A stretch of DNA of 64,000 bases from positions 1 to 64,000 of the IMG/VR virus record IMGVR_UViG_3300037512_001279, one strand, 5' to 3'. The notes beneath the pieces were generated by a model. That model had not been told where the DNA came from, searched no databases, and worked only from the letters and a program-made list of their open reading frames with translations. The position numbers were made by a program, and so were the translations under genes. How positions within the stretch are numbered: position 1 is the stretch's first letter; every line of letters starts with the position of its first letter. Below, one piece after another: positions 1-64,000 of the stretch. The stretch is from a virus. Taxonomy: Duplodnaviria > Caudoviricetes.

Positions 1-507
1 TATTAATATTATTTTTTATTTTAATATAAAGTTATAATATAAGGTCTAAGTTATAGTATAAGGTATAGTTATAGTATAAATATATAAATATTATTTTATA
101 AAATAAATATAGATAATAATATCAATACCATATAATTATTATTTTTATTTTAAATAATATGTTTATTAATACCAATATTATATAATTTAATTAATCCATA
201 TTACTCTATATATATTATATATATAATATATAAATTAGAAGGAATTTTTCAGTTTTCGTCACTTCCGCACTAAAATCCCACGAGAAATCACTTGTTAAAA
301 AATCCATGAAAAAACATAATGGTTTCCTTTTTTTTCTTTACAAGGCCGAAAGGTCTTTTTTTTATTTGCGACAAATTAACAAAAACGAATGAGTTTTTGG
401 AGAATGAATAAGTGTGGCAAGAAAAATTAAGTTTATAAAATTTGAAAAATGAGGATATGGAAAAATGAACGCCATTACTAATACTAACGGAAAGGAATTT
501 AACTTAC

Positions 508-765
508 ATGAAAAATTTATCATCAGGAACAAAGGTCGCACAGGCAAGACCTAAATACGAAAGATTGCCGGAAATACGTTTTAGAAATTCTATTCCATAC
601 GAAAGTCGTGAAGAACCTCATCGCATTCTCCCGTCTCCGGTAATAAAGCGCAGCGACTATTATTACCAGGACCTAAGCGACGCGGCATTTGAGGTAATAA
701 GGGACTTAACGTTAAAAAAGATGCTGCTAAGGAAAAGAAGGGAGAATGAAAATAATGTGGACTAA
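508..765 (+). CDS. hypothetical protein
   Basis: 85-aa ORF with AAGGA RBS, overlapping the next ORF in operon fashion. Confidence 0.5.
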   Translation: MKNLSSGTKVAQARPKYERLPEIRFRNSIPYESREEPHRILPSPVIKRSDYYYQDLSDAAFEVIRDLTLKKMLLRKRRENENNVD

Positions 766-1027
766 CAACGAAAACATGGTTGAATTTATTACCGGTGAAA
801 AAACGTGTACGGTTTCATTCACAAACAGGAAGTATGGAAACAAAATTAAGAAAATGCATGACAAGCATCCGGAGATTTTTGAAGTATTTGAAGTAAATGC
901 AGACGGTTCAGTATACGCAAGATTTCCACTAAACTGCTTAAAGTTTAGCATTCCAAAAAGCATTTACATGACCGAAGAAGAAAAACTGGCAATAGCAGGT
1001 CGTCTTCGTTCTGGGAAGGCTGAATGA
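746..1027 (+). CDS. hypothetical phage protein
   Basis: 93-aa ORF with AGGGAG RBS. Confidence 0.65.
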   Translation: MKIMWTNNENMVEFITGEKTCTVSFTNRKYGNKIKKMHDKHPEIFEVFEVNADGSVYARFPLNCLKFSIPKSIYMTEEEKLAIAGRLRSGKAE

Positions 1028-1070
1028 TTGTTATGTTAAAAACTCATTCACATGAATGCGTATTTTACAA

Positions 1071-1143
1071 CAAATTTCAATTTTAACCCATGGGGTGGAT
1101 AAAGTTATCACTGACGAAAATAAAATCGATTTTCGCATCAAAT
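1071..1143 (+). repeat. tripartite motif CAAATTTCAAT..AAAATCGATTT..CAAAT, copy 1
   Basis: Same three blocks at identical offsets (ATCGAT +54, CAAAT +68) recur at 62513-62585. Confidence 0.55.
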
Positions 1144-1171
1144 TTCTACGCAAAATAAAAGGAGATAAAAA

Positions 1172-1384
1172 ATGACGCCAACTTATTTGTCGCTGTTAAC
1201 GATTTTGTTAACAATTCTTAAATGTCACGGAATGATACCTGAGCTTGAATGGCTGATCGTGTTTGCTCCTGCAATCATTGACTTTATTATTTCATTCATA
1301 AAACGTGAAAAGCTAAAACGTGCAACCGACGCATTTATGACTTTTCTTTCGTCAAACGAAAATTCTGATTTGGAGGACAGGTGA
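1172..1384 (+). CDS. small membrane protein
   Basis: 70 aa, two hydrophobic stretches, AAGGAG RBS. Confidence 0.65.
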   Translation: MTPTYLSLLTILLTILKCHGMIPELEWLIVFAPAIIDFIISFIKREKLKRATDAFMTFLSSNENSDLEDR

Positions 1385-1707
1385 TGTTAAGCAAAGATAC
1401 TTTTGTAAAGGCAATCAATGAGGCAAAACGTGCTTGGGACTATCAGGAAGCACTAAATGATTTTTACAGAGAACACTGTGCAGACGGATATTTATTTCAG
1501 CCTGACTGCAGCGAGGCACTTGTAGAAGTAATCGAGGAAGCCATGGGACTTGAACGTGACGAGAATGGATACACTGACGTGTCTTACTTCTGTTACGAGA
1601 TTGACTACGGCAGGAAATTTAAGCCAGGATGCGTAAAGGATAACGGAGTTGACGTTGACTTTTCAACTCCCGAGAAGCTGTATGACTACATTATTAGCAA
1701 AAAGTAG
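1381..1707 (+). CDS. hypothetical phage protein
   Basis: 108 aa, GGAGG RBS, abuts RNAP gene. Confidence 0.7.
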   Translation: MMLSKDTFVKAINEAKRAWDYQEALNDFYREHCADGYLFQPDCSEALVEVIEEAMGLERDENGYTDVSYFCYEIDYGRKFKPGCVKDNGVDVDFSTPEKLYDYIISKK

Positions 1708-4338
1708 GTGATTAACCTGGGAGAGTTTGGATTAAAGATCAAAAACATTGAAGCCAGTACGTTGTTTGAACACAATAACGGCGTTCGCGACCACTATGAA
1801 TACAAGGACGCAATGTTCGTGAACAGTCTTTTTAAGGATTTCCTTGACGCAAACGGTCTTGAAAACTGGAAGGACGAGTCAACAAGAGACATCATATGTC
1901 TTGAATTCAACTACGGATCGCGTTCGTTTAAGGATGAAATGGATCATCTTGAAGGCGTAATGCGAACGGCAAGGCGCGAATTCCGCAATGCTTCAAGAAA
2001 AAAAGATTTATTTTTAATGGAAAAAGCTTTGAAAAAGCGCAAAAAACTTTCAGATTTAACTAAAAATGCAGTAAAAAATAAAAAAAATTATCAAAAACTT
2101 TCAAAAGAAGAATTAAGAATACTTTATTACAACGAAGGCGTGGAAGTTCCGTACAAAACTTACTCAAGGGACGGGGCGGTAAAAAAGACTGAAGTCATAA
2201 AATATAAGATGTTGTACCGTTCCACCGGAAAGGCAAAGCGTGGCAGTTGCATGTTTATAAGGCAGGAACTGTACGACAAGGCAAGGAATTTTCTTTACAT
2301 GGGAATGGAACTTCCAAAAGAAAACGCACCAATTGTCGAAGCGTCTGCATACGTTCCTCTCATATCTTCAGGAATCGTCGGGCGGATAAAGATAAATCCG
2401 CGCAACGTTCTTATCTTAGAAGACGTTGACAGGTTCTTTACGACGAACGTCATCAGCATAGAGACGGACAAGGACAGGCACTGCGTTGCAAAGCACCTTG
2501 ACAACTACAAACTGAAGAATACGATGTTTGACGGTCAAGCACTGATAGACTCTTCCATCTTTCCTGAATGGGGAAACGGGTACGTGCTTTTAAGGCATCA
2601 CTTTTTTAAGGCGGCTGCATTCTGTACTAACATTCAAAAGTTCTTTAAGGATTACTTTGGTGACGAGTATGAAACGGCTAAGGTTACTGACATGTTTGGC
2701 ATTGAACACTTTGTAAAGGACGTTGAAATGATAACAACCGACAATGCCGTAAAATGGACTAAAAAAGTTTTTGGGATCTCCTACGACTACTGGTGTAGGA
2801 AGGTTGAGGAAAACGGATGCACGTTCGGGGTTGTTAAAACTGCACATCCGTCAAAGCTTGGCGTCTATCAAAAGATGTCTTATCAGATGGTGAATTCTCT
2901 CAACGAGAAAACAATGGAGTCCGTGTGTAAGGAATCTGTTGATTACGTTTACAGGCTAAAGGCTGACGGTCAGGAATTTATGGACTTCCTTTTGAAGAAC
3001 AGAAACTTTTCCAATGACTTTGAGTTTCTGCATGAGATGTGCAAGTATAATCCTGATTTTGAAAGAAGCAGTTACTTTAGGGAACGCAAAAGAAAGATTA
3101 TTGAAAACTACGTTCTTGGACTAAAGAACGGTGAACTGATCCAGAACGGCGACAACCTGACGATTGTCGGATCTCCGTACGCAATGTTGCTTTATGCCGC
3201 TACCGGAAACCCTGACGACGTTGACAAGGACACGACGTTTGCCGTTGAGGAAGGAACAATACAATGCTATTCGGAAAGATTTGATGACGGAGAGTATTTG
3301 GCAGGATTTAGAAGTCCGTTTAACTCAAAGAATAACATGGATTATCTTCACAATCATTATGATGAAAGATTTAAAAAATACTTTACGTTGGGTAAAAACA
3401 TTATTGCCGTTAACATGAATTGTACTGATTTTCAAGAGAAAAATAATGGTAGCGACCAAGATTCGGACATGTTATACGTGACTAATCAGCAGGCAATAGT
3501 TGATCATGCTATGTGGTGTTATGAAAATTATCCAACAATAGTTAATAACATTCCAAAAGATAAGAACATATATTCCAGTTCAATGGATGATTATGCAAAA
3601 GTTGATAATCTCCTGTCGGCGTCTCAAACTGACATAGGTGAATCTTCAAATCTTGCACAGGTTGCACAATCATACAGTTATACGTTTAGTGATCCGAGAT
3701 ATGATGATTACTGCGCAATTCTTGCCGTATGTGCGCAACTCGCAATTGATTCGTCTAAGAGGCGCTTCGACATCGACATACCGGCAGAAATAAAATTAAT
3801 CAAAAAACAAATGGACGTAAAAGCAAACAAATATCCCATGTTCTGGTCAGTAATCAGACCTGGATTCAATAAGAATAATCTAAGTTCATTGATTCATTGT
3901 CCAATGAACTATCTATATAATCTAAGATTTAAACCAATCAAACCTGACGGCAATAATATACCAATGAATGAATTTTTTATAAAACATAAGCTAGACGTTG
4001 ATAAAAGAAAATGTAAGAAGGTTGAAGAGTTAATACAAAAGTATTCTTTAGAGGTACACGAGGAAAAGCTTGGCGACGGAGACACTGACTATCTTCTTCT
4101 TAGAAGCGACTATGACCAACTTATAAATGATTTAAGGCAAATTACTTTTTCAAAGAACACAATAGGTCTTATGTCTTGGCTAATAGACAGGGCATTTATG
4201 ATCAGCCCTGCAGTTCGCGGTCACATGGATGCGTCAAGCAGTCTTCTGAATAAAAACAGGTCGTTGTTAATCAAAATACTGTATGACTCTAATAAACAAG
4301 CATTATTTTCATGTTTCAAGCCTGGAGAGAAAAAATAA
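1708..4338 (+). CDS. single-subunit DNA-dependent RNA polymerase, SPbeta YonO-like (double-psi beta-barrel)
   Basis: 876 aa; GFRSP motif followed by catalytic-loop-like NNGSDQDSD (DxDxD); FDGQALI and QLAIDSSK motifs; positioned at head of the late region as yonO is in SPbeta. Confidence 0.85.
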   Translation: MINLGEFGLKIKNIEASTLFEHNNGVRDHYEYKDAMFVNSLFKDFLDANGLENWKDESTRDIICLEFNYGSRSFKDEMDHLEGVMRTARREFRNASRKKDLFLMEKALKKRKKLSDLTKNAVKNKKNYQKLSKEELRILYYNEGVEVPYKTYSRDGAVKKTEVIKYKMLYRSTGKAKRGSCMFIRQELYDKARNFLYMGMELPKENAPIVEASAYVPLISSGIVGRIKINPRNVLILEDVDRFFTTNVISIETDKDRHCVAKHLDNYKLKNTMFDGQALIDSSIFPEWGNGYVLLRHHFFKAAAFCTNIQKFFKDYFGDEYETAKVTDMFGIEHFVKDVEMITTDNAVKWTKKVFGISYDYWCRKVEENGCTFGVVKTAHPSKLGVYQKMSYQMVNSLNEKTMESVCKESVDYVYRLKADGQEFMDFLLKNRNFSNDFEFLHEMCKYNPDFERSSYFRERKRKIIENYVLGLKNGELIQNGDNLTIVGSPYAMLLYAATGNPDDVDKDTTFAVEEGTIQCYSERFDDGEYLAGFRSPFNSKNNMDYLHNHYDERFKKYFTLGKNIIAVNMNCTDFQEKNNGSDQDSDMLYVTNQQAIVDHAMWCYENYPTIVNNIPKDKNIYSSSMDDYAKVDNLLSASQTDIGESSNLAQVAQSYSYTFSDPRYDDYCAILAVCAQLAIDSSKRRFDIDIPAEIKLIKKQMDVKANKYPMFWSVIRPGFNKNNLSSLIHCPMNYLYNLRFKPIKPDGNNIPMNEFFIKHKLDVDKRKCKKVEELIQKYSLEVHEEKLGDGDTDYLLLRSDYDQLINDLRQITFSKNTIGLMSWLIDRAFMISPAVRGHMDASSSLLNKNRSLLIKILYDSNKQALFSCFKPGEKK

Positions 4339-4564
4339 TTTGTACCGGTTATTTTGCACTAGTTTTTTAAAATTGTCGTTATATATGCCTAGTATATTAG
4401 CGTTATTTACATACCCCTGCGATTACTTTAATGAAGAGAAGATTTTTCTTCTCATTTTAGGGGTAGAAATTGCGAGTGTAAAAGTAGCCCCACCGCTCAA
4501 ATCCGATGCGGCATATAAATATGGGTACATGTATAAAGCTTCCCACTTGATCGGAAGTGGTTTA

Positions 4565-4601
4565 CGGTAGCTGGGCTGAGGTTCTCTCAGCTCGGTTGCC
4601 G
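4565..4601 (+). other. 16-bp GC-rich hairpin in tRNA leader (possible processing signal)
   Basis: CGGTAGCTGGGCTGAG-GTTCT-CTCAGCTCGGTTGCCG, several G-U pairs, no U-tract. Confidence 0.5.
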
Positions 4602-4615
4602 CATCTAATGAATGA

Positions 4616-4687
4616 CGCGAGATAGTGAAAATGGAATAATATGAGTCTCATACGCTCAAGTTCTGGATTCGAGTTCCAGTCTCGCTA
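4616..4687 (+). tRNA. tRNA with CAT anticodon (Met or Ile2)
   Basis: Acceptor CGCGAGA/TCTCGCT (C1:U72 mismatch), anticodon arm TGAGT-CTCATAC-GCTCA, T arm CTGGA-TTCGAGT-TCCAG; weak D stem. Confidence 0.75.
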
Positions 4688-4698
4688 TTCCATGGAGG

Positions 4699-4773
4699 GA
4701 CGACGTAGAGAAGCTCGGTCAATCTCGCCTGATTTGTTTCAGGAGATCGGCGGTTCAAATCCGCCCGTCGCTC
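4699..4773 (+). tRNA. tRNA-like gene with 6-nt anticodon loop (pseudo-tRNA, undetermined isotype)
   Basis: D arm GAGA/TCTC, anticodon arm CCTGA-TTTGTT-TCAGG, T arm GGCGG-TTCAAAT-CCGCC, acceptor GACGACG/CGTCGCT with one mismatch. Confidence 0.65.
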
Positions 4774-4817
4774 TTACCCTGTTACAGGGAATATAAAAAA
4801 GAAAGAAGGGAAATTTT

Positions 4818-5000
4818 TTGGTAAAAATTTCTAAGAAAGAAGCAATGATTCTAAATGAGGAGTATAAGATCCCGTTTGCTGAAAACGGAATTTCTCACAC
4901 GTGGTCAAAGTACAAAAACTACTACCTGTGTGAAGGAAAAAGAAACATGGCTTGTCTGGAAAAAATCAGAAGAAAGCAAACAGTAGAAACTTTCGAGTGA
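4818..5000 (+). CDS. hypothetical protein
   Basis: 60 aa, AAGGGA RBS, stop adjacent to PhoH start. Confidence 0.6.
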   Translation: MVKISKKEAMILNEEYKIPFAENGISHTWSKYKNYYLCEGKRNMACLEKIRRKQTVETFE

Positions 5001-5001
5001 G

Positions 5002-6294
5002 GTGAATTGCATGAAATTCTACGACACAAACGCTCTGCTGGAATTACAGGATAAAGCCTTTGAAGAATACTTTTTTATTGCTTCCACTACCCTGCTTGAA
5101 ATTGAAGACATTAAAACAAACAGGGCAAAAGATGACCAAACAAAATATGACGCAAGAAAAATACTTCATTTATTAAATGATAATCAAGATAAATACCATG
5201 TCGTTGTTTATGAAAAGCTCATGAACCCGTACGACGTGAAGGAAGTGTTTGGAGTTATTGATACTCCTGACGTAAGAATATGTGCATGTGCAAGACTTGC
5301 AAACGATCATTTGAAATATGATGGAAACGACTGGGTAACGGTTGACGAAGTTGTTGACAACAACATAGTGTTTGTAACAAATGACCTGTCTTGCAAACAG
5401 ATAGCATTTAACGTTTTTGACTTAAACGTATCTTCTGTGCATTCAGATGATTCTGAAGAATACGACGGTTATGCAGAAGTAACAATGAACAATGACATGA
5501 TGGCTAACTTTTATCAGAATCTTACTTCGAACGAACTTGGAGTTTTAACAAATCAGTATCTTATCATTAAAGATCCTGACGGAGAAATTAAGGACAGGCT
5601 AAAATGGAACGGTACTGAATTTCAGCAAGTTAAATTCCCGTCAGTAAAGTCAACGTTATTTGGTATTGTAAAGCCGTATAACGGTGATGTATATCAGCAG
5701 CTTGCACTTGACTCATTGTCAAATAATAAGATCACAATGCTAAAAGGCCCTGCAGGAACCGGAAAAAGTTATCTTGCTCTTGGGTACATGTTGTGGTTAT
5801 TGGAAAAACACAAAATCGACAGAATTGTAATCTTTGCGAACCCCACTCCTACCGCCAATGCTGCCAAGCTTGGATTTCTTCCAGGAACGCAGCTAGAGAA
5901 GTTAACTGACAGTTCTCTTGGTAACATGCTTGGTGCAAAGCTTGGAGATAAACTAGAGATAGACAGGCTTGTAAATGAAAACAAGCTTGACATTCTTCCA
6001 ATGTGTGATATCAGAGGTTTTGACACTACTGGTCTTAACTGTGCCGTATACATTACTGAAGCACAAAACCTTGACGTGTCACTTATGAAGCTTGCACTTC
6101 AAAGAGTTGGTGAAGACTCAATAGTAATAATTGATGGTGATTACTATGCTCAGGTTGACATGCAACAGTATGCCGGATACAACAACGGAATGAGAAGGCT
6201 GTCTGAAGTATTTAGGGGTCAGGATTTTTACGGTGAAGTCAAATTACAAAACATCTACAGAGGTCGCATAGCGAGACTTGCGGAGCAAATGTAG
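5002..6294 (+). CDS. phoH: PIN-domain PhoH-family ATPase (PhoH2/YlaK-like)
   Basis: N-terminal PIN motifs DTNALL and VTND; Walker A GPAGTGKS; LGFLPG, IRG, ITEAQN, IDGD..Q.D PhoH motifs. Confidence 0.9.
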   Translation: MNCMKFYDTNALLELQDKAFEEYFFIASTTLLEIEDIKTNRAKDDQTKYDARKILHLLNDNQDKYHVVVYEKLMNPYDVKEVFGVIDTPDVRICACARLANDHLKYDGNDWVTVDEVVDNNIVFVTNDLSCKQIAFNVFDLNVSSVHSDDSEEYDGYAEVTMNNDMMANFYQNLTSNELGVLTNQYLIIKDPDGEIKDRLKWNGTEFQQVKFPSVKSTLFGIVKPYNGDVYQQLALDSLSNNKITMLKGPAGTGKSYLALGYMLWLLEKHKIDRIVIFANPTPTANAAKLGFLPGTQLEKLTDSSLGNMLGAKLGDKLEIDRLVNENKLDILPMCDIRGFDTTGLNCAVYITEAQNLDVSLMKLALQRVGEDSIVIIDGDYYAQVDMQQYAGYNNGMRRLSEVFRGQDFYGEVKLQNIYRGRIARLAEQM

Positions 6295-6327
6295 AAATAT
6301 ATGGAAATAAAAGGAGAATAATTCTAT

Positions 6328-6942
6328 ATGGATGAGGATCAATCCTTACTGTTTTTAAACGGCAATAATAAATTTTATGACGATTTGATTTCGTTTAATT
6401 ACGAAACGAGACATTTAATTTTAAATCAGGACGTTACCTCAGACCTTATTGAGATGATTTGTTTATACATCTTCAGGTGGAATCTTGAAGACAAAGATAT
6501 TCCAAAAGATAAAAGGCGTAAGATTTATCTTTACGTAAACAGTGACGGTGGAGATACCGTCGCAGGAAACATGATCTTATCTGCAATTAAGCTTAGCGAG
6601 ACTCCTGTTATTACTGTAGGTCTTGCAAAATGCTCTTCCATGGCAAGTTACATTCTTGCTGCCGGACACAAGAGATATTGTTTCCCGAACACGATTGTAC
6701 TTTATCACGACGGAGAAAGTGGATTCTTTACCAGCAGCAATAAAGGGAAGGACATTCAGAAGTTCCACGAGAGTCTTGATGACATGATGACGAAGTTCAT
6801 GATTGAGAACACAAAAATGACTGCAGAATTTCTTGAAAAGATTAAAGACCGTGAATACTACATGTTTGCTGAAGAAGCAAAAGAACTTGGAATTGTTGAT
6901 TACATTGTCGGGGTTGACTGTAACCTTGATGAAATCTTGTAG
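6328..6942 (+). CDS. clpP: ClpP-like serine protease
   Basis: YVNSDGG, CSSMAS (catalytic Ser), YHDG (His), DREYY.AEEAKELGIVD. Confidence 0.9.
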   Translation: MDEDQSLLFLNGNNKFYDDLISFNYETRHLILNQDVTSDLIEMICLYIFRWNLEDKDIPKDKRRKIYLYVNSDGGDTVAGNMILSAIKLSETPVITVGLAKCSSMASYILAAGHKRYCFPNTIVLYHDGESGFFTSSNKGKDIQKFHESLDDMMTKFMIENTKMTAEFLEKIKDREYYMFAEEAKELGIVDYIVGVDCNLDEIL

Positions 6943-6964
6943 GATTAAGAAGGAGAATTAAACA

Positions 6965-7156
6965 ATGGTATCAGTAAAGGATAAGGAGCCGAGTGCTTCC
7001 AAAAAAAGAACCATAAAGTTTAAGAACATTGACGTTAGAAACACAAAGTTCGTGGATGACACTGGCGACATTACTGAGGAAGTTTTAAAGGCGCTTCCTG
7101 ACGGTGTAGACTTTGTTGATTTCAGAATCACCATCAATCTTGATGAAGTCGAGTAA
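6965..7156 (+). CDS. small protein, possibly SPbeta YonK-like
   Basis: 63 aa with AAGGAG RBS; size and position before a phosphoesterase match yonK-yonJ synteny. Confidence 0.5.
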   Translation: MVSVKDKEPSASKKRTIKFKNIDVRNTKFVDDTGDITEEVLKALPDGVDFVDFRITINLDEVE

Positions 7157-7168
7157 GGTGGTGGTTAA

Positions 7169-8383
7169 GTGTTTAATTTAGACAGATTAGAAAATGAGAA
7201 TGAGGAACAATTTATATTTCGTCTTGGTCAGGCAAAGGATAATGGACAGCTTGACATGAGTTGGGATGAGATTGCTGAAATAATCAATAAAGAGTTTCGT
7301 ACAGACGAGTCTGAGTACAGGACTGAGGCGGCATATAGGAAGCCATATCAGATGGCGGTACGGTTTTTAAATTGCAATGCGTTTGGGCTTACTAAAAATG
7401 AGGATGACTATTTTGATGAGTTACGTGCGCAGAAGCATGAACTTCAGAAGGAAAAGCAAAAGCTTTTGGATGAAAGAACCGCACTTAAGAAGATTCTCAG
7501 GGAAGACGCACGTGGCGAGGTAAACCTTGCAAAGCTTGAGGAGCTTATAAAGGAAAACGGCAGGACTACCCTCCCGCCAATTACGGTTGACAAGAATTTT
7601 AACGAGAACACGGACACGCTTTTCATTTGCCTGTCTGACGTTCACATGGGACTGAATTTTAACAATCAGTTTGGAGTTTACGACTCTGACGTTGCCGTTA
7701 ACAGAATGAATCAGTATCTGAACGAAATTCTTAAGTTAAAGAAAATCTACCACATAGATCATGCATACGTCGGTCTGCTTGGCGACTTAATATCCGGCGG
7801 CATCCACATCACGACTCAGTTGGAAAACCGCGAAAACGTGATTGAACAGGTACAGGCCGTGTCAGAGCTCATCTCGTCTTTTTGTTATGAGCTGAGCAAA
7901 CATTTTAATCGCGTGTACGTGAACTCTGTTGGCGGAAATCACTCAAGAATCGGATTAAAAGATCAAGTTCTTCGCGGTGAGCGTCTTGATGACCTTGTGA
8001 CGTGGTACATGAAGGCAAAGCTTGAGCACGTTGATAATGTCGTGTTTGACGATGAGTGCAATTATGATTCAACAATCGCAACGTGTTACGTTAACGGCAA
8101 TGAGTATTATCTTGTGCACGGCGACGTTGATTCGTTTTCTGAGAGTGGGATTTCAAAACTCGTTTTGATGACCAAGAACATTCCTGCAGGAATCTTCTTT
8201 GGCCACCTTCATCATAATTCATATGACAACATCGCAAACGTTCAGATTGTCAGAAGTGGCAGTTTCTGCGGTTGCGGCGATGACTATACTACAAGCAAAA
8301 GAATATCAGGTAGCCCAGAACAGGTTGTCTGTGTTATTGGCGACAAAGGCATAAAGGCTTTTTGTCCAATATCACTATCATAG
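7169..8383 (+). CDS. calcineurin-like metallophosphoesterase with N-terminal HTH/coiled coil (YonJ-like)
   Basis: SDVHMG, LGD, GGNH, HGD, GHLH motifs. Confidence 0.85.
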   Translation: MFNLDRLENENEEQFIFRLGQAKDNGQLDMSWDEIAEIINKEFRTDESEYRTEAAYRKPYQMAVRFLNCNAFGLTKNEDDYFDELRAQKHELQKEKQKLLDERTALKKILREDARGEVNLAKLEELIKENGRTTLPPITVDKNFNENTDTLFICLSDVHMGLNFNNQFGVYDSDVAVNRMNQYLNEILKLKKIYHIDHAYVGLLGDLISGGIHITTQLENRENVIEQVQAVSELISSFCYELSKHFNRVYVNSVGGNHSRIGLKDQVLRGERLDDLVTWYMKAKLEHVDNVVFDDECNYDSTIATCYVNGNEYYLVHGDVDSFSESGISKLVLMTKNIPAGIFFGHLHHNSYDNIANVQIVRSGSFCGCGDDYTTSKRISGSPEQVVCVIGDKGIKAFCPISLS

Positions 8384-8480
8384 TTATGTATCTTATATTT
8401 TTAAGAGATGGCACATGTCGTGAGACAGCAATAAGTCCATCTCTTTTTATTTGTTTAAACATGTAAAAAGAGGTGGTGAA

Positions 8481-9410
8481 ATGCAAAAGAATTATAAGGT
8501 CTATATGCACAAAAATAAGGTCAACGGAAAGGTATATATAGGGCAAACTAGTAGAGAATTGCATCGTAGATGGGATAATGGAAATGGATATAAAAAATGT
8601 ACATTGTTTAATAGAGCAATACAAAAATATGGTTGGGATAATTTTGATCATATTTTATTAGATGAAAATTTAACAAAAGAAGAGGCAGATATTAAAGAAC
8701 GTGAGTATATTAAAAAATACAAATCTTATATACCGCAATTTGGTTACAATATTAGTATGGGTGGAGCTGGATTAACTGGTGCTACAAAGTATATTGATAT
8801 TTATAAATATTCTTTAGATGGTGATTATATATGTCATTATCATGACATTGCAGAAATAATAGAAGAAAATCCAACATATTCTTCTTCTGCGTTAAGACAC
8901 GCCTATGATGAGGAATGTCGTTCAGTATATGGGTATCAATGGAAATCATATTATCAGCCAAAAATAGATAAACTTGATGATTTTGCAGTAAGAGTTGGAC
9001 AAATAAAAAGCAAAAAGGTTTACCAATATGATATTTATGGTAATTTTATTAGAGAACATCCTAGTGCAAAAATTGCTGGAGAGAATTGTAATCTTAACAG
9101 TAATTCAATAAGAAAGCATAGTAAAAAAAATGTTTATCATTATTATGGTGGCTATCAGTGGAGTTATGAATTTGTAGATAACATTGGTGTTGCAGATTTG
9201 TATTATATATACAAATATGACAAAAATACTGGAATATTACTGGATAAATATAAAACAATAGATAGTGCTGCTAAAAGTAATGATGTTAAAGAAAGTTGCT
9301 TATGTAATTGTTTATCTGGCAATGCAAAATCTATAGGTGGATTTATATGGAAAAAGTATCATATATTGGAAAATCCTCCTAGTAAAATAGATATCACACA
9401 TAAAAAATAA
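8481..9410 (+). CDS. free-standing GIY-YIG homing endonuclease with NUMOD1-type repeats
   Basis: KVYMH..NGKVYIGQT..R motif, GYN, repeated YQYD..G..I..H.S / GYQW units; AT-richer than neighbours. Confidence 0.85.
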   Translation: MQKNYKVYMHKNKVNGKVYIGQTSRELHRRWDNGNGYKKCTLFNRAIQKYGWDNFDHILLDENLTKEEADIKEREYIKKYKSYIPQFGYNISMGGAGLTGATKYIDIYKYSLDGDYICHYHDIAEIIEENPTYSSSALRHAYDEECRSVYGYQWKSYYQPKIDKLDDFAVRVGQIKSKKVYQYDIYGNFIREHPSAKIAGENCNLNSNSIRKHSKKNVYHYYGGYQWSYEFVDNIGVADLYYIYKYDKNTGILLDKYKTIDSAAKSNDVKESCLCNCLSGNAKSIGGFIWKKYHILENPPSKIDITHKK

Positions 9411-9492
9411 TCACAGACTAATCATACTGAACTAGGTTGGAGGGTACGTTAAGTTACTCTCCTTTTTCTATATAATCATATATGTAAAAGAA

Positions 9493-9906
9493 ATGGAGAA
9501 TGTAATTATGTATTCCAAACCAATTGTTAAATTTGACGAAGAATTGTTTGAATCAGTATACATGGCGTCCGGCGATTGTTATTACGTAGCAAACGTAATG
9601 TATCAAAAACCAGAGACGGGTAGAGGCGATTACCGCATACAAATCAATGCGTCTCATAACGCAACTGACGGCCATCACAGTGGTGAACAAATACTTACAA
9701 TCACGTTTAGCCAGCCGGTAAAGTATAAGGATTCAAATGGAACTCTTATTAACGGAGACGGAAGCTGCTCCATCAGAATTAGATACAAATATCATAATAA
9801 CGACAAAGACAATATTGGTCTTGGTGACGTTATTGTTGAATCTGACGCTGGGCTTGCAGTTATTGGATGTTCTCTTGAATGCAATCATAATTGCGGACAG
9901 CATTAA
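9493..9906 (+). CDS. hypothetical beta-rich protein
   Basis: 137-aa ORF between a terminator-like hairpin and HU. Confidence 0.6.
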   Translation: MENVIMYSKPIVKFDEELFESVYMASGDCYYVANVMYQKPETGRGDYRIQINASHNATDGHHSGEQILTITFSQPVKYKDSNGTLINGDGSCSIRIRYKYHNNDKDNIGLGDVIVESDAGLAVIGCSLECNHNCGQH

Positions 9907-9939
9907 TTTTTTTTTGGATAAGAAAGGAACGAGATAATT

Positions 9940-10215
9940 ATGAATAGAAATGACGTTTATAAATACGTAGCAAGAAGAATTGACGGTTGTACAAAAGCTG
10001 ACGTTGCAACGGTGTTGGATGTATATGCTGATTTTGTTAAAGAAACTCTTCAGAAAAATGTCGATGAAACAGTTATGCTTCCTGGAATTGGAAAGTTTAG
10101 TGTTAAGAAAATCCCTGCAAAATCCGGCATAAGTAACCTTACCAAGGAGCCTTGGGAGCGTCCTGCAAGAAACGAACTTAAGTTTGTTGTTAATAAAGAC
10201 GTTAAGCAGTTGTAA
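9940..10215 (+). CDS. hup: HU/IHF-family DNA-binding protein (YonN-like)
   Basis: 91 aa, V.LPGIGKFSV...PA..G..N..T...RPA...KF pattern. Confidence 0.85.
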   Translation: MNRNDVYKYVARRIDGCTKADVATVLDVYADFVKETLQKNVDETVMLPGIGKFSVKKIPAKSGISNLTKEPWERPARNELKFVVNKDVKQL

Positions 10216-10558
10216 TTTGCATAACAGAACCTGCAACGCCTCTTAATAATGCGTACCACTGCAGGTCATTGAAATTTAGACCGATGATGCTTTAGGCATA
10301 TGGTGCAAAACCGCATCGGTCATTTGGTGTTCCGCCACCATAAGAGCGAGCCTTTAAACTACTGTTTGCCCATTACCATAAAAAGAAAATGGGCTTTACT
10401 TAGCTCATCTGCCATGTGTAGAAGGAGTATCGGAGTCGTCTTATTTAAGGCGCCTCTTGTTTTTTATAAGGAATTGCGGTGGATGTCTTCGGACTACACC
10501 TATAGGCTATCTGATGAGTCGGATAGCCTATTATATTGGAAATAAAGGAGGATTTGCC

Positions 10559-11563
10559 ATGGCTAACAGAGGTCGTGTATATAACCGCGTATTCACCGAA
10601 GATTTATGGCTTAAGGTGAATCCGGTAAATAAGGAAATTATGAATGATTTTTTGGACGAATACAGACAGAGAAAGAAATCTAAAGCAACAGTGTCTGCAT
10701 ATCAATCAGATCTTCAATTAATCTTTTGTATTATTGCGCAGAAGTTTGATAACAAGTCGGTACTTGAAATGACAAAACGCGATTTCAGATCGCTTAGTCT
10801 TATGTTTACTGACGAGTTTGGTCTTTCTCCTGCAAGAACAAATAGACTGAAAAGTTCAATCAATAGTATGCTCACGTTTTGTGAAGAGGAAGAAGACTAT
10901 GATTACGACATTAATTATGCTAAGAAGGTTAAAGGTATACCTAACGAGCGCGTAAAGGATGATGACGATGACTTTTTCTTTACGTTCGACGAGTTCATAA
11001 AGGTTCGTGATATATTGGTAGAGCAAGGTAGGTTGCAGCTTGCTGTTCTTTGGTCTGTTGGTTTTGATTCTGCAGGAAGACGCAATGAACTTCTACAGAT
11101 TGAAAAAACGGGGCTTCTTGACGGCAACAAGACAAACATTGTTGTTGGTAAACGCGGCAAGAAGTTCGCTCTTGTGTATTTAGATGACACAAAGGAATTG
11201 ATCAGAAAATATCTTGAGGAGCGTGGAGAAGATAATATCCCTTCTCTTTGGTATAAAACCGTAAATGGGCAGAAAATGCCGATCCAATCGGAGACAATTT
11301 ATGACCGCATAGTGTCAATTTCTAAAATACTGTCAGACGTTCGCGGTGAGGAATGTAATATATTCCCACATACAATGAGACACAGTAGACTTGAGTGTTT
11401 GGCTCAAGGGACTGACACAAGACTTACGGACAATGACGGGAATCCAAGAAAGTTCCCATTAGAGCAAATACAAGTGTTTGCGCATCATTCAGACGTAAGC
11501 ACTACTCAGGGATATTTAAAAGATCACTCAGAAGACACTATAAACGAAATGTTTGGCTTTTAG
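10559..11563 (+). CDS. tyrosine recombinase (XerC/YomM-like)
   Basis: GRRNE (R), GKRGK (K), HTMRH (HxxR), HHSD.STT.GY (H, Y); AAAGGAGG RBS before ATG 10559. Confidence 0.9.
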   Translation: MANRGRVYNRVFTEDLWLKVNPVNKEIMNDFLDEYRQRKKSKATVSAYQSDLQLIFCIIAQKFDNKSVLEMTKRDFRSLSLMFTDEFGLSPARTNRLKSSINSMLTFCEEEEDYDYDINYAKKVKGIPNERVKDDDDDFFFTFDEFIKVRDILVEQGRLQLAVLWSVGFDSAGRRNELLQIEKTGLLDGNKTNIVVGKRGKKFALVYLDDTKELIRKYLEERGEDNIPSLWYKTVNGQKMPIQSETIYDRIVSISKILSDVRGEECNIFPHTMRHSRLECLAQGTDTRLTDNDGNPRKFPLEQIQVFAHHSDVSTTQGYLKDHSEDTINEMFGF

Positions 11564-11577
11564 TGGAGGTGCATTAA

Positions 11578-12867
11578 ATGAGTATTATAATTCACAGGAA
11601 CAATGCACCAAGAGATAAGATATTGGCGTCAAACGTTCTTATGGGTACTGGTAATGATAATACGGATAATGTTGAAAGACGCATTACTGATTTGGAAAAC
11701 AGTGAGGCACACGTCGCCGTTGATCAGATTCTTACGGAAGGAGTGCCGATTGCAGACATTGAGGTTGGTAACATAACAACAAGACTGTATGCTCCTGAAG
11801 GTGGCGGTACGGGTACTGTTACCGGCGTTGAAGTTGACGGCGTTAGCGTTGTTGATGAAAACGGCGTTGCTGAGATTCCTGCAATACCGTCAAATTTGGA
11901 AGACTTAGCAGACGTTAACTTATCCTCTCCGTCTGACGGTCAGGCTCTTGTGTATGACAGCACAGAGTCTAAATGGGTAGCCGGCGAAGCAGGACAAGTA
12001 GATGACGTAAAGGTTAATGGCACAAGCGTTGTCGATGTAAACAAAATAGCGCAAATTACTTCCTATAAAGAGTTAACGCAATCCCAGTATGATGGTCTTC
12101 CCAACAGCAAATACACCGATGGCGTTTTGTATTGCATAAAGGATGACGGGATTGTTGAAGGTGATAAGTATGCACCGGTGATTTATTCACTTGCCGAAAG
12201 AGAAGTTGGTGTTTGGACAGACGGGAAGCCGATGTATGCAAAAACTATTCACGTTACCAATTTGCCTAGTTCTACTAGCACAAGCGGAGTAAATTATCCA
12301 CATAATATATCAAACATTGACACAATTTGTACCTATGATGCGGTTGCGAGATGGTCTAATGGACAAGCCACTCATCTGAATCATTCAGTATTTACAGCAG
12401 GAGCGCAGAACTCATCCATAACAATAGTATTATCTAAAACAGATATAAATATAGTTGTTGGTATTGACAGAAGTTCCATGAATGCTGATGTAACTATTTA
12501 TTACACCAAAACCACCGATGTTCCTGGCTCAGGTTCATGGGGTACGGATGGCGTTCCGATGGTTCACTACAGTACGGATGAGAAGGTAATTGGAACATGG
12601 ATTGACGGGAAAACTTTGTATGAACGCACTTTTACTTTTTCAAGCGCATTAAGCATACCATCAAATACATGGACCCTTACAGACATAGATTCTACAAATA
12701 TTGAAAAAATTGTGTATTGTATGGGTCTTCACAGTGATGGTACTTGTTATGCGTTCATTGGCGCAGACCCAACACAGAGTAGTCATACAAAGGTGGGTGT
12801 GTGGTCTGCAAGAAATACAATAACATCATTGTATGGAATGATATTGCAATACACCAAAACCACGTAA
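11578..12867 (+). CDS. putative virion fibre/adhesin protein with two C-terminal repeat domains
   Basis: Fibre-type motifs (V.VDGVSVV, LADV..SSPSDGQALVYD...KW) and two YS..E..G.W.DGK..Y..T...YTKTT domains. Confidence 0.6.
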   Translation: MSIIIHRNNAPRDKILASNVLMGTGNDNTDNVERRITDLENSEAHVAVDQILTEGVPIADIEVGNITTRLYAPEGGGTGTVTGVEVDGVSVVDENGVAEIPAIPSNLEDLADVNLSSPSDGQALVYDSTESKWVAGEAGQVDDVKVNGTSVVDVNKIAQITSYKELTQSQYDGLPNSKYTDGVLYCIKDDGIVEGDKYAPVIYSLAEREVGVWTDGKPMYAKTIHVTNLPSSTSTSGVNYPHNISNIDTICTYDAVARWSNGQATHLNHSVFTAGAQNSSITIVLSKTDINIVVGIDRSSMNADVTIYYTKTTDVPGSGSWGTDGVPMVHYSTDEKVIGTWIDGKTLYERTFTFSSALSIPSNTWTLTDIDSTNIEKIVYCMGLHSDGTCYAFIGADPTQSSHTKVGVWSARNTITSLYGMILQYTKTT

Positions 12868-12879
12868 GGAGGAAATAGC

Positions 12880-13647
12880 ATGGGAAAACAATACTTAAAT
12901 GGAGTGCTTTACGGCACTGGCGAAATCATAAAATTTTCTCCTGAGATTTATAGCGAAGAAGAACGCGAAGTAGGTGTATTCACAGACGGAAGACCCTTAT
13001 ATAAAAAGACATTTGAATGCACATTCGACTCTGCTGTTAGTGGAAGTTCGCAAGGCGAGTATGTCGATTTGATATATTTGCCTGATGTAAATGTCAAAAA
13101 AGTGGAAGCCTATGAACTCAATGGTTCAACTTTATATCCATTCACGGGATATTCTTTAACAAGAGGAATACAATTAGTTAATTTCAGGTACATAGGTGAT
13201 TATGTTAAGCTGTATACTGTATCCACTCCTTATAGTGTCGGTGAGAAAATTATAGTTACCGTTTACTACACCAAAACAACTGATACGCCAGGTTCAGGGC
13301 ATTACACAACAACAGGTGGTGAAGCAGTTCACTATTCACAGACCGAGCAGATAATTGGCACTTGGTTTGATGAGCCTTTGTACGAGAAGACATTCGACCT
13401 TGGAACCAATGGACTTAGCATACCTTCTGCTTTTGCTTCTCAATGGTCAAGTCCGCAAAATTTAGGGCTGGATGCTGGTGGAAAAATAGTAGGAGAATGC
13501 AAAGGCGTTACATTAGACGGGTTGTATAGTACAACCTTAAATGTTTTCAAAAATTCAAGCACTGGTTATGTAATGTTCCAAAATTTAACTGTTGCTCAAT
13601 TAACATACAGATATATCACTCTCCAATACACCAAAACAACAGTTTAA
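12880..13647 (+). CDS. paralogue consisting of two YS..E..G.W...YTKTT repeat domains
   Basis: Same two-domain repeat as the preceding gene. Confidence 0.65.
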   Translation: MGKQYLNGVLYGTGEIIKFSPEIYSEEEREVGVFTDGRPLYKKTFECTFDSAVSGSSQGEYVDLIYLPDVNVKKVEAYELNGSTLYPFTGYSLTRGIQLVNFRYIGDYVKLYTVSTPYSVGEKIIVTVYYTKTTDTPGSGHYTTTGGEAVHYSQTEQIIGTWFDEPLYEKTFDLGTNGLSIPSAFASQWSSPQNLGLDAGGKIVGECKGVTLDGLYSTTLNVFKNSSTGYVMFQNLTVAQLTYRYITLQYTKTTV

Positions 13648-13828
13648 AACGGATTCACGGAATTGTGGCTTGAGCCATAAAATAAAATATACAAATAAAA
13701 ATAGAGAATGATTACATATGATGCAATGCCATTGCATGTAGTCATTCTCTATTATATTACAACTGAATATTGAATGTTTCTTTCCTGCTCTGCAAAATAC
13801 AAACACAAAGGAGAATACAAAAAGGAAA

Positions 13829-14026
13829 ATGAAGGAATGGATTTTGGAATTACTTGAGGAAATACCGGAAGAATTTACAGTAACTGAAAATGGTGACTAC
13901 ATTCAAAGGAAAGACGTTACAGAGGTTGAATACCACTCTCTCGACGGTTATCAATCATTTCACGGATACGAATGCTTAAGAAGGAATTTAACGGAGTCGG
14001 AATACTACCAACTTACTAGTCAATAA
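13829..14026 (+). CDS. hypothetical protein
   Basis: 65 aa, AAGGA RBS. Confidence 0.55.
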   Translation: MKEWILELLEEIPEEFTVTENGDYIQRKDVTEVEYHSLDGYQSFHGYECLRRNLTESEYYQLTSQ

Positions 14027-14051
14027 TACTAATCAAAGGAGTGATGACGCA

Positions 14052-14432
14052 ATGGCATACGCATTTTACAATCCAAATCCTATTGGAAGATTTACAAACG
14101 ACTGCACAGTTCGTGCAGTTTCAAAGGCACTTGACATAGACTGGGATACTGCTTCTGTTTTGCTATGTAACTCTGCAATTCAAATGGGTGACATAGAACC
14201 AAGTAATCAGGTGTTGGCTGCAGTACTTAGGCAACATGGTTTTTACAGGGCCGTAATTGATAATGATTGCCCTGACTGCTATACGGCAGAAGATTTTTGT
14301 AATGAACATTTTAAAGGAACTTATGTATTGGGCTTCGGAGATCACGTTTGTTGTGTGGTTGACGGAGTCATTTTTGATACCTTCGACTCTTCAAGTTGGT
14401 GTCCAATTTATTATTGGTATCAACACAACTAA
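14052..14432 (+). CDS. putative papain-like (Cys-His-Asp) peptidase, gene 1 of six-gene operon
   Basis: NPNP..DCTVRA ... GDHVCCVVDG..FDTFDS. Confidence 0.6.
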   Translation: MAYAFYNPNPIGRFTNDCTVRAVSKALDIDWDTASVLLCNSAIQMGDIEPSNQVLAAVLRQHGFYRAVIDNDCPDCYTAEDFCNEHFKGTYVLGFGDHVCCVVDGVIFDTFDSSSWCPIYYWYQHN

Positions 14433-14462
14433 TCATTTTAACTAGAAAGGAAGAATGACATC

Positions 14463-14942
14463 ATGGTTAATGGCAACTTTGGAAATCCTTATTACAATCA
14501 GACTGGTAATGGTCAAAGTTATCAACAGAATTTTGGCAATCAGCAAAATAACGGGTATTATCAACAGAATACTCAGCAACAGAATACTCCTTACGTTCCG
14601 CCAATTTTGGTTGATTATGTTCAGGGAGAATTAGCCGCTTCTATTTATCCAGTGGCTTACAATCAAAAAGTTATTCTTTTGGACATGGATGATCCTGACA
14701 GAGTTTACAGGAAATCAAGAGATGCTAGTGGCAAGGTTACACCATTAGAAAAATGCAGGATGGTTCCGGAAGAAAACAAACAACTTTTTGACGTGGATTT
14801 GAAAGATTATGTCAAGGAAGATGACATTTTGGAACTTATAGCAGACGCAGTTCAAGCAGAGGTTGACAAGCGGCTGTCCGAAATTTCATTCAAATCAACG
14901 ACATCTGAAAATAAATTTATGAAGAAAGGAGACAGACAATGA
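14463..14942 (+). CDS. Q/N-rich hypothetical protein
   Basis: 159 aa, low-complexity QN/Y N-terminus, C-terminal DYVK.DD helix. Confidence 0.7.
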   Translation: MVNGNFGNPYYNQTGNGQSYQQNFGNQQNNGYYQQNTQQQNTPYVPPILVDYVQGELAASIYPVAYNQKVILLDMDDPDRVYRKSRDASGKVTPLEKCRMVPEENKQLFDVDLKDYVKEDDILELIADAVQAEVDKRLSEISFKSTTSENKFMKKGDRQ

Positions 14943-15250
14943 ATCCTTTCTTTGGCAACAAAATTCCTAGCATGGGCGCGGGCATGCGCTCTCCATTTCA
15001 GAACATGCAACAAATTATTCAGAATATTAACGCCATCAAACAAAATCCTAATTTGATGGGACAGTTTTTATATGAACATAAAATTATAGACAAACAGCAA
15101 TTTGACGAACTCCAACAGCAAGGGATTACTGGTAATCCTGAAGCTATTGGAAATTACTTGATGAATCATGGAGCTTTTACGAAAGAGCAGGCAACTAACG
15201 CATACAATTCTTCTGCTCTTCCAATACAGCAATCCATGAAACAAAACTAG
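14939..15250 (+). CDS. Q/N/M-rich small helical protein
   Basis: 103 aa, ATGA overlap with upstream gene. Confidence 0.7.
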   Translation: MNPFFGNKIPSMGAGMRSPFQNMQQIIQNINAIKQNPNLMGQFLYEHKIIDKQQFDELQQQGITGNPEAIGNYLMNHGAFTKEQATNAYNSSALPIQQSMKQN

Positions 15251-15346
15251 TTAGGTTTCACATAACTCATCGCCGGCAAACGAGTTATTTGAAATAAATG
15301 CTAATCATTAAATCCGTGTTACCACGGTAGAAAGGACAACTTAGAT

Positions 15347-16255
15347 ATGACATCAGATGGTAACAACATGATCATGCCGGTTGCACCTACGGGTGGCTTC
15401 GGCAACGGCGGTTTCGGAGGTGGATGGGGTTCAGACGTTTGGATCATCCTACTCGTACTTTTTGCTTTCGGTGGCTTTGGTGGCTTCGGAGGCATGGGTG
15501 GATTTGGCGGATGGGGAGGTTTCGGAAATTACGACTTCCCATGGATTTTAGCTTCTCAGGCTAATAATCAAAATTCTACTCAGAGTAGCTTTGACAATCT
15601 TGCTACTCAAAATGCAATCTCTGCACTTAGCGGTGCAGTAACAAGCGGTTTTGGTGACGTAAATCTTGGCATTGCTGGAATTAATCAGAATATCTGCTCT
15701 TCTACTGGTCAGATTGTTCAGGCAGTTAACAGTGGTTTTGCTCAGTCTGAAATCGCGGCGAATGCACGTCAGATGGCAGACATGCAGCAGAATTTTGCAA
15801 TGCAGACTTCTATGGGTCAAGGATTTAACGGAGTGACTGCTCAAGTTGCTCAGGCTGGATTTGATAGTCGCTATGCGATTGCAGGTCTTGGTTCTGACCT
15901 TGCTCGTGAGGCTTGTGCAAATCGCACCGTTAGCACTCAGAACGCACAGACGATTATTAACGCACTTAATGAGGGTGTTCAGTCTATTAAGGATCAGCTC
16001 TATAGTGACAAGATGGACTCCAAGAACGAGAAGATTCTTGAGCTTCAGAACGCTCTTAACATGGCAACGTTGCGTGAGTCTCAGGTAGCTCAGAATGCAT
16101 TTATTCAGCAGGGCTTTACTGATGAAGTAGATCAGCTCTACAACAGACTCTCTAACTGTCCCGTACCTAGCACTCCCGTTTATGGAAGAACTCCAATCTT
16201 TACATGCAATGGTAATGGTGGATGCGGTTGCGGCGGCAACAGCTTCTATAACTAA
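15347..16255 (+). CDS. Gly-rich membrane-anchored coiled-coil protein with CGCG C-terminus
   Basis: WIILLVLFAF hydrophobic segment flanked by GGFGG repeats, long heptad-like region, C-terminal CNGNGGCGCGG. Confidence 0.75.
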   Translation: MTSDGNNMIMPVAPTGGFGNGGFGGGWGSDVWIILLVLFAFGGFGGFGGMGGFGGWGGFGNYDFPWILASQANNQNSTQSSFDNLATQNAISALSGAVTSGFGDVNLGIAGINQNICSSTGQIVQAVNSGFAQSEIAANARQMADMQQNFAMQTSMGQGFNGVTAQVAQAGFDSRYAIAGLGSDLAREACANRTVSTQNAQTIINALNEGVQSIKDQLYSDKMDSKNEKILELQNALNMATLRESQVAQNAFIQQGFTDEVDQLYNRLSNCPVPSTPVYGRTPIFTCNGNGGCGCGGNSFYN

Positions 16256-16270
16256 TTAGGAGGTGTTGTC

Positions 16271-16726
16271 ATGGCAGAATATATATTAAGTTCGAATCAG
16301 AACGTGGCACTAAATAGTGCCATTCCGTTCGACACTGTTTCTATTCCTTGTACAAACGGGAATGTAATACCCGTTGTTCCTGGAGTTCTTATTCTCAAGG
16401 GCAATACCACTAACCGTTTTGCAAGATACTTGGTTACCCTACAAGGTAACGTGAGTGTCCCAGAAGGTGGGGAGGTAACTGCAGTAGCATTGGGGATAAC
16501 TTTGGACGGTACTACAATTCCTGAAAGCGTTGCAATTTATACACCTCAAGCCGTTAGTGAATATGGACACGTTAATACGAGTTCAATCATTACGGTTCCA
16601 AAGGGGTGTTGCGTATCCGTTTCGGGATGGTATGTTGACGGAACGGTAGACGATGCTACGGTTACTCCTACTCCTTCAATTCAGGTTAGACGCAAGGCGA
16701 CACTAACCGTTGAAAGAATTGCTTAA
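16271..16726 (+). CDS. beta-sandwich protein (possibly BclA-C/TNF-like)
   Basis: MAEY..NQ.V..N.AIPF, G.L.L.G, alternating beta pattern, CC..SV, ends LTVERIA. Confidence 0.6.
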   Translation: MAEYILSSNQNVALNSAIPFDTVSIPCTNGNVIPVVPGVLILKGNTTNRFARYLVTLQGNVSVPEGGEVTAVALGITLDGTTIPESVAIYTPQAVSEYGHVNTSSIITVPKGCCVSVSGWYVDGTVDDATVTPTPSIQVRRKATLTVERIA

Positions 16727-16743
16727 GGGAAGGAGGAATAGTA

Positions 16744-17106
16744 ATGCACGGATTGCATGAATTAAAAAGAAAAATTATTGAGGAACTTGAAGAGTATGGC
16801 ATGAGAAATGAAGTTAAGGCTTCTGAACTGCCTACTATTGATACTTTGGCTCACACTGCGAAGAACTTATGTAAGATTATTGCCATGTGTGAGGAAGAAA
16901 CTGGATACAGCTATGGCGACCGCTATTACGGCAGAACATCAAGAGGAATGTCTTATCCTCGTGGAAGACGTATGTATGATGATATGGGCGGTTATTCCGG
17001 CGGTGGCGAATGGGTGATTGAAATGCTCGAGGATCTCAAGGAGAAGGCTCCTAATGAGAACATGAGGCATGAGTTTGATGAATTCATTCGAAGGATGAAG
17101 AAGTAA
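16744..17106 (+). CDS. hypothetical helical protein with Y/G/R-rich linker
   Basis: 120 aa, AAGGAGG RBS, last gene before a hairpin. Confidence 0.7.
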   Translation: MHGLHELKRKIIEELEEYGMRNEVKASELPTIDTLAHTAKNLCKIIAMCEEETGYSYGDRYYGRTSRGMSYPRGRRMYDDMGGYSGGGEWVIEMLEDLKEKAPNENMRHEFDEFIRRMKK

Positions 17107-17152
17107 TTTCTTAGTATTGTGGAGGGAGCGTGCTGCTCTCTCCTATCTTAAA

Positions 17153-17226
17153 TGCAACGTAGCTTAAATATACAGAGCGCCAATCTATTATCATTGGAGA
17201 CATGGGAGAATAACCCATCGTTGCAT
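17153..17226 (+). ncRNA. tRNA-like cloverleaf with 8-nt anticodon loop and non-canonical T loop
   Basis: Acceptor TGCAACG/CGTTGCA, D stem GCT/AGC, CCAAT-CTATTATC-ATTGG, ATGGG-AGAATAA-CCCAT. Confidence 0.55.
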
Positions 17227-17247
17227 TTTTCTAAAGAAAGGAAATAT

Positions 17248-17535
17248 ATGGATAACGAAGTTTTGGAATTTATACGACGAAGATTCAAAGATGATTGTAA
17301 TTGGCTTGACGGTAACTGCTACTATTTCGCTCTTGTATTAAAAGACAGATTTCATGGGGATATCTACTATGACGTCGTATATGGTCATTTTGCAACATTG
17401 ATTGACGGTATTCTGTATGATTGGCGTGGAATTGTAGATGATTTTGATAAAGAAATGTGCTTTGTTGAATGGAGTAAGTTTGACAATTACGATGCTCTGC
17501 AAAAAGAAAGAATTATTAGAGATTGTATTATGTAA
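17248..17535 (+). CDS. small Cys-His-Asp (transglutaminase/papain-like) protein
   Basis: GNCYYFA..GHF..LYDWRG; GAAAGGA RBS before ATG 17248. Confidence 0.55.
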   Translation: MDNEVLEFIRRRFKDDCNWLDGNCYYFALVLKDRFHGDIYYDVVYGHFATLIDGILYDWRGIVDDFDKEMCFVEWSKFDNYDALQKERIIRDCIM

Positions 17536-17545
17536 AAAGTATTAT

Positions 17546-17616
17546 TGGGATATAGTTTAATGGTAGAACATGCGACTGTTAATCGCAGTATATGAGTTCA
17601 ATTCTCTTTGTCCCAG
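17546..17616 (+). tRNA. tRNA-Asn (GTT)
   Basis: Acceptor TGGGATA/TGTCCCA, anticodon arm TGCGA-CTGTTAA-TCGCA, T loop TTCAATT. Confidence 0.85.
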
Positions 17617-17831
17617 TTTCAACCAGAGTAATGCCTGAATTGACAGGATATGTCAGGAACGGATGAGGCCGTTCGGTGCTTATGCACGTCTCGTGAGCGA
17701 CGACTGTACTGGTGAGGCTTGTTCGTGCCAATAAGATTATAAAAACGAATAATTATCAGAAGGCTCCACACCTCTCATTGAAGTGTCAAATGGAGCCACT
17801 TTTTATTATTTGAAAAGAAAGGAAGGATTAT

Positions 17832-18893
17832 ATGGCTTATTTAAGACAGGCCAAGACGCAGGAAGAATTAAAAGCTCTTACCGTAAATAACGTCAAGAAG
17901 GCATATGGCGACTTGGCTGAAGATTATAATAGGCTCGTAAATCTTGACGTTATATATTGTCCTTGTTGCGGGGAGTTTAAGTCTGCTGCTCAGTTCTATT
18001 CTTCTAAAAGAACAAAGAGTGGAATTGAACATTTAGGTTGTAAGGCATGCATTCTTGACATGGCTACTGATTTTGACAAGAAGACGCAAATTCGTAAGGA
18101 TAACAGGGAAAAGACAATTGAAGTGTTTAGAAAGCTTGATCTCCCATTTGTGGAAAAGGCATATACCGCACAGCTTAGGTTTAATGCTGATGCTGCTAAT
18201 GAGAAAATCCGCGAGACTGCTTTTCAGCAATATCTTGTTATGGTAAAGTCTCTTCCTCAGTATAAAGGAAAGACGTTTGCTGACAGCGAATTTGACCTTG
18301 ATGAGTCTGAAGATACAACGTCGCCTGAAGATGTAAAGATTGTACAAAAAACTCTTAAGGCTGCTAAAAAGAGATTTGGTTCTGACTTTAGTAATGAAGA
18401 CCTTATGTTTTTGGAAACTGAATATCAAGATTGGGTATCTAGGTATGCTTGTGATACGAAGGCACAGGAGACAATCTTTGAGCGTTTGGCATTTAAAAAG
18501 TGGGAAATTAATAAAGCCACTAAAGCCGGAGCTAGTACAAAAGATTTGGACAGAACTTATCAGGATTTGTTGTCATCAATTAATATTCTGCCACGGCAAA
18601 ATAGTGGCAATGGAATTACAGACTCTCTCACTTTCGGTCAATTGATTGAAAAATGGGAAGAAGAAAAACCGATTCCTGAACCTTCTCCTGAGTTTAAGGA
18701 TGTTGACGGAATTGGAAAATACATTCGCGTTTGGTTTAAGGGACATCTTGCAAGAGCTTTGGGATTTGATAATGGATATTCCAAAGAATATGACGAATAC
18801 ATCGAGCAATATAAAGTGAAAAAGCCTGAGATTATGGAAGAAGGACGGTCAGATGCTATTTATTCTGCGCTGTTCGGTAAGGAAGAAACATAA
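17832..18893 (+). CDS. zinc-finger protein, probable terminase small subunit
   Basis: CPCC and CKAC zinc ligands; overlaps start of large terminase. Confidence 0.55.
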   Translation: MAYLRQAKTQEELKALTVNNVKKAYGDLAEDYNRLVNLDVIYCPCCGEFKSAAQFYSSKRTKSGIEHLGCKACILDMATDFDKKTQIRKDNREKTIEVFRKLDLPFVEKAYTAQLRFNADAANEKIRETAFQQYLVMVKSLPQYKGKTFADSEFDLDESEDTTSPEDVKIVQKTLKAAKKRFGSDFSNEDLMFLETEYQDWVSRYACDTKAQETIFERLAFKKWEINKATKAGASTKDLDRTYQDLLSSINILPRQNSGNGITDSLTFGQLIEKWEEEKPIPEPSPEFKDVDGIGKYIRVWFKGHLARALGFDNGYSKEYDEYIEQYKVKKPEIMEEGRSDAIYSALFGKEET

Positions 18894-20866
18894 TGGCATT
18901 TAAAAGAAATGACCTTGCGAAAATGGAAGCCATTAAAAAGATGACTCCGTTGCAGTTGGCTGAGGACGCCGAGCTGAAAGAAAAACAGCAAAAGATTTCT
19001 ACTAAAGAGAAATTTGAACTTCACAGACAGCAAAGGGACGAATTTAATCAAGCCGAGAAGCAAGAACAAAAAGAACGCAGGGTTGAAAAAATAAAACAGG
19101 CTAAGGCTTCCAGTAAAAAGAAAACCGATAAGGAGATTCAGCAAGCAAAAACAGATCAGTTAATGAATACGATTGCTGAGAGAGCTTCTTATTACAGGGC
19201 AAATCCTCACAGGTTTGTTGAGGAATTTTTGGGCATTCACTTAAAGCTTTTTCAAAAGATATTGATTTTTGCAATGATGTTATACGATTACTACTACTAT
19301 ATTGCGAGTCGCGGTCAGGGAAAAACGTTTTTGGTAAGCTTGTATGCGGTTGTTCGATGTATTTTATATCCTGGCACAAAAATTCTTGCGTTTAGTTATA
19401 CATTTAAGCAAGGTAAAGAAGTAGTATTAAAAATTACAGATGATTTTATGCAACACTCTCCTCTTTTATGTAATGAAATAAAAAGGACTAGCACTGGTAT
19501 AAACGACTGTGGAGTATGGTTTAAGAATGGTTCGTGGATTCAGGTTAGAGTCGCAGGTGAGTCCAGTCGCGGCGCTAGGTCGAATATTATAATAATTGAT
19601 GAGTCTCGTATGGTATCACAGAAGATTTATGACACAATTATCCGTCCTATGAATGCCGTATCAAGACAGCCTGGATATCTTCGTAAGCCTGAATATCAGC
19701 ATTTACAAGAAATGAATAAAGAAATATTTATGACTTCTGCATGGTATAAGGCTAGTGAAATGTATGAAAAGGTTAAAACATATGTAGCAAATTCGCTTGA
19801 TGATAATAAAAAATATTTTATATGTGACCTACCATATGAACTTTCTATTGCAGAAGGTTTACTTATGCGAGAACAGATTGAAAACGAAATGTCTGAGGAA
19901 ACATTCTCTGACATCACATTTATGATGGAACGCGAAGGATTGTTTTATGGTTCTAGTGAGGATGCATTGTTTAATTACAATATTCTGAGTGAACGCAGAA
20001 ATCTGCAGGACGGATTTAAGCCATTAGATTATTATAAAGAGACTGCTACTCAGATTCCAAAGAAACAGGCTAACGAAACTAGAATACTGTCTTTGGATAT
20101 TGCACTTATGGCTTCTAAAAAGAATAAGAACGACGCAAGTTGTTTTATTATTAATCAGTGTATGAAGACAAATGAAGAAAGTTATTTGAGTAATATTTCT
20201 TATGTTGAAACTCAGGAAGGTCTTGTTACGGAAGAACTTGGACTGTTGGCAATGAGATATTTTTATCAGTATGATTGTGATTATTTTGCCATTGATGCGA
20301 ACGGTCTTGGGGTTGGAGTGGCCGATTTTATAATGACTCAAGATCGTTTTGATCCTGTTTACGGATGTTTTTACAAGGCGATGAGTGCTATTAACAATGA
20401 TGAAATAAATGCTCGTTGTAAAACTAAAGATACAACAAAATGTCTTTATATTATCAAAGCAAACGCTAAAATGAACAATGATATGTGCTTATCTTTAAGA
20501 GCGGCATTTCAGAATGGTTATATTAATCTTTTACTGTCCGAAACGGACATGGAAGATAAATGGTCTACAAAAATTAAAGGTTATAACAAACTGTCTGACA
20601 GGCAGAAAGCAATGCTTTCGTTGACACATTATCAGACTACATTCCTTATTGATGAGTTAATCAACCTTGATCATGAGATTGTTAATGGACTTGTTAAGGT
20701 TAAGGAAAAGTCCGGTATGCGCAAGGATAGATATAGTAGTTTGGAATATAATCTTTATGTTGTGGATCAATTAAGATTAAAGAAAAAGAAACAATATACA
20801 GAAAAGAATGATCTTGTTTCTCGGCTGCCAATTAGGAAAGGTAGCCGTTTTTCTATGCTTAGATAA
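18893..20866 (+). CDS. terL: terminase large subunit (YonF-like)
   Basis: Walker A ASRGQGKT, SRGAR, Walker B IIIIDE, nuclease LSLDIA..ND, KDRYSS. Confidence 0.92.
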   Translation: MAFKRNDLAKMEAIKKMTPLQLAEDAELKEKQQKISTKEKFELHRQQRDEFNQAEKQEQKERRVEKIKQAKASSKKKTDKEIQQAKTDQLMNTIAERASYYRANPHRFVEEFLGIHLKLFQKILIFAMMLYDYYYYIASRGQGKTFLVSLYAVVRCILYPGTKILAFSYTFKQGKEVVLKITDDFMQHSPLLCNEIKRTSTGINDCGVWFKNGSWIQVRVAGESSRGARSNIIIIDESRMVSQKIYDTIIRPMNAVSRQPGYLRKPEYQHLQEMNKEIFMTSAWYKASEMYEKVKTYVANSLDDNKKYFICDLPYELSIAEGLLMREQIENEMSEETFSDITFMMEREGLFYGSSEDALFNYNILSERRNLQDGFKPLDYYKETATQIPKKQANETRILSLDIALMASKKNKNDASCFIINQCMKTNEESYLSNISYVETQEGLVTEELGLLAMRYFYQYDCDYFAIDANGLGVGVADFIMTQDRFDPVYGCFYKAMSAINNDEINARCKTKDTTKCLYIIKANAKMNNDMCLSLRAAFQNGYINLLLSETDMEDKWSTKIKGYNKLSDRQKAMLSLTHYQTTFLIDELINLDHEIVNGLVKVKEKSGMRKDRYSSLEYNLYVVDQLRLKKKKQYTEKNDLVSRLPIRKGSRFSMLR

Positions 20867-20880
20867 AGGGGGTGCATGAA

Positions 20881-22422
20881 ATGGCACAATATAAGAAGGG
20901 CGCATCTAATGCACCCACCAAGAAACAGCCTACCGCAGCAGAAATGCGTGAGTGGTATGAAAAGAATAAAGGTATATTAGATAAATATGCTGCTATTAAA
21001 GAAGCTTTGTTGAATTTTAGAGATATATCTAAATCAACAAATTTCAAGTCTATTCAAAGTATACCGCAAGAGCAGTTAAAAGAATATCTTGAAAATCCCA
21101 CTTCTTATGAAGGTAAGTTAAGAGATATATCTTGGTATCTTCTTTCAAGATCGCAGGTGTATTACAGGTTAATCAAGTATAACGCAAACATGTTTATGCT
21201 TGATGCTAGAAGTGTAATTCCAGAATATTCTCTTACCAAAGAGAATAATAAGGATAAGATTTTGAAGTCATATGAGAAGACTTTGAAAATATTAAATCAG
21301 ATGGGTCTTAAGTATGAGTTTCTTAAAGTAACAACTGATTGTTTTGTACAGGATGTATTTTACGGCGTTGTATATTTTGATGAAAATTCAAATACAACCC
21401 CATCAATGTTCATATTACCAATACCTCCTGAATATTGTAAAATTCAGGGCTTATGGTCTAATGGTACATTTGCATATGCAATGGATATGACGTTCTTTAA
21501 GAAGTATTCGAATCTATTAGATATGTGGGGAGAACCTTTTACTACTCTTTATAGGGAATATGAAAAAGACAATATTCGATGGAAGTTAATGCCTCAAAAA
21601 TGGGGAGTTTGCATGAAGTTTAGAATTGAAGATCCTGAAATAATATTAAGTCCGTTCTTGGGCCTATTCTCAGCATTATTGGGTCTTAACGAGAGGGAGG
21701 ATCTTGATAATATTGCAGCCGAGCAAGAGATTTATAAATTGCTTGTGGCAACAATGCCGTTAATTAGTGGGTCTGAAAACCCAGACGATTTTGCAGTTGA
21801 CCCATCGATTTGTCTAGAATACTTCTCTAAATTATGTGATGCGTTGCCACAGTATACTGATGCAATCATCACTCCTATTCCAATTGAGGCAATTAGTTTT
21901 AATAATGATACTGTCACTTCTGATACAAATAAAATACAGAACGCAACAAAAACTGTATTAAATACATCTGGCGGAAGTCAGGTGCTGAATTCTGCAGATA
22001 TTTCTTCTAGTTCCGGTTATAAGATGGCTGCTATTGCAGATACTGCATTTGCAATATCTACTCTTTTGCCACAGATTGAGGCATGGGTAAATTATTTTGT
22101 TGGTCAATATGTTAGTCATCCTTGTAAGATTAAATTCTTTGAGGTATCAAAATATACTGCAGAAGACTTTAGAAAGAATTTACTTGAAGACGCACAGAAT
22201 GGATTGCCAACAAAACTTGCAATTGCATCAATGAACGGTCTATCAGAACTAGATACATTATCATTAAACTTCTTAGAACAGGACATACTTAAACTTTCAG
22301 ATCGTTTTGACTCTCCTTTGTCTACGAGTTACACACAGACTAGCAATAAAACTGCTGGTGGGCAAGAGAAGGATATTGGTGATTTGTCAGACGAGGGTGA
22401 GCGTAGTCGAGATAAAAAATGA
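20881..22422 (+). CDS. portal protein (YonE-like)
   Basis: About 510 aa directly after terminase; position and size. Confidence 0.75.
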   Translation: MAQYKKGASNAPTKKQPTAAEMREWYEKNKGILDKYAAIKEALLNFRDISKSTNFKSIQSIPQEQLKEYLENPTSYEGKLRDISWYLLSRSQVYYRLIKYNANMFMLDARSVIPEYSLTKENNKDKILKSYEKTLKILNQMGLKYEFLKVTTDCFVQDVFYGVVYFDENSNTTPSMFILPIPPEYCKIQGLWSNGTFAYAMDMTFFKKYSNLLDMWGEPFTTLYREYEKDNIRWKLMPQKWGVCMKFRIEDPEIILSPFLGLFSALLGLNEREDLDNIAAEQEIYKLLVATMPLISGSENPDDFAVDPSICLEYFSKLCDALPQYTDAIITPIPIEAISFNNDTVTSDTNKIQNATKTVLNTSGGSQVLNSADISSSSGYKMAAIADTAFAISTLLPQIEAWVNYFVGQYVSHPCKIKFFEVSKYTAEDFRKNLLEDAQNGLPTKLAIASMNGLSELDTLSLNFLEQDILKLSDRFDSPLSTSYTQTSNKTAGGQEKDIGDLSDEGERSRDKK

Positions 22423-22431
22423 TAAAGGTAG

Positions 22432-22620
22432 GTGATAAAGGTGAAATATAACTTTATTCGCACACAGGATAAAGACACATTTAAACTATTAAAGGATCAA
22501 GGTTTTCAGCTTATAGACGACAAAAATGGATTTTTCACTTTTGTCAATGATAAAACCTTGAAATTTGATGAAGGTGTAGATGTATCAAAAGTGCAATACA
22601 CAAACATGCTTTGTATTTAA
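22432..22620 (+). CDS. hypothetical protein
   Basis: 62 aa, FIRT.D..T...L...GF.L pattern; follows portal. Confidence 0.6.
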   Translation: MIKVKYNFIRTQDKDTFKLLKDQGFQLIDDKNGFFTFVNDKTLKFDEGVDVSKVQYTNMLCI

Positions 22621-22767
22621 TTGTAAAAAAAAATAATAAAAACAGAGAATTATTATATAGACATTCTACAATATAACGTATGGTTTTGTGTGATCCAATT
22701 ACATTGAAGAATTAATTTTGAGCATAGTGACATACTACGCTCTTATTAATTTTAAAGGAGACAATAT

Positions 22768-23982
22768 ATGTCATTTAATTTAGATACCAATTTATATGAG
22801 GGCTTTATTTATAAAATTGTAAATGATATAAATGACAAAATTTATATTGGACAAACTACATTATCTATAAAAGAGCGATGGCATGGTCATATGAGCGCCG
22901 CATTGTCAGAGAATAGATATAAATCCGCATTATATTCAGCAATGAGAAAATATGGGAGAAGCATGTTTCATATCATTGAAGTTGAAAAAATATGTTGTGA
23001 TTCTTTGGATGACTTGATAAACGAATTGAATACAAAGGAAGAAGAATACATACATATATTTAAGTCGTTAACATCTCAATGCGGATATAATTGTGAGAAG
23101 GGTGGAAATAATAAAAGAGTTCCTGGTCGTGTAGTAAATAAGTATGATATAAATTTAAATTTTATATGTCAGTATGATTCTTGCGAAGAAGCAGGGAGAC
23201 AAAATAATATTGATGGATGTACTATTTACGGATGTTGTAAGCATTATTATTATACAGCGAATGGGTTTGTTTGGGCATTTAATGGAGAAGAGCCAATTAG
23301 ACCGCCATATTTAGATAGAGAAAAACCAAAAAAGAAAAAATATAAAACACCAAGTAAAGCAATGGATTCAGCCTTAAAATACAAAAGGCGTTTAGAGAGA
23401 TTAAATTGGAATAAACAAAGAATTTTTGTTTATAATTCTTTTGGTGATGTTGTTGACATTTATGATGATATAATTCAGGCGTCGATTGGACTAAATATTA
23501 AACATGCAGAGTTAATTAAAAATCTAGAAGGAACCAATCTTTGTTATAAAAAATATGTCTTGAGATATGAATGCGACCCATTTGATAAATATCCAAGATC
23601 CGTATTTTTACAACCAATTTCTGTTTATAACATACAAGGAAAATTAATTCAAAATTTTGAGACGATTAAAGACGCAGAAAATTTTATAGGATGCCAAGAA
23701 GGAGAAATAACAAAAACGATCAAAAGAGGCGGTAGTTGTTGTGGTTTTCTTTTATCAAAATATGGAGAGCAATTAGTAAGAAAAATAGATTCATTAGAGC
23801 ATAAAATCTTAATGTGTGATGATAATAATAATGTTATTCGTGAATACAAAACAAAAAAAAGCGTTGCTGACTATTTTGGTGTAACAGATTTACATCATGA
23901 ATTAGATTTTGCTATAAAAAACAACATAAAATATAGGGGATATTATTGGAAATATCTAGAAGAGTTTCCAGTACTTATATAA
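22768..23982 (+). CDS. free-standing GIY-YIG homing endonuclease with NUMOD1-type repeats
   Basis: GFIYKI.N..NDKIYIGQT...ERW, GYN, repeated NUMOD1-like units; AT-rich. Confidence 0.85.
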   Translation: MSFNLDTNLYEGFIYKIVNDINDKIYIGQTTLSIKERWHGHMSAALSENRYKSALYSAMRKYGRSMFHIIEVEKICCDSLDDLINELNTKEEEYIHIFKSLTSQCGYNCEKGGNNKRVPGRVVNKYDINLNFICQYDSCEEAGRQNNIDGCTIYGCCKHYYYTANGFVWAFNGEEPIRPPYLDREKPKKKKYKTPSKAMDSALKYKRRLERLNWNKQRIFVYNSFGDVVDIYDDIIQASIGLNIKHAELIKNLEGTNLCYKKYVLRYECDPFDKYPRSVFLQPISVYNIQGKLIQNFETIKDAENFIGCQEGEITKTIKRGGSCCGFLLSKYGEQLVRKIDSLEHKILMCDDNNNVIREYKTKKSVADYFGVTDLHHELDFAIKNNIKYRGYYWKYLEEFPVLI

Positions 23983-24010
23983 AATTTGAAGAAAGGAGGT
24001 ATGTGCAAGA

Positions 24011-25633
24011 ATGAGGATTCTAACTTTAGATGAATTATATTCGTTCTGTCAGAAAAACAAGGTACACAAATTCTCTTCAAATGAAACTGGATCTCAGATT
24101 GTAGTTCAGATTCCAACACAGTTTGAGATTGATAATAAATATGTCGATGATACTCTTCTTTTCTGCAAGGTTAAGCTAATGCACGCAGGAGAGAACAGAA
24201 ACCACTCTTCTATTTCAGATGATGCGCTCAAAAAAGCAGGGCAAGGAATTGCTTATAAGCCTGTATTGGCAAACTTTATGGAATATATAGACGAAGAGAC
24301 TGGGGAAACATTACAAGATTTCACATCACATGACATTATCTTAAATGATGACGGAAGCGTAACTTATCTAGAAAGACAAATTGGCAGTTTTACTGCCGAT
24401 GAACCTTATTATGAAGTTGAGGAATCAACTGGACATTTGTTTATGTATGCATACTGTGCAATTCCAAAAGAGTATACTCACGCCGCTGAAATTATTGAGC
24501 GTAAAAATGGAACAAAAGTGTCAGTAGAACTTGCTATTAATGAGTTACAATACAATGCAAAAGATAAGGTTCTTGACATTACAGACTATGTTATTCTTGG
24601 AGCTACTTGCCTTGGTAAAAATCCTAACACCCTTGAAGATGTTGGGGAAGGCATGCTTAACGCAAGGCTTGACATTGCAGATTTTAGCGTTGCAAAAGAC
24701 TCCGTTAAGTTTGACAAGGATGAGAAGATAATTGAGTTATTGGAAAAGGTTAATACTGCCCTCTCCAATTTCAATATACAATTTTCGAAGGAAGGAGGAA
24801 ACCAAGAAAACATGAAGTTTGAGGAACTTTTAAAGAAGTACAATAAAACTGCAGAAGACATTGATTTTGATTATTCTAACATGTCTGATGAAGAGCTTGA
24901 GGCAAAGTTTGCTGAGTTGTTCGGTGAAGTTGTAGAGAAGTTTGATGATGATCCTGCAGATCCTGATGATCCGGCTGATCCTGATGATCCGACTGATCCT
25001 GATGATCCGACTGATCCTGATGATCCGACTGATCCTGATGATCCTGACGACACGGGGGATGATGATAAGGATAAGGATGATGATCCTGTAGACCCGCCTA
25101 CTCCGCCTGATCCGCCAGCACCAGAACCAACTCCTGAACCTGAACCAGACGGCTCTGAAGATGATGATGCTGCATATCTTGAAAAAAATAAAAATAAGTT
25201 TGAGATGAACATCAGACTTGGTGAAAGGGAGTTTGCTCTTTCTCTTCAGGAAAAGATTTATGCGATTAATGATCTTGTTAATGCTACTTATGCTGATGCA
25301 GACAACACTTGGTATGGCGTTCAGGTATTTGACGAATATGTTGTAATGCAGGATTGGTGTACTGGAAAATATTTCAAACAGTCTTATTCTGAGACTAATG
25401 GCGTGTTCGCTCTTGTTGGTGACAGAGTTGCAGTATTTGCTGAGTTTGTTACCGAAGAGGAACAGAATTCTCTTAATGAGATGAGAGCTAATTATGATGC
25501 TCTTGTTCAGTTTAAGAAGGATACTGAGGAGAAGAGATTCTTCGCAGTTGACAAAAATAGTCCCGTAAAGGTATTTGCTAATGTTAACAAAACCGGCAAG
25601 GAAAGTCGTTACGGTGATTTGTTTAAGAGATAA
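24011..25633 (+). CDS. prohead protease-scaffold fusion (YonD-like)
   Basis: H.GENRN, VSVE, ATCLG protease motifs; acidic C-terminal scaffold; internal GGAGG and ATG at 24812. Confidence 0.8.
   Translation: MRILTLDELYSFCQKNKVHKFSSNETGSQIVVQIPTQFEIDNKYVDDTLLFCKVKLMHAGENRNHSSISDDALKKAGQGIAYKPVLANFMEYIDEETGETLQDFTSHDIILNDDGSVTYLERQIGSFTADEPYYEVEESTGHLFMYAYCAIPKEYTHAAEIIERKNGTKVSVELAINELQYNAKDKVLDITDYVILGATCLGKNPNTLEDVGEGMLNARLDIADFSVAKDSVKFDKDEKIIELLEKVNTALSNFNIQFSKEGGNQENMKFEELLKKYNKTAEDIDFDYSNMSDEELEAKFAELFGEVVEKFDDDPADPDDPADPDDPTDPDDPTDPDDPTDPDDPDDTGDDDKDKDDDPVDPPTPPDPPAPEPTPEPEPDGSEDDDAAYLEKNKNKFEMNIRLGEREFALSLQEKIYAINDLVNATYADADNTWYGVQVFDEYVVMQDWCTGKYFKQSYSETNGVFALVGDRVAVFAEFVTEEEQNSLNEMRANYDALVQFKKDTEEKRFFAVDKNSPVKVFANVNKTGKESRYGDLFKR
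24959..25048 (+). repeat. five tandem 18-bp repeats encoding DPDDP(T/A)
   Basis: Unit GATCCTGATGATCCGACT with minor variants. Confidence 0.9.
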
Positions 25634-25787
25634 TTTCAATATTGATGCTCCTTTTTAGTGGAAAGTTTAGCAAAATCAGCTAAACTTTTTTATTTTTGGA
25701 GAATTATATATTGAGGTTGGGCTGTGGCCCATTAATGAGAATTGTGCGGGTATTCCGCGTCTCACCTCCTGATAAGGAGGGAAATTT

Positions 25788-26453
25788 ATGAGAAAGGTTA
25801 CAACAGAAGAATTTAAACAAGCCGTATTTGATATGTACGGTGACGAATATACAGTGATTGATGAGTATTGTGGTTTTTTGAAGAGTATTAATATTCTACA
25901 TAATAAATGTGGAAAAGTATATAAGTATTCATGTGGTGGAAGATTTTTGCGCGGTATATCTAAATGTCCGTATTGCAATATTGATCAACATGTTTGCCTT
26001 GAGAAAGAAAAACTTGCTAATGCTAATGGTGTTAAATATATTGCAGTTGATATGAGGTATTCTACATTAGATTATTGTAAAAATTCAATTATTAACTCTG
26101 ATTTCTTTTCTCAATTTGATTTAAATGAGATCGATTGGGATGAGGCTGATACATTTGCTTGTAAATCTATCATTGTTCAAATTGCTAATGATTGGAACAA
26201 CGGATTATGCAATGTGAAAGAGCATGCAGTAAAATATCATTTATCCACTACTACTATTTACAAATATCTCGAAAGAGCAAATTCTTTACAATTGTGTTCT
26301 TTTGATAAAAAAGAATATATTCATCAAACCAGAAAATTAAGTTATGTATATTCAAATAATGTAAAAGTAAAATCTGTTGAAACTGGCATAATTTATAATT
26401 CAATAGCCGAAGCCCGAAGATTGGCAGGGCGCATCTTACAAGGGAGAATATAG
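25788..26453 (+). pseudogene. degenerate homing-endonuclease-like gene (Zn-ribbon repeat plus truncated NUMOD1)
   Basis: EEFK..YGDEY..HNKCG..CPYC N-terminus and VETG.IYNSIAEA C-terminus; no recognisable catalytic motif. Confidence 0.5.
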
Positions 26454-26509
26454 GAAATCCAAATAGGATGTCTGCTAATCAACATTGGGTTTATGCATAA
26501 AACATTTTA

Positions 26510-26536
26510 AGAGCATCTTAGTAGATGCTCTTTTTA
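26510..26536 (+). terminator. intrinsic terminator
   Basis: AGAGCATCT-TAGT-AGATGCTCT followed by T-run. Confidence 0.7.
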
Positions 26537-26560
26537 AATTTTTAAAAGGAGGAAAAAACA

Positions 26561-27037
26561 ATGGCTATATCTTACACGATTGCCCAGCACGGTGAAGCTT
26601 TCACCTCGAAAGTTAAGTCGAGCATTTGTGGGCATATTATGAATATTGAGCTTAAAGAAGATTGTGATAACGGCTGGTTCGTGGCGCCTGGAAATTGGAA
26701 AGAGCTTGATCTTTACGAGCAGGCTGCTCCTACTAGTGTTTCTGCAATCGTACGTGACAAGGCTGCAAACGGAAATTGGTACTGCGAGATAGTATCGGCA
26801 AGCAATGCTTTCCTGGTAGCTCAATGTCCAGTTATTGACGAAGAATTTACTAAAAACTTTAAGAAGCTTTCTAACTTCTACAATAAGGCTGGCGATGTAG
26901 TTCGTGCTTACGAGCTTGCACCTTATGACATTATTGAACTTAGTCCTCTTGCATTCAAGGGAACTGTTGCTAAGGGAGATACTGTATCCCTTCAGGCCAT
27001 TACTGGCGTAACTTACGCTAAGCAGCTTGGCGCATAA
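26561..27037 (+). CDS. head decoration/minor capsid protein (YonC-like)
   Basis: 158 aa immediately upstream of MCP; DNG, FYN.AG..VRAY motifs; strong AAAGGAGG RBS. Confidence 0.65.
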   Translation: MAISYTIAQHGEAFTSKVKSSICGHIMNIELKEDCDNGWFVAPGNWKELDLYEQAAPTSVSAIVRDKAANGNWYCEIVSASNAFLVAQCPVIDEEFTKNFKKLSNFYNKAGDVVRAYELAPYDIIELSPLAFKGTVAKGDTVSLQAITGVTYAKQLGA

Positions 27038-27060
27038 TTCAGGAAAGGAGGATAAATAAA

Positions 27061-27446
27061 ATGTTTAAAGAGAGCGTTAGAAATTTAATGTTTGATCTTG
27101 GCACTGGCCGTGAGATTTACGACGCAGAGGAAAACCGCGTCATCTCCAAGGCAGAAGCTAGTGAAGTTATCAGAAATGCTTGTTTTGAGTATCTTGGACT
27201 TGACAAGAATGCAAGTCCCAAGGCAATTAAGAGAGCATTAGATCCTCATACTGAGAAGTGCAAGCAGTTCTTTGAGATTATTGAGGAGATTATTGATACT
27301 CAGATTGTATATGGTCTGTCTGAGAACGAGTTCTTCAACGAGTTTGTTGATACGAAGAACATGAAAGACGGCGACGCAAATGAGTTCTGGGTAGACGAAG
27401 ACGTTCTGTTGACCGTTTCTAAGGTTAGCGGCGACCATCATGATTT
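27061..27446 (+). CDS. major capsid protein exon 1 (join 27061..27446,27846..28524; 354 aa)
   Basis: Splicing gives ..SGDHHD-L-SMQRL.. in frame; position after the decoration protein; strong RBS. Confidence 0.8.
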
Positions 27447-27845
27447 TCATTGTAGAATCCGCGTAGCGTAAGTTGCGTGATAAAACATTCATTGAATTGC
27501 TGGAAACCCCTAAAGACAATTAAACCACAACGCAAGGATGAAATATGCCTAATCGTGATGGTTACGAAAGTAGAAAAAATTAATTGTATGAAGACGAGGT
27601 TAAATCCCCTGTCTTTTTTTAATGGGCAATCAGCAGCCAAGCTCCGAACAAGAGAAGGTTCGACGGTCATTCCATTGGTCATAGAGATATGACAATAGAA
27701 GTACGGCTCAAGCGAGTGGGTGAAATTCCCTTAAATGGAAGTGGTGAATATCCTTTATAGGATAATGATATGACCTGTTCACGTGTGAGAGCACGTGGGG
27801 TTCAATAACCCAACATGGCGTAGCGTCCATAGTTAAACATTAAAG
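27447..27845 (+). mobile_element. group I intron (IA-like, ORF-less, 399 nt) in major capsid gene
   Basis: P1 GATTT/GAATC with U-G at 5' splice site, P4 TGCTGG/TCAGCA, P3 ATTCATT/GGTGAAT, P7 GGTCAT/ATGACC, terminal G 27845, P10 CATTG/CAATG. Confidence 0.88.
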
Positions 27846-28524
27846 ATCAATGCAGAGACTGGCAGAGGGTCAGGCTTACCACGTTGATACCGCAGTATAC
27901 GGCATCAAGGTTGGCGAGAATATCCGCCTGTTCCTTACCGGCAGAAAGAATTGGGGAGATTTTGTAGATGCAGTTGTTAAGGCTTACATCAACAAGGTTC
28001 AGACCATCATTGCTAGTCAGTTCGCTAATGGTGTGAACATTATTCCCGTACCTTCAGTTCTTACTGGTACTGGTACTCTTGATTCCACCACGAAGGCACA
28101 GTTTGACGCAATTATTGAGAAGGTTGGTGCTTCCAATAACAGTGGCGTTGTGATTATGGGTACTAAGACTGCTCTTAGAAACCTGACCGCACTTACCAAG
28201 ATTGATTGGGCATCTCCTGCTGCATCTATCAAGGAAGCAGTTGCTAACACTGGTATTATCGGTACTTATGAAGGCACTCCTCTTATGGAGATCCCTCAGA
28301 AGTTTACGGATAAGACTCTTGCTACTCCTATCGTTGACAACGGCAAAGTATGGATTATGCCTGCAGTTGACAACAAGTTCATCAAATTCGTTGACTACGG
28401 CGAGTCCGAGTTGACCGTTGATGAGAAGGGTGCTACGAGAGACGACATGCAGTCTTACGAGGTTCAGAGACGTTTCGGCGTTGCTACTCTTATGCAAAGA
28501 TACCATGGTGAATGGGAATTCTAA
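27846..28524 (+). CDS. major capsid protein exon 2
   Basis: Continues in frame after the intron; no RBS of its own; HK97-like GTYEGTPLMEIP segment. Confidence 0.8.
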
Positions 28525-28607
28525 ATTAACTAGAATTCTAGGTAAAATTATATAGAGAGGGTAATACTGCTGCCCTCTCTAAAAAAGGAAAAGGAAGGAA
28601 AAATACA

Positions 28608-29177
28608 ATGGCATACATTAAAAAAACTGAAAGTAATGCTGCTACCAAATCTACTAAAGCAACAGCTAGTACAAAAGAAGCTGTTAAAGAAGTAAAAGAA
28701 CCTGTAAAGAAGGAAAAGGTTTTTCAACCCACGGATGCAATTCCTTGCCGTTCCGTAACAAGCGGGCCTTTGTATCTTACAGGAACAAGGTCTGGCATTC
28801 CTTATACATGGGCAGATTACAATGACATTCAGGATGTTGAATACCGCGACCTTATTTATCTTGCAAGAACTAGTGGAAACAAGTACATATATAATCCAAG
28901 GTTCATTATTGAGGATGAAGATTTCGTTAATCAGAATCCGAAGGTTAAGGAGTTATATGATTCTATTTTTAACACAAATGACCTTAGAGATATTGTTAAG
29001 CTTCCTGTTAAGAGTATGGTTGCAGAAATTAACAGACTTCCTGAAGGTGCAAGAAATTCCTTTAAGGGAATTGTTACTACCATGATTTATAATCATGAGA
29101 TTGACAGCGTCCAGAAGATTAAGGCTATTGATGAAATATTTGGTACAAAGATATTGCTGATGTTAGCACAAGAGTAA
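28608..29177 (+). CDS. hypothetical head-associated protein (YonA-like position)
   Basis: 189 aa after MCP, K/E/A-rich N-terminus. Confidence 0.6.
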   Translation: MAYIKKTESNAATKSTKATASTKEAVKEVKEPVKKEKVFQPTDAIPCRSVTSGPLYLTGTRSGIPYTWADYNDIQDVEYRDLIYLARTSGNKYIYNPRFIIEDEDFVNQNPKVKELYDSIFNTNDLRDIVKLPVKSMVAEINRLPEGARNSFKGIVTTMIYNHEIDSVQKIKAIDEIFGTKILLMLAQE

Positions 29178-29196
29178 TTCACGGAGGTGTACGGCG

Positions 29197-29733
29197 ATGC
29201 TACTCTCCTATTCTACCATTTTTTCAAGAGTTCTAGGCCGTATAAACGATCCGAAAGAACTCTTGTTGAGTGAAGAAGATTGGAATGCATTATATGTTGA
29301 GCGTTTACACAATGTAGTTGGAAATCCAAGGGTTTCAAATATTTTCTCTACTCTCGTACTGCACGAAGTAGATATTGTTCCTCCTAATGACGGAGAAGCC
29401 GAAGAAACCCAGTCTGAAGATGAAACGGAAAACGAAGATGAATTTACCGAAGACACTATTGAGTATGAATTAAAAAATCCTGCAGACGAGTATTCTGATA
29501 ATGAATATGTTATACAGGTTCTTGTTACTGGGATTGTAATCGAGTGGCTTCGACCGAAGGTTGAAACTTTAGAATTCACTAAGCTTATGATTGGTGGTAA
29601 GGAGGAGAAAAAACTTCTCGACCCGTACAACAATATGTCTAACAGGCTTGGTAATCTCGAGAAACAGCTTCACAAATTAATTCGTGACCGTGGATACATT
29701 CACAACGAATACGTTGACGTTAGTGAGGTGTAA
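29197..29733 (+). CDS. putative head-tail adaptor
   Basis: 178 aa, position in neck module; contains an acidic insertion. Confidence 0.5.
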   Translation: MLLSYSTIFSRVLGRINDPKELLLSEEDWNALYVERLHNVVGNPRVSNIFSTLVLHEVDIVPPNDGEAEETQSEDETENEDEFTEDTIEYELKNPADEYSDNEYVIQVLVTGIVIEWLRPKVETLEFTKLMIGGKEEKKLLDPYNNMSNRLGNLEKQLHKLIRDRGYIHNEYVDVSEV

Positions 29734-29734
29734 C

Positions 29735-30076
29735 ATGGAATACTTATATGGAGAATTTTCAGACAAACAAATTGAATTAAACGCAATCGCAATGCATAAT
29801 GCAGTACACAAACTTCTTCTTTATAAAGACGTAAACGTGTCAAGTCAAATATTCGACACGGAAGAACAGTTTCAACGCTATTTTCAAAATCTCCTGTATA
29901 GGTTTGGTGGCTTTAATGAGTTACTTGGGGAGCCTGTGCAAATGGTATCTCTTATGTCAACTTTGCAGGCTGCATATGACGAAATTGAAAAAGACAATTT
30001 CGATTTTATAGTTTACAGGAGGTTAATTTTGGATGCACATGGCTTCATCTCATCTATGTTCAACAAGGGGGTGTGA
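29735..30076 (+). CDS. hypothetical protein
   Basis: GAGGTG RBS before ATG 29735. Confidence 0.6.
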   Translation: MEYLYGEFSDKQIELNAIAMHNAVHKLLLYKDVNVSSQIFDTEEQFQRYFQNLLYRFGGFNELLGEPVQMVSLMSTLQAAYDEIEKDNFDFIVYRRLILDAHGFISSMFNKGV

Positions 30077-31347
30077 TGCCAATGCCAAACTTAGAAACTG
30101 CAAGACGGATAGCATCCGTCGAAAACAATGGTGCGACCACTGTTGGTCAAATCCATAAAGAAAACTCGGATTTTACGATGGAGCAGACGTGGTGGAACGA
30201 CCCACAGAGCAGAGTTTGTTATATCTATGATTACGCCCACGACGACTCTCCAACATTAAAAGACCACATTACTTACAATGATGATACTACCAAGACAAAG
30301 ATTGACGCTAAGTTTATTATCAGTTCTTATGGTTCAATTGATAAAGACCAAGTTGCATATCACCTGATGTTTAAGCCAAGTCAAAAGACTGACTTTGAAG
30401 AAGGTGATGATCTTTATTATTATGAGACTGATTATAAGCAGAAGTACGGAGTGCATTCATTTATTGGATTGTTCGTGGATGTTCCGGATGACAATGGTAT
30501 TTATTACCGTTGGCTTATTTGTGATTATGAGGAAGCAAATCAATTTGTAAAATATGTTATTTTACCTTGTAATTACAGATTTCAATGGATTCAAATTATT
30601 AATGGGAAAAAATACAAACATTATATGTGGGGAAGTACAAGAAATCTTAATAGTTATACTGCTGGTAACTATGTGGATAGGTACTTCACATCGTTAGATA
30701 ATGTGGATAAATTTATACTACCATTAAATAAAAAAACAGAATCTTTTGGATATAATAATCAGCTTGGAGATTCTCAGAGACTTATAATTAGTGCGAAAGT
30801 ACCTCATCCAAATGTTTGGTCAGTTTCAAAACTTGAGAACACAAAACCTATTGGTCTGTTAAAGGTAACAGTTAAACAAGTTCCATTTAATGATGATACT
30901 GATTTAATTGAATATGATGAACAAGGCAATATTACGGGAATGTGGGCAGATTATTATTCTGCAGACCTGTCAGATCCAATTGATGAAAGCATTGTACCGC
31001 CCGAACCACCTTTATATGACGTATCTATTGAATTAATCAGCTCGTCTCCTACCATTAAACTTGGTGGAAGTTACAGAACGATTACTTCAAAGTTTTATGA
31101 CGTTAACGGTAATGACATTTCTGACAGTTATAAAAACGTTACACGGTCATGGCATTTCGAAGCCATTGATGAAACTGGAAGTACTACTATGTTAAGAGTT
31201 GAAAGTAAATCTGTTGATGGAGACAATAATATAATTAAGGTGAAGGTTGTTGAGTCTAAAGAATGTATTGGCTGCATATTGAAAACGGATATTGTCATAG
31301 CTGGCATGAGGGAGACAATGAAGTCTCCTATGAGCATTATAGGATAA
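30073..31347 (+). CDS. putative head closure protein with C-terminal Ig-like segment
   Basis: 424 aa, WLI..ILPCN motif, neck module position. Confidence 0.5.
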   Translation: MMPMPNLETARRIASVENNGATTVGQIHKENSDFTMEQTWWNDPQSRVCYIYDYAHDDSPTLKDHITYNDDTTKTKIDAKFIISSYGSIDKDQVAYHLMFKPSQKTDFEEGDDLYYYETDYKQKYGVHSFIGLFVDVPDDNGIYYRWLICDYEEANQFVKYVILPCNYRFQWIQIINGKKYKHYMWGSTRNLNSYTAGNYVDRYFTSLDNVDKFILPLNKKTESFGYNNQLGDSQRLIISAKVPHPNVWSVSKLENTKPIGLLKVTVKQVPFNDDTDLIEYDEQGNITGMWADYYSADLSDPIDESIVPPEPPLYDVSIELISSSPTIKLGGSYRTITSKFYDVNGNDISDSYKNVTRSWHFEAIDETGSTTMLRVESKSVDGDNNIIKVKVVESKECIGCILKTDIVIAGMRETMKSPMSIIG

Positions 31348-31359
31348 GGAGGATAACTT

Positions 31360-32004
31360 ATGGATCTTGTAACAAAAAGTGATCTTTTGGAACGCCTTCG
31401 GTTATTCTCCGATTGTCCTGATGATGATAATACAATATTCAAACAGAAAATCACAAAAGCTTTTATGAGTTGCCCTGAATTGTTATATGTCATTAACGAA
31501 AAGTCTCTTATGGATCAATTGTTTAATGATGACGGTACGATTAATTATGACGGTGAATGGGACAGATTTTTTTCAGACGCATATCATGACGGTAACTTCA
31601 GGCCTTATCTGTTTATTCCTGACACTCAGGATGAGGTAAGAAACTATGTTTGTTATCAAACGCACTTCGAAGAAACGCCAAGATATAATTCAGTTGAGAA
31701 ATATTGTCTTGTGACGTTCACAATATTTGTGCATTCCGGAGACAGAATTGATGCTGATACGGGATTGCCTCGTCACGATTTAATTGGAGCAATAATAAAA
31801 GATAAGATCAATTGGACGAATATTTTTGGTACTCAGTGTCACGTTGTGTCAGACCGTGAGTCAATGACCGATTATAAGTATGTTGTTCGTACTTTGGTGT
31901 TCCAGTGTACGATGCCGAACAATATTGTTCAAACTACGCTTAAGCGTGTTGGCGATATAAAAGTTCCGACAACTAATGTTATTAACAAAACGGGAAGGAT
32001 GTGA
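31360..32004 (+). CDS. putative tail terminator/completion protein
   Basis: 214 aa, PYLFIPDTQ..RHDL motif, upstream of tail tube gene. Confidence 0.5.
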   Translation: MDLVTKSDLLERLRLFSDCPDDDNTIFKQKITKAFMSCPELLYVINEKSLMDQLFNDDGTINYDGEWDRFFSDAYHDGNFRPYLFIPDTQDEVRNYVCYQTHFEETPRYNSVEKYCLVTFTIFVHSGDRIDADTGLPRHDLIGAIIKDKINWTNIFGTQCHVVSDRESMTDYKYVVRTLVFQCTMPNNIVQTTLKRVGDIKVPTTNVINKTGRM

Positions 32005-32828
32005 TTCTATTGGATACACAAAACCTTCTCGACTTTGATGAGTTAAAAGTATATTTTGGCGAAGACTATTGGCCTACGCCACACATAAAAATAACTCAGC
32101 CAAAAATACAAGATTTGATCGAATATGGCGATTCAAGGTTTTATTCCATGGTTTCCACTTTATGCGCAAACACGACGTCGTTTAGACTTCAATTGTGGGA
32201 AATGGGAATTGATTGGAATAAGATTTCAGATTTTGATCTATTTAAAATTCTGATTAAGAATTACACAACTGATGAAACAAGTCTTTTATTTGGTGATTTG
32301 AATCTTTCTTGGTTTGAAGAAATGCACGACGACAAGGCGGATGCTGATGTTTTAATCTACTTTCCCAGAGACGAGGAAGGTAATTTGGTTGACATTACTC
32401 AGATACCGTTTGACGACGTTATTAAAATCTATGAAATCGACTACGTCAAAATAGTCGAATATTTAAGATACATGTTTAACATTCATCCAAAGACTGAAAA
32501 GGCCCGCGGTAAATCCACGAAGCTTGCGATTATTGAGGATGAAAAGAGAAAGATTGCTGCAGAACTGGCGAAGAAAAAAGACACTGACATTCAGAAGTCG
32601 TTTTTGCTGCCACTTGTTTCATCTTTACTAAACCACCCTGGATTCAAGTATAAAAAGGATGAACTCAGGGAAGTTGGCATAGTAGAGTTTATGGACTCCG
32701 TAAAGAGACTGCAGACTTACGAAAGCTCCACTGCCCTGCTTAAAGGCATTTATTCAGGAATGGTTGACACGTCCAAGATTAAGAATCTTAATGATGAAAT
32801 AAATTGGATGAAGGATTTAAACGGGTAG
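32001..32828 (+). CDS. hypothetical tail-module protein
   Basis: 275 aa, I.QP.I..I, GIYSG.VD motif. Confidence 0.6.
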   Translation: MILLDTQNLLDFDELKVYFGEDYWPTPHIKITQPKIQDLIEYGDSRFYSMVSTLCANTTSFRLQLWEMGIDWNKISDFDLFKILIKNYTTDETSLLFGDLNLSWFEEMHDDKADADVLIYFPRDEEGNLVDITQIPFDDVIKIYEIDYVKIVEYLRYMFNIHPKTEKARGKSTKLAIIEDEKRKIAAELAKKKDTDIQKSFLLPLVSSLLNHPGFKYKKDELREVGIVEFMDSVKRLQTYESSTALLKGIYSGMVDTSKIKNLNDEINWMKDLNG

Positions 32829-32956
32829 GATAACTGCCCGTTTTTAGATATGTGAAAATTACATAAATTTTTGTTATCTAAATTTTTGAATTGGCTTAGT
32901 TTTCTAAGCCTTTTTATTTTTTTTTAAAACAAAAAAATAATAAGGAGGAAATAAAC

Positions 32957-33760
32957 ATGTTTACATTGGATGATCTTATTATTGATCGTATTCTTATGGC
33001 GACTGCTGAAGATTCCAACGGTGCATTGCTTTATACTCTGACGCAGCTTACTGATGCTACCATTGAGATTACTGCTGAATCCAGAGAAGCAAGAGACGCT
33101 AGGGGATCGCTTGTTAAGCGCTTCTATAATGCAAAGAGTGGTACGTTCTCTGCAACGAATGCCATGCTGAATCTTAACCTGTTGGCATCTTCTTCCGGAA
33201 ATGCTAAGGAAGTTGCAGGTGCAGGAGCACTGGCAATTCAGATGCCTAGAATTCTTGTAGTTAAGCAGGGGACTCAGACCGTTGATTTGTGTGCAACGGA
33301 TGAGACTCTTGTTGCTGGCTCCGTAAGAGTTAATGCTCTTGGAAATAACGGCGCTCTTGGCAAGGCTTATACACTTGGCTCCGGTTCCGCAAGTGCTACG
33401 GAGTTTATTATCACTGGTGACGTTCTTACTCTTCCTACTGATACTGATCCCGACAAGTTCGTAATTAAGTTTGAGAGAAAGACCGAGAACGGCGTTAAGA
33501 TCGTTAACAGCTCCAACCAGTTCCCTGGCACTGTTAAGCTTACGCTTCAGGCTCTTGCCATAGATCCTTGTAGCCCCGACGTTGTTCGCGAAGTTTACAT
33601 TATCATTCCTTCGTTCCAGGTTAGCCCTGAAGTTTCCATCACCGTAAACAGTGAGGGTACTTTGAATTACTCCGGCGACCTGCAGGTTGCTTACTGCTCT
33701 GGCGATCAGGAGCTTTACTCCATCGTTATGTGCGGTGATGACGAGTACGACGAGGACTAA
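32957..33760 (+). CDS. major tail tube protein (YomU-like)
   Basis: 267 aa beta-rich, strong AAGGAGG RBS, followed by a hairpin. Confidence 0.7.
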   Translation: MFTLDDLIIDRILMATAEDSNGALLYTLTQLTDATIEITAESREARDARGSLVKRFYNAKSGTFSATNAMLNLNLLASSSGNAKEVAGAGALAIQMPRILVVKQGTQTVDLCATDETLVAGSVRVNALGNNGALGKAYTLGSGSASATEFIITGDVLTLPTDTDPDKFVIKFERKTENGVKIVNSSNQFPGTVKLTLQALAIDPCSPDVVREVYIIIPSFQVSPEVSITVNSEGTLNYSGDLQVAYCSGDQELYSIVMCGDDEYDED

Positions 33761-33825
33761 TTCGTAATTCGTAAAAGTATTTAGGAGGGGACTAATCTCC
33801 CCTCCTATTCTTTTAGAAGGAGAAG

Positions 33826-34296
33826 ATGGGATTTATGAATAAGAACAAGAATAACAGAAAGTGTATTATTTGCGGAAAAGAATATTCTTACTGCCCCGTT
33901 TGCGGGAAGGACGTAAAAAAACCTTCATGGTACACAATTTTCTGTAGTGACAATTGTAACAGCATTTATGAAGCAGTTACAACCTTCAGAGATGGCGGAT
34001 GTACCGTTGAAGCAGCTCGTGATTTGTTGAACGGATTAGATTTAAAAGCAGTTGATAATGATGAATTTAATGCAACTACAAGAAAGCAGATTAAAGACAT
34101 TCTTAGCTTCAATGAAAAGAAAGATGAGGTTGTTGAGCCTGTAGCTGAGGAAGTAGTTGAGGAAAAAGTTGAGGCTGTTGAGCCTGTAGTTGAGGAAGTG
34201 AAAGAAGTTGTTAAGGAAAAGAAAGAAGAAAAGAAATCTTTCAATGGTTCAAATCAGAGCTTCAAAAAGAATAACTATAACAACTTTCGCAAATAA
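33826..34296 (+). CDS. zinc-finger protein with E/V/K-rich tail
   Basis: CIIC, CPVC, CSDNC. Confidence 0.7.
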   Translation: MGFMNKNKNNRKCIICGKEYSYCPVCGKDVKKPSWYTIFCSDNCNSIYEAVTTFRDGGCTVEAARDLLNGLDLKAVDNDEFNATTRKQIKDILSFNEKKDEVVEPVAEEVVEEKVEAVEPVVEEVKEVVKEKKEEKKSFNGSNQSFKKNNYNNFRK

Positions 34297-34417
34297 CATA
34301 GACGTCGGTGAATTTTTAGCATAGTGGAATATACTTGCCAACGTCTAATTTGGCTATGTGTATTCCATTTTTTTACTTTTATCGACAATTTTCGGAATGT
34401 AAAGGAAGAATAAATAT

Positions 34418-34639
34418 ATGGAGATTAGCAAACTTTCAAATAAAAAGTATTCATTAAAGGACGTTGTTCGTGTTATTGACCCAAAGCAACAAATGTTGTT
34501 CTGCAAACACATGGCATATCCTGTTGACATGTACGTTACGAAAGATTTGTATTCTGACAAAGACATACTAGTAATGCTGTTCAACAAAGAAGAAACTAGA
34601 GAATTATATATTAAGTGGAAAAACCACGAACTGAAGTGA
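34418..34639 (+). CDS. hypothetical protein
   Basis: 73 aa with RBS. Confidence 0.6.
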   Translation: MEISKLSNKKYSLKDVVRVIDPKQQMLFCKHMAYPVDMYVTKDLYSDKDILVMLFNKEETRELYIKWKNHELK

Positions 34640-34647
34640 GGTGCGCC

Positions 34648-34890
34648 ATGATTGAACATTTAGAAAAAGAAGTACGTCGCTACGTAATAGCGACTTTTGA
34701 CAATCCGACAAATTACGTCGTTTGTAATGGCGCATGTAATTATTCTTTTATTGACAACATACAAAACGCATCAAAGTTTGCGTCAGAATTTGCAGCAAAT
34801 GAAGTATATAAGTCTTTATATAAAAGATATAATATTGATCTCGTTGTTCTTCCACTAAGTATAAAATACGTTTTATTGGAGGAAGATTGA
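34648..34890 (+). CDS. hypothetical protein
   Basis: GAGGTG RBS before ATG 34648. Confidence 0.55.
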   Translation: MIEHLEKEVRRYVIATFDNPTNYVVCNGACNYSFIDNIQNASKFASEFAANEVYKSLYKRYNIDLVVLPLSIKYVLLEED

Positions 34891-34921
34891 GTATAAAATA
34901 CGTTTTTTGGGAGGAAAAACA

Positions 34922-36034
34922 ATGTATTATCTTGACAATGCAGCGACCACTCCACTTACGGATGCGGTTAAGAAAAAAATTATTGAAGTTCTTGATGATT
35001 ATGGGAACCCAAGTTCTTCATATGATCTTGGTAAAAAAACAAAAAATATAATCGAAGACGCAAGAGAAGAAGTTAGGGGATTCATTCATGCTCCCGCAAA
35101 TTCAAACATCATATTTACTTCAAGTGGTTCTGCAGCAAACTGTCTCGCCATTAAAGGACTTCTTGGTTATTGTGACGAAGACGTTGTTTTATACTCTCCT
35201 ACTGCTCATAAGTCAATTATAAAATGCTGTAAAGAATATAAATATGCTCATGAGCTAAAGGTTGATTCTGAAGGTTTTATCGACTTTGATTATCTTGAAG
35301 AAAAATTAAAAAGTTATTGGCCAGAGATGGTTCTTGTATTCTTCGAGGCTGCAAATTCAGAGCTAGGTACGATTAATAAAATACGCGAACTTGTGAAGTT
35401 AATACATTCATACGGTGCTCTTGCAATTGTTGATTTTACTGGATACATACCATATTTCAAAGTTAATGTATGTGATCTTGACGTTGACGTTGCAACATTT
35501 TCAGGTCATAAACTTCATGCACTTAAAGGAGTTGGAGTTCTTTATAAGCTTGAAGACCTTGGAATGGCTCCGGTAGTTTACGGTTCTCAAGAAGATGGTC
35601 TTTTTGCAGGAACTGAAAACGTAATTGGAATAGCCTCTCTTGGAGAAGCCGTAAAGAATTATGATTATTCATTTGTAATGAGATATCAAAGGGATAAGCT
35701 TTGGGAAATGATTAGTAACGGAATTAAAGACTGTTACTTAATAGGTACAAAAAAGGAATATGACAGATTACCGTTTAATCTGTTTATTTGTTTCAATGGA
35801 GTTAACGGAAGTAATCTTGCGTCGCTTCTTGAAACAAAAGGCATTTACGTCTCAACAGGTTCGGCATGCAATAATGGTTCTGCAGAACCTTCAGACGCAT
35901 TAGTTGCAATTGGAATGAATGAAAACGATTATCATTCATGCATAAGAATTACTTTTAGTGGTGATGAAACTTTTATAGATTTACAGAAGATATATGAAGC
36001 AATTAAGGAGTCTGTTGACTTTTTGAGGGGGTGA
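34922..36034 (+). CDS. iscS: cysteine desulfurase IscS/NifS-like (PLP)
   Basis: YLDNAATT, GNPSS, FTS.G, SGHK (PLP Lys), GTEN, STGSAC (catalytic Cys). Confidence 0.92.
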   Translation: MYYLDNAATTPLTDAVKKKIIEVLDDYGNPSSSYDLGKKTKNIIEDAREEVRGFIHAPANSNIIFTSSGSAANCLAIKGLLGYCDEDVVLYSPTAHKSIIKCCKEYKYAHELKVDSEGFIDFDYLEEKLKSYWPEMVLVFFEAANSELGTINKIRELVKLIHSYGALAIVDFTGYIPYFKVNVCDLDVDVATFSGHKLHALKGVGVLYKLEDLGMAPVVYGSQEDGLFAGTENVIGIASLGEAVKNYDYSFVMRYQRDKLWEMISNGIKDCYLIGTKKEYDRLPFNLFICFNGVNGSNLASLLETKGIYVSTGSACNNGSAEPSDALVAIGMNENDYHSCIRITFSGDETFIDLQKIYEAIKESVDFLRG

Positions 36035-36041
36035 CAGTCCC

Positions 36042-37637
36042 GTGAAAATATTAGGCAACTCCGTCGCTTCAGCGCGACAAATGGCGGCGTATTTGTCGTC
36101 AGTAAACGACAAGCCAAAATTTTCAACAGACATCTCAGTAGAAGAATTTTGCCAGTTATTTCTAGACACGTGTGAGCTTGAAGGCGTTCGCGGTGACGTA
36201 GCATTTGCTCAGGCATGTAAGGAAACTGGCAATTTTCGTTTTACGGGAAGCGTGATGTATACGCAAAACAATTTTTGTGGTCTTGGCGCTACAAACGACG
36301 GAGTTATTGGATGTATTTTTAGAAACATTAGAGACGGCATTTTGGCACAGGCACAGCATCTGAAGACATATGCCACAAAGGAAAACCTGAACATAACGTG
36401 CATAGATCCACGAAGAACTGAATGGTTTGTGAATAAAAAAAGTGGAACTGCTCCCGAAGTAGAAATGCTTGGAGGTACGTGGTCTGTTCCAGGTTATGAC
36501 ACAAATAAATATAAATCTTTGGATGAAGCAAATAATGCAAAAGATTCCTACGGGTATCAGATTGTTGACATAGTAAATAAAATTTTACAAATTAAGGACG
36601 GTGGTGAAAAAATGGCAAAGAAAAAAGTATGTTTGGATGCAGGTCATTATGGGAAATATAACCGTTCTCCTGTTGTTCCATCATATTACGAATCAGACAT
36701 GGTTTGGAAACTACATCTGATGTTAAAAAAATATTTGGAACAGTTAGGTATTCAGGTAATCACTACGAGATCTAATAAAGACAAAGATTTGGCGCTAGTA
36801 TCAAGAGGCATGGCATCAAAGGGATGTGATTTATTTCTTTCCTTACACAGCAATGCATGCGGTTCTGAGTCAGTAAATTATGCTGCAATTTATCATTTAA
36901 CTAATGACGTTACTACTGACATTGATGATTTGTCAAAAGATTTCGCTAATAAAATAGCGCCTGTTATTGGTGGCGTTATGGGTGTTGGGTATAAAGTATT
37001 AACTCGCGCAGCACAAAGTGACAGAAACAAAGACGGTATGAAGAACGACAATTATTATGGTGTTCTTCACGGTGCAAGAATGGCTGGTACTCCAGGATTA
37101 ATTCTTGAACATTCATTCCATACGAACAAAAACGCAACTCTTTGGCTTTTACAGGATGCAAATCTTGACAGGCTTGCAAAAGCTGAGGCGCAATGCATTG
37201 CTGAATGGCTGTTAGGAAATATTCCAACTCCTGAACCTACTCCTACTCCGGAACCATCTCCAACCCCAACAAATAATCTTGTTGCTAAGGGTTATGAGTA
37301 TGCCGCAAAATTCACTGGCGTAAATGAAACGAATCTTTCAAAGGCGAAGGCAAGAACGCTTCAGCATGCATTAAATCTTGATTATGGCAAATCAATTGAT
37401 GAAGACGGAATGTTTGGGCCTAAGTCTAAAGCGAAACTTGGAAGTCATTACGTAAAGAAAGGTGAAAAACAATACATGGTTACTGCTGCAGAGATACTTA
37501 TGTATTTAAACAACGTTGATTCTAATGGTGTTGAGTATCCTGGTATTTACGGTAATGGCTTGGTTAAGGCGTCTAAATCTAAATTTGGTGATGACGGTCT
37601 TAAGATTGATTCAAATGAATTCTTGAAATTGTTATAA
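36042..37637 (+). CDS. endolysin: glucosaminidase + amidase_3 + PT linker + putative peptidoglycan-binding domain
   Basis: AQACKETG and NNFCGLG; LDAGH, SLHSNA, ILEHSFHTN; DGMFGPKS. Confidence 0.85.
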   Translation: MKILGNSVASARQMAAYLSSVNDKPKFSTDISVEEFCQLFLDTCELEGVRGDVAFAQACKETGNFRFTGSVMYTQNNFCGLGATNDGVIGCIFRNIRDGILAQAQHLKTYATKENLNITCIDPRRTEWFVNKKSGTAPEVEMLGGTWSVPGYDTNKYKSLDEANNAKDSYGYQIVDIVNKILQIKDGGEKMAKKKVCLDAGHYGKYNRSPVVPSYYESDMVWKLHLMLKKYLEQLGIQVITTRSNKDKDLALVSRGMASKGCDLFLSLHSNACGSESVNYAAIYHLTNDVTTDIDDLSKDFANKIAPVIGGVMGVGYKVLTRAAQSDRNKDGMKNDNYYGVLHGARMAGTPGLILEHSFHTNKNATLWLLQDANLDRLAKAEAQCIAEWLLGNIPTPEPTPTPEPSPTPTNNLVAKGYEYAAKFTGVNETNLSKAKARTLQHALNLDYGKSIDEDGMFGPKSKAKLGSHYVKKGEKQYMVTAAEILMYLNNVDSNGVEYPGIYGNGLVKASKSKFGDDGLKIDSNEFLKLL

Positions 37638-37652
37638 GGAAGGAGAAATACC

Positions 37653-37964
37653 ATGAGTGTTGAAACCTTTATTGGAATTTTAGTTATCAGTGCCGCCGCT
37701 ACTTCAATCGGCATTGAGATCATTAAGAAGCTATTTGATGCATTCAAGTGGAAATATGAGTCCATGGTTGTTGCAGTTATAACTGCATTTATTGTTGGCG
37801 TTGCTGAGGTTGTTATTTATGCAGCACAGGGAAACATGACATTTAATTACGTTACTGTTATTTATGCAATTTGCATGGGCATTGTAAACGTTGTTGGAAG
37901 TACTGTTGGTTATGATACCGTTAAGGCATTTATCTATGCTTTATTTGGAAAGGTGGATAAGTAA
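37653..37964 (+). CDS. holin
   Basis: 103 aa with three hydrophobic segments next to the endolysin. Confidence 0.7.
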   Translation: MSVETFIGILVISAAATSIGIEIIKKLFDAFKWKYESMVVAVITAFIVGVAEVVIYAAQGNMTFNYVTVIYAICMGIVNVVGSTVGYDTVKAFIYALFGKVDK

Positions 37965-37975
37965 AACAGAGAGAG

Positions 37976-38497
37976 GTGGTCGACATGTCTAATATAGAAC
38001 AGCTTTTAAAAATAGATTCGTCGGTGATTTTGTCTCTTTTTGTTATTCTTTTTGGTATTGTAGCTATTGCCCAGGTTATTGAGAAGTTTTCAATATACAT
38101 CGGTAAACCGGTGTCTTGGGTTAAAAATAAAAATAAAGACCACGAAACCATTGTAAAAATAACCGAAACTTTAGAGGCACTAAGGAAACAACAGGATGCA
38201 GACAGAGTTCAGGCCGTTAATAGAGATCAGGAAATTAAGGATGATATTGACAAATTCTCATCCATGTTTTTGGATAAAAGCGTCGAGGATATGCGATGGA
38301 GAATATTAGACTTTTCATCCGCGATCTCAAATGGCAGGAAATTCAACAGAGAGTCATATGATTTTATTATCCATACTTATGATCAGTATGAGGACATATT
38401 GAAGAAATTAGGAAAGACAAATGGCGTCATAGATGAAACGATTGTTTACATCAAGGATGAGTTTAGAAATCATCTTAAGAATGGCGACTTTAAATAG
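37976..38497 (+). CDS. membrane-anchored coiled-coil lysis-region protein
   Basis: N-terminal TM, RWRIL.F...NG motif. Confidence 0.55.
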   Translation: MVDMSNIEQLLKIDSSVILSLFVILFGIVAIAQVIEKFSIYIGKPVSWVKNKNKDHETIVKITETLEALRKQQDADRVQAVNRDQEIKDDIDKFSSMFLDKSVEDMRWRILDFSSAISNGRKFNRESYDFIIHTYDQYEDILKKLGKTNGVIDETIVYIKDEFRNHLKNGDFK

Positions 38498-38549
38498 TCA
38501 AGAAAGGATACGGAGGGCAGTAGCAATACTGCTCTCCTATTTTATTGTT

Positions 38550-39032
38550 ATGAAAAAATGTAAATTACTTAGTTTAGACAGTTCTACAAAGTCAACTGGA
38601 TTTGCAATATTTGTTAATGGGAACTATAAGGAAAGTTGCTTTATTGACCATTCAAAAATAAAAGACGCACAGGAACGTTTGAGCGCCATGATTTCTGACA
38701 TATATAAAATAATTGATAAATACTCTCCTGACATTGTAACATGGGAGATCACTGTTGTCGTGAGAAACCCACAGGTTCAAAGAGATTTAACCATGATTGT
38801 TGGCGCTATCATGGGCAAGTGCATAGAGAAAAACATATTCTTCTATCCTTTCAGACCTACTGAGTGGAGAAAGCTTGTCTCCGATGGAGAGAAGCTGCCA
38901 AAGAAAAGAGATGAATTAAAACAGTGGGGAAAGGATAAGGTAAAGGAACTGTTTAACATTGACGTTGAAAATGACGATGTATCTGACGCTATTCTTATAG
39001 GTCAGGCATATATAGATAAATTTAGGGAGTGA
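38550..39032 (+). CDS. RuvC-like Holliday junction resolvase
   Basis: LSLDSST..TG, WE, WRK, DD.SDA.LIG. Confidence 0.8.
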   Translation: MKKCKLLSLDSSTKSTGFAIFVNGNYKESCFIDHSKIKDAQERLSAMISDIYKIIDKYSPDIVTWEITVVVRNPQVQRDLTMIVGAIMGKCIEKNIFFYPFRPTEWRKLVSDGEKLPKKRDELKQWGKDKVKELFNIDVENDDVSDAILIGQAYIDKFRE

Positions 39033-39039
39033 TTGAGCC

Positions 39040-39309
39040 ATGAATAATAATAAAAATCTTATGGAATCCATATTGACACACCTAAGAAAGCTAATCATTC
39101 TTACTGAGAATGGTGATGAGGATCAAATCCAAAAGTTGGTTAATAGTGCATGCGAGGTTTCAAATCAACTTATTCGGATAGAAAAAGGAGAATGTATTGG
39201 TGAAGAGTATGAAGAGTCTGAATACTCTGAAGAAGACTCCGGCGAATACTATGAAGAAAACTCTGAAGAAAGTTCTGAAGAAGAATCCGACGATGAAGGT
39301 AATAAGTAA
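39040..39309 (+). CDS. acidic hypothetical protein
   Basis: 89 aa, E/S-rich C-terminus. Confidence 0.5.
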   Translation: MNNNKNLMESILTHLRKLIILTENGDEDQIQKLVNSACEVSNQLIRIEKGECIGEEYEESEYSEEDSGEYYEENSEESSEEESDDEGNK

Positions 39310-39333
39310 AAGGAAAAGGAAAGGAAGGAAAAT

Positions 39334-39909
39334 ATGACAGTAAAAGAATTTGTTACAAGCTATAATGCTGCAAAAACGTCTGCGGCAAAGGATGCGATTA
39401 TTAAGAAATTGAACGTAAAGGATTACGTTGACGTTAATACAAAGAGAACTTACATTAGTTTGGTTGTTGCAAAGGCTAATGCAGAATATGACAGTGACGG
39501 TAAGATTGTTGGCAGTAGATATAATTCAGTAATGCAGCACGTATTATTCACCGTTACGATGGTTCAGATGTATACAGACTTGGATATTGATTTTAAAAGA
39601 GAAAATGATCCTGACAATATTACGGAAGTTTACGATTTGCTCACAAAAAGTGGTTTGATTGACAAGATTGTTGAACTTATTGGCGAAAAGGAATTTAGTG
39701 AGTGCATGTTGTTCCTTGGTATGGAAAGTAATGATTTTGCTCAGAATGAGATGTCATTACAGGCATACGTCGGAGAAAAGATTCAGAGACTTATGGATTT
39801 AATCAGTGCGCTCTCATCTCCCGTCATTGATGAGATTAAGGATAAATTCAAAGATATCAATCCTGAAGATCTGAAGAAACTTATTGACGAGTTAAAAAAT
39901 GTCAACTAA
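39334..39909 (+). CDS. putative tail assembly chaperone
   Basis: 191 aa, YTD..YDLL..SGL motif, upstream of TMP. Confidence 0.55.
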   Translation: MTVKEFVTSYNAAKTSAAKDAIIKKLNVKDYVDVNTKRTYISLVVAKANAEYDSDGKIVGSRYNSVMQHVLFTVTMVQMYTDLDIDFKRENDPDNITEVYDLLTKSGLIDKIVELIGEKEFSECMLFLGMESNDFAQNEMSLQAYVGEKIQRLMDLISALSSPVIDEIKDKFKDINPEDLKKLIDELKNVN

Positions 39910-39995
39910 AATGAAGATTTATTTTTTTTAGGCTCTGTCGGTGTCACAGCCGGCGGAGCTTTTTACAATATTATTGAGGATTGGAGGTGTAGCAT

Positions 39996-40478
39996 ATGGG
40001 AGCTTTTAAGATAGATGAAAAAACAAGGAATGATTTAGAAAAAGCAGGCAGGAAAATGGCTAACAAATTAGCTGATGATGCAAAAGAAAAACTTGTTAAA
40101 AAATACATATCATTAATTAATGATTATTATGAAGATTATACTCCAAAGGTTGATAAGCATGGAATTCCATATTATCAAAGAACATTAAATTTATTTAATT
40201 CATATAGGCCATATAAAAAGAATCCACATAATACAATTTATTATGGAGGAGTTCAGATAACTGCTGATAAAATGTATGATTACGAATCTATTTCTGGAGA
40301 ACCATTTGCTGCACAAAGTTTACTTGATAAGTTTATATATACTAAAGATGGTACTTGGCATGGTGGTGACTGGCATGGCGGATATGGAGTTAAAGCTAAA
40401 TTTAGCATATCAGGAGAATTATTAGATTATAGAGATTATTTAGTACAGTATTATACTAAAAAATACTCTGTTAAATAA
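39996..40478 (+). CDS. putative tail component
   Basis: 160 aa, YY..Y.P...Y.RT motif, directly before TMP. Confidence 0.5.
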   Translation: MGAFKIDEKTRNDLEKAGRKMANKLADDAKEKLVKKYISLINDYYEDYTPKVDKHGIPYYQRTLNLFNSYRPYKKNPHNTIYYGGVQITADKMYDYESISGEPFAAQSLLDKFIYTKDGTWHGGDWHGGYGVKAKFSISGELLDYRDYLVQYYTKKYSVK

Positions 40479-40489
40479 AGGAGGTTAAA

Positions 40490-43400
40490 ATGGCTGGGAA
40501 TACTGTTAGTATAGGTTTTGACTACAGAAAACAATTAGAAAAAGCCTGTAAAGATATAGAGCAATCTTTTGATAAAGTAATATCTTCGAATGATTATGGC
40601 AAAGATTTTGAAAAACAGATAAAGAACTTTAAAACAATGATTGCCGACATGAAAGATGATCTTTCGGATTCTTTTAAAGCTTTGTCAGACGGGAAGTTAA
40701 GTACGGAAAAATTTGAATCCTTTAAAGAGAACGTTAATAAGAAACTTAAAAACATAAATGATAGAGTTTCAGATTTAACGACAAACATAGATCAATTAAA
40801 CAAGGCATTAGGTTTTACCGGAGATAGCGTTGATTTAACAAGTGCTATTAATCAATTTAAGGAGCTTCAAGAATATATAAATACAAACAATGAAGCCGTT
40901 GAAAGGTTATTAAAAACACTTCAAACAGTTGATGGAAATCTTGAAATAAATGTTCCAAAGTTTTCTATTGATGAGGCAAAAGCACAGATAAAGCTTCTAA
41001 AAGGAATGATTAATGATTTAATGCAGGGTTCAAAAGAAGATATTTCTAAAAAACTTGCATCAATGACATCTAGCCAAATAGAAGTACTTTATTATGATTT
41101 ATCAGATAAATTTTCTGAATTGCAAGAGAAAAAAGACGAATTATTAGGAAAGATAAATGCAGCGCCAGACCAAAAGGATGGCGCTGTTTTAGCATTTAGG
41201 TCTGAATTGTCGCAGGCAGAAATTGAGATATCTAAATTGGCAGAAGACATAGAGGAAATATTTCAGTATGCCGGAGAAAGAAAATTCAAGTGGTTTGATT
41301 CAACCAAAAACGATAAAACAACAGTAAAATTTAGAAATACAATTTTAGAAATTAATAACAGTTTTGATGAAATAGAGACTAAATCACAAAAAATAATTAC
41401 TGATTTGCAAAGATATGTTGATTCGTTTTCTAATACTACTGCTAAAGTATCAGACAAACTAGAGGCTAACACTGGCGAAGTAAATGTTCAAGTAAAAATA
41501 GCTACTAGAAATGCCACTCTTATAAATGAATTAAAAGATAAAATAGAAAAGTTGCAAGAAGCATTAAATAATAAACCTCTAATTTTACCTGTAAAAATGG
41601 TTGTATCAAATGCCAGAACTACAAGCGAAGACCCATTAAAAACTAGCAAAGATGCAATAAATAAGGCAAGGAAGAAATTAAAAGAATCAACTGAAGATGT
41701 AGATATGGCAGATGCAATTCCAAAGCAGACATTGAAACAGGCTCTTATTAATGCTGAACGTGCTGCGAAGGAATCGTTTACTAGAATCCAAGAAATCTTT
41801 GATAAAACTCCTATCAACATTCATTTAACTGTTCCAGAGGAAGAAATACAGAAAATATCTGATTCTGTGTTTAGTGAAGACGGTAAAACTAAAATTGACA
41901 TTTCAAAACAAATAGATAATGCAAAAAAGAGAACGGATGAATTAATAAAATCTCTTAAAGAGGCAGATGAGACTGCATCAAAAACATTAAAAAAGAATAA
42001 ATATGCAGGGCTTGCTGAAGAAATACAAAAAAGCTTATCAGGGCTTGAAAGTCTTAAAGACATTCTTACTGCTATTCGTGATTTAGAAAGCACTCTTGGC
42101 AGAGCTACAAATGTAGCGACGAATAGTGATATTACTACTCAATGGAATAAAGTAAAGTTTTGGTTTGATTATATTTCTGATGAATCTGACAATATTAACT
42201 TTAATAAGCAAAGAGATCAAATAAATACATTGATGTCTGAATATCAGAAATACCTAAAAATGGGTGGACAAAATCCTCTTAGAAATCTTACCGATAATGA
42301 AGAAACAATAAGAAAATTATATAATAGATTCAACAAATTAAAAGACGTATCAGGAGATAAAATTGATGTCTCCGGAGAAGTTAAATCATTCAATGAAATA
42401 ACGGGTGCGGTTGATGAGTTAACCGTTGCTATTGGTGAAAAGAAAGTAGATGCAATAAATCAAGAAGCTTTGGCAATGGAAAGTGCTGCAGAAAGAGAAG
42501 TCAAAGCAATAAAATCAATAGACGACGAAATATCAGCGGCTCATTCTTCAGGGAAAAAAAATAAGCAGGATAAAGAATTAAAGAAAGAAAATATCCAAAA
42601 CATAGATGAATCTTCTTCTAAAATTACAGAAGAGTCTTTTGCTCTAGATAAAACTGCTGAATCAGCTGCGAATGCTGCAGAAGCAAAAGACAAATTTAGA
42701 AAATCTAATGAACTTCTTGCTACGAGTGCAAAAGATTCTGCAGATGCGTTGGCTATTGAAACTAATGCCCTGCAAGTTATTGAGAATATTGATTTAGATC
42801 ATAATTCTGATGAATTTAGAAATGCAGCAGAAGCCGCAAGAATGTATTGTGACGGGCTTGGCGAAATAGCTTCTATTACAAGAACATCCGGAACATATAA
42901 TACATATAACAGAAATACAGGCGAAATGGAACAAATGCTAAGAACATCGTACAGAGTTACTGATGTTAATGGCAATAGTCGTACGTTTAATCCACAAGGC
43001 AATATAATTGGTGCTAAAGATATTATAAATGCTACTGCCGCATATAGAGAATACTTAAAGATACAAGAACAAGTTTTTGCGATTAATAAAAAAGAGGCAT
43101 CTGGACAAGAATTATTAAATAGAGAAATTTCAGATAGAGAAAGTTTACTTAGAAAGCTTTCAGAACAAGAGGAATTAATTAATTCAATTGAGTCTAGAGG
43201 CCTTGAAAATTCTGAACTTAGAGAAGAAGTTGAAAGGCGAAGAATCGCAAATCAAAGGACTATTCAACAAATACAAAAAAATAGTATCTTAAACGGGCCT
43301 CTTGAAGGTTACGAAAGACAATTCTCATCATTAAATACAGATAAAAATTTATCAAAACAAACCGACGAATATAGAAGCAGATTGTTAGAGATTAATGATT

Positions 43401-44377
43401 TACTTCAAAGATTACAGGCATATAGAGACATAGATATATTTACAGATGAAGACGTTAATGATGTTACAAATTTAAGAACGCAGATAGATGGTTTATTTAA
43501 TGACTTATCCAACATGGATAAGGCTGCGAATAAGGCAAAGTCTTCCAGCGTACTTTCAAACATTACCGACTTCATAGCAAAAAATAGCAGGTTAAATTTG
43601 TCAAAACAAGGTAAGGAATACCTTTCTCAACTTGAAGAGTTACAGGATAGACTAAGAAGGGTTGGTCTTACTTCTAATGACATTCAAGATGTTGTTGCTG
43701 AGTTTAACAGATTAAAAATACAAATTACAGAAGCAGGGCTGGCTGGAAGAAGCTTTTTTGACATTATGAAGTCAAAAGCTTTCTATATGGCTGCTGAATA
43801 TCTCGCAAGGTATTTTAGTTTGCAAGATATTATTCGCTATATTAAAACTGCTGCCCAAAATGTTATTAATCTTAATACTCAGTTTACTGAGCTTGCAAAA
43901 GTTTCAGATACAAGCATTAAAAAACTCAATGCAGACTTTAAAGCATACGCAGACACAGCAAAAGAACTTGGTAGTACAATCACCGACACAATTTCTGCAA
44001 CGGCAGACTGGGCTAGAATGGGATATAATATTCCTGATAGCAAAGAACTCGCCCGTGTTGCTTTGATTTATAAGAATGTTGGCGACGGTATTGATATAAG
44101 TGCTGCAAACGAATCACTGATTTCTACATTACAAGGTTTCCAAATGGAAGCAAAAGACGCGTTACATATAATTGACGTGTTCAACGAAACTTCGAACAAC
44201 TTCGCAATTAGTTCGGCTGGAATTGGTGAAGCGTTACAAAGAAGTGCAGCTTCGTTTAATGCTGCTCATACGAGTCTTGAAAAATCTGTATCACTTGTTA
44301 CAACAACAAATACTGTATTACAAGATCCACAAGTTGTCGGAAATTTGTGGAAGACCATGAGTGCTCGAATTCGCGGT
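40490..44377 (+). CDS. tape measure protein exon 1 (join 40490..44377,44783..45319,46875..52058; 3202 aa)
   Basis: Long coiled coil ending in TP901-type TMP core (..WARMG..NNFAIS..SARIRG). Confidence 0.85.
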
Positions 44378-44782
44378 AAATTTGTGCCGTTTTATAGCGA
44401 AAGCTATAATGTGTGTTTCGAGTAAAAAATAATTACACACATAGATAACTATATAAGTCAAAAGATGATGGGACATCAGAGACTTAGGAAAGACTTATGA
44501 TTTTTATATATTTTTTAATTGGATGAAGAAGCCTGATTATTTAGCACTACAATTATAAAATATAAAAATCATAAGTATCCCAAGAGACTGCAGGACGCAT
44601 GTGGTAACATATGTGTTGAAGTTATCCCACTCTCCTATTATAGGAAATGGTAATATACAGTCCGATCCTACAATATAATCCCAAATTAATAAAATGAAAT
44701 GTAGGAATTTGGTAGAAATACCAAATCGCCATATATTATGGTCATAAAACTATTTCTCTGTATAGTTTAAGTAACAGAATTG
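44378..44782 (+). mobile_element. group I intron A in TMP (ORF-less, 405 nt)
   Basis: P1 CGGT/GCCG (U-G), P10 TTTGT/GCAAA, P3 GATAACT/AGTTATC, P4 TAAGTC/GACTTA, P7 GACTG/CAGTC, terminal G 44782; splicing gives ARIRG-AKTELEE. Confidence 0.9.
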
Positions 44783-45319
44783 GCAAAAACAGAGCTTGAA
44801 GAATTAAATGAAGAAGAGGATGAATTTACTGAGTCTACTTCTAAATTAAGAAGCCTTGTAAAAGGCCTTACTGGATTTGATATCATGCAAGATGAAGATA
44901 CATTCAAAGATTTGTATGATATTATTATTGGCATTGGTAAAGAGTGGAAAAATTTAACAGACATAGAGCGTGCTAGTCTTGGAGAGGCATTGGCTGGAAA
45001 AAGAATGGCGAACGGTCTTTACGCAGTGCTTGATAATCTAGATACTCTAGAAAAGGCATATAAAACTGCATCTGAATCTGATGGTTCCGCAATGCGTGAA
45101 CAGGAAAGATATCAACAGTCAATTCAATATTCAATTGACAGAACAAAAGCTTCTATTGAAGAGCTGTCAAACTCTTTACTTAATTCTGATTTACTCAAAT
45201 TCCTAGTTGATGTTGCAAACGGATTTGTTAACATTACAAATGAAGTAGTAAAATTCTCCGGTCTTCTCGGAACTATCGGCATCGGTGCTGGAGCATTTGC
45301 CGGAATAAAAAATCTCGGT
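44783..45319 (+). CDS. tape measure protein exon 2
   Basis: AKTELEE..IGKEW..L...E.LAGKR TMP-core continuation; no RBS of its own. Confidence 0.85.
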
Positions 45320-45376
45320 AGGAGTAAAAAGTTTCTCCTCAATTCATTGATGATTTGAAAATTTTTCAAAAATCTC

Positions 45377-45405
45377 TTGCATTTTATATGTACAGAGAAT
45401 ATAAT
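45377..45405 (+). promoter_or_regulatory. sigmaA promoter of candidate antitoxin RNA
   Basis: TTGCAT-N17-TATAAT. Confidence 0.7.
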
Positions 45406-45411
45406 TATATA

Positions 45412-45512
45412 AAAAGAAGAGGTAGTACCGTAGGACAAACGGTTCACCACAGTTTATAGTTACTGTATCAAATTAGCAACCACATACCTTGGGGAAGGGC
45501 GGTTGCTTTTTT
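45412..45512 (+). ncRNA. candidate type I antitoxin sRNA (about 100 nt)
   Basis: Lies between a sigmaA promoter and an AGCAACC..GGTTGCT+T-run terminator, antisense to the 3' UTR of the small peptide gene. Confidence 0.55.
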
Positions 45513-45518
45513 GATGGT

Positions 45519-45611
45519 TTATTTTTTGAAATGATCTAAGTACAAGCCGTAGATTACAACAACCGTCTGAACAGTTGCTACGGCAAGTGCTAAGATAGCT
45601 ATTACCATCAT
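45519..45611 (-). CDS. candidate type I toxin, 30-aa TM peptide MMVIAILALAVATVQTVVVIYGLYLDHFKK
   Basis: Translated by hand (below ORF-track cut-off); hydrophobic helix with basic C-terminus; GAAGGGG RBS; overlapped by a leader ORF in another frame. Confidence 0.65.
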   Translation of the reverse strand: MMVIAILALAVATVQTVVVIYGLYLDHFKK

Positions 45612-45767
45612 AGTACTTTCGTACCCCTTCGTTCTTATTTGCCATAGGCATCACTCTCCTTTTATTAGCGAAAAGTATTCCTTTGGCAGTTCTTTGGTTA
45701 AAGAACAACCAAGCGACTGAAGGGTGAACCGCTTACCCGTTTTAGTACTATCCTCTTCTTGTGCATT

Positions 45768-45796
45768 ATAATACTTTAAAGCATTCAAATTGTCAA
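45768..45796 (-). promoter_or_regulatory. sigmaA promoter of toxin mRNA
   Basis: TTGACA-N17-TATTAT on minus strand. Confidence 0.7.
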
Positions 45797-46179
45797 TAAA
45801 AAATATGCCGAGGCTCACGTCGTTTTATCCAGTAATGGAATTTTTGTCGTGAGTGAGTGGATACGCTACCACAACATAAACACCCAATATGATCCTAATG
45901 GATGCGCATGAGCAAACATGCGCCTGGGAAATGACATAATCCATTACTACTCTCCCGCTTTGGGTTTGTGAAAATGTAATGGATGTCATGGTCAGCAGGG
46001 AAGCTTCTGTTTACAGGAGAACCCCCACAGTAATGATATGGGTGGTAATATTAGCCTGAAACGACTAACATTACAATAGACATTCGAAACTAACCGACAT
46101 GGCGGTAATTTGCAGGAGGAAGTACTCTCCTCTCCATGAATTGTTGGGGCAGATCGGACTGCCTGAGTATGTCCAAAGT

Positions 46180-46209
46180 AAAAGCAACCACATAACGCGG
46201 TTGCTTTTT
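46180..46209. terminator. bidirectional intrinsic terminator ending the antisense cargo genes
   Basis: AAAAGCAACC-ACATAACGC-GGTTGCTTTTT. Confidence 0.7.
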
Positions 46210-46238
46210 GAAATAAAATCAAAATTTTATTTGATAGG

Positions 46239-46538
46239 TTACATAAACTTAAACAAATATATAAAAAATACAATTATGCTTATAACAATCCATGATATTA
46301 AAAATTTCTTGAAAAATCTTATATTTTTATTTATAGTACGAAGATGTTGCGTGATTTCTTCTAATTGTTCGTAAGCATCAAACTCGTAACACTCTTCCAT
46401 TTCGACATTGCAGTCTTTGCAATAAGTATCAGGTTCATCAGATGGTAGGTTGGCATAATCATTACATTCAGGGCATTTATATCTCTTGTATTTAATCATA
46501 ATATTATCTCTCCTTATACTAAGTATAAATAATAACAA
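46239..46538 (-). CDS. zinc-ribbon protein with C-terminal TM helix (intron cargo); true start probably MIKYK near 46499
   Basis: CPEC..CKDC, C-terminal hydrophobic helix, AAGGAG RBS. Confidence 0.7.
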   Translation of the reverse strand: MLLFILSIRRDNIMIKYKRYKCPECNDYANLPSDEPDTYCKDCNVEMEECYEFDAYEQLEEITQHLRTINKNIRFFKKFLISWIVISIIVFFIYLFKFM

Positions 46539-46815
46539 GAATTATTCCGCAAATTAATTCTAAAATCGTTAAAACAAAAAAGAATTTCATCATTTTATAA
46601 ATGCCATGTACGTCTTTCTCTAAATTATATGTTTTTTCAGTTGTCTGAGTGTTGTTAATATTTTCAACAACAGCTTCCGTCGTTGCTTCTACCTCACCAA
46701 AATTCTCAAGAGATCCTCCACAAACACGACATATTGATGGAACTTTATCTTCTGGTGAGATTTTGTATTCTTTGCCGCATTTATAGCAAACATATTTTTT
46801 TATTATATCCCCCAA
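46519..46815 (-). CDS. zinc-ribbon protein with C-terminal TM helix (intron cargo)
   Basis: CYKC..CRVC, C-terminal hydrophobic helix, GGAGGTG RBS before TTG. Confidence 0.75.
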   Translation of the reverse strand: MGDIIKKYVCYKCGKEYKISPEDKVPSICRVCGGSLENFGEVEATTEAVVENINNTQTTEKTYNLEKDVHGIYKMMKFFFVLTILELICGIILVIIYT

Positions 46816-46837
46816 TTGACATCACCTCCATATTTTA

Positions 46838-46866
46838 AGTATATCAACCAACATGATATTAGTCAA
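46838..46866 (-). promoter_or_regulatory. sigmaA promoter for antisense cargo genes
   Basis: TTGACT-N17-TATACT with TG extension. Confidence 0.7.
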
Positions 46867-46874
46867 ATAGTTTG

Positions 46875-49800
46875 AAATTTTTAGGAACACTTCCACAACT
46901 TAAAACCGCAATATCTTCTATTAGTGGATTATCTACAGATTTATTAGCAAATGGAGCTGATGGTTACATAAATGCAGTTAAAGGAATGACTGCACAAAAC
47001 GCTCTTCTTGTATTGTCTTATAAGAATTTAAGCGCAGCAGAAAAGAAAGAGATTCTTATCAAGGCCGGTGTTATTTCTGCTGATCAAGAGTTAATTGGAG
47101 AAAATGCACTTTTAGCTAAGTCAAATATCTCATTATCCGGAACATTTGGTATTATTGCAAGGAAGGCTGCTATGTCTGCTGCAGCAATTTTATCCAATCC
47201 AATTACATGGCTAGTTGGTGCAGTAGCCGCAACTACAATTGCAATAAAGAAAATGAACGAAGCCGTAGAAGAAGGCAGAGATAAAGCACAGGAATTGGGT
47301 TCGGAATTTGCAGATATTTCGCAAGAGCTTGATTCTTATAAAGAAAAAATAACTGAATTAACAGACAAAATAAAAGACCAGAAATCTTCAATCGAAACCG
47401 TGGTTGATTCAAGAAGACAGCTTGGTAAAATTCAGGATGAGCTTGTAAATAAATACGGTCATGAAGCAGAAGTAATTAATGCTGTTACAGATGCTATTAA
47501 TGGTCAGTCAGATGCAATAAATAATCTGTTTAATACAGTGTCTGCAGATGAGTGGCAAAAGGTAATGAACCAAATTAATAACACTGGTTTTTGGGCAAAT
47601 GCGGCGAACTGGCGTGACAACTACAAAGATCAGGTTGATCGTATAGAGCATGAATTATTTAATGAAACATATTCATTAACCGCTGCTGATAGCAGAATAT
47701 CTGTAGAACAAAGAAAATATTTTAAGAGCCTGCTTACTGAAAGGGGATGGACATATAATGAAGATAATATGTTCATGCAGTACACCGGAAGTAGAGAAAA
47801 AGCATTAAATGATATTCTTGATATTCAACAGGAGTTATCAAAGAAATTTGGCGATGATTTATCAAAAGTTCTATCTAAGACATTAACAGATTCATATAAC
47901 AGCATTAATGAAGTCTACGAAAAGTATAAAGAATTCAAAGATCAGTTTGTATTAAATTCTGTAATATTTAATCCACAGTACATGTTACAAAATGGTGAAG
48001 CAAACGGAGATTACCTTGCAAATGTATTATTAGGTTTAGAGGAAGAATACGAAGCATATATTTCGGCAGCAAACGAAGATGCTCAAAAGGCTGCCCTGCA
48101 AGGTCTTGCAAATCACCTAAGAGAGATTTTCAGCGAAGAAAATATTCCACAACTTGTTAAGGATTACATTAAACAATTATTCCCAACAATTTTTACAGAA
48201 GAAGATACAAAAATCACTCAAATAGAAAACGCAAAAAATCTTGCTAGAAATAAGGCATACGACAGTTTATATGCTGAAGCTTCTGGCTCTATGAATCGTA
48301 CTGATCAAGAAAAATTCAGAGAAGCTACTGGATTTGACAAAAAATACAATGCATTCATAGAAGAATATAAGATTGACTCCGAAGAAGAACTTGAACTTCT
48401 TGATGCATATATTGCAAAATATAAAGATCTTGATAAGGCATTTAGCCGGTATGCACAGGATGTAAAAACAGAATCACCTGTTCTTGATTACGAAGGCAAA
48501 AAAGACAGATCTAATTATACCGCCGACGATTACATAGAAGAAACAAAGTCTAACATCATTTCTCTTGGTGACGCTCTTAATAAACTTCAGACTAAAACAA
48601 TGACGTCTGCAGACAGAATGGCATTGTTTAAAGATTTTCCTGAGTTAGAATCAAGAGCAAACGACCTTGAAGAAGCGATTGGCGAAAAACTCGTCGGAGC
48701 AATTGATACATTAGAAAAGACAACCGGTAAGCAGTTAGCGCCTGAAATTAGACAGGGACTATTTGAACTTACTAGCGGCGCACTTCAAGCAAACAGAACT
48801 CTTAATGAAACGTTTAATACAATTAAAAACAGTTCAAGTGTTCTTAAGGAATTTAAGACAACTCTTAAGAATGGCGATCCAATTACTGAATCACTACTCT
48901 CTTCCATCGCAGGATTAAGTGACGAACTTGACACCTTAGTCGCAGGATTCTATGGCGGCGTTGTAACAGTTGAAGAGCTTTATGATGCCGTTGAAAAACA
49001 GCGTGAAGTTGATTTTGAGCGTTACAAGCAGTCTTACATAATGAAGCAGGCGCTCGATGAGAATTACTATAAAAATGCCATTGCGGGGCATAAAGAAGTA
49101 GTAAAACTGTTTAATGAACAGTATAAGATAGACCTTAGAAATTATACAAGCTATCAGATGGCGAAGTCTGAAGTTCAAAAGAAGATTCTTGGTCAGAATA
49201 TGAAGATGATATCTTTATATTATGACATTGAACAGATGCAATATACGGATGCCTATGCTAAACTTGAGAATGAAGCAAAGGCTTCTGTTGGACATTCTTA
49301 TGGCGAATATACAAAAGTTCGTTCTCTAATAAACGAATATAAACAAGCCATTGATGACCTTAATCAAATCGGCTGGACTGACTTCTTGGATGAACTTGAC
49401 AAGATGACTCTTGGCGATTTTGACAAGATTTCGGGTTCTACTAAGGATTATAAGGAACTCTTCGACTTCTTTGAGCGTCGTCTCGAAATTATTGATCAAT
49501 CGCTTAATAAGCTCGACGCATCACTTGAAGAAGTAAACGGCTCCATGGCAAAGAACATTCTTATTGCCGGTAAGATGAACATCGTGTCGAAACAGATTCA
49601 GGACTACACTTCTGCCCTCACGATGTACGAAAATAAGGCAAATCAGGAGCTGTCAAAACTCTCTGCAGACATGCAGGAAAAGATTAAGAACGGCTCTGTA
49701 AGCATTACTCAGCTTATTGGCGAGAATGGCGAAGAAGTTAACAAGACACTCGAGGAATACAAGAAGTGGGCAGACAAAGTAAACGACTGCAACGTTAAAC

Positions 49801-52058
49801 TTCTTGAGCTGCGTGAAACTCTGCGTGACCTCGCGCTTGAGAAATTCAACAACATTGCACAGGATTACTCCGACCAGTTTGACATTCTTGGTTCATCTAA
49901 CGACCTAATTGAAAAACAGATTTCATTGTTTGAAGAGGCAGGTCAGTTAATCGGTCGTGCGTTTTATGAAACTCAAATCGAGGCATCTCAGAAACAACGC
50001 ACAATTCTTGAGAAAGAAAAAGCCGCGCTTATTAAAGAGATGACGTCGGCGCTCTCTTCCGGTTACATTCAGAAGGGCAATGATGAATGGCTCGAAATGG
50101 CGAAGAGCATACAGGAAGTTGATTCCAGTATTCTCGACGTTGACCAATCCATAGAACAGCTTCAGAACTCCTTACTCGAACTCAACGACAAAGTATTTGA
50201 ACGCCTGCAGAATACGTTCTCAGACATCAATTCTCAGCTTTCCAACATTGTTGGAATGATCAGTGACGTTGACGTATCTGACGAATCTGGCGTATGGTCT
50301 GATGAAGGTCTTACTCAGTTAGGCGCATATGCACAGCAGTATGAGCTTGCGAGACACAACGTTGAGAAATATGAGGAAGAGATTCAGAAGCTCAATCAGT
50401 CCTACAGCGACGGTTTGTACTCTACTACGGAATACATTGACAAGCTCTCCGATCTTGCTCAGGCACAATGGGAGCAGGCCAATGCTGCAGAAGATGCAAA
50501 GAAGTCCATACTTGAACTTAACAAGGCAAGGGTTGAACTCGTAAAAGAAGGAATTCAAAAGCAGATTGACGCTTACAAGGAACTTATTGATAAGCAGAAA
50601 GAGGCTCTTGACCAGGAGAAATCCATCCGCGATTACGAGAAGACCATTGCAGAAAAGAATAAAAACATCAACAAACTGCAGAATCAGATTAACCTGTTAA
50701 GGAATGATGATTCTGCCGCGGCAAACGCTAAGAGAATTAAGCTTGAACAGGAGCTTGCTGATGCCAAGGCTGACCTTGAGGAAACTCAGTATGATCATTC
50801 AGTAGAGGCACAGAAGGAAGCCCTTGACAAGCAACTTGAAGATTTTGAAGATGCAAGGCAACAGGAAATTGATGAGTTAGAGGAATACCTGAAAGACGTC
50901 GAAAGGGTTCAGAAGGATTCGTTTGAAATCATCAAAAAGAATACCGACAAGATTGCAAAGCAAATCGAGAACATTGCCAAGACTCACGGCGTTGTTATTT
51001 CTGAAGCGATCACTAATTCTTGGAAGTCAGGTGAAGGGGCAATCGCCTCTTACGGTACTGCACTCTCATCTGCTTCCAGTGGATTTATTCAGCAGATCCA
51101 CGAGATTGAAATATATCTCGTCGCACTTCAGGATGAAGCTGACCTAACCGCAGACAGACTTGTTGGAATGTTGTCGGCTAAGGCTGATAACCTTCTTAAT
51201 GAATTTAATGCTGCAAGAGATTCCGAGAATGAACTTATCAGGGCAACCAATCTTCTTAATGAAGCATTGATTAAGACTCTTGAGGGTAATTATGACATTA
51301 GCGGAATTATTGGTGCGTTAAAGGAAGTTCAAAATCAGGTTGACGAAACCAAAAATAAGTTAACTGGTTCAACAAGCACAGGCAACGTTTCAAGTTCTAC
51401 TCAAAAAGCAATTCAGGATACCGTTTCTGCCGTTGCAAACGCAGGAGTCAAGGTTATTCCTGACGAACAAGTTAATGCAATAAAGAAACAGCAGGAACTT
51501 GATGCTCTCTCGTTTGATTATTACTATTACTGGAAACCAAAGACTCATGAGTATACGGCAGAGTATAAGAAACTTTCAGATGCCGTAAGATCTGGAGACA
51601 GTCAGGCTGCAATAGTTAAGAATAAGGTTGACAATGCCGTAGCAAGTTATCTTGCGAAGGAAGCTGCGATACTCAAGAAGTATGAAGGATTTGCCACCGG
51701 CGTACACAACCTTAACAGAACTCAGTTCGCATGGACTCAGGAGCAGGGTAACGAACTTGTGCTCTCTCCTACCAGAAATGCGATTCTTACCAAGCTAAAC
51801 AAGGGTGACACCGTACTTACTAAGGATCAGACAGACAACTTGTTTAAGTTAAGCAAGATTGATCCTGATTCCATCTTTGGTAAATTCGGCAAGATCAACG
51901 GAGTTGCAAGAGTTGAAGCTCCCGTACTTAGCATTGGAAACGTTCTTACCGTTAATGGAAACATTGACGACACGAATGCAGAAAAGATGAAGACCATTGC
52001 AATGTCTGCAATCAACACGGCCTTCAAGAAGTTCTCTAGTGAAATCGTTAAAAGATAA
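46875..52058 (+). CDS. tape measure protein exon 3
   Basis: NPITW.. hydrophobic segment then long coiled coil ending FATG..AW.QE.G.E; no RBS upstream. Confidence 0.85.
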   Translation, partial: KFLGTLPQLKTAISSISGLSTDLLANGADGYINAVKGMTAQNALLVLSYKNLSAAEKKEILIKAGVISADQELIGENALLAKSNISLSGTFGIIARKAAMSAAAILSNPITWLVGAVAATTIAIKKMNEAVEEGRDKAQELGSEFADISQELDSYKEKITELTDKIKDQKSSIETVVDSRRQLGKIQDELVNKYGHEAEVINAVTDAINGQSDAINNLFNTVSADEWQKVMNQINNTGFWANAANWRDNYKDQVDRIEHELFNETYSLTAADSRISVEQRKYFKSLLTERGWTYNEDNMFMQYTGSREKALNDILDIQQELSKKFGDDLSKVLSKTLTDSYNSINEVYEKYKEFKDQFVLNSVIFNPQYMLQNGEANGDYLANVLLGLEEEYEAYISAANEDAQKAALQGLANHLREIFSEENIPQLVKDYIKQLFPTIFTEEDTKITQIENAKNLARNKAYDSLYAEASGSMNRTDQEKFREATGFDKKYNAFIEEYKIDSEEELELLDAYIAKYKDLDKAFSRYAQDVKTESPVLDYEGKKDRSNYTADDYIEETKSNIISLGDALNKLQTKTMTSADRMALFKDFPELESRANDLEEAIGEKLVGAIDTLEKTTGKQLAPEIRQGLFELTSGALQANRTLNETFNTIKNSSSVLKEFKTTLKNGDPITESLLSSIAGLSDELDTLVAGFYGGVVTVEELYDAVEKQREVDFERYKQSYIMKQALDENYYKNAIAGHKEVVKLFNEQYKIDLRNYTSYQMAKSEVQKKILGQNMKMISLYYDIEQMQYTDAYAKLENEAKASVGHSYGEYTKVRSLINEYKQAIDDLNQIGWTDFLDELDKMTLGDFDKISGSTKDYKELFDFFERRLEIIDQSLNKLDASLEEVNGSMAKNILIAGKMNIVSKQIQDYTSALTMYENKANQELSKLSADMQEKIKNGSVSITQLIGENGEEVNKTLEEYKKWADKVNDCNVKLLELRETLRDLALEKFNNIAQDYSDQFDILGSSNDLIEKQISLFEEAGQLIGRAFYETQIEASQKQRTILEKEKAALIKEMTSALSSGYIQKGNDEWLEMAKSIQEVDSSILDVDQSIEQLQNSLLELNDKVFERLQNTFSDINSQLSNIVGMISDVDVSDESGVWSDEGLTQLGAYAQQYELARHNVEKYEEEIQKLNQSYSDGLYSTTEYIDKLSDLAQAQWEQANAAEDAKKSILELNKARVELVKEGIQKQIDAYKELIDKQKEALDQEKSIRDYEKTIAEKNKNINKLQNQINLLRNDDSAAANAKRIKLEQELADAKADLEETQYDHSVEAQKEALDKQLEDFEDARQQEIDELEEYLKDVERVQKDSFEIIKKNTDKIAKQIENIAKTHGVVISEAITNSWKSGEGAIASYGTALSSASSGFIQQIHEIEIYLVALQDEADLTADRLVGMLSAKADNLLNEFNAARDSENELIRATNLLNEALIKTLEGNYDISGIIGALKEVQNQVDETKNKLTGSTSTGNVSSSTQKAIQDTVSAVANAGVKVIPDEQVNAIKKQQELDALSFDYYYYWKPKTHEYTAEYKKLSDAVRSGDSQAAIVKNKVDNAVASYLAKEAAILKKYEGFATGVHNLNRTQFAWTQEQGNELVLSPTRNAILTKLNKGDTVLTKDQTDNLFKLSKIDPDSIFGKFGKINGVARVEAPVLSIGNVLTVNGNIDDTNAEKMKTIAMSAINTAFKKFSSEIVKR

Positions 52059-52137
52059 TTTATTTTTATATTTTTACGGGGCGAGGTATGAAAATTACCT
52101 CGTCCTGTTTTATGGAAAGGTGGTGAGGAAGAAATAA

Positions 52138-52941
52138 ATGGACGTATTTGGAAAAGACGCCTTAATAGGCGATTATAGATTGTCTGATCATGGATTAACG
52201 CTCTGTACTTTTAACTATGAGGATAATTATGATTTAGGCGTTACTCACAACACGGAAGAAGCATTTTTGGGCAGGAATCCAGTTCCGGTATATCTTGGTT
52301 CTAAATATTCATCCAAGCTCATGCCTACTTTCACTGTTATGCAAAAGGAATGTGTTACGGGAAGAAGAAACTTTACCGTCAACGAGATAAGGGAAATTCT
52401 TGGTCGTCTCACTGGATATCAGGGATACAAGAAGTTTTATCTTTATAAGGATGAAGTTCTTGAGAACATGTACTATAACGTACACGTCATAGACGCAAGT
52501 TTTGAAAAGGCTGGCGAAGACATCGTAGCAATCACGTTCAGTGCAGAATGTGACTCGCAGTTCGCCTGGGTTGACGAAAGCATTACTTATGAAAACGGTT
52601 CTATTGAAGAAACAATAAGGCTGCAGGTTAACTCTGACGACAAATATAACTATCTCCTTCCTACTGTGGTAATCACTCCAGATTGTGGCATTAACAGTTT
52701 TTCGATTATTAACGTTACTGATAACAACAGAGAGGTTGTAATTGACAACGTAAGTTCAGGTGAGGTCATCACCATGGACAGCAAACACAATATTATAACA
52801 AGTACAATTCCAAGGAATTTTTCTGAGGATTTTAACTATAAATTCATAAGGCTGCTTTCAGGAGAAAATGAGCTTCAGATAAGCGGGCCTTGTTCCATAA
52901 CTTTTAACATGAGTCTTCCAAGAAAGGTGGGCGTTCTGTAA
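52138..52941 (+). CDS. distal tail protein (Dit, YomH-like)
   Basis: Follows TMP; CDSQFAW, FN..F.RL..GEN motifs. Confidence 0.75.
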   Translation: MDVFGKDALIGDYRLSDHGLTLCTFNYEDNYDLGVTHNTEEAFLGRNPVPVYLGSKYSSKLMPTFTVMQKECVTGRRNFTVNEIREILGRLTGYQGYKKFYLYKDEVLENMYYNVHVIDASFEKAGEDIVAITFSAECDSQFAWVDESITYENGSIEETIRLQVNSDDKYNYLLPTVVITPDCGINSFSIINVTDNNREVVIDNVSSGEVITMDSKHNIITSTIPRNFSEDFNYKFIRLLSGENELQISGPCSITFNMSLPRKVGVL

Positions 52942-55900
52942 ATGATTTTCAATAGAGATTTTTTCGAACAAATGGAAATTCCCGCCTTCAATTTGTGCAA
53001 GGCAAACGGGGAATATCTAGGAACAATAGAATGCATAGACCAAAAGACTTTGGTTATTGACGAATTAAATGAGATACAGTTTAAGACTCCAAAATACTTC
53101 GATGATTACGTTAATCCGTTGTATGACATGATTACGGAAATGAAGTACGTCAATCTTCCTGGAATGTTTAACTTTGTGATTACGTCGGTTGAGGAAGACG
53201 ACGATGGAGTGAATCCCATTAAAAGCGTTACGGCAAAAAGCGTTGAAGCAAATCTGGGACAGAGATATCTTGAGGAATTCTACGTAAACACTGGCGAGGA
53301 TTTTGCAGTCAACAACGTGTGCCTGTACGATCCGGCACATCCTGAGAGAAGCTTGTTAAATCTAGTGTTGGACGAGAAATGTCCTGATTGGAGCGTTGCA
53401 TACGTAGATGCCGACATCATGGGAAAACAAAGGTACTTTGAGGTAGAAAGACAGGACATATACGGATTTTTAACGGGAGAACTTGCTGAAGCTTTTGACG
53501 CGGTGGTTCTGTTTGACAGTAATAATTATACAATATCAGTTTACAAGGAAGAGAATTACGGCAGCGACACGAACGTGTTTATCAGTTATGATAACCTTCT
53601 TCAGAATGCGGCACTAACCTCTTCTTCCGATGACATTAAAACCTGCATGACGGTCATGGGTGCGGAGGACTTAAACCTTCGTGAGGTTAACATGGGGTCT
53701 GACAGGATTTACATGTTGGATTATTATGCCACTCCAGAATTCATGAGTGAGGATTGTTGTGACGCTTATGCGGCTTGGAAGAGCTTAATTGACGAGAATA
53801 AGCCGATTTACGCAGGATACGTTAACGAATGCATTAACCTGTATGACGAGATTAACTATCTCACAAACGAAAAGATGCCACTAGGTGGTGAAAACCTGAT
53901 CCACGTTGACAACTCTACGGCAACGATTAACGGCGTAACATTTACGGTTAACTCAACTGACGGTACGATCAGCGTTAACGGAACTGCATCAGAGGAAACC
54001 GAGTTCATCATAACCGACAATCTTGCGAGTTATCTTACAGAGGAAACCATATACAGATTTATTGGATGTCCACTGCAAGACCTTGATAACGTTGAGTTTT
54101 ACATGCAGTGGTATAACAAGGACGATCCTTCCAGTAAGCTAAAGCGCAACTCAATAGATGACGGCAGCGGAAACCAAATGCTGTACGAAGCTGGCGTTAA
54201 CAGGCTGTCAATATTTGTCAAGAGTGGCAAAACGGTTACAAACAAAGTGTTTGAGCCAAACATATATTTACCTGATTCAAAGAATACGGATTGGACGAAG
54301 TACGGTCTTGTGCCGTTGCAGGAACAACTTGCTTCTTACGAGGCACAGCAGGCGGTCATGGCAAAGGCAGGTCAGGGCAACCCTGACAATCCTGATTACG
54401 AGACAATGTACTTGCCGTGTTGCAATACGATTGACGACATTAAGGAACAGATTGTTGTAGTACAGGCGCAGCTTGACGCACTGTATCATCAGCTCGACGT
54501 CATTCAGGAAAACATGTATCTTATATACGTCGAGTGCGCAATGAACAATAACTTTACCGAAGAGCAGATCATTGAACTTTCAAAGTTTATCAGGGAAGAA
54601 AGCATCAACTCTGATAACTACGTCATTACTGACGAGATGACTGACGCGGAAAGAATTGAAATGCTTGAAGACATGCTTGAGTATGGCGAGGAAGAACTGA
54701 GGAAGGTTTCACAGCCTCAAATTCAATTTACTACCGACATTGTTAATCTGTTTAACATCAAGGAATTTGACGCGGTGTCTGCAGACTTTAATCGCGGCAA
54801 CTTCATACACATAATACTAAGGGATGATTACGTCGTAAAGGCAAGACTTGTTAGCATGTCGTTTGATTTTTATGATCTTGGCAAGATTACCGTAACGTTC
54901 AGCAACGTAAACAAAACCGTTGGAAAGACGCTGTTCACGGACATTTCCAAGGCAATTAACACATCCTCTTCCGTCTCAACAACCGTATCCGTAAAGAGCA
55001 GTTATTGGAACGAGGCGAACAGGGAAGCAACTGAACTGAACTCGGTAATTGACAGTGGTTATTTGTCTGCAAATAAGGCAATACAGACTTCAAGCGCAGA
55101 CGTTAAGATAGATGATAACGGTATTCTTCTTACAAGTACAGATCCTGAATATCCTAATGACCGCGTACTTATTGGCGGTTCAAGGATACTGTTTAGTGAC
55201 GACGACCTCAAGACCGTAAAAGAAGCAATTGGTCGCGTTAAGTACACCACTTCTGACGGCGTTGAGCATGACGAATTCGGCGTATTGGCGCAGTTCATGC
55301 TTGCAGGATACATCAACGGTGCGACGATTGATGCAGGAACAATTAACGTTGGCGGTCAGGAAGACGGAAAGATTATCATTTATGACGCTAACGGCAGTCA
55401 GATTGGATGCTGGGACAAGGATGGAATCGTGTTACCGCCTAACGTAACGCTTACGTGGGATAACATTGCGGGTAATGAAATCCTTGGAAGGGCCGTCAGG
55501 GTATACCTTGACCAATACAACAATACTTCTGACATATCTGCAGGACTTGCAATGACGAGTCATTATAACTTTGGCAATAACTATGATTACCAACAACTTC
55601 AAATGGCTACGAGTGGATTTGTAGCAACGTCAAGGAAAGACGTAAGCACCTCTTCCACTCCTTCAACGCAAACGGATTACAAGTATTATCAAATAAATAT
55701 TGGCAAGATTAGCGGAACTCCCGTGAACTTTAGCATCGTTACGAGAACGGGATACGTCGAGAACGCATATAAATACGTCGCAGATCCTGACGACAATGAG
55801 TCAGACAGACAAAGAAAACACGCGGCTGAAATACTGCATACGCATTACAACAATGACACGAAGACCGTATTTAAGATAAGTGAAGACGGGCAGATCTATT

Positions 55901-56370
55901 CATACGATGCAAGCGGAAATTACGTTTCTTTGGGTAACGGCAAAGCGTACTTATTTACAAACGGTGCGGAAGCAATACCGTATTTCTACGGATTTGACAA
56001 CGGCGGCATGAACGTTGGAATAGGTACTGCGGGATTATTCCACGCTACCAAGGAACTTACGTGCGGAGACAAGATAAGTCAGATAGTTCAAACGGAAAAC
56101 CATGGCGACGTAAAGATGAAAGCCGTTGGATCGCAAAGCGCATCATTCCAATACTGTGGCTCTTCCGCAATAACTTCAGGCGGTTCGGTAACGGTTAACT
56201 TTGACGCGACGTTCGAGGAAACTGTTGACTTATCACAGCCGTATCAGGTATTTATTACTAATACCTCTTCTACTCTTACGACCTACGTTGAAAAGAATTT
56301 TGACTCAATTGTCGTACACGGAAGTAACGGTGCGACTTTTGATTACATGATAGTAGCAAAACAAAAATAA
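52942..56370 (+). CDS. baseplate hub/tail spike (Tal, YomG-like)
   Basis: 1142 aa after Dit; hub-type N-terminus, coiled coil, beta-rich C-terminus. Confidence 0.7.
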   Translation: MIFNRDFFEQMEIPAFNLCKANGEYLGTIECIDQKTLVIDELNEIQFKTPKYFDDYVNPLYDMITEMKYVNLPGMFNFVITSVEEDDDGVNPIKSVTAKSVEANLGQRYLEEFYVNTGEDFAVNNVCLYDPAHPERSLLNLVLDEKCPDWSVAYVDADIMGKQRYFEVERQDIYGFLTGELAEAFDAVVLFDSNNYTISVYKEENYGSDTNVFISYDNLLQNAALTSSSDDIKTCMTVMGAEDLNLREVNMGSDRIYMLDYYATPEFMSEDCCDAYAAWKSLIDENKPIYAGYVNECINLYDEINYLTNEKMPLGGENLIHVDNSTATINGVTFTVNSTDGTISVNGTASEETEFIITDNLASYLTEETIYRFIGCPLQDLDNVEFYMQWYNKDDPSSKLKRNSIDDGSGNQMLYEAGVNRLSIFVKSGKTVTNKVFEPNIYLPDSKNTDWTKYGLVPLQEQLASYEAQQAVMAKAGQGNPDNPDYETMYLPCCNTIDDIKEQIVVVQAQLDALYHQLDVIQENMYLIYVECAMNNNFTEEQIIELSKFIREESINSDNYVITDEMTDAERIEMLEDMLEYGEEELRKVSQPQIQFTTDIVNLFNIKEFDAVSADFNRGNFIHIILRDDYVVKARLVSMSFDFYDLGKITVTFSNVNKTVGKTLFTDISKAINTSSSVSTTVSVKSSYWNEANREATELNSVIDSGYLSANKAIQTSSADVKIDDNGILLTSTDPEYPNDRVLIGGSRILFSDDDLKTVKEAIGRVKYTTSDGVEHDEFGVLAQFMLAGYINGATIDAGTINVGGQEDGKIIIYDANGSQIGCWDKDGIVLPPNVTLTWDNIAGNEILGRAVRVYLDQYNNTSDISAGLAMTSHYNFGNNYDYQQLQMATSGFVATSRKDVSTSSTPSTQTDYKYYQINIGKISGTPVNFSIVTRTGYVENAYKYVADPDDNESDRQRKHAAEILHTHYNNDTKTVFKISEDGQIYSYDASGNYVSLGNGKAYLFTNGAEAIPYFYGFDNGGMNVGIGTAGLFHATKELTCGDKISQIVQTENHGDVKMKAVGSQSASFQYCGSSAITSGGSVTVNFDATFEETVDLSQPYQVFITNTSSTLTTYVEKNFDSIVVHGSNGATFDYMIVAKQK

Positions 56371-56386
56371 AGGGAGGATTTAGAAA

Positions 56387-57430
56387 GTGACGTTAGAAAG
56401 CATTAAGAATATAACCGTCGACTTGTCAAACTCCGGTACTTACAACGACAAAGTCACGGCAATGAGAGGTGATAACGGAACAAGATACGTGTACGTTACC
56501 GTCTTAAATAATGGTCACGAAGTTGATCTGTCAAATACGTATCCAGTCCTCCGTGGAACTAAAAGTGACGGGACGACTGTATTTAATCAGTGTACGATTG
56601 AAGACGGCATGGTTATTGTGGAACTTACTTCACAAATACTTGCGGCACCAGGCATTGGTCAGTTTGAAATCGCACTGTATGAACTTGTTCCTGTTGAAGG
56701 AGAGCCTGCAGGCAAAATCATTGCGGCGTTTCCTTTTCAAATAAGCGTTGTTGATTCTTCTTTTGACGCGGTAAACATCGTTTCTTCAGACGAATATACC
56801 GTTCTTGCGGAAGCAATGGAGAACATTCCTTCCATAGCGTCTGTGCAGGAGTTTGAGGACATGGTAACAGACCTTGAAGACAGAATTGACACGCAGATAG
56901 GTAATTACACTATAGGCGTTAGCGTACCTGCAAATGCCGTATTTACTGACACGACTTACGGTAATGCAACTTCGTCTGCAGATGGTCTGATGAGCAAGGA
57001 GAATTATTCCAAACTTACGGGCGTTGAGACAGGCGCTGAAGCAAACCAAAATGCATACTCAATAGTTGTTGCTGGGAGCACTCAGATTGTATCTTCCGCT
57101 AAAACGGACACGCTTACAATTTCAGGAACAAACGTTACGATCACTGGCAACGCATCAACTAAAGAAATTGGCATTGGTATTAACGGAGCAAACGTAACTG
57201 ACGCTCTTGGTTACACTCCCGCTTCTCTTGATCAGACTGGCAAGATTCCTACATCTGAACTGCCAAGCGGAATAGGCAGCATTGTTACGGCTTCGGAAAC
57301 AAACGGTAACATTGTCGTGGATGGTAATGAAATGACCGTATATGACTATGACGATGACACGGCTCTTAAGAATTACATATCAACTCAGATTAATACTGCA
57401 GTTGTTGCCGCCATCAACGGCACTTATTAA
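56387..57430 (+). CDS. BppU-like upper baseplate protein
   Basis: GD.GTR...V..NNG..K.DG...VELT.Q.LA..G N-terminal domain; DGLMSKE...KL.G.E.GA fibre repeat. Confidence 0.75.
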   Translation: MTLESIKNITVDLSNSGTYNDKVTAMRGDNGTRYVYVTVLNNGHEVDLSNTYPVLRGTKSDGTTVFNQCTIEDGMVIVELTSQILAAPGIGQFEIALYELVPVEGEPAGKIIAAFPFQISVVDSSFDAVNIVSSDEYTVLAEAMENIPSIASVQEFEDMVTDLEDRIDTQIGNYTIGVSVPANAVFTDTTYGNATSSADGLMSKENYSKLTGVETGAEANQNAYSIVVAGSTQIVSSAKTDTLTISGTNVTITGNASTKEIGIGINGANVTDALGYTPASLDQTGKIPTSELPSGIGSIVTASETNGNIVVDGNEMTVYDYDDDTALKNYISTQINTAVVAAINGTY

Positions 57431-57442
57431 GGGGGTGTTGTT

Positions 57443-58021
57443 ATGGCTAAAACAGATAATTTAAGTGATTTTTTAACGGACGTTGCGAATGCAATAAGGA
57501 CTAAGAAGGGAACGGTTGCAGACATTGACGCTCAGGATTTTTACGATGAGATTTTAAGCATACCAAGTGGCGGAAGTTCAGAATACGGTGTTGACGAATT
57601 AAGTTCTCCTATCAGCGCTACGTCAGGTACGTCAGCAGTACACTATGAGGGCGACACTCCTGCCCCTGCAAGCAACACCGTAACAATACCGTTTACGGCA
57701 AGTTTGGACAATTGTGACTATCTGTACTTTTGTTACAACGGTCTTGACGGCGGGAGCGGTCACACTAGCGGCGTACATTACGGAACGAGTTATGCAAAGC
57801 TGATCATTAACAGTACGGAATACATACTTTATGATTACAGCTCTCAGCAGAGTTACCCAAGCGATCATGTTGAGATAGTTAAGAAGATAAACGTTACTTC
57901 CATCACGGGAGTGCCTACGATTCAACTTTATCTGTATGCATCGTCTTCATCTTCTTCACCTCATTACTGGGCTAACGCCGATGTGAACGTTAAGCACATA
58001 TATGTTCATGCAATTACATAG
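57443..58021 (+). CDS. putative tail fibre-associated protein
   Basis: LTD.ANAIR.K.G N-terminal motif. Confidence 0.55.
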   Translation: MAKTDNLSDFLTDVANAIRTKKGTVADIDAQDFYDEILSIPSGGSSEYGVDELSSPISATSGTSAVHYEGDTPAPASNTVTIPFTASLDNCDYLYFCYNGLDGGSGHTSGVHYGTSYAKLIINSTEYILYDYSSQQSYPSDHVEIVKKINVTSITGVPTIQLYLYASSSSSSPHYWANADVNVKHIYVHAIT

Positions 58022-58077
58022 AGTTTCTAAGCCTGTGTTACGCGGGCTTTTATATATTTAAAAGGAGGAAATTTATA

Positions 58078-58290
58078 ATGGTTAAATTGAAAAGTATAAG
58101 CAGTGGTACTCTTCAAGCTCCTAACTGCGTGACTGCAAAACTTTTTGCGGATCAGAAATCCGAAGTAACCGCAGGCATGACGATCGTTGGACTTCCTGTA
58201 GGATGTACTTTAGACATTGGAAGCAGCGTAATGACGGCTGCAGGAGACATTGCATTCCTTAAATCTGACGGAACATGGAATTGGGTGTAA
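58078..58290 (+). CDS. small virion-associated hypothetical protein
   Basis: 70 aa, strong RBS, ends L.SDG.W.W. Confidence 0.65.
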   Translation: MVKLKSISSGTLQAPNCVTAKLFADQKSEVTAGMTIVGLPVGCTLDIGSSVMTAAGDIAFLKSDGTWNWV

Positions 58291-58302
58291 GGAGGTGTTT
58301 AC

Positions 58303-60687
58303 ATGGCAAATAATAACATGGGCTTGAGCGGTGAAGAAGCTCTTGCCATTGCGATAAAGAAATCTAATTCATATACAGATCAAGAGATTTCAAAAGTCAG
58401 AACCAAATTTCAGGTAGTTGCTTCTTATTCAGACCTTCCTGACCCTGGAAGAACTGATACGATTTATTTGGTTCCGCAGTCAGGGCATCCTGGCGTATAT
58501 GACCAATATATTTACGAAAACAACCAATACGTTGACATTGGAGATACCGAGCTTGATTTAGCTGAGTATGCTACCGACGAAGAACTTCAGCAAGGTTTGG
58601 CGCTTAAAGTCGACAAAGTTCAAGGAAAAGGACTCTCCACAGAAGATTATACTACCGTAGAAAAGACGAAACTTTCCGGAATTGAAGACGGCGCTACTAA
58701 TACTGTTGTAGACAGCGCACTCTCCACTTCTAGCGAGAATCCTGTTCAAAATAAAGTTGTAACAACAGAAATTAACGCAATCAACGCTACTTTGGCTAAC
58801 AAGGCCAATACGAGCGGATATTATGAAGATTTTGTTGCAGGAAATGCCGAGCAGCTTTTGTCTAGCGTAAACGAACAAGACAGTACGCCGTATTTATTTA
58901 GAACAACTGGCGGTTCCATTGATGTTGGAAATCGTGAGACTAACACAATCGTTGGCGGCACTATCGCGTGGAATCAACTTGTGCCTGCAATAACGTCCGG
59001 AGAAATATACAATAATAATGGTATTACTTGTTATTCAAATGGTGATGGAAGTTTTACGCTAAATGGAAAAGCAACAACAACGTCTAATTTTGTTTTAGTT
59101 AATGAATTTATGACTCCAATTGATCATATTTTTTATGTTTGCGGATATGTTAAAGACAGTGCAAATACTGCAAGTGCCTTAAGTTTTCGCGGCACTAAGG
59201 TTGATTATGGAAATGGTGCGATATGGAAAAATACTTCGGCATATTCAAGCATGAACGTTAGATTAGACTATATTATAAATGCAACTTACTCGAATACAAT
59301 TATTAAACCGCAAGTATTTGACCTCACGCAAATGTTCGGGCCAACCATTGCAGATTATCTGAATACATTGGAGTCTGGCACACCAGGTGCTGGGATTGCG
59401 AAACTGAAATTGTGGGGACTCTGCACAAAGTCGTATTATGCATATAATGCTGGAGAGCTTTTGTCAGTTAAGACTAGTGCTCATAAGATGGTTGGATTTA
59501 ATCAGTGGGATGAAGAATGGGAAATTGGCAGCATTGATCCTGCAAATGGTTCAAATACAGTAACAACAAATACAATTCGTTCTAAAAATTATATTCCAGT
59601 AATTGAAGGATTGATTTATTATATTAATTCACCATCGAATAATAATGGCATATATCAGTTGTATTTATATGATGAGAATAAAAACTATATAGGTCTTAAA
59701 GATTTTAATTCTATTACTAACAAATTATATACAATACCATCTGGTTGTCATTATTTAAGATTTAGAACTTATGCTTCTTATGGAACAACATATAACAATG
59801 ATATTTGTATTAACATTTCTTGGGATGGTGAGAAGGATGGAAACTATGAATCTTACGTTGAGTATGAATATCCGTTAGATTCAGACCTTGAACTCAGAGG
59901 TATTCCTAAATTAGATGTAGATGACAGACTCTATTATGACGGGGACACTTATGAGAGTGACGGAACGGTGACAAGAAAATATGAGATTGTTGATCTTGGG
60001 ACGCTAACGTGGACAAGAACAGGAACTGGATTGTTTAACACGGAATCGTTAAAAAATGAAATAAGAAAACCGTCAACAAGTCTAACCGTGGCAACATGGA
60101 TCATTAGCCCAATTTATACTGCCATGAATAGCAATGACATAAGCGGGCCTAACGGGGCAAATCCGTCACCAGATAAAGTAATGGCAGTAAATCCGCAAGG
60201 AGCCATGTATTTTAACAACGTTGCATATACGGATGCAGCAACGTTTAAGACTGCAATGAGCGGTGTTTACCTTGTTTATGGATTGGCAACGGAAACCACA
60301 GAATCCGCAGATCCATTTACTAATCCACAAATTTGTGATGATTTTGGTACTGAGGAATACATTGATACTAGAACTATTCCGATTCCTGTAGGTCACATTA
60401 CTGAATATACACAGAATCTGAAAGCAAAACTTGAAATGGCGCCTGATAGTCCTGATTCAAATGGTGATTACATATTGAGGCATCAGAACGGAGTTAACGT
60501 ATACGTACCTCACACTGGCGGTGGCAGTTCGTTACCAGAAACTCCGCAGAACGATGGTGAGTATTATCTTAAAAACACCGTTTCAAGTGGATCGCCAACA
60601 TTAAGTTGGGACGGCGACATACTTGCGTCGCTTGGACTCAGCATCGTTAACGGTGAACTGTGCGTGACGTACAGTGAAAATGAATAA
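58303..60687 (+). CDS. tail fibre/receptor-binding protein
   Basis: KVDKV.GKGLST.DYT..EK.KL and VDSALS.SSENPVQNKVV fibre motifs; AT-rich variable middle. Confidence 0.65.
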   Translation: MANNNMGLSGEEALAIAIKKSNSYTDQEISKVRTKFQVVASYSDLPDPGRTDTIYLVPQSGHPGVYDQYIYENNQYVDIGDTELDLAEYATDEELQQGLALKVDKVQGKGLSTEDYTTVEKTKLSGIEDGATNTVVDSALSTSSENPVQNKVVTTEINAINATLANKANTSGYYEDFVAGNAEQLLSSVNEQDSTPYLFRTTGGSIDVGNRETNTIVGGTIAWNQLVPAITSGEIYNNNGITCYSNGDGSFTLNGKATTTSNFVLVNEFMTPIDHIFYVCGYVKDSANTASALSFRGTKVDYGNGAIWKNTSAYSSMNVRLDYIINATYSNTIIKPQVFDLTQMFGPTIADYLNTLESGTPGAGIAKLKLWGLCTKSYYAYNAGELLSVKTSAHKMVGFNQWDEEWEIGSIDPANGSNTVTTNTIRSKNYIPVIEGLIYYINSPSNNNGIYQLYLYDENKNYIGLKDFNSITNKLYTIPSGCHYLRFRTYASYGTTYNNDICINISWDGEKDGNYESYVEYEYPLDSDLELRGIPKLDVDDRLYYDGDTYESDGTVTRKYEIVDLGTLTWTRTGTGLFNTESLKNEIRKPSTSLTVATWIISPIYTAMNSNDISGPNGANPSPDKVMAVNPQGAMYFNNVAYTDAATFKTAMSGVYLVYGLATETTESADPFTNPQICDDFGTEEYIDTRTIPIPVGHITEYTQNLKAKLEMAPDSPDSNGDYILRHQNGVNVYVPHTGGGSSLPETPQNDGEYYLKNTVSSGSPTLSWDGDILASLGLSIVNGELCVTYSENE

Positions 60688-60704
60688 GGGAAGGAGAAAT
60701 AAAA

Positions 60705-62300
60705 ATGTCAAATATAACAAAGCCCATGGTGCTGAACGAAACCGTTCAGGCACTAAATGGAAAACTTGATACAATGAATGCGTTTTTGGAGAGCATCGCT
60801 ACTAGCTTAGAGCCTTCTCCTACTCCTACTCCATCTGTCGGTGGGGCAGAAAAAGACGTAAATTTCTACGATTACGATGGTACTTTGGTTACATCTTATA
60901 CGGCTGAAGAATTTCTGGAGTTAAGTGAAATGCCTACTAATCCTACACATAATGGTCTTACAGCACAGGGATGGAACTGGACTTTAGAAGACGCACAGAG
61001 TTATGTAGAAGATAATGGAATGCTGGACATTGGCCAAAACTATGTAACAAGCGATGGAAAAACTAGAATTTATATTCATTTGGATGCCGGAAGACTATCT
61101 ATTCAATTAAATTTTAAGGTTCATGGCACGTGTGTTATTGATTGGGGCGATGAGCGTTCTGATTCAGTAACAAATGATGAAGGTAGTTATTATTATCCTT
61201 GCAGCGTAAATTCTACTCATGTATATGAATCTGCTGGCGATTATGTCATTACACTAGACGTTACCAATGCCAACTGTATAGCGTTTGGTGACGATGATGA
61301 TCACGAATATGCCATAATTTCTAAATGGGATGATAATGAGTATAATAGAGAAACATCAAATGCGAACTGGGGATTTTGTAATTCCATTAAGAAAATAGAA
61401 TTAGGCTCTAAGTATTATGAATTATTGGATTATGCGTTTATTGGATGCAGGAGTATGGAAAGCATAACAATTCCTAATACTGTGTATGATGCTGGCTACA
61501 GTAGTCCTTTTGATTTTTGCTATAATTTGAAATGCGTTGTAATTCCAGACGCTGTTCCGTTTGAGGATTGGAGCGAAGGTGGCGCAGAACCGGTAATATA
61601 TAACTATAAAACAACAAATATTGATTTTGAACTGTGCGATTGTCGGTCATTAAAATATTTACTACTTCCTAAAAGCGTAACATCTATTAACTTGGAGTCT
61701 TCTACTACATCTATTGAAAAAGTTATATTGCCTCCTGATATAGAAGAGTTTAGCTATTCAACAGATGATTATGTAGCAAGTCAATTAAAAACAGTTATTA
61801 TTCCGGAGGGTGTTGAAATTATTCCACAAGAAGCATTTTATGGCTGCGGTAAACTTTCGCATGTAAAAATACCAAGCACTCTAACGAGTATTTATGATGC
61901 TGCTTTTTGTGCTTGCCAATCATTATCCTCTATAGAATTGCCAGAAACAATATCATATATAGGTGAATATGCTTTTATGTCGTCTGGAATAGAATCCTTT
62001 ACTATTCCGCCTTTAGTAACTTATATAAGTTCTGGGACATTTAGTTACTGTGATATATTAACAACTATCAACATACATGAAAACGTGACAACTATAGATA
62101 CGCAAGCATTTAATTATTGTCATAGCCTTGGCGGTATTATATTTGCTGGTGATACTCCTCCGACAGTAGATAGTAGTGATACTTTTGATGAACTTCCGAC
62201 AGATTGTGTGCTTCATGTCCCAAATAATTCGTATACGTATGCCGAGAATTATCCAGACCCAAGCGTATATGTGTATGATTATTCTATAAATCCAAAGTAA
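60705..62300 (+). CDS. BspA-type leucine-rich repeat (LRR_5) protein
   Basis: Repeated L..I.IP..V..I...AF..C units; V.FYDYDGT and V.DWGD (PKD-like) upstream. Confidence 0.85.
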   Translation: MSNITKPMVLNETVQALNGKLDTMNAFLESIATSLEPSPTPTPSVGGAEKDVNFYDYDGTLVTSYTAEEFLELSEMPTNPTHNGLTAQGWNWTLEDAQSYVEDNGMLDIGQNYVTSDGKTRIYIHLDAGRLSIQLNFKVHGTCVIDWGDERSDSVTNDEGSYYYPCSVNSTHVYESAGDYVITLDVTNANCIAFGDDDDHEYAIISKWDDNEYNRETSNANWGFCNSIKKIELGSKYYELLDYAFIGCRSMESITIPNTVYDAGYSSPFDFCYNLKCVVIPDAVPFEDWSEGGAEPVIYNYKTTNIDFELCDCRSLKYLLLPKSVTSINLESSTTSIEKVILPPDIEEFSYSTDDYVASQLKTVIIPEGVEIIPQEAFYGCGKLSHVKIPSTLTSIYDAAFCACQSLSSIELPETISYIGEYAFMSSGIESFTIPPLVTYISSGTFSYCDILTTINIHENVTTIDTQAFNYCHSLGGIIFAGDTPPTVDSSDTFDELPTDCVLHVPNNSYTYAENYPDPSVYVYDYSINPK

Positions 62301-62325
62301 ACTAAGTAAAAGGAGGACATGAAAA

Positions 62326-62490
62326 ATGGATAATAAAGAAAAAACACCTTATTCTTCTATGACTTTCAAAGAGCGCATTGAAGCTATTAGAAAACAAAGG
62401 AAAGAACGCATTGAAGATTCTGCAAAAAAGCGCCATGAAGAAATAATGGCAGAAATTAAAAAGCGTCGCGAAGAGAGGGAAAAGAAATAG
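62326..62490 (+). CDS. 54-aa highly charged helical peptide
   Basis: AAGGAGG RBS; MDNKEK..KKRREEREKK translated by hand. Confidence 0.5.
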   Translation: MDNKEKTPYSSMTFKERIEAIRKQRKERIEDSAKKRHEEIMAEIKKRREEREKK

Positions 62491-62512
62491 GCTTCTGCTC
62501 TTCCATTTTGCT

Positions 62513-62585
62513 CAAATTTCAATCTAAAACGAATTTTACGAATACTTTTATGCCCGTAAATTAAAAATCGATTTAAGGGGCAAAT
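62513..62585 (+). repeat. tripartite motif, copy 2
   Basis: Matches 1071-1143 with identical spacing. Confidence 0.55.
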
Positions 62586-62595
62586 ACGCAATCAT

Positions 62596-62629
62596 GTGGG
62601 GAATGGCTTCGGCTGTTCCCCATTTTTTA
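62596..62629 (+). terminator. intrinsic terminator ending the late region
   Basis: TGGGGAATGGC-TTCG-GCTGTTCCCCA followed by T-run. Confidence 0.8.
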
Positions 62630-62806
62630 CTTTTGAATTGTATACACCGTACGTAAAAAGTGCAATCCTGCAAAAGCAAAAAAACGGAGCAGGCGACCAA
62701 ACCTACTCCGTGACGTAAACTTATTAAGCGACATATCCTTTCATAATATTTTATGTGGATATTTTGTAAAATCTTTAATTTTTTAACCATGACAATTTTT
62801 GATTAA

Positions 62807-63013
62807 GTGATTACAAAGTGATTACAACTCTGTTTTTGAGGAAACTATTTTAATTTAATATACTTGAGAATTATTATTTTTATTGAAGTTTTCAGAAACC
62901 GAAACAATAAAAAAATAGCGAAGGGGGGACTCGAACCATTGTCTTTTGAGCTTTTTTGAACTAGAAAACTAGCCGTATTTTCTCACTTTTTGGTGATTAC
63001 AACTGATTACAAC
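62807..63013. other. attP-like site: tRNA 3'-end core flanked by TGATTACAA arm-type repeats
   Basis: Minus strand 62937-62916 reads GGTTCGAGTCCCCCCTTCGCTA (T loop plus acceptor); tandem TGATTACAA pairs at 62808/62819 and 62994/63004; adjacent to integrase 3' end. Confidence 0.75.
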
Positions 63014-63030
63014 CGCATAAAATAAGGACT

Positions 63031-64000
63031 TTATGATGACAATGCTTTTTTGATTTGGGCTTGAGCCTCCTCAAAAGTCTTGTCAGAATAGTAGTAGTAA
63101 TCACGTGTGCAGTTAATATTCGTGTGTCCCATTTGTTTGATGATGAGTCTTTCGTCTACCCCGCCGTTAATAAGTTTCGTGGCATACGTTTTTCTGATTT
63201 TATGCATTGACCTTGGAGGTATTCCAAGTTTTTTACACAGTCTTAGAAGTCTCAACGTAAAACACCTGCTTAGGATTCTTTCTCCATTTTTCATAAACAT
63301 GTATTCACCGAATGGATTTTTCTTCCGTATTGTCGCAAGTATTTTTTTAGCCTCGTCATTTAATATGATCGTTCTGTTACCGGCTTCGGTCTTAGGAGAC
63401 TCTCTAACCTGGAATACGTAGCCACCATCTTTGTCCTTGAACCGTTCCTCTGTCTTTGTGATGCTCAACAAATCCCCAGTGACGTCGGAGTGCTTCAATG
63501 CAGAAAGTTCTCCTACTCTCAACCCTGTTTGAAAAACCAATAGAATTCCAAGGTCAATTAAGCTAGACCTCTTCCACAATTCGAACTCAACAGCATCGAT
63601 TTCTTCTTTTGTGAAAACCGAATCTTCATCTCGAATAACCTTTTTCTTAAAGGCTTTTCTTGACAGTTCGAGATAATCACCGAAGAAATCTTTTGCACTT
63701 ATGTCCGTGTATCCCCGTTTTTTGCCATACTTTAAAACGCCTATAATTAAGGTTCTTACACCATTGTAAGCCTTGTAAGACAGATTAAAGTCGGAAATTG
63801 TTTTCTTAATAAAGTCTTCAAGCTCTGACTCCGTCAGTCGTTGCAGTTCTACCTTGTCGAAACCAGTTTTTACAAAGTATCTTGTAAAGTCCGTCCTGTA
63901 ACGATCATATGTTTGTTTTTGTATTTCATTATATTCTAGTTTCCTGTCCACCCATTTGTCAAAAATTTCTCCAAACGTGTTCACCTGACTATGTTGGAAT
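63031..64000 (-). CDS. int: phage integrase (tyrosine recombinase), 5' end outside window
   Basis: TGLRVGEL, PKT, HKIRKT, MGH...T..YY; frame open to window edge. Confidence 0.9.
   Translation of the reverse strand, partial: FQHSQVNTFGEIFDKWVDRKLEYNEIQKQTYDRYRTDFTRYFVKTGFDKVELQRLTESELEDFIKKTISDFNLSYKAYNGVRTLIIGVLKYGKKRGYTDISAKDFFGDYLELSRKAFKKKVIRDEDSVFTKEEIDAVEFELWKRSSLIDLGILLVFQTGLRVGELSALKHSDVTGDLLSITKTEERFKDKDGGYVFQVRESPKTEAGNRTIILNDEAKKILATIRKKNPFGEYMFMKNGERILSRCFTLRLLRLCKKLGIPPRSMHKIRKTYATKLINGGVDERLIIKQMGHTNINCTRDYYYYSDKTFEEAQAQIKKALSS

Follow-up and report, generated by a model that had tools for sequence, protein, structure and literature searches.

Comparative sequence analysis confirmed that positions 45320 to 46874 of the window, a 64,000-nt stretch of phage DNA, represent a group I intron (intron 2) of a family that occupies a single fixed codon in the tape measure protein (TMP) gene. 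We consider it likely that this intron is spliced from the TMP transcript together with its cargo and that its P9 region is a variable store of accessory genes. The source record is a metagenomic contig that is 80% complete, the genome contains three tyrosine-recombinase genes, and relatives were found in Clostridia/Lachnospiraceae MAG contigs. The host phage is probably a temperate siphovirus of gut Clostridia with a genome of roughly 120-150 kb.

The tape measure gene and its exons

The TMP gene of the window consists of the following parts.

40490..44377, + strand: TMP exon 1, 1296 codons, with the first three quarters of the PhageMin_Tail/TP901 core domain
44378..44782, + strand: intron 1, 405 nt, group I, no ORF, terminal G 44782
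44783..45319, + strand: TMP exon 2, 179 codons, C-terminal ...GIKNLG (CTCGGT, 45314-45319)
45320..46874, + strand: intron 2, 1555 nt, bounds from P1, P10, P9.0, the terminal G, and homology to relatives
46875..52058, + strand: TMP exon 3, 1727 codons plus stop, beginning AAAUUUUUA (K F L ...)

As judged from their sequences, the three exons are one gene, because the TMP of relative L002 is a single uninterrupted ORF of 3971 aa, the tblastn blocks against this contiguous TMP stop exactly at 44377 and 45319, and exon 3 is without a start signal. When a start of its own was looked for in exon 3, neither a Shine-Dalgarno sequence nor an ATG was found, in agreement with the missing ribosome-binding site pointed out in the initial annotation, and the frame opens just 12 nt before the junction, after the TAG at 46860-62. 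The Pfam match to PF10145 is broken at profile position 145 of 201 at the end of exon 1, exon 2 is 73% identical to the L002 protein, and the exon 2-3 fusion matches relatives through a variable linker, a hydrophobic segment, and a coiled coil. Removal of 45320-46874 fuses GIKNLG to KFLGTL in frame, as had been proposed, and none of the three exons contains stops or frameshifts; with both introns removed, the joined exons (1296 + 179 + 1727 codons) encode a TMP of 3202 aa. Contiguous, intron-less TMP alleles are present in L002 and others. Stand-alone homologues of exon 2 were also found (n = 225; 105-336 aa, most of those listed 185-290 aa), many of which stop right after the KNxG motif. The sequences SKKFL and SLKFL at the two borders of intron 2 were considered as a target-site duplication; they are identical at only 9 of 15 nt.

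The ribozyme core and its covariation across relatives

The elements of intron 2 outside its cargo were placed as follows.

45320..45339, + strand: P1 extension hairpin AGGAG...CUCCU, directly 3' of the 5' splice site (folded)
45340..45362, + strand: remnant of an ancestral short P1 loop, CAAUUCAUUGAUGAUUUGAAAAU (comparison with relatives)
45799..45812, + strand: internal guide sequence, with P10 strand AAAAAUAU at 45799-806 and P1 strand GCCGAG at 45807-812
45813..46163, + strand: ribozyme core (HMM match, alignments, covariation)
45813-54, + strand: P2 (core alignment; RNAalifold)
45857-72, + strand: P2.1 (core alignment)
45881-90 x 46036-44, + strand: P3 (core alignment)
45892-923, + strand: two extra hairpins, common to L025, L033, L068, L092, and L034 with compensatory stems
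45933-89, + strand: P5/P5a/P5b, carrying the conserved ACUACUCUCC
45998-46024, + strand: P6 (core alignment; RNAalifold)
46030-35 x 46081-85, + strand: P7, G(U)AAUG x CAUUC (covariation)
46045-74, + strand: P8, conserved loop
46075-80, + strand: J8/7 (core alignment)
46087-91 x 46869-73, + strand: P9.0, AAACU x AGUUU, 5/5 paired, the helix directly before the 3' splice site
to 46163, + strand: P9 hairpins (core alignment)
46874, + strand: terminal G (omega G), the end of the intron

All core helices were placed in the canonical group I order, the fold z-score of the core was -3.9, and RNAalifold recovered P2 and P4-P8, including P7, unaided. P4 (CUG/CAG) has only 3 clear pairs in intron 2. P1 is formed by CUCGGU at the end of exon 2 and GCCGAG, with 6 of 6 positions paired including the U.G wobble at the splice site; the initial annotation had located this complement about 490 nt downstream, a distance now refined to 487 nt. 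Its proposed P10 was found again just 5' of the P1 strand of the guide, where AAAAATAT (45799-45806) pairs at 7 of 8 positions with the bases after G46874. In 18 relatives the guide lies only 22-56 nt from the 5' splice site and follows straight on the P1-loop segment (CAAAUCAUUGUUAUUGUUUUGAAUAU, then GCCGAC), whereas the loop of 487 nt in the window is the sole one of its kind in 19 loci. A loop of this length might slow or block P1 formation. At the position of the P1 extension, the relatives have a hairpin with other stems, e.g., AGACC...GGUCU or AGGGA...UCCCU.

At least 17 distinct contigs of phages or prophages have this ribozyme core at one and the same TMP codon, directly after KNxG, with intron lengths of ~1.4-5.8 kb. 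P1 is complementary in all 19 loci despite 10 exon/guide sequence types, and in 3 of the 19 a C.A pair replaces U.G at the splice site, which keeps the wobble geometry. Covariation with the start of exon 3 is seen in the P10 9-mers (7-9 of 9 positions paired in relatives, and a 14-nt complement in L019). Pairing in P7 is complete (100%) and uses 4 Watson-Crick types; this helix contains an invariant bulged U between invariant G-C and A-U pairs, and a second invariant G-C closes it. For P9.0, the relatives show GUACU/AGUAC, GUACU/AGUAU, and AUACU/AGUAU, and the window reaches 5/5 via two compensatory changes. The window-specific compensatory changes in P1, P7, and P9.0 point to selection for pairing in the lineage of the window.

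In a core alignment of 17 sequences with 77 pairs (A3), 87.5% of the cells were paired, compared to 68.4% in shuffled alignments (0 of 500 shuffles reached the observed value) and 30-44% in slid ones. Changes on both sides were observed in 56 of the 77 pairs, and the covariation score was 0.519, compared to at most 0.106 in the controls. This covariation across relatives indicates that the pairings are above chance. The P3, P7, P8, and P9.0 helices listed in the initial annotation could thereby be placed and covary across relatives, P3 being well supported only within the six-member subgroup that holds intron 2 (68.6% overall).

In an nhmmer search, intron 2 matched the core HMM with 180 bits (E = 1e-53), the HMM having been built with the intron 2 sequence included. 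Rfam at the gathering threshold gave no group I or II match anywhere in the window; with the cutoff relaxed to E<=10 and lax filters, RF00028 and the group II models did not match in 44000-47500, 44360-44800, or 45790-46240. Little weight can be given to this outcome, since RF00028 also missed intron 1, which served as the control; only the compact site-1 intron of L004 gave a weak full-length match of 22.5 bits. The RF00028 model cannot span the cargo inserts of 487 nt and 700 nt. Searches by megablast and blastn with the TMP region and intron 2 against 50,697 phage records returned no meaningful match to intron 2, only short AT-rich matches to its DNA were found in the genomes of five relatives, and related-locus searches with the N-terminal part of exon 3 or with one Zn-ribbon protein gave no relatives.

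Two other assignments within intron 2 were rejected. The motif GAUAUUAGUC near the 3' end had been considered as an S element or P7 strand, and UUAGUC (46859-64) as the 3' strand of P7; both readings were dropped because covariation puts P7 and J8/7 at 46075-46085, and TTGACT is accounted for as a -35 box. A minus-strand mRNA for a second toxin at 45820-46180 (39-54-aa ORF with a Shine-Dalgarno sequence) was discarded because this segment can be aligned with the relatives' ribozyme core in every column.

Cargo of intron 2 and of the related introns

The cargo of intron 2 comprises the following features.

45363..45798, both strands: type-I-toxin-antitoxin-like cassette (putative), inserted in the P1 loop (ORF list, promoter scan, terminator folds)
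45377-45405, + strand: promoter of the cassette small RNA, TTGCAT-17-TATAAT (promoter scan)
45475-45512, both strands: cassette hairpin terminator common to both strands (folded on each strand)
45519-45611, - strand: 30-aa hydrophobic, toxin-like ORF (ORF list)
45796-45768, - strand: promoter of the toxin-like ORF, TTGACA-17-TATTAT (11/12)
46180..46209, both strands: hairpin terminator of the antisense Zn-ribbon operon, nearly identical to the one at 45475-45512
46239..46538, - strand: cargo gene 2, 99 aa, CxxC...CxxC zinc ribbon plus C-terminal hydrophobic segment
46519..46815, - strand: cargo gene 1, 98 aa, zinc ribbon plus C-terminal TM segment, RBS GGAGGTG
46866-46838, - strand: promoter of cargo gene 1, TTGACT-17-(TG)TATACT (10/12 plus TG)

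This map bears out the initial annotation, which had placed a toxin-antitoxin-like locus in the P1 loop and two antisense membrane-protein genes in the P9 region, each unit with its own promoter. Of the sigma-70-like sites in the region, the two best precede the toxin-like ORF and the Zn-ribbon genes, respectively; the 14 promoter-like sites in the region are no excess over the 12.0 +/- 3.3 in shuffled sequences. Antisense transcription that converges with that of the TMP gene could interfere with the TMP transcript. Because the cassette matched no family in Pfam or Rfam, its putative classification as type I toxin-antitoxin-like is taken solely from its architecture, and it was found in this phage only among the family members. 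In its ~30-aa hydrophobic peptide with a basic C-terminus, long 5' UTR, convergent small RNA, and shared bidirectional terminator it resembles the type I loci of Firmicutes (par/Fst, TxpA/RatA, C. difficile prophage), from which it differs by the lack of a family-level match in those two databases.

Cargo gene 2 gave only weak Zn-ribbon-type matches in Pfam, and searches of the two Zn-ribbon proteins against PADLOC, PHROGs, and Atlas suggested no function, the Atlas look-alikes of cargo gene 1 being uninformative. Cargo gene 1 has the position and orientation of the antisense Zn-ribbon ORFs in the relatives, and such a gene is kept beside the 3' splice site in most family members examined. An AlphaFold model of the conserved antisense Zn-ribbon protein of the relatives had a pLDDT of 69.7, and a Foldseek search against the PDB together with a PDB profile search returned generic zinc ribbons and no nuclease-like fold.

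In the relatives, the cargo sits between the core and P9.0'/omega G, i.e., in the P9 region, and differs from locus to locus. By sequence matches, L052 carries PemK (MazF/PemK; 4.5e-20), L019 ToxN/AbiQ (1.9e-32), and L068 ToxN (2.7e-42) with a perfect 34-nt x 2.4 repeat (repeat antitoxin). L066 carries NsnA/B/C (Menshen; 1e-121, 1e-112, and 4e-37) along with a partial AbiEii, and GmrSD_N (GmrSD-like) was found in both L021 and L045; HTH regulators and Zn-ribbon proteins are further P9 cargo. The initial annotation had proposed to look in related phages for an unchanged scaffold with exchanged cargo, and this is exactly what the family of at least 17 loci displays.

That the intron encodes no endonuclease, as noted before, agrees with the absence of homing-endonuclease families among the Pfam matches of the intron 2 ORFs. 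HNH, GIY-YIG, LAGLIDADG, His-Cys, and PD-(D/E)xK nuclease domains were likewise absent in Pfam searches of the window and of the ORFs in the relatives' introns. Transposase families were found neither in the ORFs of the window nor in ~50 ORFs of the relatives, where Zn-ribbon_IS1595-type ribbons appeared below threshold only.

The terminator at 46180-46209 folds with -12.9 kcal/mol on the + strand, where it is followed by U5, and with -17.1 kcal/mol on the - strand. Altogether, intron 2 contains two sense-strand terminators with a U-run (-14.6 and -12.9 kcal/mol), so that late transcription would need read-through or antitermination. Of the two relatives scanned for a strong equivalent, L016 contains none and L052 one weak site.

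Proposed function, alternative explanations, and known systems

In the mechanism that we propose, the whole 1.55 kb would be cut out in the course of late transcription by guanosine-initiated splicing, with the guide at 45799-45812 lining up both exons and P9.0 carrying G46874 to the active site. The predicted exon 2-exon 3 junction joins AATCTCGGT to AAATTTTTA (also written as AATCTCGGT to AAATTTTTAGG), and the 1296-, 179-, and 1727-codon pieces would then be read as a single TMP. Sigma-A-type promoters of their own may drive the cargo units in the prophage state, the P9 region being filled by the two antisense Zn-ribbon/TM genes and the P1 loop by the toxin-antitoxin-like cassette as a second, inserted cargo. 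Accessory genes, which in relatives serve defense or addiction and may do so in this phage, would be housed in an essential late gene that stays unbroken, perhaps at no cost to the phage.

We tentatively extend this proposal to the family as a dedicated platform, in which P9, and here also the P1 loop, could be a recombination hotspot swapping defense, abortive-infection, and addiction modules, and in which the antisense Zn-ribbon protein could represent a novel factor associated with the intron and acting in its mobility, in retention, or in exclusion. Alternatively, splicing may be real and the cargo of no benefit to the lysogen, consisting of selfish addiction modules or neutral passengers with the safe harbor as a by-product. 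Addiction is the classic role of toxin-antitoxin modules, the cargo varies greatly and contains fragments (e.g., the partial AbiEii of L066), and that of the window has no defense-family match. However, relatives hold complete antiphage systems (Menshen NsnABC, AbiQ/ToxN with repeat RNA), which is the pattern of a prophage defense hotspot, and the antisense Zn-ribbon gene was retained near the 3' splice site in most members examined, and we regard this alternative as the less likely one.

Intron 2 could also be a group I intron by descent that is dead in this phage, the toxin-antitoxin insert or the sense terminators having ended splicing or read-through and left a broken TMP in a defective prophage. 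The enlarged P1 loop, the two terminators without a strong equivalent in the two relatives scanned, the reduction of P4 to 3 pairs, the imperfect P10 (7/8), and the origin of the record from an incomplete metagenomic contig would fit such a state. It is nevertheless improbable, as all core helices are intact, compensation specific to the window is seen in P1, P7, and P9.0, the three exons are open throughout, and the P10 strand beside the guide survives to the right of the cassette. Moreover, other group I introns have large inserts in the P1 loop, an example being the I-PpoI ORF of Physarum PpLSU3.

That no splicing takes place, with the TMP made as separate polypeptides, the 1.55 kb as an intergenic moron island, and exon 3 translated from TTG 46872 or a later start, is very hard to maintain, even though the frame ends soon after KNxG in many relatives and gene callers and GenBank annotators enter such TMP pieces as separate genes, since exon 3 has neither an RBS nor a frame opening more than 12 nt upstream, contiguous alleles exist in L002 and others, and the covariation of the guide with both exon ends in 19 loci would be unexplained without joining at the RNA level.

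Self-splicing introns of phages are usually regarded as selfish, with their own homing nuclease as the only cargo, if any. We found no description of defense, toxin-antitoxin, or moron cargo in group I or TMP introns in the literature searched. The initial assumption that the arrangement is undescribed therefore holds for defense or toxin-antitoxin cargo in a phage TMP intron, but not for its components, as cargo-bearing group I introns (IStrons, organellar introns) and TMP introns are known.

The IStrons CdISt1 of Clostridioides difficile and BcISt1 of Bacillus cereus are removed by splicing over several kilobases, 3' cargo included (Tourasse et al. 2014, PMC4227781), and their insertion is harmless to the host gene because the whole unit is spliced out. 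They share with the intron 2 family a Firmicute 5' group I ribozyme, several kilobases of protein-coding cargo before the 3' splice site, and the lack of a homing endonuclease. In contrast, their cargo is an IS200/IS605- or IS607-type transposon (TnpA/TnpB) that moves to many unrelated genes, whereas the intron 2 family has no detected transposase, one fixed TMP codon, and toxin-antitoxin, defense, or membrane cargo that is often antisense with its own promoters; intron 2 itself differs further by the second cargo in the P1 loop. The group I introns TMP-IVS1/2/3a/3b of Bacillus cereus-group prophages (Tourasse and Kolsto 2008, PMC2504315) likewise reside in a Firmicute prophage TMP gene at several sites per gene, show presence/absence polymorphism, and mostly lack a complete HEG, but they are compact ribozymes, some with a HEG (GIY-YIG or another family) and some lacking one, and accessory or defense cargo is not described for them. 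The search of the phage collection revealed no sequence similarity between published TMP introns and intron 2.

HEG-carrying phage group I introns are known from T4 (td, nrdB, and sunY), SPO1, and Twort. Like intron 2 they reside in an essential phage gene with an ORF in a peripheral loop, and the leftward-transcribed endonuclease of the LittleE capsid intron (PMC3706429) is a precedent for an antisense ORF. Their ORF, however, is an endonuclease that mobilizes the intron, and the TMP inserts of phage TR-TP1 carry HNH genes. Prophage and satellite hotspots (e.g., P2/P4) resemble the intron 2 family in their fixed position, variable toxin-antitoxin, abortive-infection, or defense cargo, conserved flanks, and own promoters and terminators. 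To our knowledge, the known defense hotspots are intergenic, whereas the intron 2 family lies inside an essential structural gene and would be tolerated only through RNA splicing.

An intron acting as a container would open a site within an essential, highly conserved structural gene to accessory genes, those of the relatives being recognized antiphage systems (AbiQ/ToxIN, MazF, Menshen), and would represent a new kind of defense hotspot, the flanks of which are easily searchable. It would account for many tape measure genes that appear "fragmented" in gut viromes and GenBank records and offer a natural design for payload insertion into phage genomes without gene disruption. It also raises the questions of how the ribozyme folds around multi-kb inserts transcribed in antisense and how late transcription crosses the internal terminators.

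Intron 1 belongs to a different family than intron 2, as do the introns of TR-TP1, L004, and L005, because blastn revealed no similarity of intron 2 to any of them. The 3' half of intron 1 is 72% identical to the HNH-carrying insert in the TMP gene of Thomasclavelia phage TR-TP1, and its fold z-score was -5.7. By eye, P1 is formed by GCGGU and GCCGU (44386-90) and P10 by UUUGU (44381-85) and GCAAA (44783-87). The predicted spliced junction joins CGCGGT to GCAAAAAC, and the resulting protein sequence, ...MSARIRG/AKTELEEL, agrees with that of L002 (MSARIRGSKTELEEL).

Two interruptions of the tape measure gene

In the source virus record, which comprises 121,656 bp and is 80% complete according to CheckV, the tape measure protein (TMP) gene is divided into three ORFs:

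40490-44425, + strand, TMP ORF 1
44780-45358, + strand, TMP ORF 2 (192 aa, middle piece)
46872-52058, + strand, TMP ORF 3

The end of ORF 1 truncates the PhageMin_Tail domain (Pfam) at profile position 145 of 201. The related locus L002 contains a single, uninterrupted TMP ORF of 3971 aa, whose middle piece is 73% identical to that of the window, and in tblastn comparisons the homology blocks stop exactly at 44377 and 45319. The window sequence around the first break is ...MSARIRG/AKTELEEL (slashes mark junctions), where L002 has MSARIRGSKTELEEL; 44378-44782 (intron 1) is therefore a clean insertion. The second break coincides with the end of the conserved domain, and similarity to L002 declines for that reason. 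The initial annotation had proposed that TMP is split by 45320-46874 (intron 2), whose removal fuses the flanking frames. This observation held up in a six-way alignment, in which the fused sequence ...GIKNLG/KFLGTLPQL... has the order variable linker, hydrophobic segment, and coiled coil, as in contiguous relatives. TMP frame 3 opens just 12 nt upstream of the proposed junction and, as had also been noticed, has no ribosome-binding site at its start. The computed length of the spliced TMP is 3202 residues (1296+179+1727).

A large protein collection contains 225 stand-alone homologues of the middle ORF, most of them 185-290 aa long, and in many a KNxG motif is followed by a stop within a few codons. 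An alignment-based scan yielded ~90 loci from viral contigs and Clostridia/Lachnospiraceae MAGs; in about two thirds a stop occurs at most 60 codons past the end of exon 2, and in the remaining third, including L002, L003, and L023, the gene is uninterrupted. Three relatives (L016, L018, L019) share the order TMP part 1, insert, "exon 2", second insert, TMP part 3, the second insert being 1.9-3.6 kb long with a gene content that differs among all three. These comparisons show that alleles with and without the intron exist, and what cargo the relatives carry.

Splice-site pairings and the ribozyme core of intron 2

The final hexamer of the exon and a hexamer of the insert (P1) were fully complementary in 19 of 19 loci, represented by 10 sequence pairs. 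The window pair, CUCGGU/GCCGAG, had been recognized previously together with its U-G wobble; relatives have AUCGGU/GCCGAU, GUCGGU/GCCGAC, UUCGGU/GCCGAA, GUUGGU/GCCAAC, AACGGU/GCCGUU, GAGGGU/GCCCUC, GUGGGU/GCCUAC, and AGCGGU/GCCGCU. The final exon base is U opposite G except in three loci with C opposite A, by which the wobble geometry at the splice site is kept. These are L046, L059, and L104 (5′ splice sites near 6537-6543), a natural replacement of the U.G wobble. The proposed P10 beside the guide was likewise confirmed, as nine bases directly 5′ of the guide pair and covary with the start of the downstream exon (AAAAAAUAU : AAAUUUUUA in the window, UUUGAAUAU : AUAUUCAAA in most relatives, and AUUAAGUAG : CUAUUUAAU and UCCAAAUAG : CUGUUUGGA in a neighbouring intron family). 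The junction predicted for L016 and L019, KN[IV]G/IFK..., matches KNVGIFNNG of the contiguous L002 protein. G precedes the 3′ junction in all splice solutions, as demanded by the search, and the surrounding AGUAYG is conserved. Directly before this G, P9.0 is AAACU/AGUUU in the window versus GUACU/AGUAC, GUACU/AGUAU, or AUACU/AGUAU in relatives, and the window therefore differs by two compensatory changes.

A core HMM built from ~330 nt 3′ of the guide, with the window's own sequence included, recovered the core at 17 distinct loci that differ in cargo, which answers the suggestion that related phages be compared for a common scaffold with swapped cargo. The window core scored 180 bits (E 1e-53) against this HMM, which contains the window sequence. 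In the alignment, the elements can be assigned in the order canonical for group I introns, from P2 to the P9 hairpins:

P2 with GNRA-capped arm, and P2.1
P3, then P4
P5/P5a/P5b, long, with conserved ACUACUCUCC
P6, then P7 with bulged U
P3 3′ strand (after the P7 5′ strand), then P8 with conserved AUGMAACG loop
J8/7, A-rich, then P7 3′ strand
P9.0, then P9 hairpins

Unguided RNAalifold found P2, P4-P8, and P7. In an alignment of 17 sequences with 77 pairs, standard pairs made up 87.5% of cells. Shuffling the columns lowered this to 68.4%, with none of 500 shuffles attaining the real value, and sliding the partners by 1-3 columns lowered it to 30-44%. Both sides changed in 56 of the 77 pairs, and the covariation score was 0.519 versus at most 0.106 in the slid controls, which lifts the pairings first seen in the window above chance. 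P7 is paired in all sequences (GAAUG/CAUUC in the window, GAGCG/CGCUC, GAGUG/CACUC, GACUG/CAGUC). Two extra P3-P4 hairpins are common to the window, L025, L033, L068, L092, and L034, with stems that differ and are complementary. The P1 loop of the window intron is unusually long and its P4 is short.

The group I model search proposed in the initial annotation gave nothing: Rfam had no group I match at intron 2. As Rfam was also silent on intron 1 and gave the compact intron of relative L004 just 22.5 bits, we place little weight on this result. Sequence comparison shows the ribozyme architecture and its conservation, with selection maintaining the pairing to both exons. By structure and descent, 45320-46874 is very probably a group I intron, and it probably still splices in this phage.

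RNAalifold also offered an alternative in which GCCGA of the guide pairs with UCGG(U) of the P7 3′ strand/P9.0, a conserved CUCGGUACU. This pairing may be fortuitous, or it may represent a conformation that is competing or regulatory.

Cargo of intron 2 and of its relatives

The distance from the 5′ splice site to the guide is 487 nt in the window versus 22-56 nt in 18 relatives. The window intron retains at its start the family's P1-extension hairpin and CAAUUCAUUGAUGAUUUGAAAAU, and segments of this type directly adjoin the guide in relatives; it follows that the P1 loop has received an insertion, the ~435 nt between this segment and AAAAAUAU-GCCGAG, which contains:

+ strand, promoter-like site TTGCAT-17-TATAAT
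45475-45512, + and - strands, hairpin terminator usable on both
Minus strand, promoter match TTGACA-17-TATTAT, the region's best
Minus strand, 30-aa hydrophobic ORF with ~150-nt leader, ending just before the hairpin

The toxin-antitoxin-like locus described here initially stands as to position and layout, which resembles that of a type I system; Pfam and Rfam gave no type I toxin-antitoxin family match. In the P9 region, the P9 hairpins extend to about 46163 and are followed by:

46180-46209, hairpin 2, near-identical to that at 45475-45512
3′ of hairpin 2, - strand, two overlapping genes of ~98 aa each, zinc ribbon and C-terminal hydrophobic segment

The latter correspond to the two antisense membrane-protein genes reported earlier and have a TTGACT-17-(TG)TATACT promoter match and a GGAGGTG ribosome-binding site, so that the sigmaA promoter claimed for each cargo unit is present as a sequence match. 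The two near-identical terminators (AGCAACCACATA...GCGGTTGCTTTTT) within one intron suggest a shared origin or duplication of the cargo units.

The relatives carry their cargo at the same place, downstream of the P9 hairpins and upstream of the P9.0 3′ strand:

L052, PemK/MazF, E 4.5e-20
L019, ToxN/AbiQ, E 1.9e-32
L068, ToxN, E 2.7e-42
L066 (7507-11082), NsnA, NsnB, NsnC, PADLOC 3.5e-121, 1.2e-112, 4.1e-37
L021, L045, GmrSD_N/NsnA-like proteins
Other relatives, HTH regulators, DUF2513

In L068 (8365-9030) ToxN follows a perfect tandem repeat (34 nt x 2.4) of the type known from ToxI/antiQ, and the two form a complete type III toxin-antitoxin system within a TMP intron. The L066 intron, whose 3′ splice site is less certain than the others', holds a complete three-gene Menshen system (NsnABC) and an AbiEii fragment. 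The reported absence of an endonuclease extends to the relatives, since none of their introns examined matched a homing-endonuclease family. In most introns an antisense zinc-ribbon ORF adjoins the 3′ splice site. Its product in relatives has 120-200 aa, an N-terminal zinc ribbon (alignments A2 and A4), and the C-terminal motif CPxCGSxxxKKISG..GLFGLxS..GKxxxCxxCGYKW; searches for a family, fold match, or function found none, and the protein may be tied to intron biology. The window's zinc-ribbon genes occupy the same position and lack this C-terminal domain.

Splicing of late transcripts would yield a single TMP mRNA. In the lysogenic state, expression of the cargo units would rely on promoters of their own, with transcription converging on that of TMP. 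A temperate lifestyle is consistent with three tyrosine recombinase/integrase-family genes in the full phage record (11060-11524, +; 63091-63546, -; 95628-96119, -) and with the presence of relatives in bacterial MAG contigs. Intron 2 has two sense-strand terminator-like hairpins (-14.6 kcal/mol then U6; -12.9 kcal/mol then U5); in the two relatives scanned for strong sense-strand terminators, L016 had none and L052 one weak site.

Known systems and other introns

The initial annotation knew of no description of such an arrangement. Compact group I introns, some with homing endonuclease genes (HEGs), are known from TMP genes of Bacillus cereus group prophages (PMC2504315). In the IStrons of Firmicutes, a group I intron carries an IS element at its 3′ end and the whole is spliced as one unit; the same paper remarks that other genes, too, can be housed in group I introns (PMC4227781). 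The LittleE phage intron has an antisense endonuclease gene (PMC3706429). The literature searched contained no report of phage group I introns with toxin-antitoxin or defence genes as cargo, nor of a TMP intron serving as accessory-gene site, and to this extent the claim holds. What sets the window apart is that its P1 loop provides a second site for cargo and that its lineage-specific compensatory changes form a clean set.

Intron 1 is a 405-nt, ORF-less group I intron splitting the TP901 core domain at ...ARIRG/AKTELEE, with GNRA-capped hairpins and, by eye, P1 GCGGU x GCCGU, P10 UUUGU x GCAAA, and terminal G 44782. At approximately this site, L004 and L005 contain another compact intron, which differs from intron 1 (RF00028, 22.5 bits). 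In Thomasclavelia phage TR-TP1 (PQ571309.1 22867-37036), TMP is annotated in GenBank as gp27, gp29, and gp31 with "HNH endonuclease" genes in between; the inserts are probably unannotated HEG-carrying introns, because the 3′ part of the second is 72% identical to intron 1. A second, unrelated intron family lies a few codons away at KKLG/LF... (L020 6541-7622, L030 6550-7641, L021, L045), with P1 CUGGGU or CUGAGU x GCUCAG, 8-9 of 9 P10 positions paired, a length of 1.1-3.7 kb, an antisense zinc-ribbon ORF by the 3′ splice site, and cargo that is GmrSD-like or PemK. Elsewhere in the window (10230-10266; 4616-4773; 17546-17616), an abiF RNA motif (RF03085, 43.6 bits) and three tRNA genes were found.

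Follow-up and report, generated by a model that had tools for sequence, protein, structure and literature searches.

The locus at 45377-45796 of this phage DNA raises a twofold question: do two promoters that face each other, a very small hydrophobic reading frame and a pair of inverted repeats amount to a type I toxin-antitoxin-like cassette, and how can such a cassette lie within a tape-measure gene? The window, by which we mean the whole 64,000-nt stretch of DNA that was analysed, covers the opening 64 kb of an IMG/VR virus record of 121,656 nt. Within it, the tape-measure gene is split into three segments (40490-44377, 44783-45319 and 46875 onward), and the uninterrupted tape-measure protein of Brevibacillus phage Sundance aligns over all of them. 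The closest tape-measure relative, an IMG/VR contig (L003), is 73% identical over exon 2 and is likewise uninterrupted; alignment with it delimits the first insert, intron 1, exactly (44378-44782) and sets the end of exon 2 at ...KNLG (T45319). The relatives of exon 2 found in IMG/VR, the GTDB genomes and the JGI metagenomes, with a best identity of 73%, were all uninterrupted or too distant. The virus record contains three tyrosine-recombinase genes, which is compatible with lysogeny and a temperate life style, and the phage that carries the cassette is probably temperate and of the Bacillota type.

The second insert shifts the tape-measure reading frame, and exon 3 lacks a separate ribosome-binding site. 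The insert and the elements around its 5' end are the following:

45320-46874, plus strand, 1,555 nt: second insert, a probable group I-like intron (L003 boundary, R/S-like motifs, T4 control)
45313-45319, plus strand: last 7 nt of exon 2, TCTCGGT, the 5' strand of P1, with the splice site after T45319 (L003 alignment, pairing)
45320-45339, plus strand: hairpin AGGAG...CTCCT directly after the 5' splice site, which reads AGGGG...CCCCT in the homologous contig L016, with both sides changed
45343-45359, either strand: left arm of an outer inverted repeat that pairs with 45784-45800 (17 nt, 82% complementary, plus-strand fold)
45807-45813, plus strand: internal guide sequence GCCGAGG, the 3' strand of P1 (fold and direct reading)

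Several findings suggest that this insert is a group I-like intron, and we hold that assignment with good confidence. The last nucleotides of exon 2 pair with the guide sequence, a U.G pair falls at the splice site, and the helix was recovered by an unconstrained fold. As P10, the first eight nucleotides of exon 3 (AAATTTTT) pair at 7/8 positions with 45799-45806. The terminal G of the insert is G46874 and the junction KNLG-KFLG is in frame; this 3' boundary was read from the sequence, and L003 fixes the 5' boundary only. An R-like motif, AACGACTA, at 46060-46067 and an S-like motif, GATATTAGTC, at 46855-46864 lie on the plus strand within the insert. Each occurs once in the whole 64-kb window when both strands are scanned; they stand in R-then-S order, can form a 6-bp P7 and are similar to the R and S regions in the Rfam alignment of T4 td.

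The Rfam group I model RF00028 gave no match to the insert even at E 10, whereas the positive controls, T4 td and nrdB, were recovered at E 9e-8 and E 2e-6, respectively. The model also missed intron 1, though an uninterrupted relative delimits that intron exactly, and it found no match in the tape-measure/HNH region of Thomasclavelia phage TR-TP1 that resembles intron 1; there, 170 nt at the end of an HNH endonuclease gene, which comes just after the tape-measure gene, match intron 1. Since the model is silent on intron 1 and the TR-TP1 region as well, its silence on the second insert is weak counter-evidence. Threading of P3-P8 through the core of the insert was unsuccessful. Assignment of the intron core to a strand by fold z-score was dropped, as both strands proved to be structured.

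The insert resembles the T4 td and nrdB introns in its precise insertion, U.G splice site, guide sequence, P10, terminal G and R/S-like motifs, and Bacillus and mycobacteriophage genomes are known to carry tape-measure introns (PMC2504315, PMC3706429). Unlike introns of the td/nrdB type, its core escapes RF00028, it bears intrinsic terminators on the sense strand, and its cargo consists of antisense, self-promoted cassettes instead of a homing endonuclease. The sense-strand terminators are two, at 45475-45512 and 46183-46209; the stem of the first recurs in the second, and both fall within the tape-measure transcription unit. The insert also carries antisense membrane-protein genes, namely two zinc-ribbon membrane ORFs with a promoter of their own and the same terminator stem, and the zinc-ribbon ORF had no relatives in IMG/VR. 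The 5' splice site lies to the left of the segment of interest and the guide sequence to its right; this position is probably the P1 loop of a group I-like intron, where the sequence-only reading had placed the module. Its elements are listed here from left to right:

45377-45405, plus strand: antisense-RNA promoter, TTGCAT-17-TATAAT (-35 box 45377-45382, -10 box 45400-45405; read from the sequence)
~45412-45512, plus strand: predicted antisense RNA and candidate antitoxin, ~100 nt (z -4.2; folds as three hairpins with T6 after the last)
45414-45448, either strand: inverted-repeat arm, containing the antisense-RNA 5' end and the peptide-mRNA 3' arm (repeat search, fold, compensatory change)
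45460-45651, minus strand: leader ORF of 61-63 codons (45651/45645 to 45460), behind the strong site AAAGGAGAG at 45662-45654
45475-45512, either strand: shared two-way terminator hairpin, with T6 on the plus strand and TAATTTGAT on the minus strand (folds)
45519-45611, minus strand: candidate toxin ORF of 30 codons, for a hydrophobic peptide with the tail DHFKK (MMVIAILALAVATVQTVVVIYGLYLDHFKK; homologue 87% identical)
45613-45630, minus strand: peptide ribosome-binding site GAAGGGG (45630-45624) and a GUAC-GAAA-GUAC hairpin (pairs with 45724-45719)
45719-45724, minus strand: CCCUUC, an element of the 5' untranslated region that would mask the ribosome-binding site (pairs with GAAGGG)
45723-45760, minus strand: other inverted-repeat arm, the peptide-mRNA 5' arm (repeat search, fold)
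45768-45796, minus strand: peptide-mRNA promoter, TTGACA-17-TATTAT (-35 box 45796-45791, -10 box 45773-45768; 11/12)

We lean, with moderate confidence, towards a reading of these elements as a type I toxin-antitoxin-like cassette that encodes a new peptide family and is under 3'-overlapping antisense control of the kind known from Bacillota, placed in the P1 loop of a group I-like tape-measure intron. The convergent promoters were found where they had been proposed. The minus-strand one is the best promoter-like site in 44300-47000, and the plus-strand one is absent from the scan list because its -35 box matches only 3/6; in this AT-rich DNA, promoter-like sites are no commoner than in shuffles (14 found versus 12.0 expected). 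At the level of the sequence, the plus strand holds a cis-antisense RNA gene with its own promoter and terminator that overlaps the putative toxin mRNA, in agreement with the ~100-nt RNA gene first suggested, and the predicted RNA stops 6 nt short of the peptide stop codon. The repeats at the ends of the module are present and, as had been described, imperfect.

The 30-aa hydrophobic peptide with its KK tail, likewise part of the original proposal, is encoded by an intact ORF (45611 to 45519) that is not a called protein in the collection; a 61-aa overlapping frame is called in its place. Type I toxins are small hydrophobic membrane peptides, controlled by a cis-antisense RNA with its own promoter (PMC6563280), and the candidate is of this kind: it has fewer than 60 aa, is hydrophobic, and has a predicted transmembrane segment and a charged C-terminus. 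When the ATG-started small ORFs (20-70 aa) of the 121.6-kb genome were compared, the peptide ranked 4/862 by hydrophobicity, and it was the only one of the 862 with a hydrophobicity of at least 2.3 plus a basic tail. Its ribosome-binding site and the AUG downstream are separated by 13 nt, in which an invariant 12-nt GNRA hairpin lies.

An exhaustive phmmer search of 1.84 billion protein representatives returned a single homologue of the peptide (P0002, E 3e-7). P0002 was over-called, at 59 aa; its C-terminal 30 residues correspond to the peptide, with 87% identity, and its N-terminal extension was rejected as real, being not open in the window. The only contig with P0002 is L016, a 543-nt sequence from an ENA metagenome assembly, which stops before the -35 box of the peptide-mRNA promoter. 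L016 bears the same cassette after the same tape-measure codon: its exon ends ...GAFFGIKDLG, followed by GGT|AGGGG, indicating the same insertion point. That a second, diverged phage is interrupted at this codon argues against a dead tape-measure gene, and the existence of the homologue makes the cassette more than a chance arrangement.

The two copies were compared element by element. Identity between the window and L016 is 64% over the tape-measure exon (42/66) and about 35% over the spacer at 45341-45378; it reaches 97% over the antisense-RNA 5' arm, 93% over the terminator, 90% over the splice-site hairpin, with change on both sides, and 87% over the peptide ORF. The left arm of the outer repeat (45343-45359) is not conserved in L016. 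The plus-strand promoter of L016, TTGACA-18-TATAAT, stands in the same place and is nearer to consensus than that of the window. Conservation that is patchy by element in this way points to selection on the elements and not to recent wholesale transfer.

This pattern also bears on the suggestion that the segment is a miniature inverted-repeat mobile element in the intron loop, the ends of which covary as one transposase reads both. In favour of such an element, the segment ends in imperfect inverted repeats of 35-38 nt, a change in one arm is matched in the other, and the cassette is far better conserved than its host exon. However, the segment is present in a single copy in the 121.6-kb genome, without a paralogue; exact-pattern scans of IMG/VR gave no copies; no target-site duplication is evident at 45413/45761; and the conservation follows functional elements where a mobile unit should be conserved uniformly. 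We regard this explanation as highly improbable.

Given the two copies, the frame under selection could be assessed. In the 30-codon frame, 26/30 residues are identical; the four replacements, V3A, A10V, V17T and V19T, are conservative, five further changes are synonymous, and the frame scores as the best conserved of the three. Substitutions in the ORF fall at codon positions 1, 2 and 3 in numbers of 2, 4 and 5, with no strong third-position bias. The leader ORF with a strong ribosome-binding site that overlaps the peptide in another frame was also borne out as a feature of the sequence, and the strong site, AAAGGAGAG, serves this leader frame and not the peptide. The leader frame, which both copies keep open, differs between them by seven mostly radical changes across these 30 codons, and two compensating indels shift its C-terminal 17 codons. 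Since the changes are conservative in the 30-codon frame, and radical with a shifted tail in the leader, the former is the coding one; the leader ORF was rejected as a real protein gene on the same grounds, and may be translated though not selected as a protein. Searches of Pfam, NCBIfam and PHROGs returned nothing for the leader ORF, and a search of 5.8 billion proteins, shorter lengths included, with the leader ORF and P0002 returned only the queries themselves.

The predicted secondary structure of both strands was then compared between the copies. The whole minus-strand transcript folds at z -9.4 against shuffles. The helix between its 5' and 3' ends has a predicted energy of -45.7 kcal/mol in the window and -45.9 kcal/mol in L016, and this closure of the peptide mRNA requires read-through to about 45408; the same repeat arms on the plus strand give -38.9 and -37.4 kcal/mol, respectively. 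One compensatory pair, G-C to A-U, occurs in the 5'-3' helix. At the ribosome-binding site of the peptide, CCUUUC/GAAAGG in L016 replaces CCCUUC/GAAGGG, so that the 6-bp site-hiding helix is kept by change on both sides. Folded to a consensus, the two mRNAs share 100 pairs, none of which is lost in either copy; seven of these pairs change on both sides, a number that only 3/500 shuffles reach, and slid controls gave 0-2. With covariation taken from two sequences, and the structure predicted from the same two, these statistics are weak and indicative. Trans pairing of the antisense RNA with the 5' part of the mRNA was dropped as a candidate, being no better than in shuffled sequences. Collectively, the second copy in a diverged phage adds in silico support for selection, in that the peptide frame and the promoter are kept and the helices covary.

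Structure alone might have another cause. The segment could be an extended P1, a peripheral intron RNA domain conserved for folding and splicing, with the peptide frame, promoters and terminator as by-products. The repeat arms and the outer repeat do pair on the plus strand and bring the splice site beside the guide sequence, the hairpin at the 5' splice site covaries, and a plus-strand consensus fold also contains 6 compensatory pairs. Yet the plus strand is the weaker of the two: its consensus fold has an energy of -71.8 kcal/mol and 82 pairs, compared with -89.2 kcal/mol and 100 pairs on the minus strand, and one-sided changes that keep a pair through G.U number 4 on the plus strand versus 16 on the minus strand. 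Invariant G.U pairs of the minus strand would read as A.C mismatches on the plus strand. Because the repeat pairing is stronger on the minus strand, selection seems to act mainly on the peptide mRNA and not on the pre-mRNA. A structural domain of the intron would moreover be harmed by a plus-strand terminator, and it does not call for a peptide frame that is the best conserved of the three, nor for -35 and -10 boxes that are kept in L016 next to a spacer of ~35% identity. We therefore judge it improbable that the extended P1 is the whole explanation, and the cassette remains our preferred reading.

Whether the cassette belongs to a known family was assessed by profile and sequence searches. 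Rfam, even at E 10, contained no family for the cassette or for either insert. The peptide had no match in Pfam or NCBIfam even at E 10, with Hok/Gef and Fst included, and none below E 0.1 in NCBIfam, Pfam and PHROG; in these same three collections it showed no similarity to TxpA/BsrG, BsrE/BsrH, YonT or the C. difficile CD toxins. Nothing was found for the cassette by tblastn with the peptide and blastn with the region against 50,697 phage records, and exact or degenerate pattern scans of IMG/VR for the terminator, the inverted repeat and the peptide C-terminus gave no matches. The Atlas look-alikes of the peptide score at most 0.80 and are uninformative.

A peptide that matches no toxin family might instead be the product of a small membrane-protein accessory gene under antisense control, for instance a superinfection-exclusion, lysis-timing or membrane-modulating prophage peptide, in which case the locus would be no toxin-antitoxin pair. 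The peptide is conserved and membrane-like, and the same intron holds the other self-promoted antisense membrane-protein genes with the same terminator stem; leads in this direction from the searches were weak and holin-like only (phrog_7849 at E 0.11, and a Hol_Tox-bearing cluster in the Atlas at 0.76). Against an accessory gene of this kind speaks the multi-layer silencing predicted here, which combines a hidden ribosome-binding site, closure of the mRNA and a dedicated antisense RNA and is typical of toxic peptides and unusual otherwise (PMC6563280), and the covariation falls exactly in the silencing helices. We consider this alternative unlikely, and the toxin-antitoxin-like reading is followed below.

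Type I modules with peptides of this design have been described from prophages of Clostridia and Bacillus (PMC6563280, PMC7699646). Like the Bacillota pairs, txpA/RatA, bsrG/SR4, bsrE/SR5 and yonT/SR6 of B. subtilis as well as CD0956.2/RCd10 and the phiCD630 modules of C. difficile, the cassette encodes a small peptide with an N-terminal transmembrane segment and a charged, lysine-bearing tail, and combines convergent housekeeping-type promoters with a predicted 3'-covering antisense RNA in a probable prophage (PMC6563280, PMC7699646). It departs from the Bacillota pairs in that its peptide has no sequence relation to their toxins, its predicted mRNA has an added 5'-3' closure, and it lies in the P1 loop of an intron within a structural gene, whereas those pairs are intergenic.

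The par locus (fst RNA I/RNA II) of Enterococcus faecalis plasmid pAD1 has a two-way terminator, a hidden toxin site and a helix that joins the 5' to the near-3' region. The cassette is like par in each respect: its predicted convergent transcripts share the two-way terminator at 45475-45512, with T-rich tails on both strands, the ribosome-binding site of its toxin candidate would be hidden in 5' structure, and a predicted helix joins the 5' region to the near-3' region. It is unlike par in that its peptide is not of the Fst family, and in that the direct repeats of par make the 5' regions complementary, whereas the repeats of the cassette are inverted and its RNAs would start alike.

The likeness to hok/mok/Sok that had been claimed at the outset held in part. 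As in hok/mok/Sok of plasmid R1, the full-length mRNA would be closed 5'-3' and an upstream frame overlaps the toxin frame. Sok pairs with the start region of the leader (mok) at the 5' end of its mRNA, whereas the antisense RNA of the cassette would pair at the 3' end, downstream of the peptide stop codon; furthermore, the peptide has no Hok domain and the cassette is Gram-positive-style. The rest of the claimed type I resemblance, to Bacillota systems, stood, the anatomy being that of the 3'-overlap type. By comparison of design, the cassette thus appears closest to the Bacillota 3'-overlap systems and to par of pAD1, with the 5'-3' closure as a hok-like trait.

From these elements we infer the following course of events. 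The housekeeping-type promoter on the minus strand would give an mRNA for the 30-residue membrane peptide, and the 5' end of this mRNA would be the first base of one repeat arm; that of the antisense RNA would be the first base of the other arm or lie a few bases ahead of it. Since the starts lie at the arms of an inverted repeat, both RNAs would begin with AAGAAGAGG, and their complementarity would be confined to the 3' overlap, which would measure about 40 nt with termination of the mRNA at the shared hairpin and about 100 nt with read-through. The mRNA could be silenced in two ways of its own, first by pairing of CCCUUC in its 5' untranslated region with the ribosome-binding site of the peptide, and second, on read-through of the weak side of the shared terminator, by a helix of ~35 bp between its 5' and 3' ends. 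In txpA/RatA and bsrG/SR4 of Bacillus, the antisense RNA directs cleavage of the duplex and decay. In the same manner, the ~100-nt RNA from the convergent promoter, which would be fully complementary to the 3' untranslated region of the mRNA, may direct RNase cleavage of the duplex and decay of the mRNA, and so restrain a peptide that is presumably toxic.

Its peripheral position in the loop of a probable intron would let the cassette sit within an essential late gene without breaking it. Late in infection, the whole peptide mRNA would be matched by antisense sequence within the pre-mRNA or the excised intron. On a broader view, the intron may act as a safe harbour for host-expressed cassettes in an essential late gene, in which the minus strand encodes a self-silencing toxin mRNA, and the plus strand both an antitoxin RNA and a clamp for the 480-nt P1 loop; in the lytic phase, the cell would be swamped with antitoxin sequence from pre-mRNA or excised intron, a lysogen would depend on the small RNA alone, and control of the toxin would be tied to the phage life cycle through splicing. 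We offer this scheme as a speculation that is doubtful at present. The biological role of the cassette may be prophage retention, exclusion or defence, and a temperate life style is a precondition for the first two (PMC7699646).

No account of a toxin-antitoxin cassette within an intron came up in full-text searches of the open literature, preprints included. Type I pairs are known from intergenic regions of prophages and homing endonucleases from group I introns; a toxin-antitoxin-like cassette in the intron of a structural gene, if the reading is true, joins the two. Conservation of the cassette in a second, diverged phage suggests that introns may shelter host-expressed accessory genes. The peptide represents a new, unannotated family in whose place gene callers put a spurious overlapping ORF. 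If our reading is true, the locus would also be a natural case of an RNA sequence constrained on both strands, and introns would offer phages a new way to carry accessory genes without disrupting their operons.

The tape-measure gene is interrupted twice, and the ends of the first interruption are fixed exactly by an uninterrupted relative.

44378-44782: 405-nt insert, the first of two in the tape-measure gene

This insert is without an ORF, and no match to it was obtained from the Rfam group I model. Its 3' part (44571-44750) has 72% identity to DNA of the Thomasclavelia phages TR-TP1/TP2, where the matching stretch lies at the tail of the HNH endonuclease gene that comes after the tape-measure gene. 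Elsewhere in the window, an abiF RNA motif at 10230-10266 (+) was matched with 43.6 bits, exceeding the Rfam gathering score; no Abi_2-type gene comes after it, the downstream ORFs being one of 81 aa and one that is tyrosine-recombinase-like (10457-11563). The Moco riboswitch model gave a sub-threshold match at 52010-52138 (+; 28.2 bits vs a gathering score of 36), which takes in the last part of the tape-measure gene, whose stop is at 52058, continues downstream and is probably due to chance. The single 121.6-kb phage record holds three tyrosine-recombinase (Phage_integrase) genes.

11060-11524 (window): Phage_integrase gene 1
63091-63546 (window): Phage_integrase gene 2
G000:C1:95628-96119: Phage_integrase gene 3

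In the second insert, the probable group I-like intron, further features were recorded.

45320-45339: hairpin AGGAG/CTCCT, adjoining the 5' splice site
46239-46815 (-): two paralogous antisense ORFs of ~98 aa each, promoter at 46866..46838

Since both sides of the hairpin stem are changed in its counterpart (AGGGG/CCCCT) in L016, the metagenome contig with the homologous cassette, a conserved intron RNA element seems to be present here. Within the toxin-antitoxin-like cassette, the public gene call at 45460-45645 (-) is P0001, a 61-aa protein in an overlapping frame, and not the 30-aa hydrophobic peptide; the locus is an example of a spurious longer ORF masking a small membrane peptide. The ~98-aa ORFs, located between the R-like and S-like motifs of the intron core, both encode a zinc ribbon of the CxxC...CxxC type together with a transmembrane helix at the C-terminus; family matches were only weak, and no relatives were found in IMG/VR. 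In their promoter, the -35 box shares nucleotides with the S-like/P7 motif.

One terminator stem (AGCAACCACATA...GCGGTTGCTTTTT) occurs in two copies on the sense strand of the intron, at 45475-45512 and 46183-46209, the loop being 12 nt longer in the former. Because each copy also closes one antisense cassette, a common origin of the two cargo units is suggested. Late transcription would have to read through both of these sense-strand terminators.

Follow-up and report, generated by a model that had tools for sequence, protein, structure and literature searches.

Split phage genes raise the question of whether the sequence between their parts is a gene boundary or an intron. In the window (the 64,000-nt stretch analysed here, comprising the first 64 kb of a viral contig of 121,656 bases), a single tape-measure profile is covered in successive parts by three reading frames (Table 1), and a structured core at positions 45813-46177 sits in the second gap between these frames. 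A preliminary description of this stretch had proposed that the core is a non-canonical group I fold with extra helices at both J3/4 and J6/7. We therefore asked what interrupts the tape-measure gene and how its core compares with the group I plan. Group I introns in tape-measure genes have already been published (e.g. PMC4299906, PMC3706429).

The exon 2 and exon 3 sequences of the window lie side by side in uninterrupted homologues. One of these, L002, is 73% identical to the window in exon 2 and encodes a single unbroken tape-measure frame of 3971 amino acids. Because homologues run unbroken across the junction, the second gap is an intervening sequence, and the gene that it splits is normally continuous. 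Homology to exon 2 stops exactly at position 45319, and exon 3 has neither a ribosome-binding site nor a credible start. We conclude that 45320-46874 (1555 nt, plus strand) is very probably a group I-type intron, with its core at 45813-46177, in the tape-measure gene of a ~120-kb gut siphophage.

Table 1. Coordinates in the window of the tape-measure frames, the splice-site pairings and the helices of the intron core. Pairing and compensatory-change values refer to the 39 distinct cores of the family.
Feature	Position	Strand	Observation
Tape-measure reading frames	40490-44425, 44780-45358, 46872-52058	+	Consecutive parts of one tape-measure profile matched
P1 5' strand	45314-45319	+	Last six bases of exon 2; 6/6 pairs with 45807-45812; 5' splice site after U45319
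P1 extension hairpin	45320-24/45335-39	+	Homologue of the family's P1 loop hairpin
Guide sequence	P10 strand 45799-45806; P1 3' strand 45807-45812	+	Directly 5' of the fold
P2; P2a; P2.1	45813-19/45848-54; 45828-31/45836-39; 45857-60/45869-72	+	Covary across the family; GNRA-type loop on P2a
P3 5' strand	45881-85 and 45887-89	+	45886 bulged; partner 46037-46044; 2 compensatory pairs, 94.6% paired
Hairpin A	45892-95/45900-03	+	100% paired; 3/4 pairs compensatory; recovered by RNAalifold
Hairpin B	45904-10/45917-23	+	98.5% paired; 7/7 pairs compensatory; recovered by RNAalifold
P4	45924-27/45992-95	+	4 bp, invariant in 39/39; includes a G-U pair
J4/5	45928-30	+	A-rich, conserved
P5; P5a	45931-37/45983-89; 45941-47/45976-82	+	Each with 4 compensatory pairs, 100% paired
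P5b	45954-56/45962-64	+	Enclosed within P4
P6; P6a	45998-46000/46022-24; 46004-09/46014-19	+	Both covary
J6/7	46025-27	+	3 nt
P7 5' strand	46028, 46030, 46032-35	+	46029 and 46031 bulged; partner 46081-86; 100% paired, 2 compensatory pairs
P3 3' strand	46037-44	+	Pairs with P3 5' strand
P8 hairpin	46045-46074	+	7/7 pairs compensatory, 87.5% paired
J8/7; P7 3' strand	46075-80; 46081-86	+	Invariant or compensatory across 39 sequences
P9.0 5' strand	46087-46092	+	Directly after P7; 6/6 pairs with 46868-46873
P9 domain	46093-96/46103-06, 46115-18/46127-30, 46148-52/46159-63, within 46093-46176	+	Equivalents in the family covary
P9.0 3' strand and terminal G	46868-73 and G46874	+	3' splice site after 46874
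P10 3' strand	46875-46882	+	First bases of exon 3; 7/8 pairs with 45799-45806
Other elements named in the preliminary description	Hexamers 46030-35 and 46069-74; pentamer 46079-83	+	Present

Both ends of the intron are marked by three pairings, P1, P9.0 and P10, each of which covaries in the family. P1 pairs U45319 with G45807 at the 5' splice site and shows both-side changes in homologues; its loop contains a ~460-nt insertion that is found in the window copy only and is without counterpart in the family. P9.0 spans 780 nt to reach the 3' end, and two of its pairs are altered on both sides relative to the family. Of 14 loci that include both intron ends, 13 combine P9.0 with a terminal G and an in-frame junction, the window being one of the 13, and a blind scan of the 17.9 kb downstream of the core returned 46874 as the best combined match to P9.0 and P10. 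In a homologous locus, L009, the exon end and the guide differ from those of the window by a compensatory change, P10 extends to 11 bp, and the reading frame is kept from exon to exon over an intron of 4.5 kb.

In one subgroup of the family (L025, L029, L041, L044, L051, L059, L076, L088 and L092), an A and an extra U replace the guide G (columns 11-17 of alignment A3, described below). In these members the last pair of P1 would be U-A, with a bulge, in place of the U-G wobble.

The splice-site pairings and in-frame junctions are shown here, as are the family and its helices with their covariation, and from them we infer splicing and catalysis of the 45320-46874 intron. The reaction would be the usual two-step transesterification. 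In the proposed sequence of events, the guide (45799-45812) would pair with the end of exon 2 to form P1, with the U-G pair at U45319, and a free guanosine held in P7 (pairs 46030-46085 and 46028-46086, with 46029 bulged) would attack the 5' splice site. P9.0 (46087-92/46868-73) and P10 would bring in the distant 3' end, where G46874 would occupy P7 instead of the free guanosine, with the exons then joined in frame.

We identified ~80 related copies of the core, representing 39 distinct sequences, in gut-phage contigs, all at the same tape-measure codon. Contigs with a likewise split tape-measure gene came to light when the beginning of exon 3 was used as a protein query; one of them, L009, has a counterpart of the structured stretch, 66% identical, directly after its exon 2. 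A motif common to the window and L009 copies was used for wider scans, which recovered 24 true loci in viral contigs and ~39 loci in metagenomes, mostly from human gut. A second, independent motif added 17 further viral loci, diverged members included. The core motif has no match among prokaryote genomes scanned at one genome per species, and thus no host can be assigned from prophages. A blastn search of the region against phage records gave no match, and nothing was found in scans for related loci with the start of exon 3 and with the zinc-ribbon protein of the cargo, or in a scan for the duplicated terminator described below.

The 39 distinct cores were aligned (alignment A3, from which the chance match L040 was taken out), and pairs were counted on a structure written down from the group I strand order. 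These homologues, collected from tape-measure loci, reveal a conserved structure: 93.0% of cells form standard pairs, compared with 34-44% when the 3' partners are slid, and 66 of the 99 proposed pairs have compensatory, both-side changes. None of 500 shuffles reached the observed pairing values. Covariation is present in all of P2, P2a, P2.1, P5, P5a, P6a, P8, P9, P9a and the 3' pseudoknot, and RNAalifold, which was blind to the model, recovers hairpins A and B, P2, P4-P6a, P8 and P9. The combination of invariant core strands and covarying peripheral helices in an essential structural gene indicates selection for a working fold.

On either strand, the stretch also folds significantly better than its shuffles (plus strand: z -4.64, with 0 of 100 shuffles as good). 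A minus-strand RNA was considered and rejected: it folds slightly better when taken alone (z -5.38), but the conserved G-U pairs and all of the splice-site pairings exist only on the plus strand. The plus strand is fixed because the invariant G-U of P4 and many other G-U pairs would become A-C mismatches if read on the opposite strand.

The order of core strands is canonical (P3, P4-P5-P6, J6/7, P7, P3', P8, P7', P9.0), with J3/4 as the sole exception. The P3/P7 pseudoknot is present in the order P7-P3'-P8-P7', with compensatory pairs in P3, P7 and P8. P7 carries a bulged base beside a G-C pair, which is the putative guanosine site. The segment running from J6/7 into P7, with its bulge beside G-C, resembles, by comparison with Tetrahymena, the classical conserved R element of the group I core.

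The window pairs of P2, P2a and P2.1 were checked by hand, and P6 of the window copy has G-C in place of C-G. Covariation in the P9 domain of the family includes an H-type pseudoknot; the window version of this domain is the most diverged and is aligned loosely. P4 is unproven by covariation because it never varies, and both P3 and P4 face competition from local pairing between 45883-86 and 45925-28. Contacts of loops L2a or L2.1 with L9a have no supporting covariation on inspection by eye.

Other pairings were weighed as well. An alternative P4, formed with the 3' strand of hairpin A and enclosing hairpin B, is wobble-compatible; it leaves three paired changes in hairpin A unexplained and was judged less likely. 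The minimum-energy closure of the whole domain (45858-63/46169-76) is not kept in the family. A pairing of a conserved P5 loop with the 3' end was dropped, as the segment extends P5a. Placing the P7 3' strand at 46859-64 was rejected, since P7 closes at 46081-86 and the intron's 3' end takes part in P9.0.

J3/4 and J6/7 are considered an unchanging component of the scaffold of the group I active site, and J3/4 is normally 3 nt long. In the window, the place of this short single-stranded linker is occupied by two hairpins (45892-45923). Hairpins A and B are found in every family member, with linkers of 2 nt between P3 and hairpin A, 0 nt between the two hairpins and 0 nt between hairpin B and P4. 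Since helices fill J3/4 and leave no free base beside P4, the usual base triples between J3/4 and P6 cannot form in the standard way. The intron belongs to a previously uncatalogued group I-type family whose core has two conserved hairpins at the usual three-base linker.

These results bear differently on the two junctions singled out by the preliminary description, whose named sequence elements are all present in the window. The two hairpins that it placed between P3 and P4 are borne out by their conservation and covariation among the 39 homologues and by RNAalifold. The extra branched domain that it placed in J6/7 is not: the pairing 46030-35/46069-74 that was to close this domain is not kept in the family, and what lies there instead is P7 (5' strand), P3 (3' strand) and P8, with 46069-74 serving as the 3' strand of P8. 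J6/7 has three nucleotides, and the supposed insertion came from misassigned P7 and P8 strands.

The family falls outside the reach of the standard group I covariance model. RF00028 gave no match up to E 10 for the window intron or for other members and finds nothing in the sister family described below, and the region has no Rfam match at gathering threshold. In the same phage, RF00028 finds two other introns, with scores of 57.5 bits (79906-80160 of the contig, minus strand) and 48 bits (27455-27797 of the window, plus strand), the latter just under the 50-bit cut-off. Because both tape-measure families are missed while other introns are found, the RF00028 miss is real yet not specific to the hairpins.

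The phage carries at least four candidate introns. The first gap of the same tape-measure gene contains an ORF-less insertion at 44378-44782, with limits set by L002, whose sequence passes directly from 44377 to 44783-86; this insertion has no match to RF00028. Elsewhere in the window are an abiF RNA motif match (43.6 bits, 10230-10266, plus strand) and three tRNA genes (within 4616-4773 and 17546-17616, both plus strand).

Relative to group I introns as represented by RF00028 and classes IA-IE, the window family differs in having two conserved hairpins in place of a 3-nt J3/4 and in having its 3' splice site 0.8 to ~7 kb from the core. Class IA2 is the usual phage class of group I intron. The window family is not of this class, because the single base between P7 and P3' (46036, in 39 of 39 sequences) leaves no room for P7.1/P7.2 hairpins.

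A second family clarifies how this core may have arisen. The profile of the window family matches one further locus, L008, weakly, and a motif derived from L008 identified ten more viral loci (together the sister family, L008 and L097-L106). Members of both families are inserted at the same codon and have a near-identical P1, guide, P2, P2a and P2.1, with similar P5b, P6, P8 loop, J8/7, P9.0 strand and 3' pseudoknot. Unlike the window family, the sister family has a canonical 5-nt J3/4, followed by a 5-bp P4 built from different strands. This P4 is 100% paired, with compensatory changes in three of its five pairs, and resembles the classical conserved P and Q elements, as the two strands of P4 are called in the group I core. 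The sister P3 is short and is accompanied by a 5-nt J7/3, and the inner pairs of P7 differ from those of the window family by compensatory changes.

Two resemblances suggest where the strands of the window family have counterparts. The 5' strand of the window-family P4 resembles a small optional hairpin inside the sister P5a, and the loop of hairpin B resembles the sister internal loop between P5 and P5a. The P3-P4 region thus appears to have been rearranged in one lineage. As the sister family shares the site and the periphery while having a canonical J3/4, the window type is most simply explained as derived by rearrangement from a canonical ancestor, which would give the direction of the change. 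The preliminary description had suggested a new subclass, a protein-assisted intron or a partly rearranged ribozyme, and the first and last of these agree with the J3/4 family, the RF00028 miss and the canonical sister; no insertion at J6/7 forms part of them.

Other observations concern loci at the edge of these families. In the cargo of the L008 intron, the Rfam 6A RNA motif has two matches in tandem (3608-3708), just upstream of a 151-aa ORF; they may represent a repeat-RNA antitoxin arrangement. Positions 1-300 of L007, a truncated contig, match neither intron family profile. This segment is GC-richer and apparently structured, and is followed by an antisense 185-aa ORF and then an exon 3-like tape-measure frame.

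We tentatively propose, as a possibility short of an even chance, that the two hairpins stand in for the J3/4 strand in the triple-helical scaffold and constitute a new group I core architecture, which would have arisen from a canonical ancestor of the kind seen in the sister family when P4 was rebuilt with a different 5' strand. This architecture may be linked to splicing across kilobases of cargo.

It is rather unlikely, though a serious contender, that the window holds an ordinary group I intron in which the two hairpins are a known optional element of the 'P3.1' type and the core is not unusual. P3.1 has been named among the optional group I pairings (PMC3873408), and the remainder of the core is canonical. 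Against this, the RF00028 search finds nothing and a sister family occupies the same site without the insertion. Our literature search, of incomplete coverage, also found no description of the P3.1 layout, of a group I subgroup with two J3/4 hairpins, or of a two-hairpin subgroup without a linker before P4.

A decayed intron seems improbable. Such an intron would have lost autonomous activity along with the J3/4 strand of the triple helix, and would need a protein cofactor or splice poorly, as could be read from the lack of free nucleotides beside P4, the alternative pairing that competes with P3 and P4, and the loss of the U-G wobble in some members. Decay fits poorly with an invariant core and covarying periphery in 39 distinct sequences from ~80 contigs, all in an essential gene, and the cargo has no conserved maturase-like gene.

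Finally, a free-standing structured ncRNA or moron cassette between two separately translated tape-measure genes is highly improbable: the lack of an Rfam match, the terminator-like hairpin right after the fold (46183-46209), and the promoter-like sites and antisense genes around it would suit such an element, but the guide pairs both with exon 2 at its end and with exon 3 at its start and covaries across the family, the strand after P7 pairs and covaries with the six bases before an in-frame junction 780 nt away, and an exon 3 lacking start signals has homologues that are unbroken at the junction.

The P9 domain and the 3' strand of P9.0 bracket all of the cargo, and introns of the family measure 1.8 to ~7 kb (L009, L025, L037, L057, L076, L088 and others). 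Family cargo includes ToxN, PemK/MazF, GmrSD N-terminal domain and DUF2513 proteins as well as zinc-ribbon membrane proteins. A minus-strand zinc-ribbon protein is almost always encoded immediately ahead of the 3' exon. The cargo of the family showed no homing endonuclease.

The window copy contains two near-identical, sense-strand, terminator-like hairpins inside the intron (45475-45511 and 46183-46209), which share exact repeats of 12 and 13 nt. The second lies directly after the 3' domain of the ribozyme and upstream of the 3' splice site. Because terminators precede the 3' splice site, transcription read-through would be needed. The family members that we read (e.g. L009) have no terminator at that place.

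The insertion in the P1 loop has a content of its own. On the minus strand, an ORF at 45519-45611 encodes a 30-residue hydrophobic peptide, with a promoter-like site at 45796..45768. A facing plus-strand unit has a promoter-like site near 45376-45410 and ends at the 45475-45511 terminator. Together, the peptide ORF and the facing unit look like a type I toxin-antitoxin pair, present in the P1 loop of the window copy only.

The layout of these introns recalls two known systems. In the T4 nrdD (sunY) intron, Michel et al. in 1992 reportedly found that terminal pairings recruit a remote 3' splice junction. That intron likewise combines a compact 5' core with a long 3' insertion, and differs in having a sense-strand endonuclease-type ORF, class IA2 membership and a normal J3/4. 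IStrons are class IA2 group I introns with an insertion sequence fused at the 3' end (PMC4227781). Like them, the window family has a ribozyme core at the 5' end and kilobases of foreign genes between it and the 3' splice site, without a homing endonuclease; unlike them, its cargo consists of variable small genes and not a transposon, and its core class is different. No transposase family, IS200/IS605- and IS607-type included, was found among the ten cargo ORFs scanned or the small ORFs of the window.

These introns matter for group I biology and for phage annotation alike. A natural, widespread family without a free J3/4, together with a canonical sister at the same site, provides a pair with which to ask how much of the scaffold is dispensable. 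The standard covariance model misses whole phage intron families, so that the parts of a tape-measure gene split in this way are probably being annotated as separate genes in gut-phage contigs. The cargo of toxin-antitoxin-like and defence-like genes, spanning 0.8 to ~7 kb in place of a homing endonuclease, bears on how accessory genes are accommodated inside essential phage genes.
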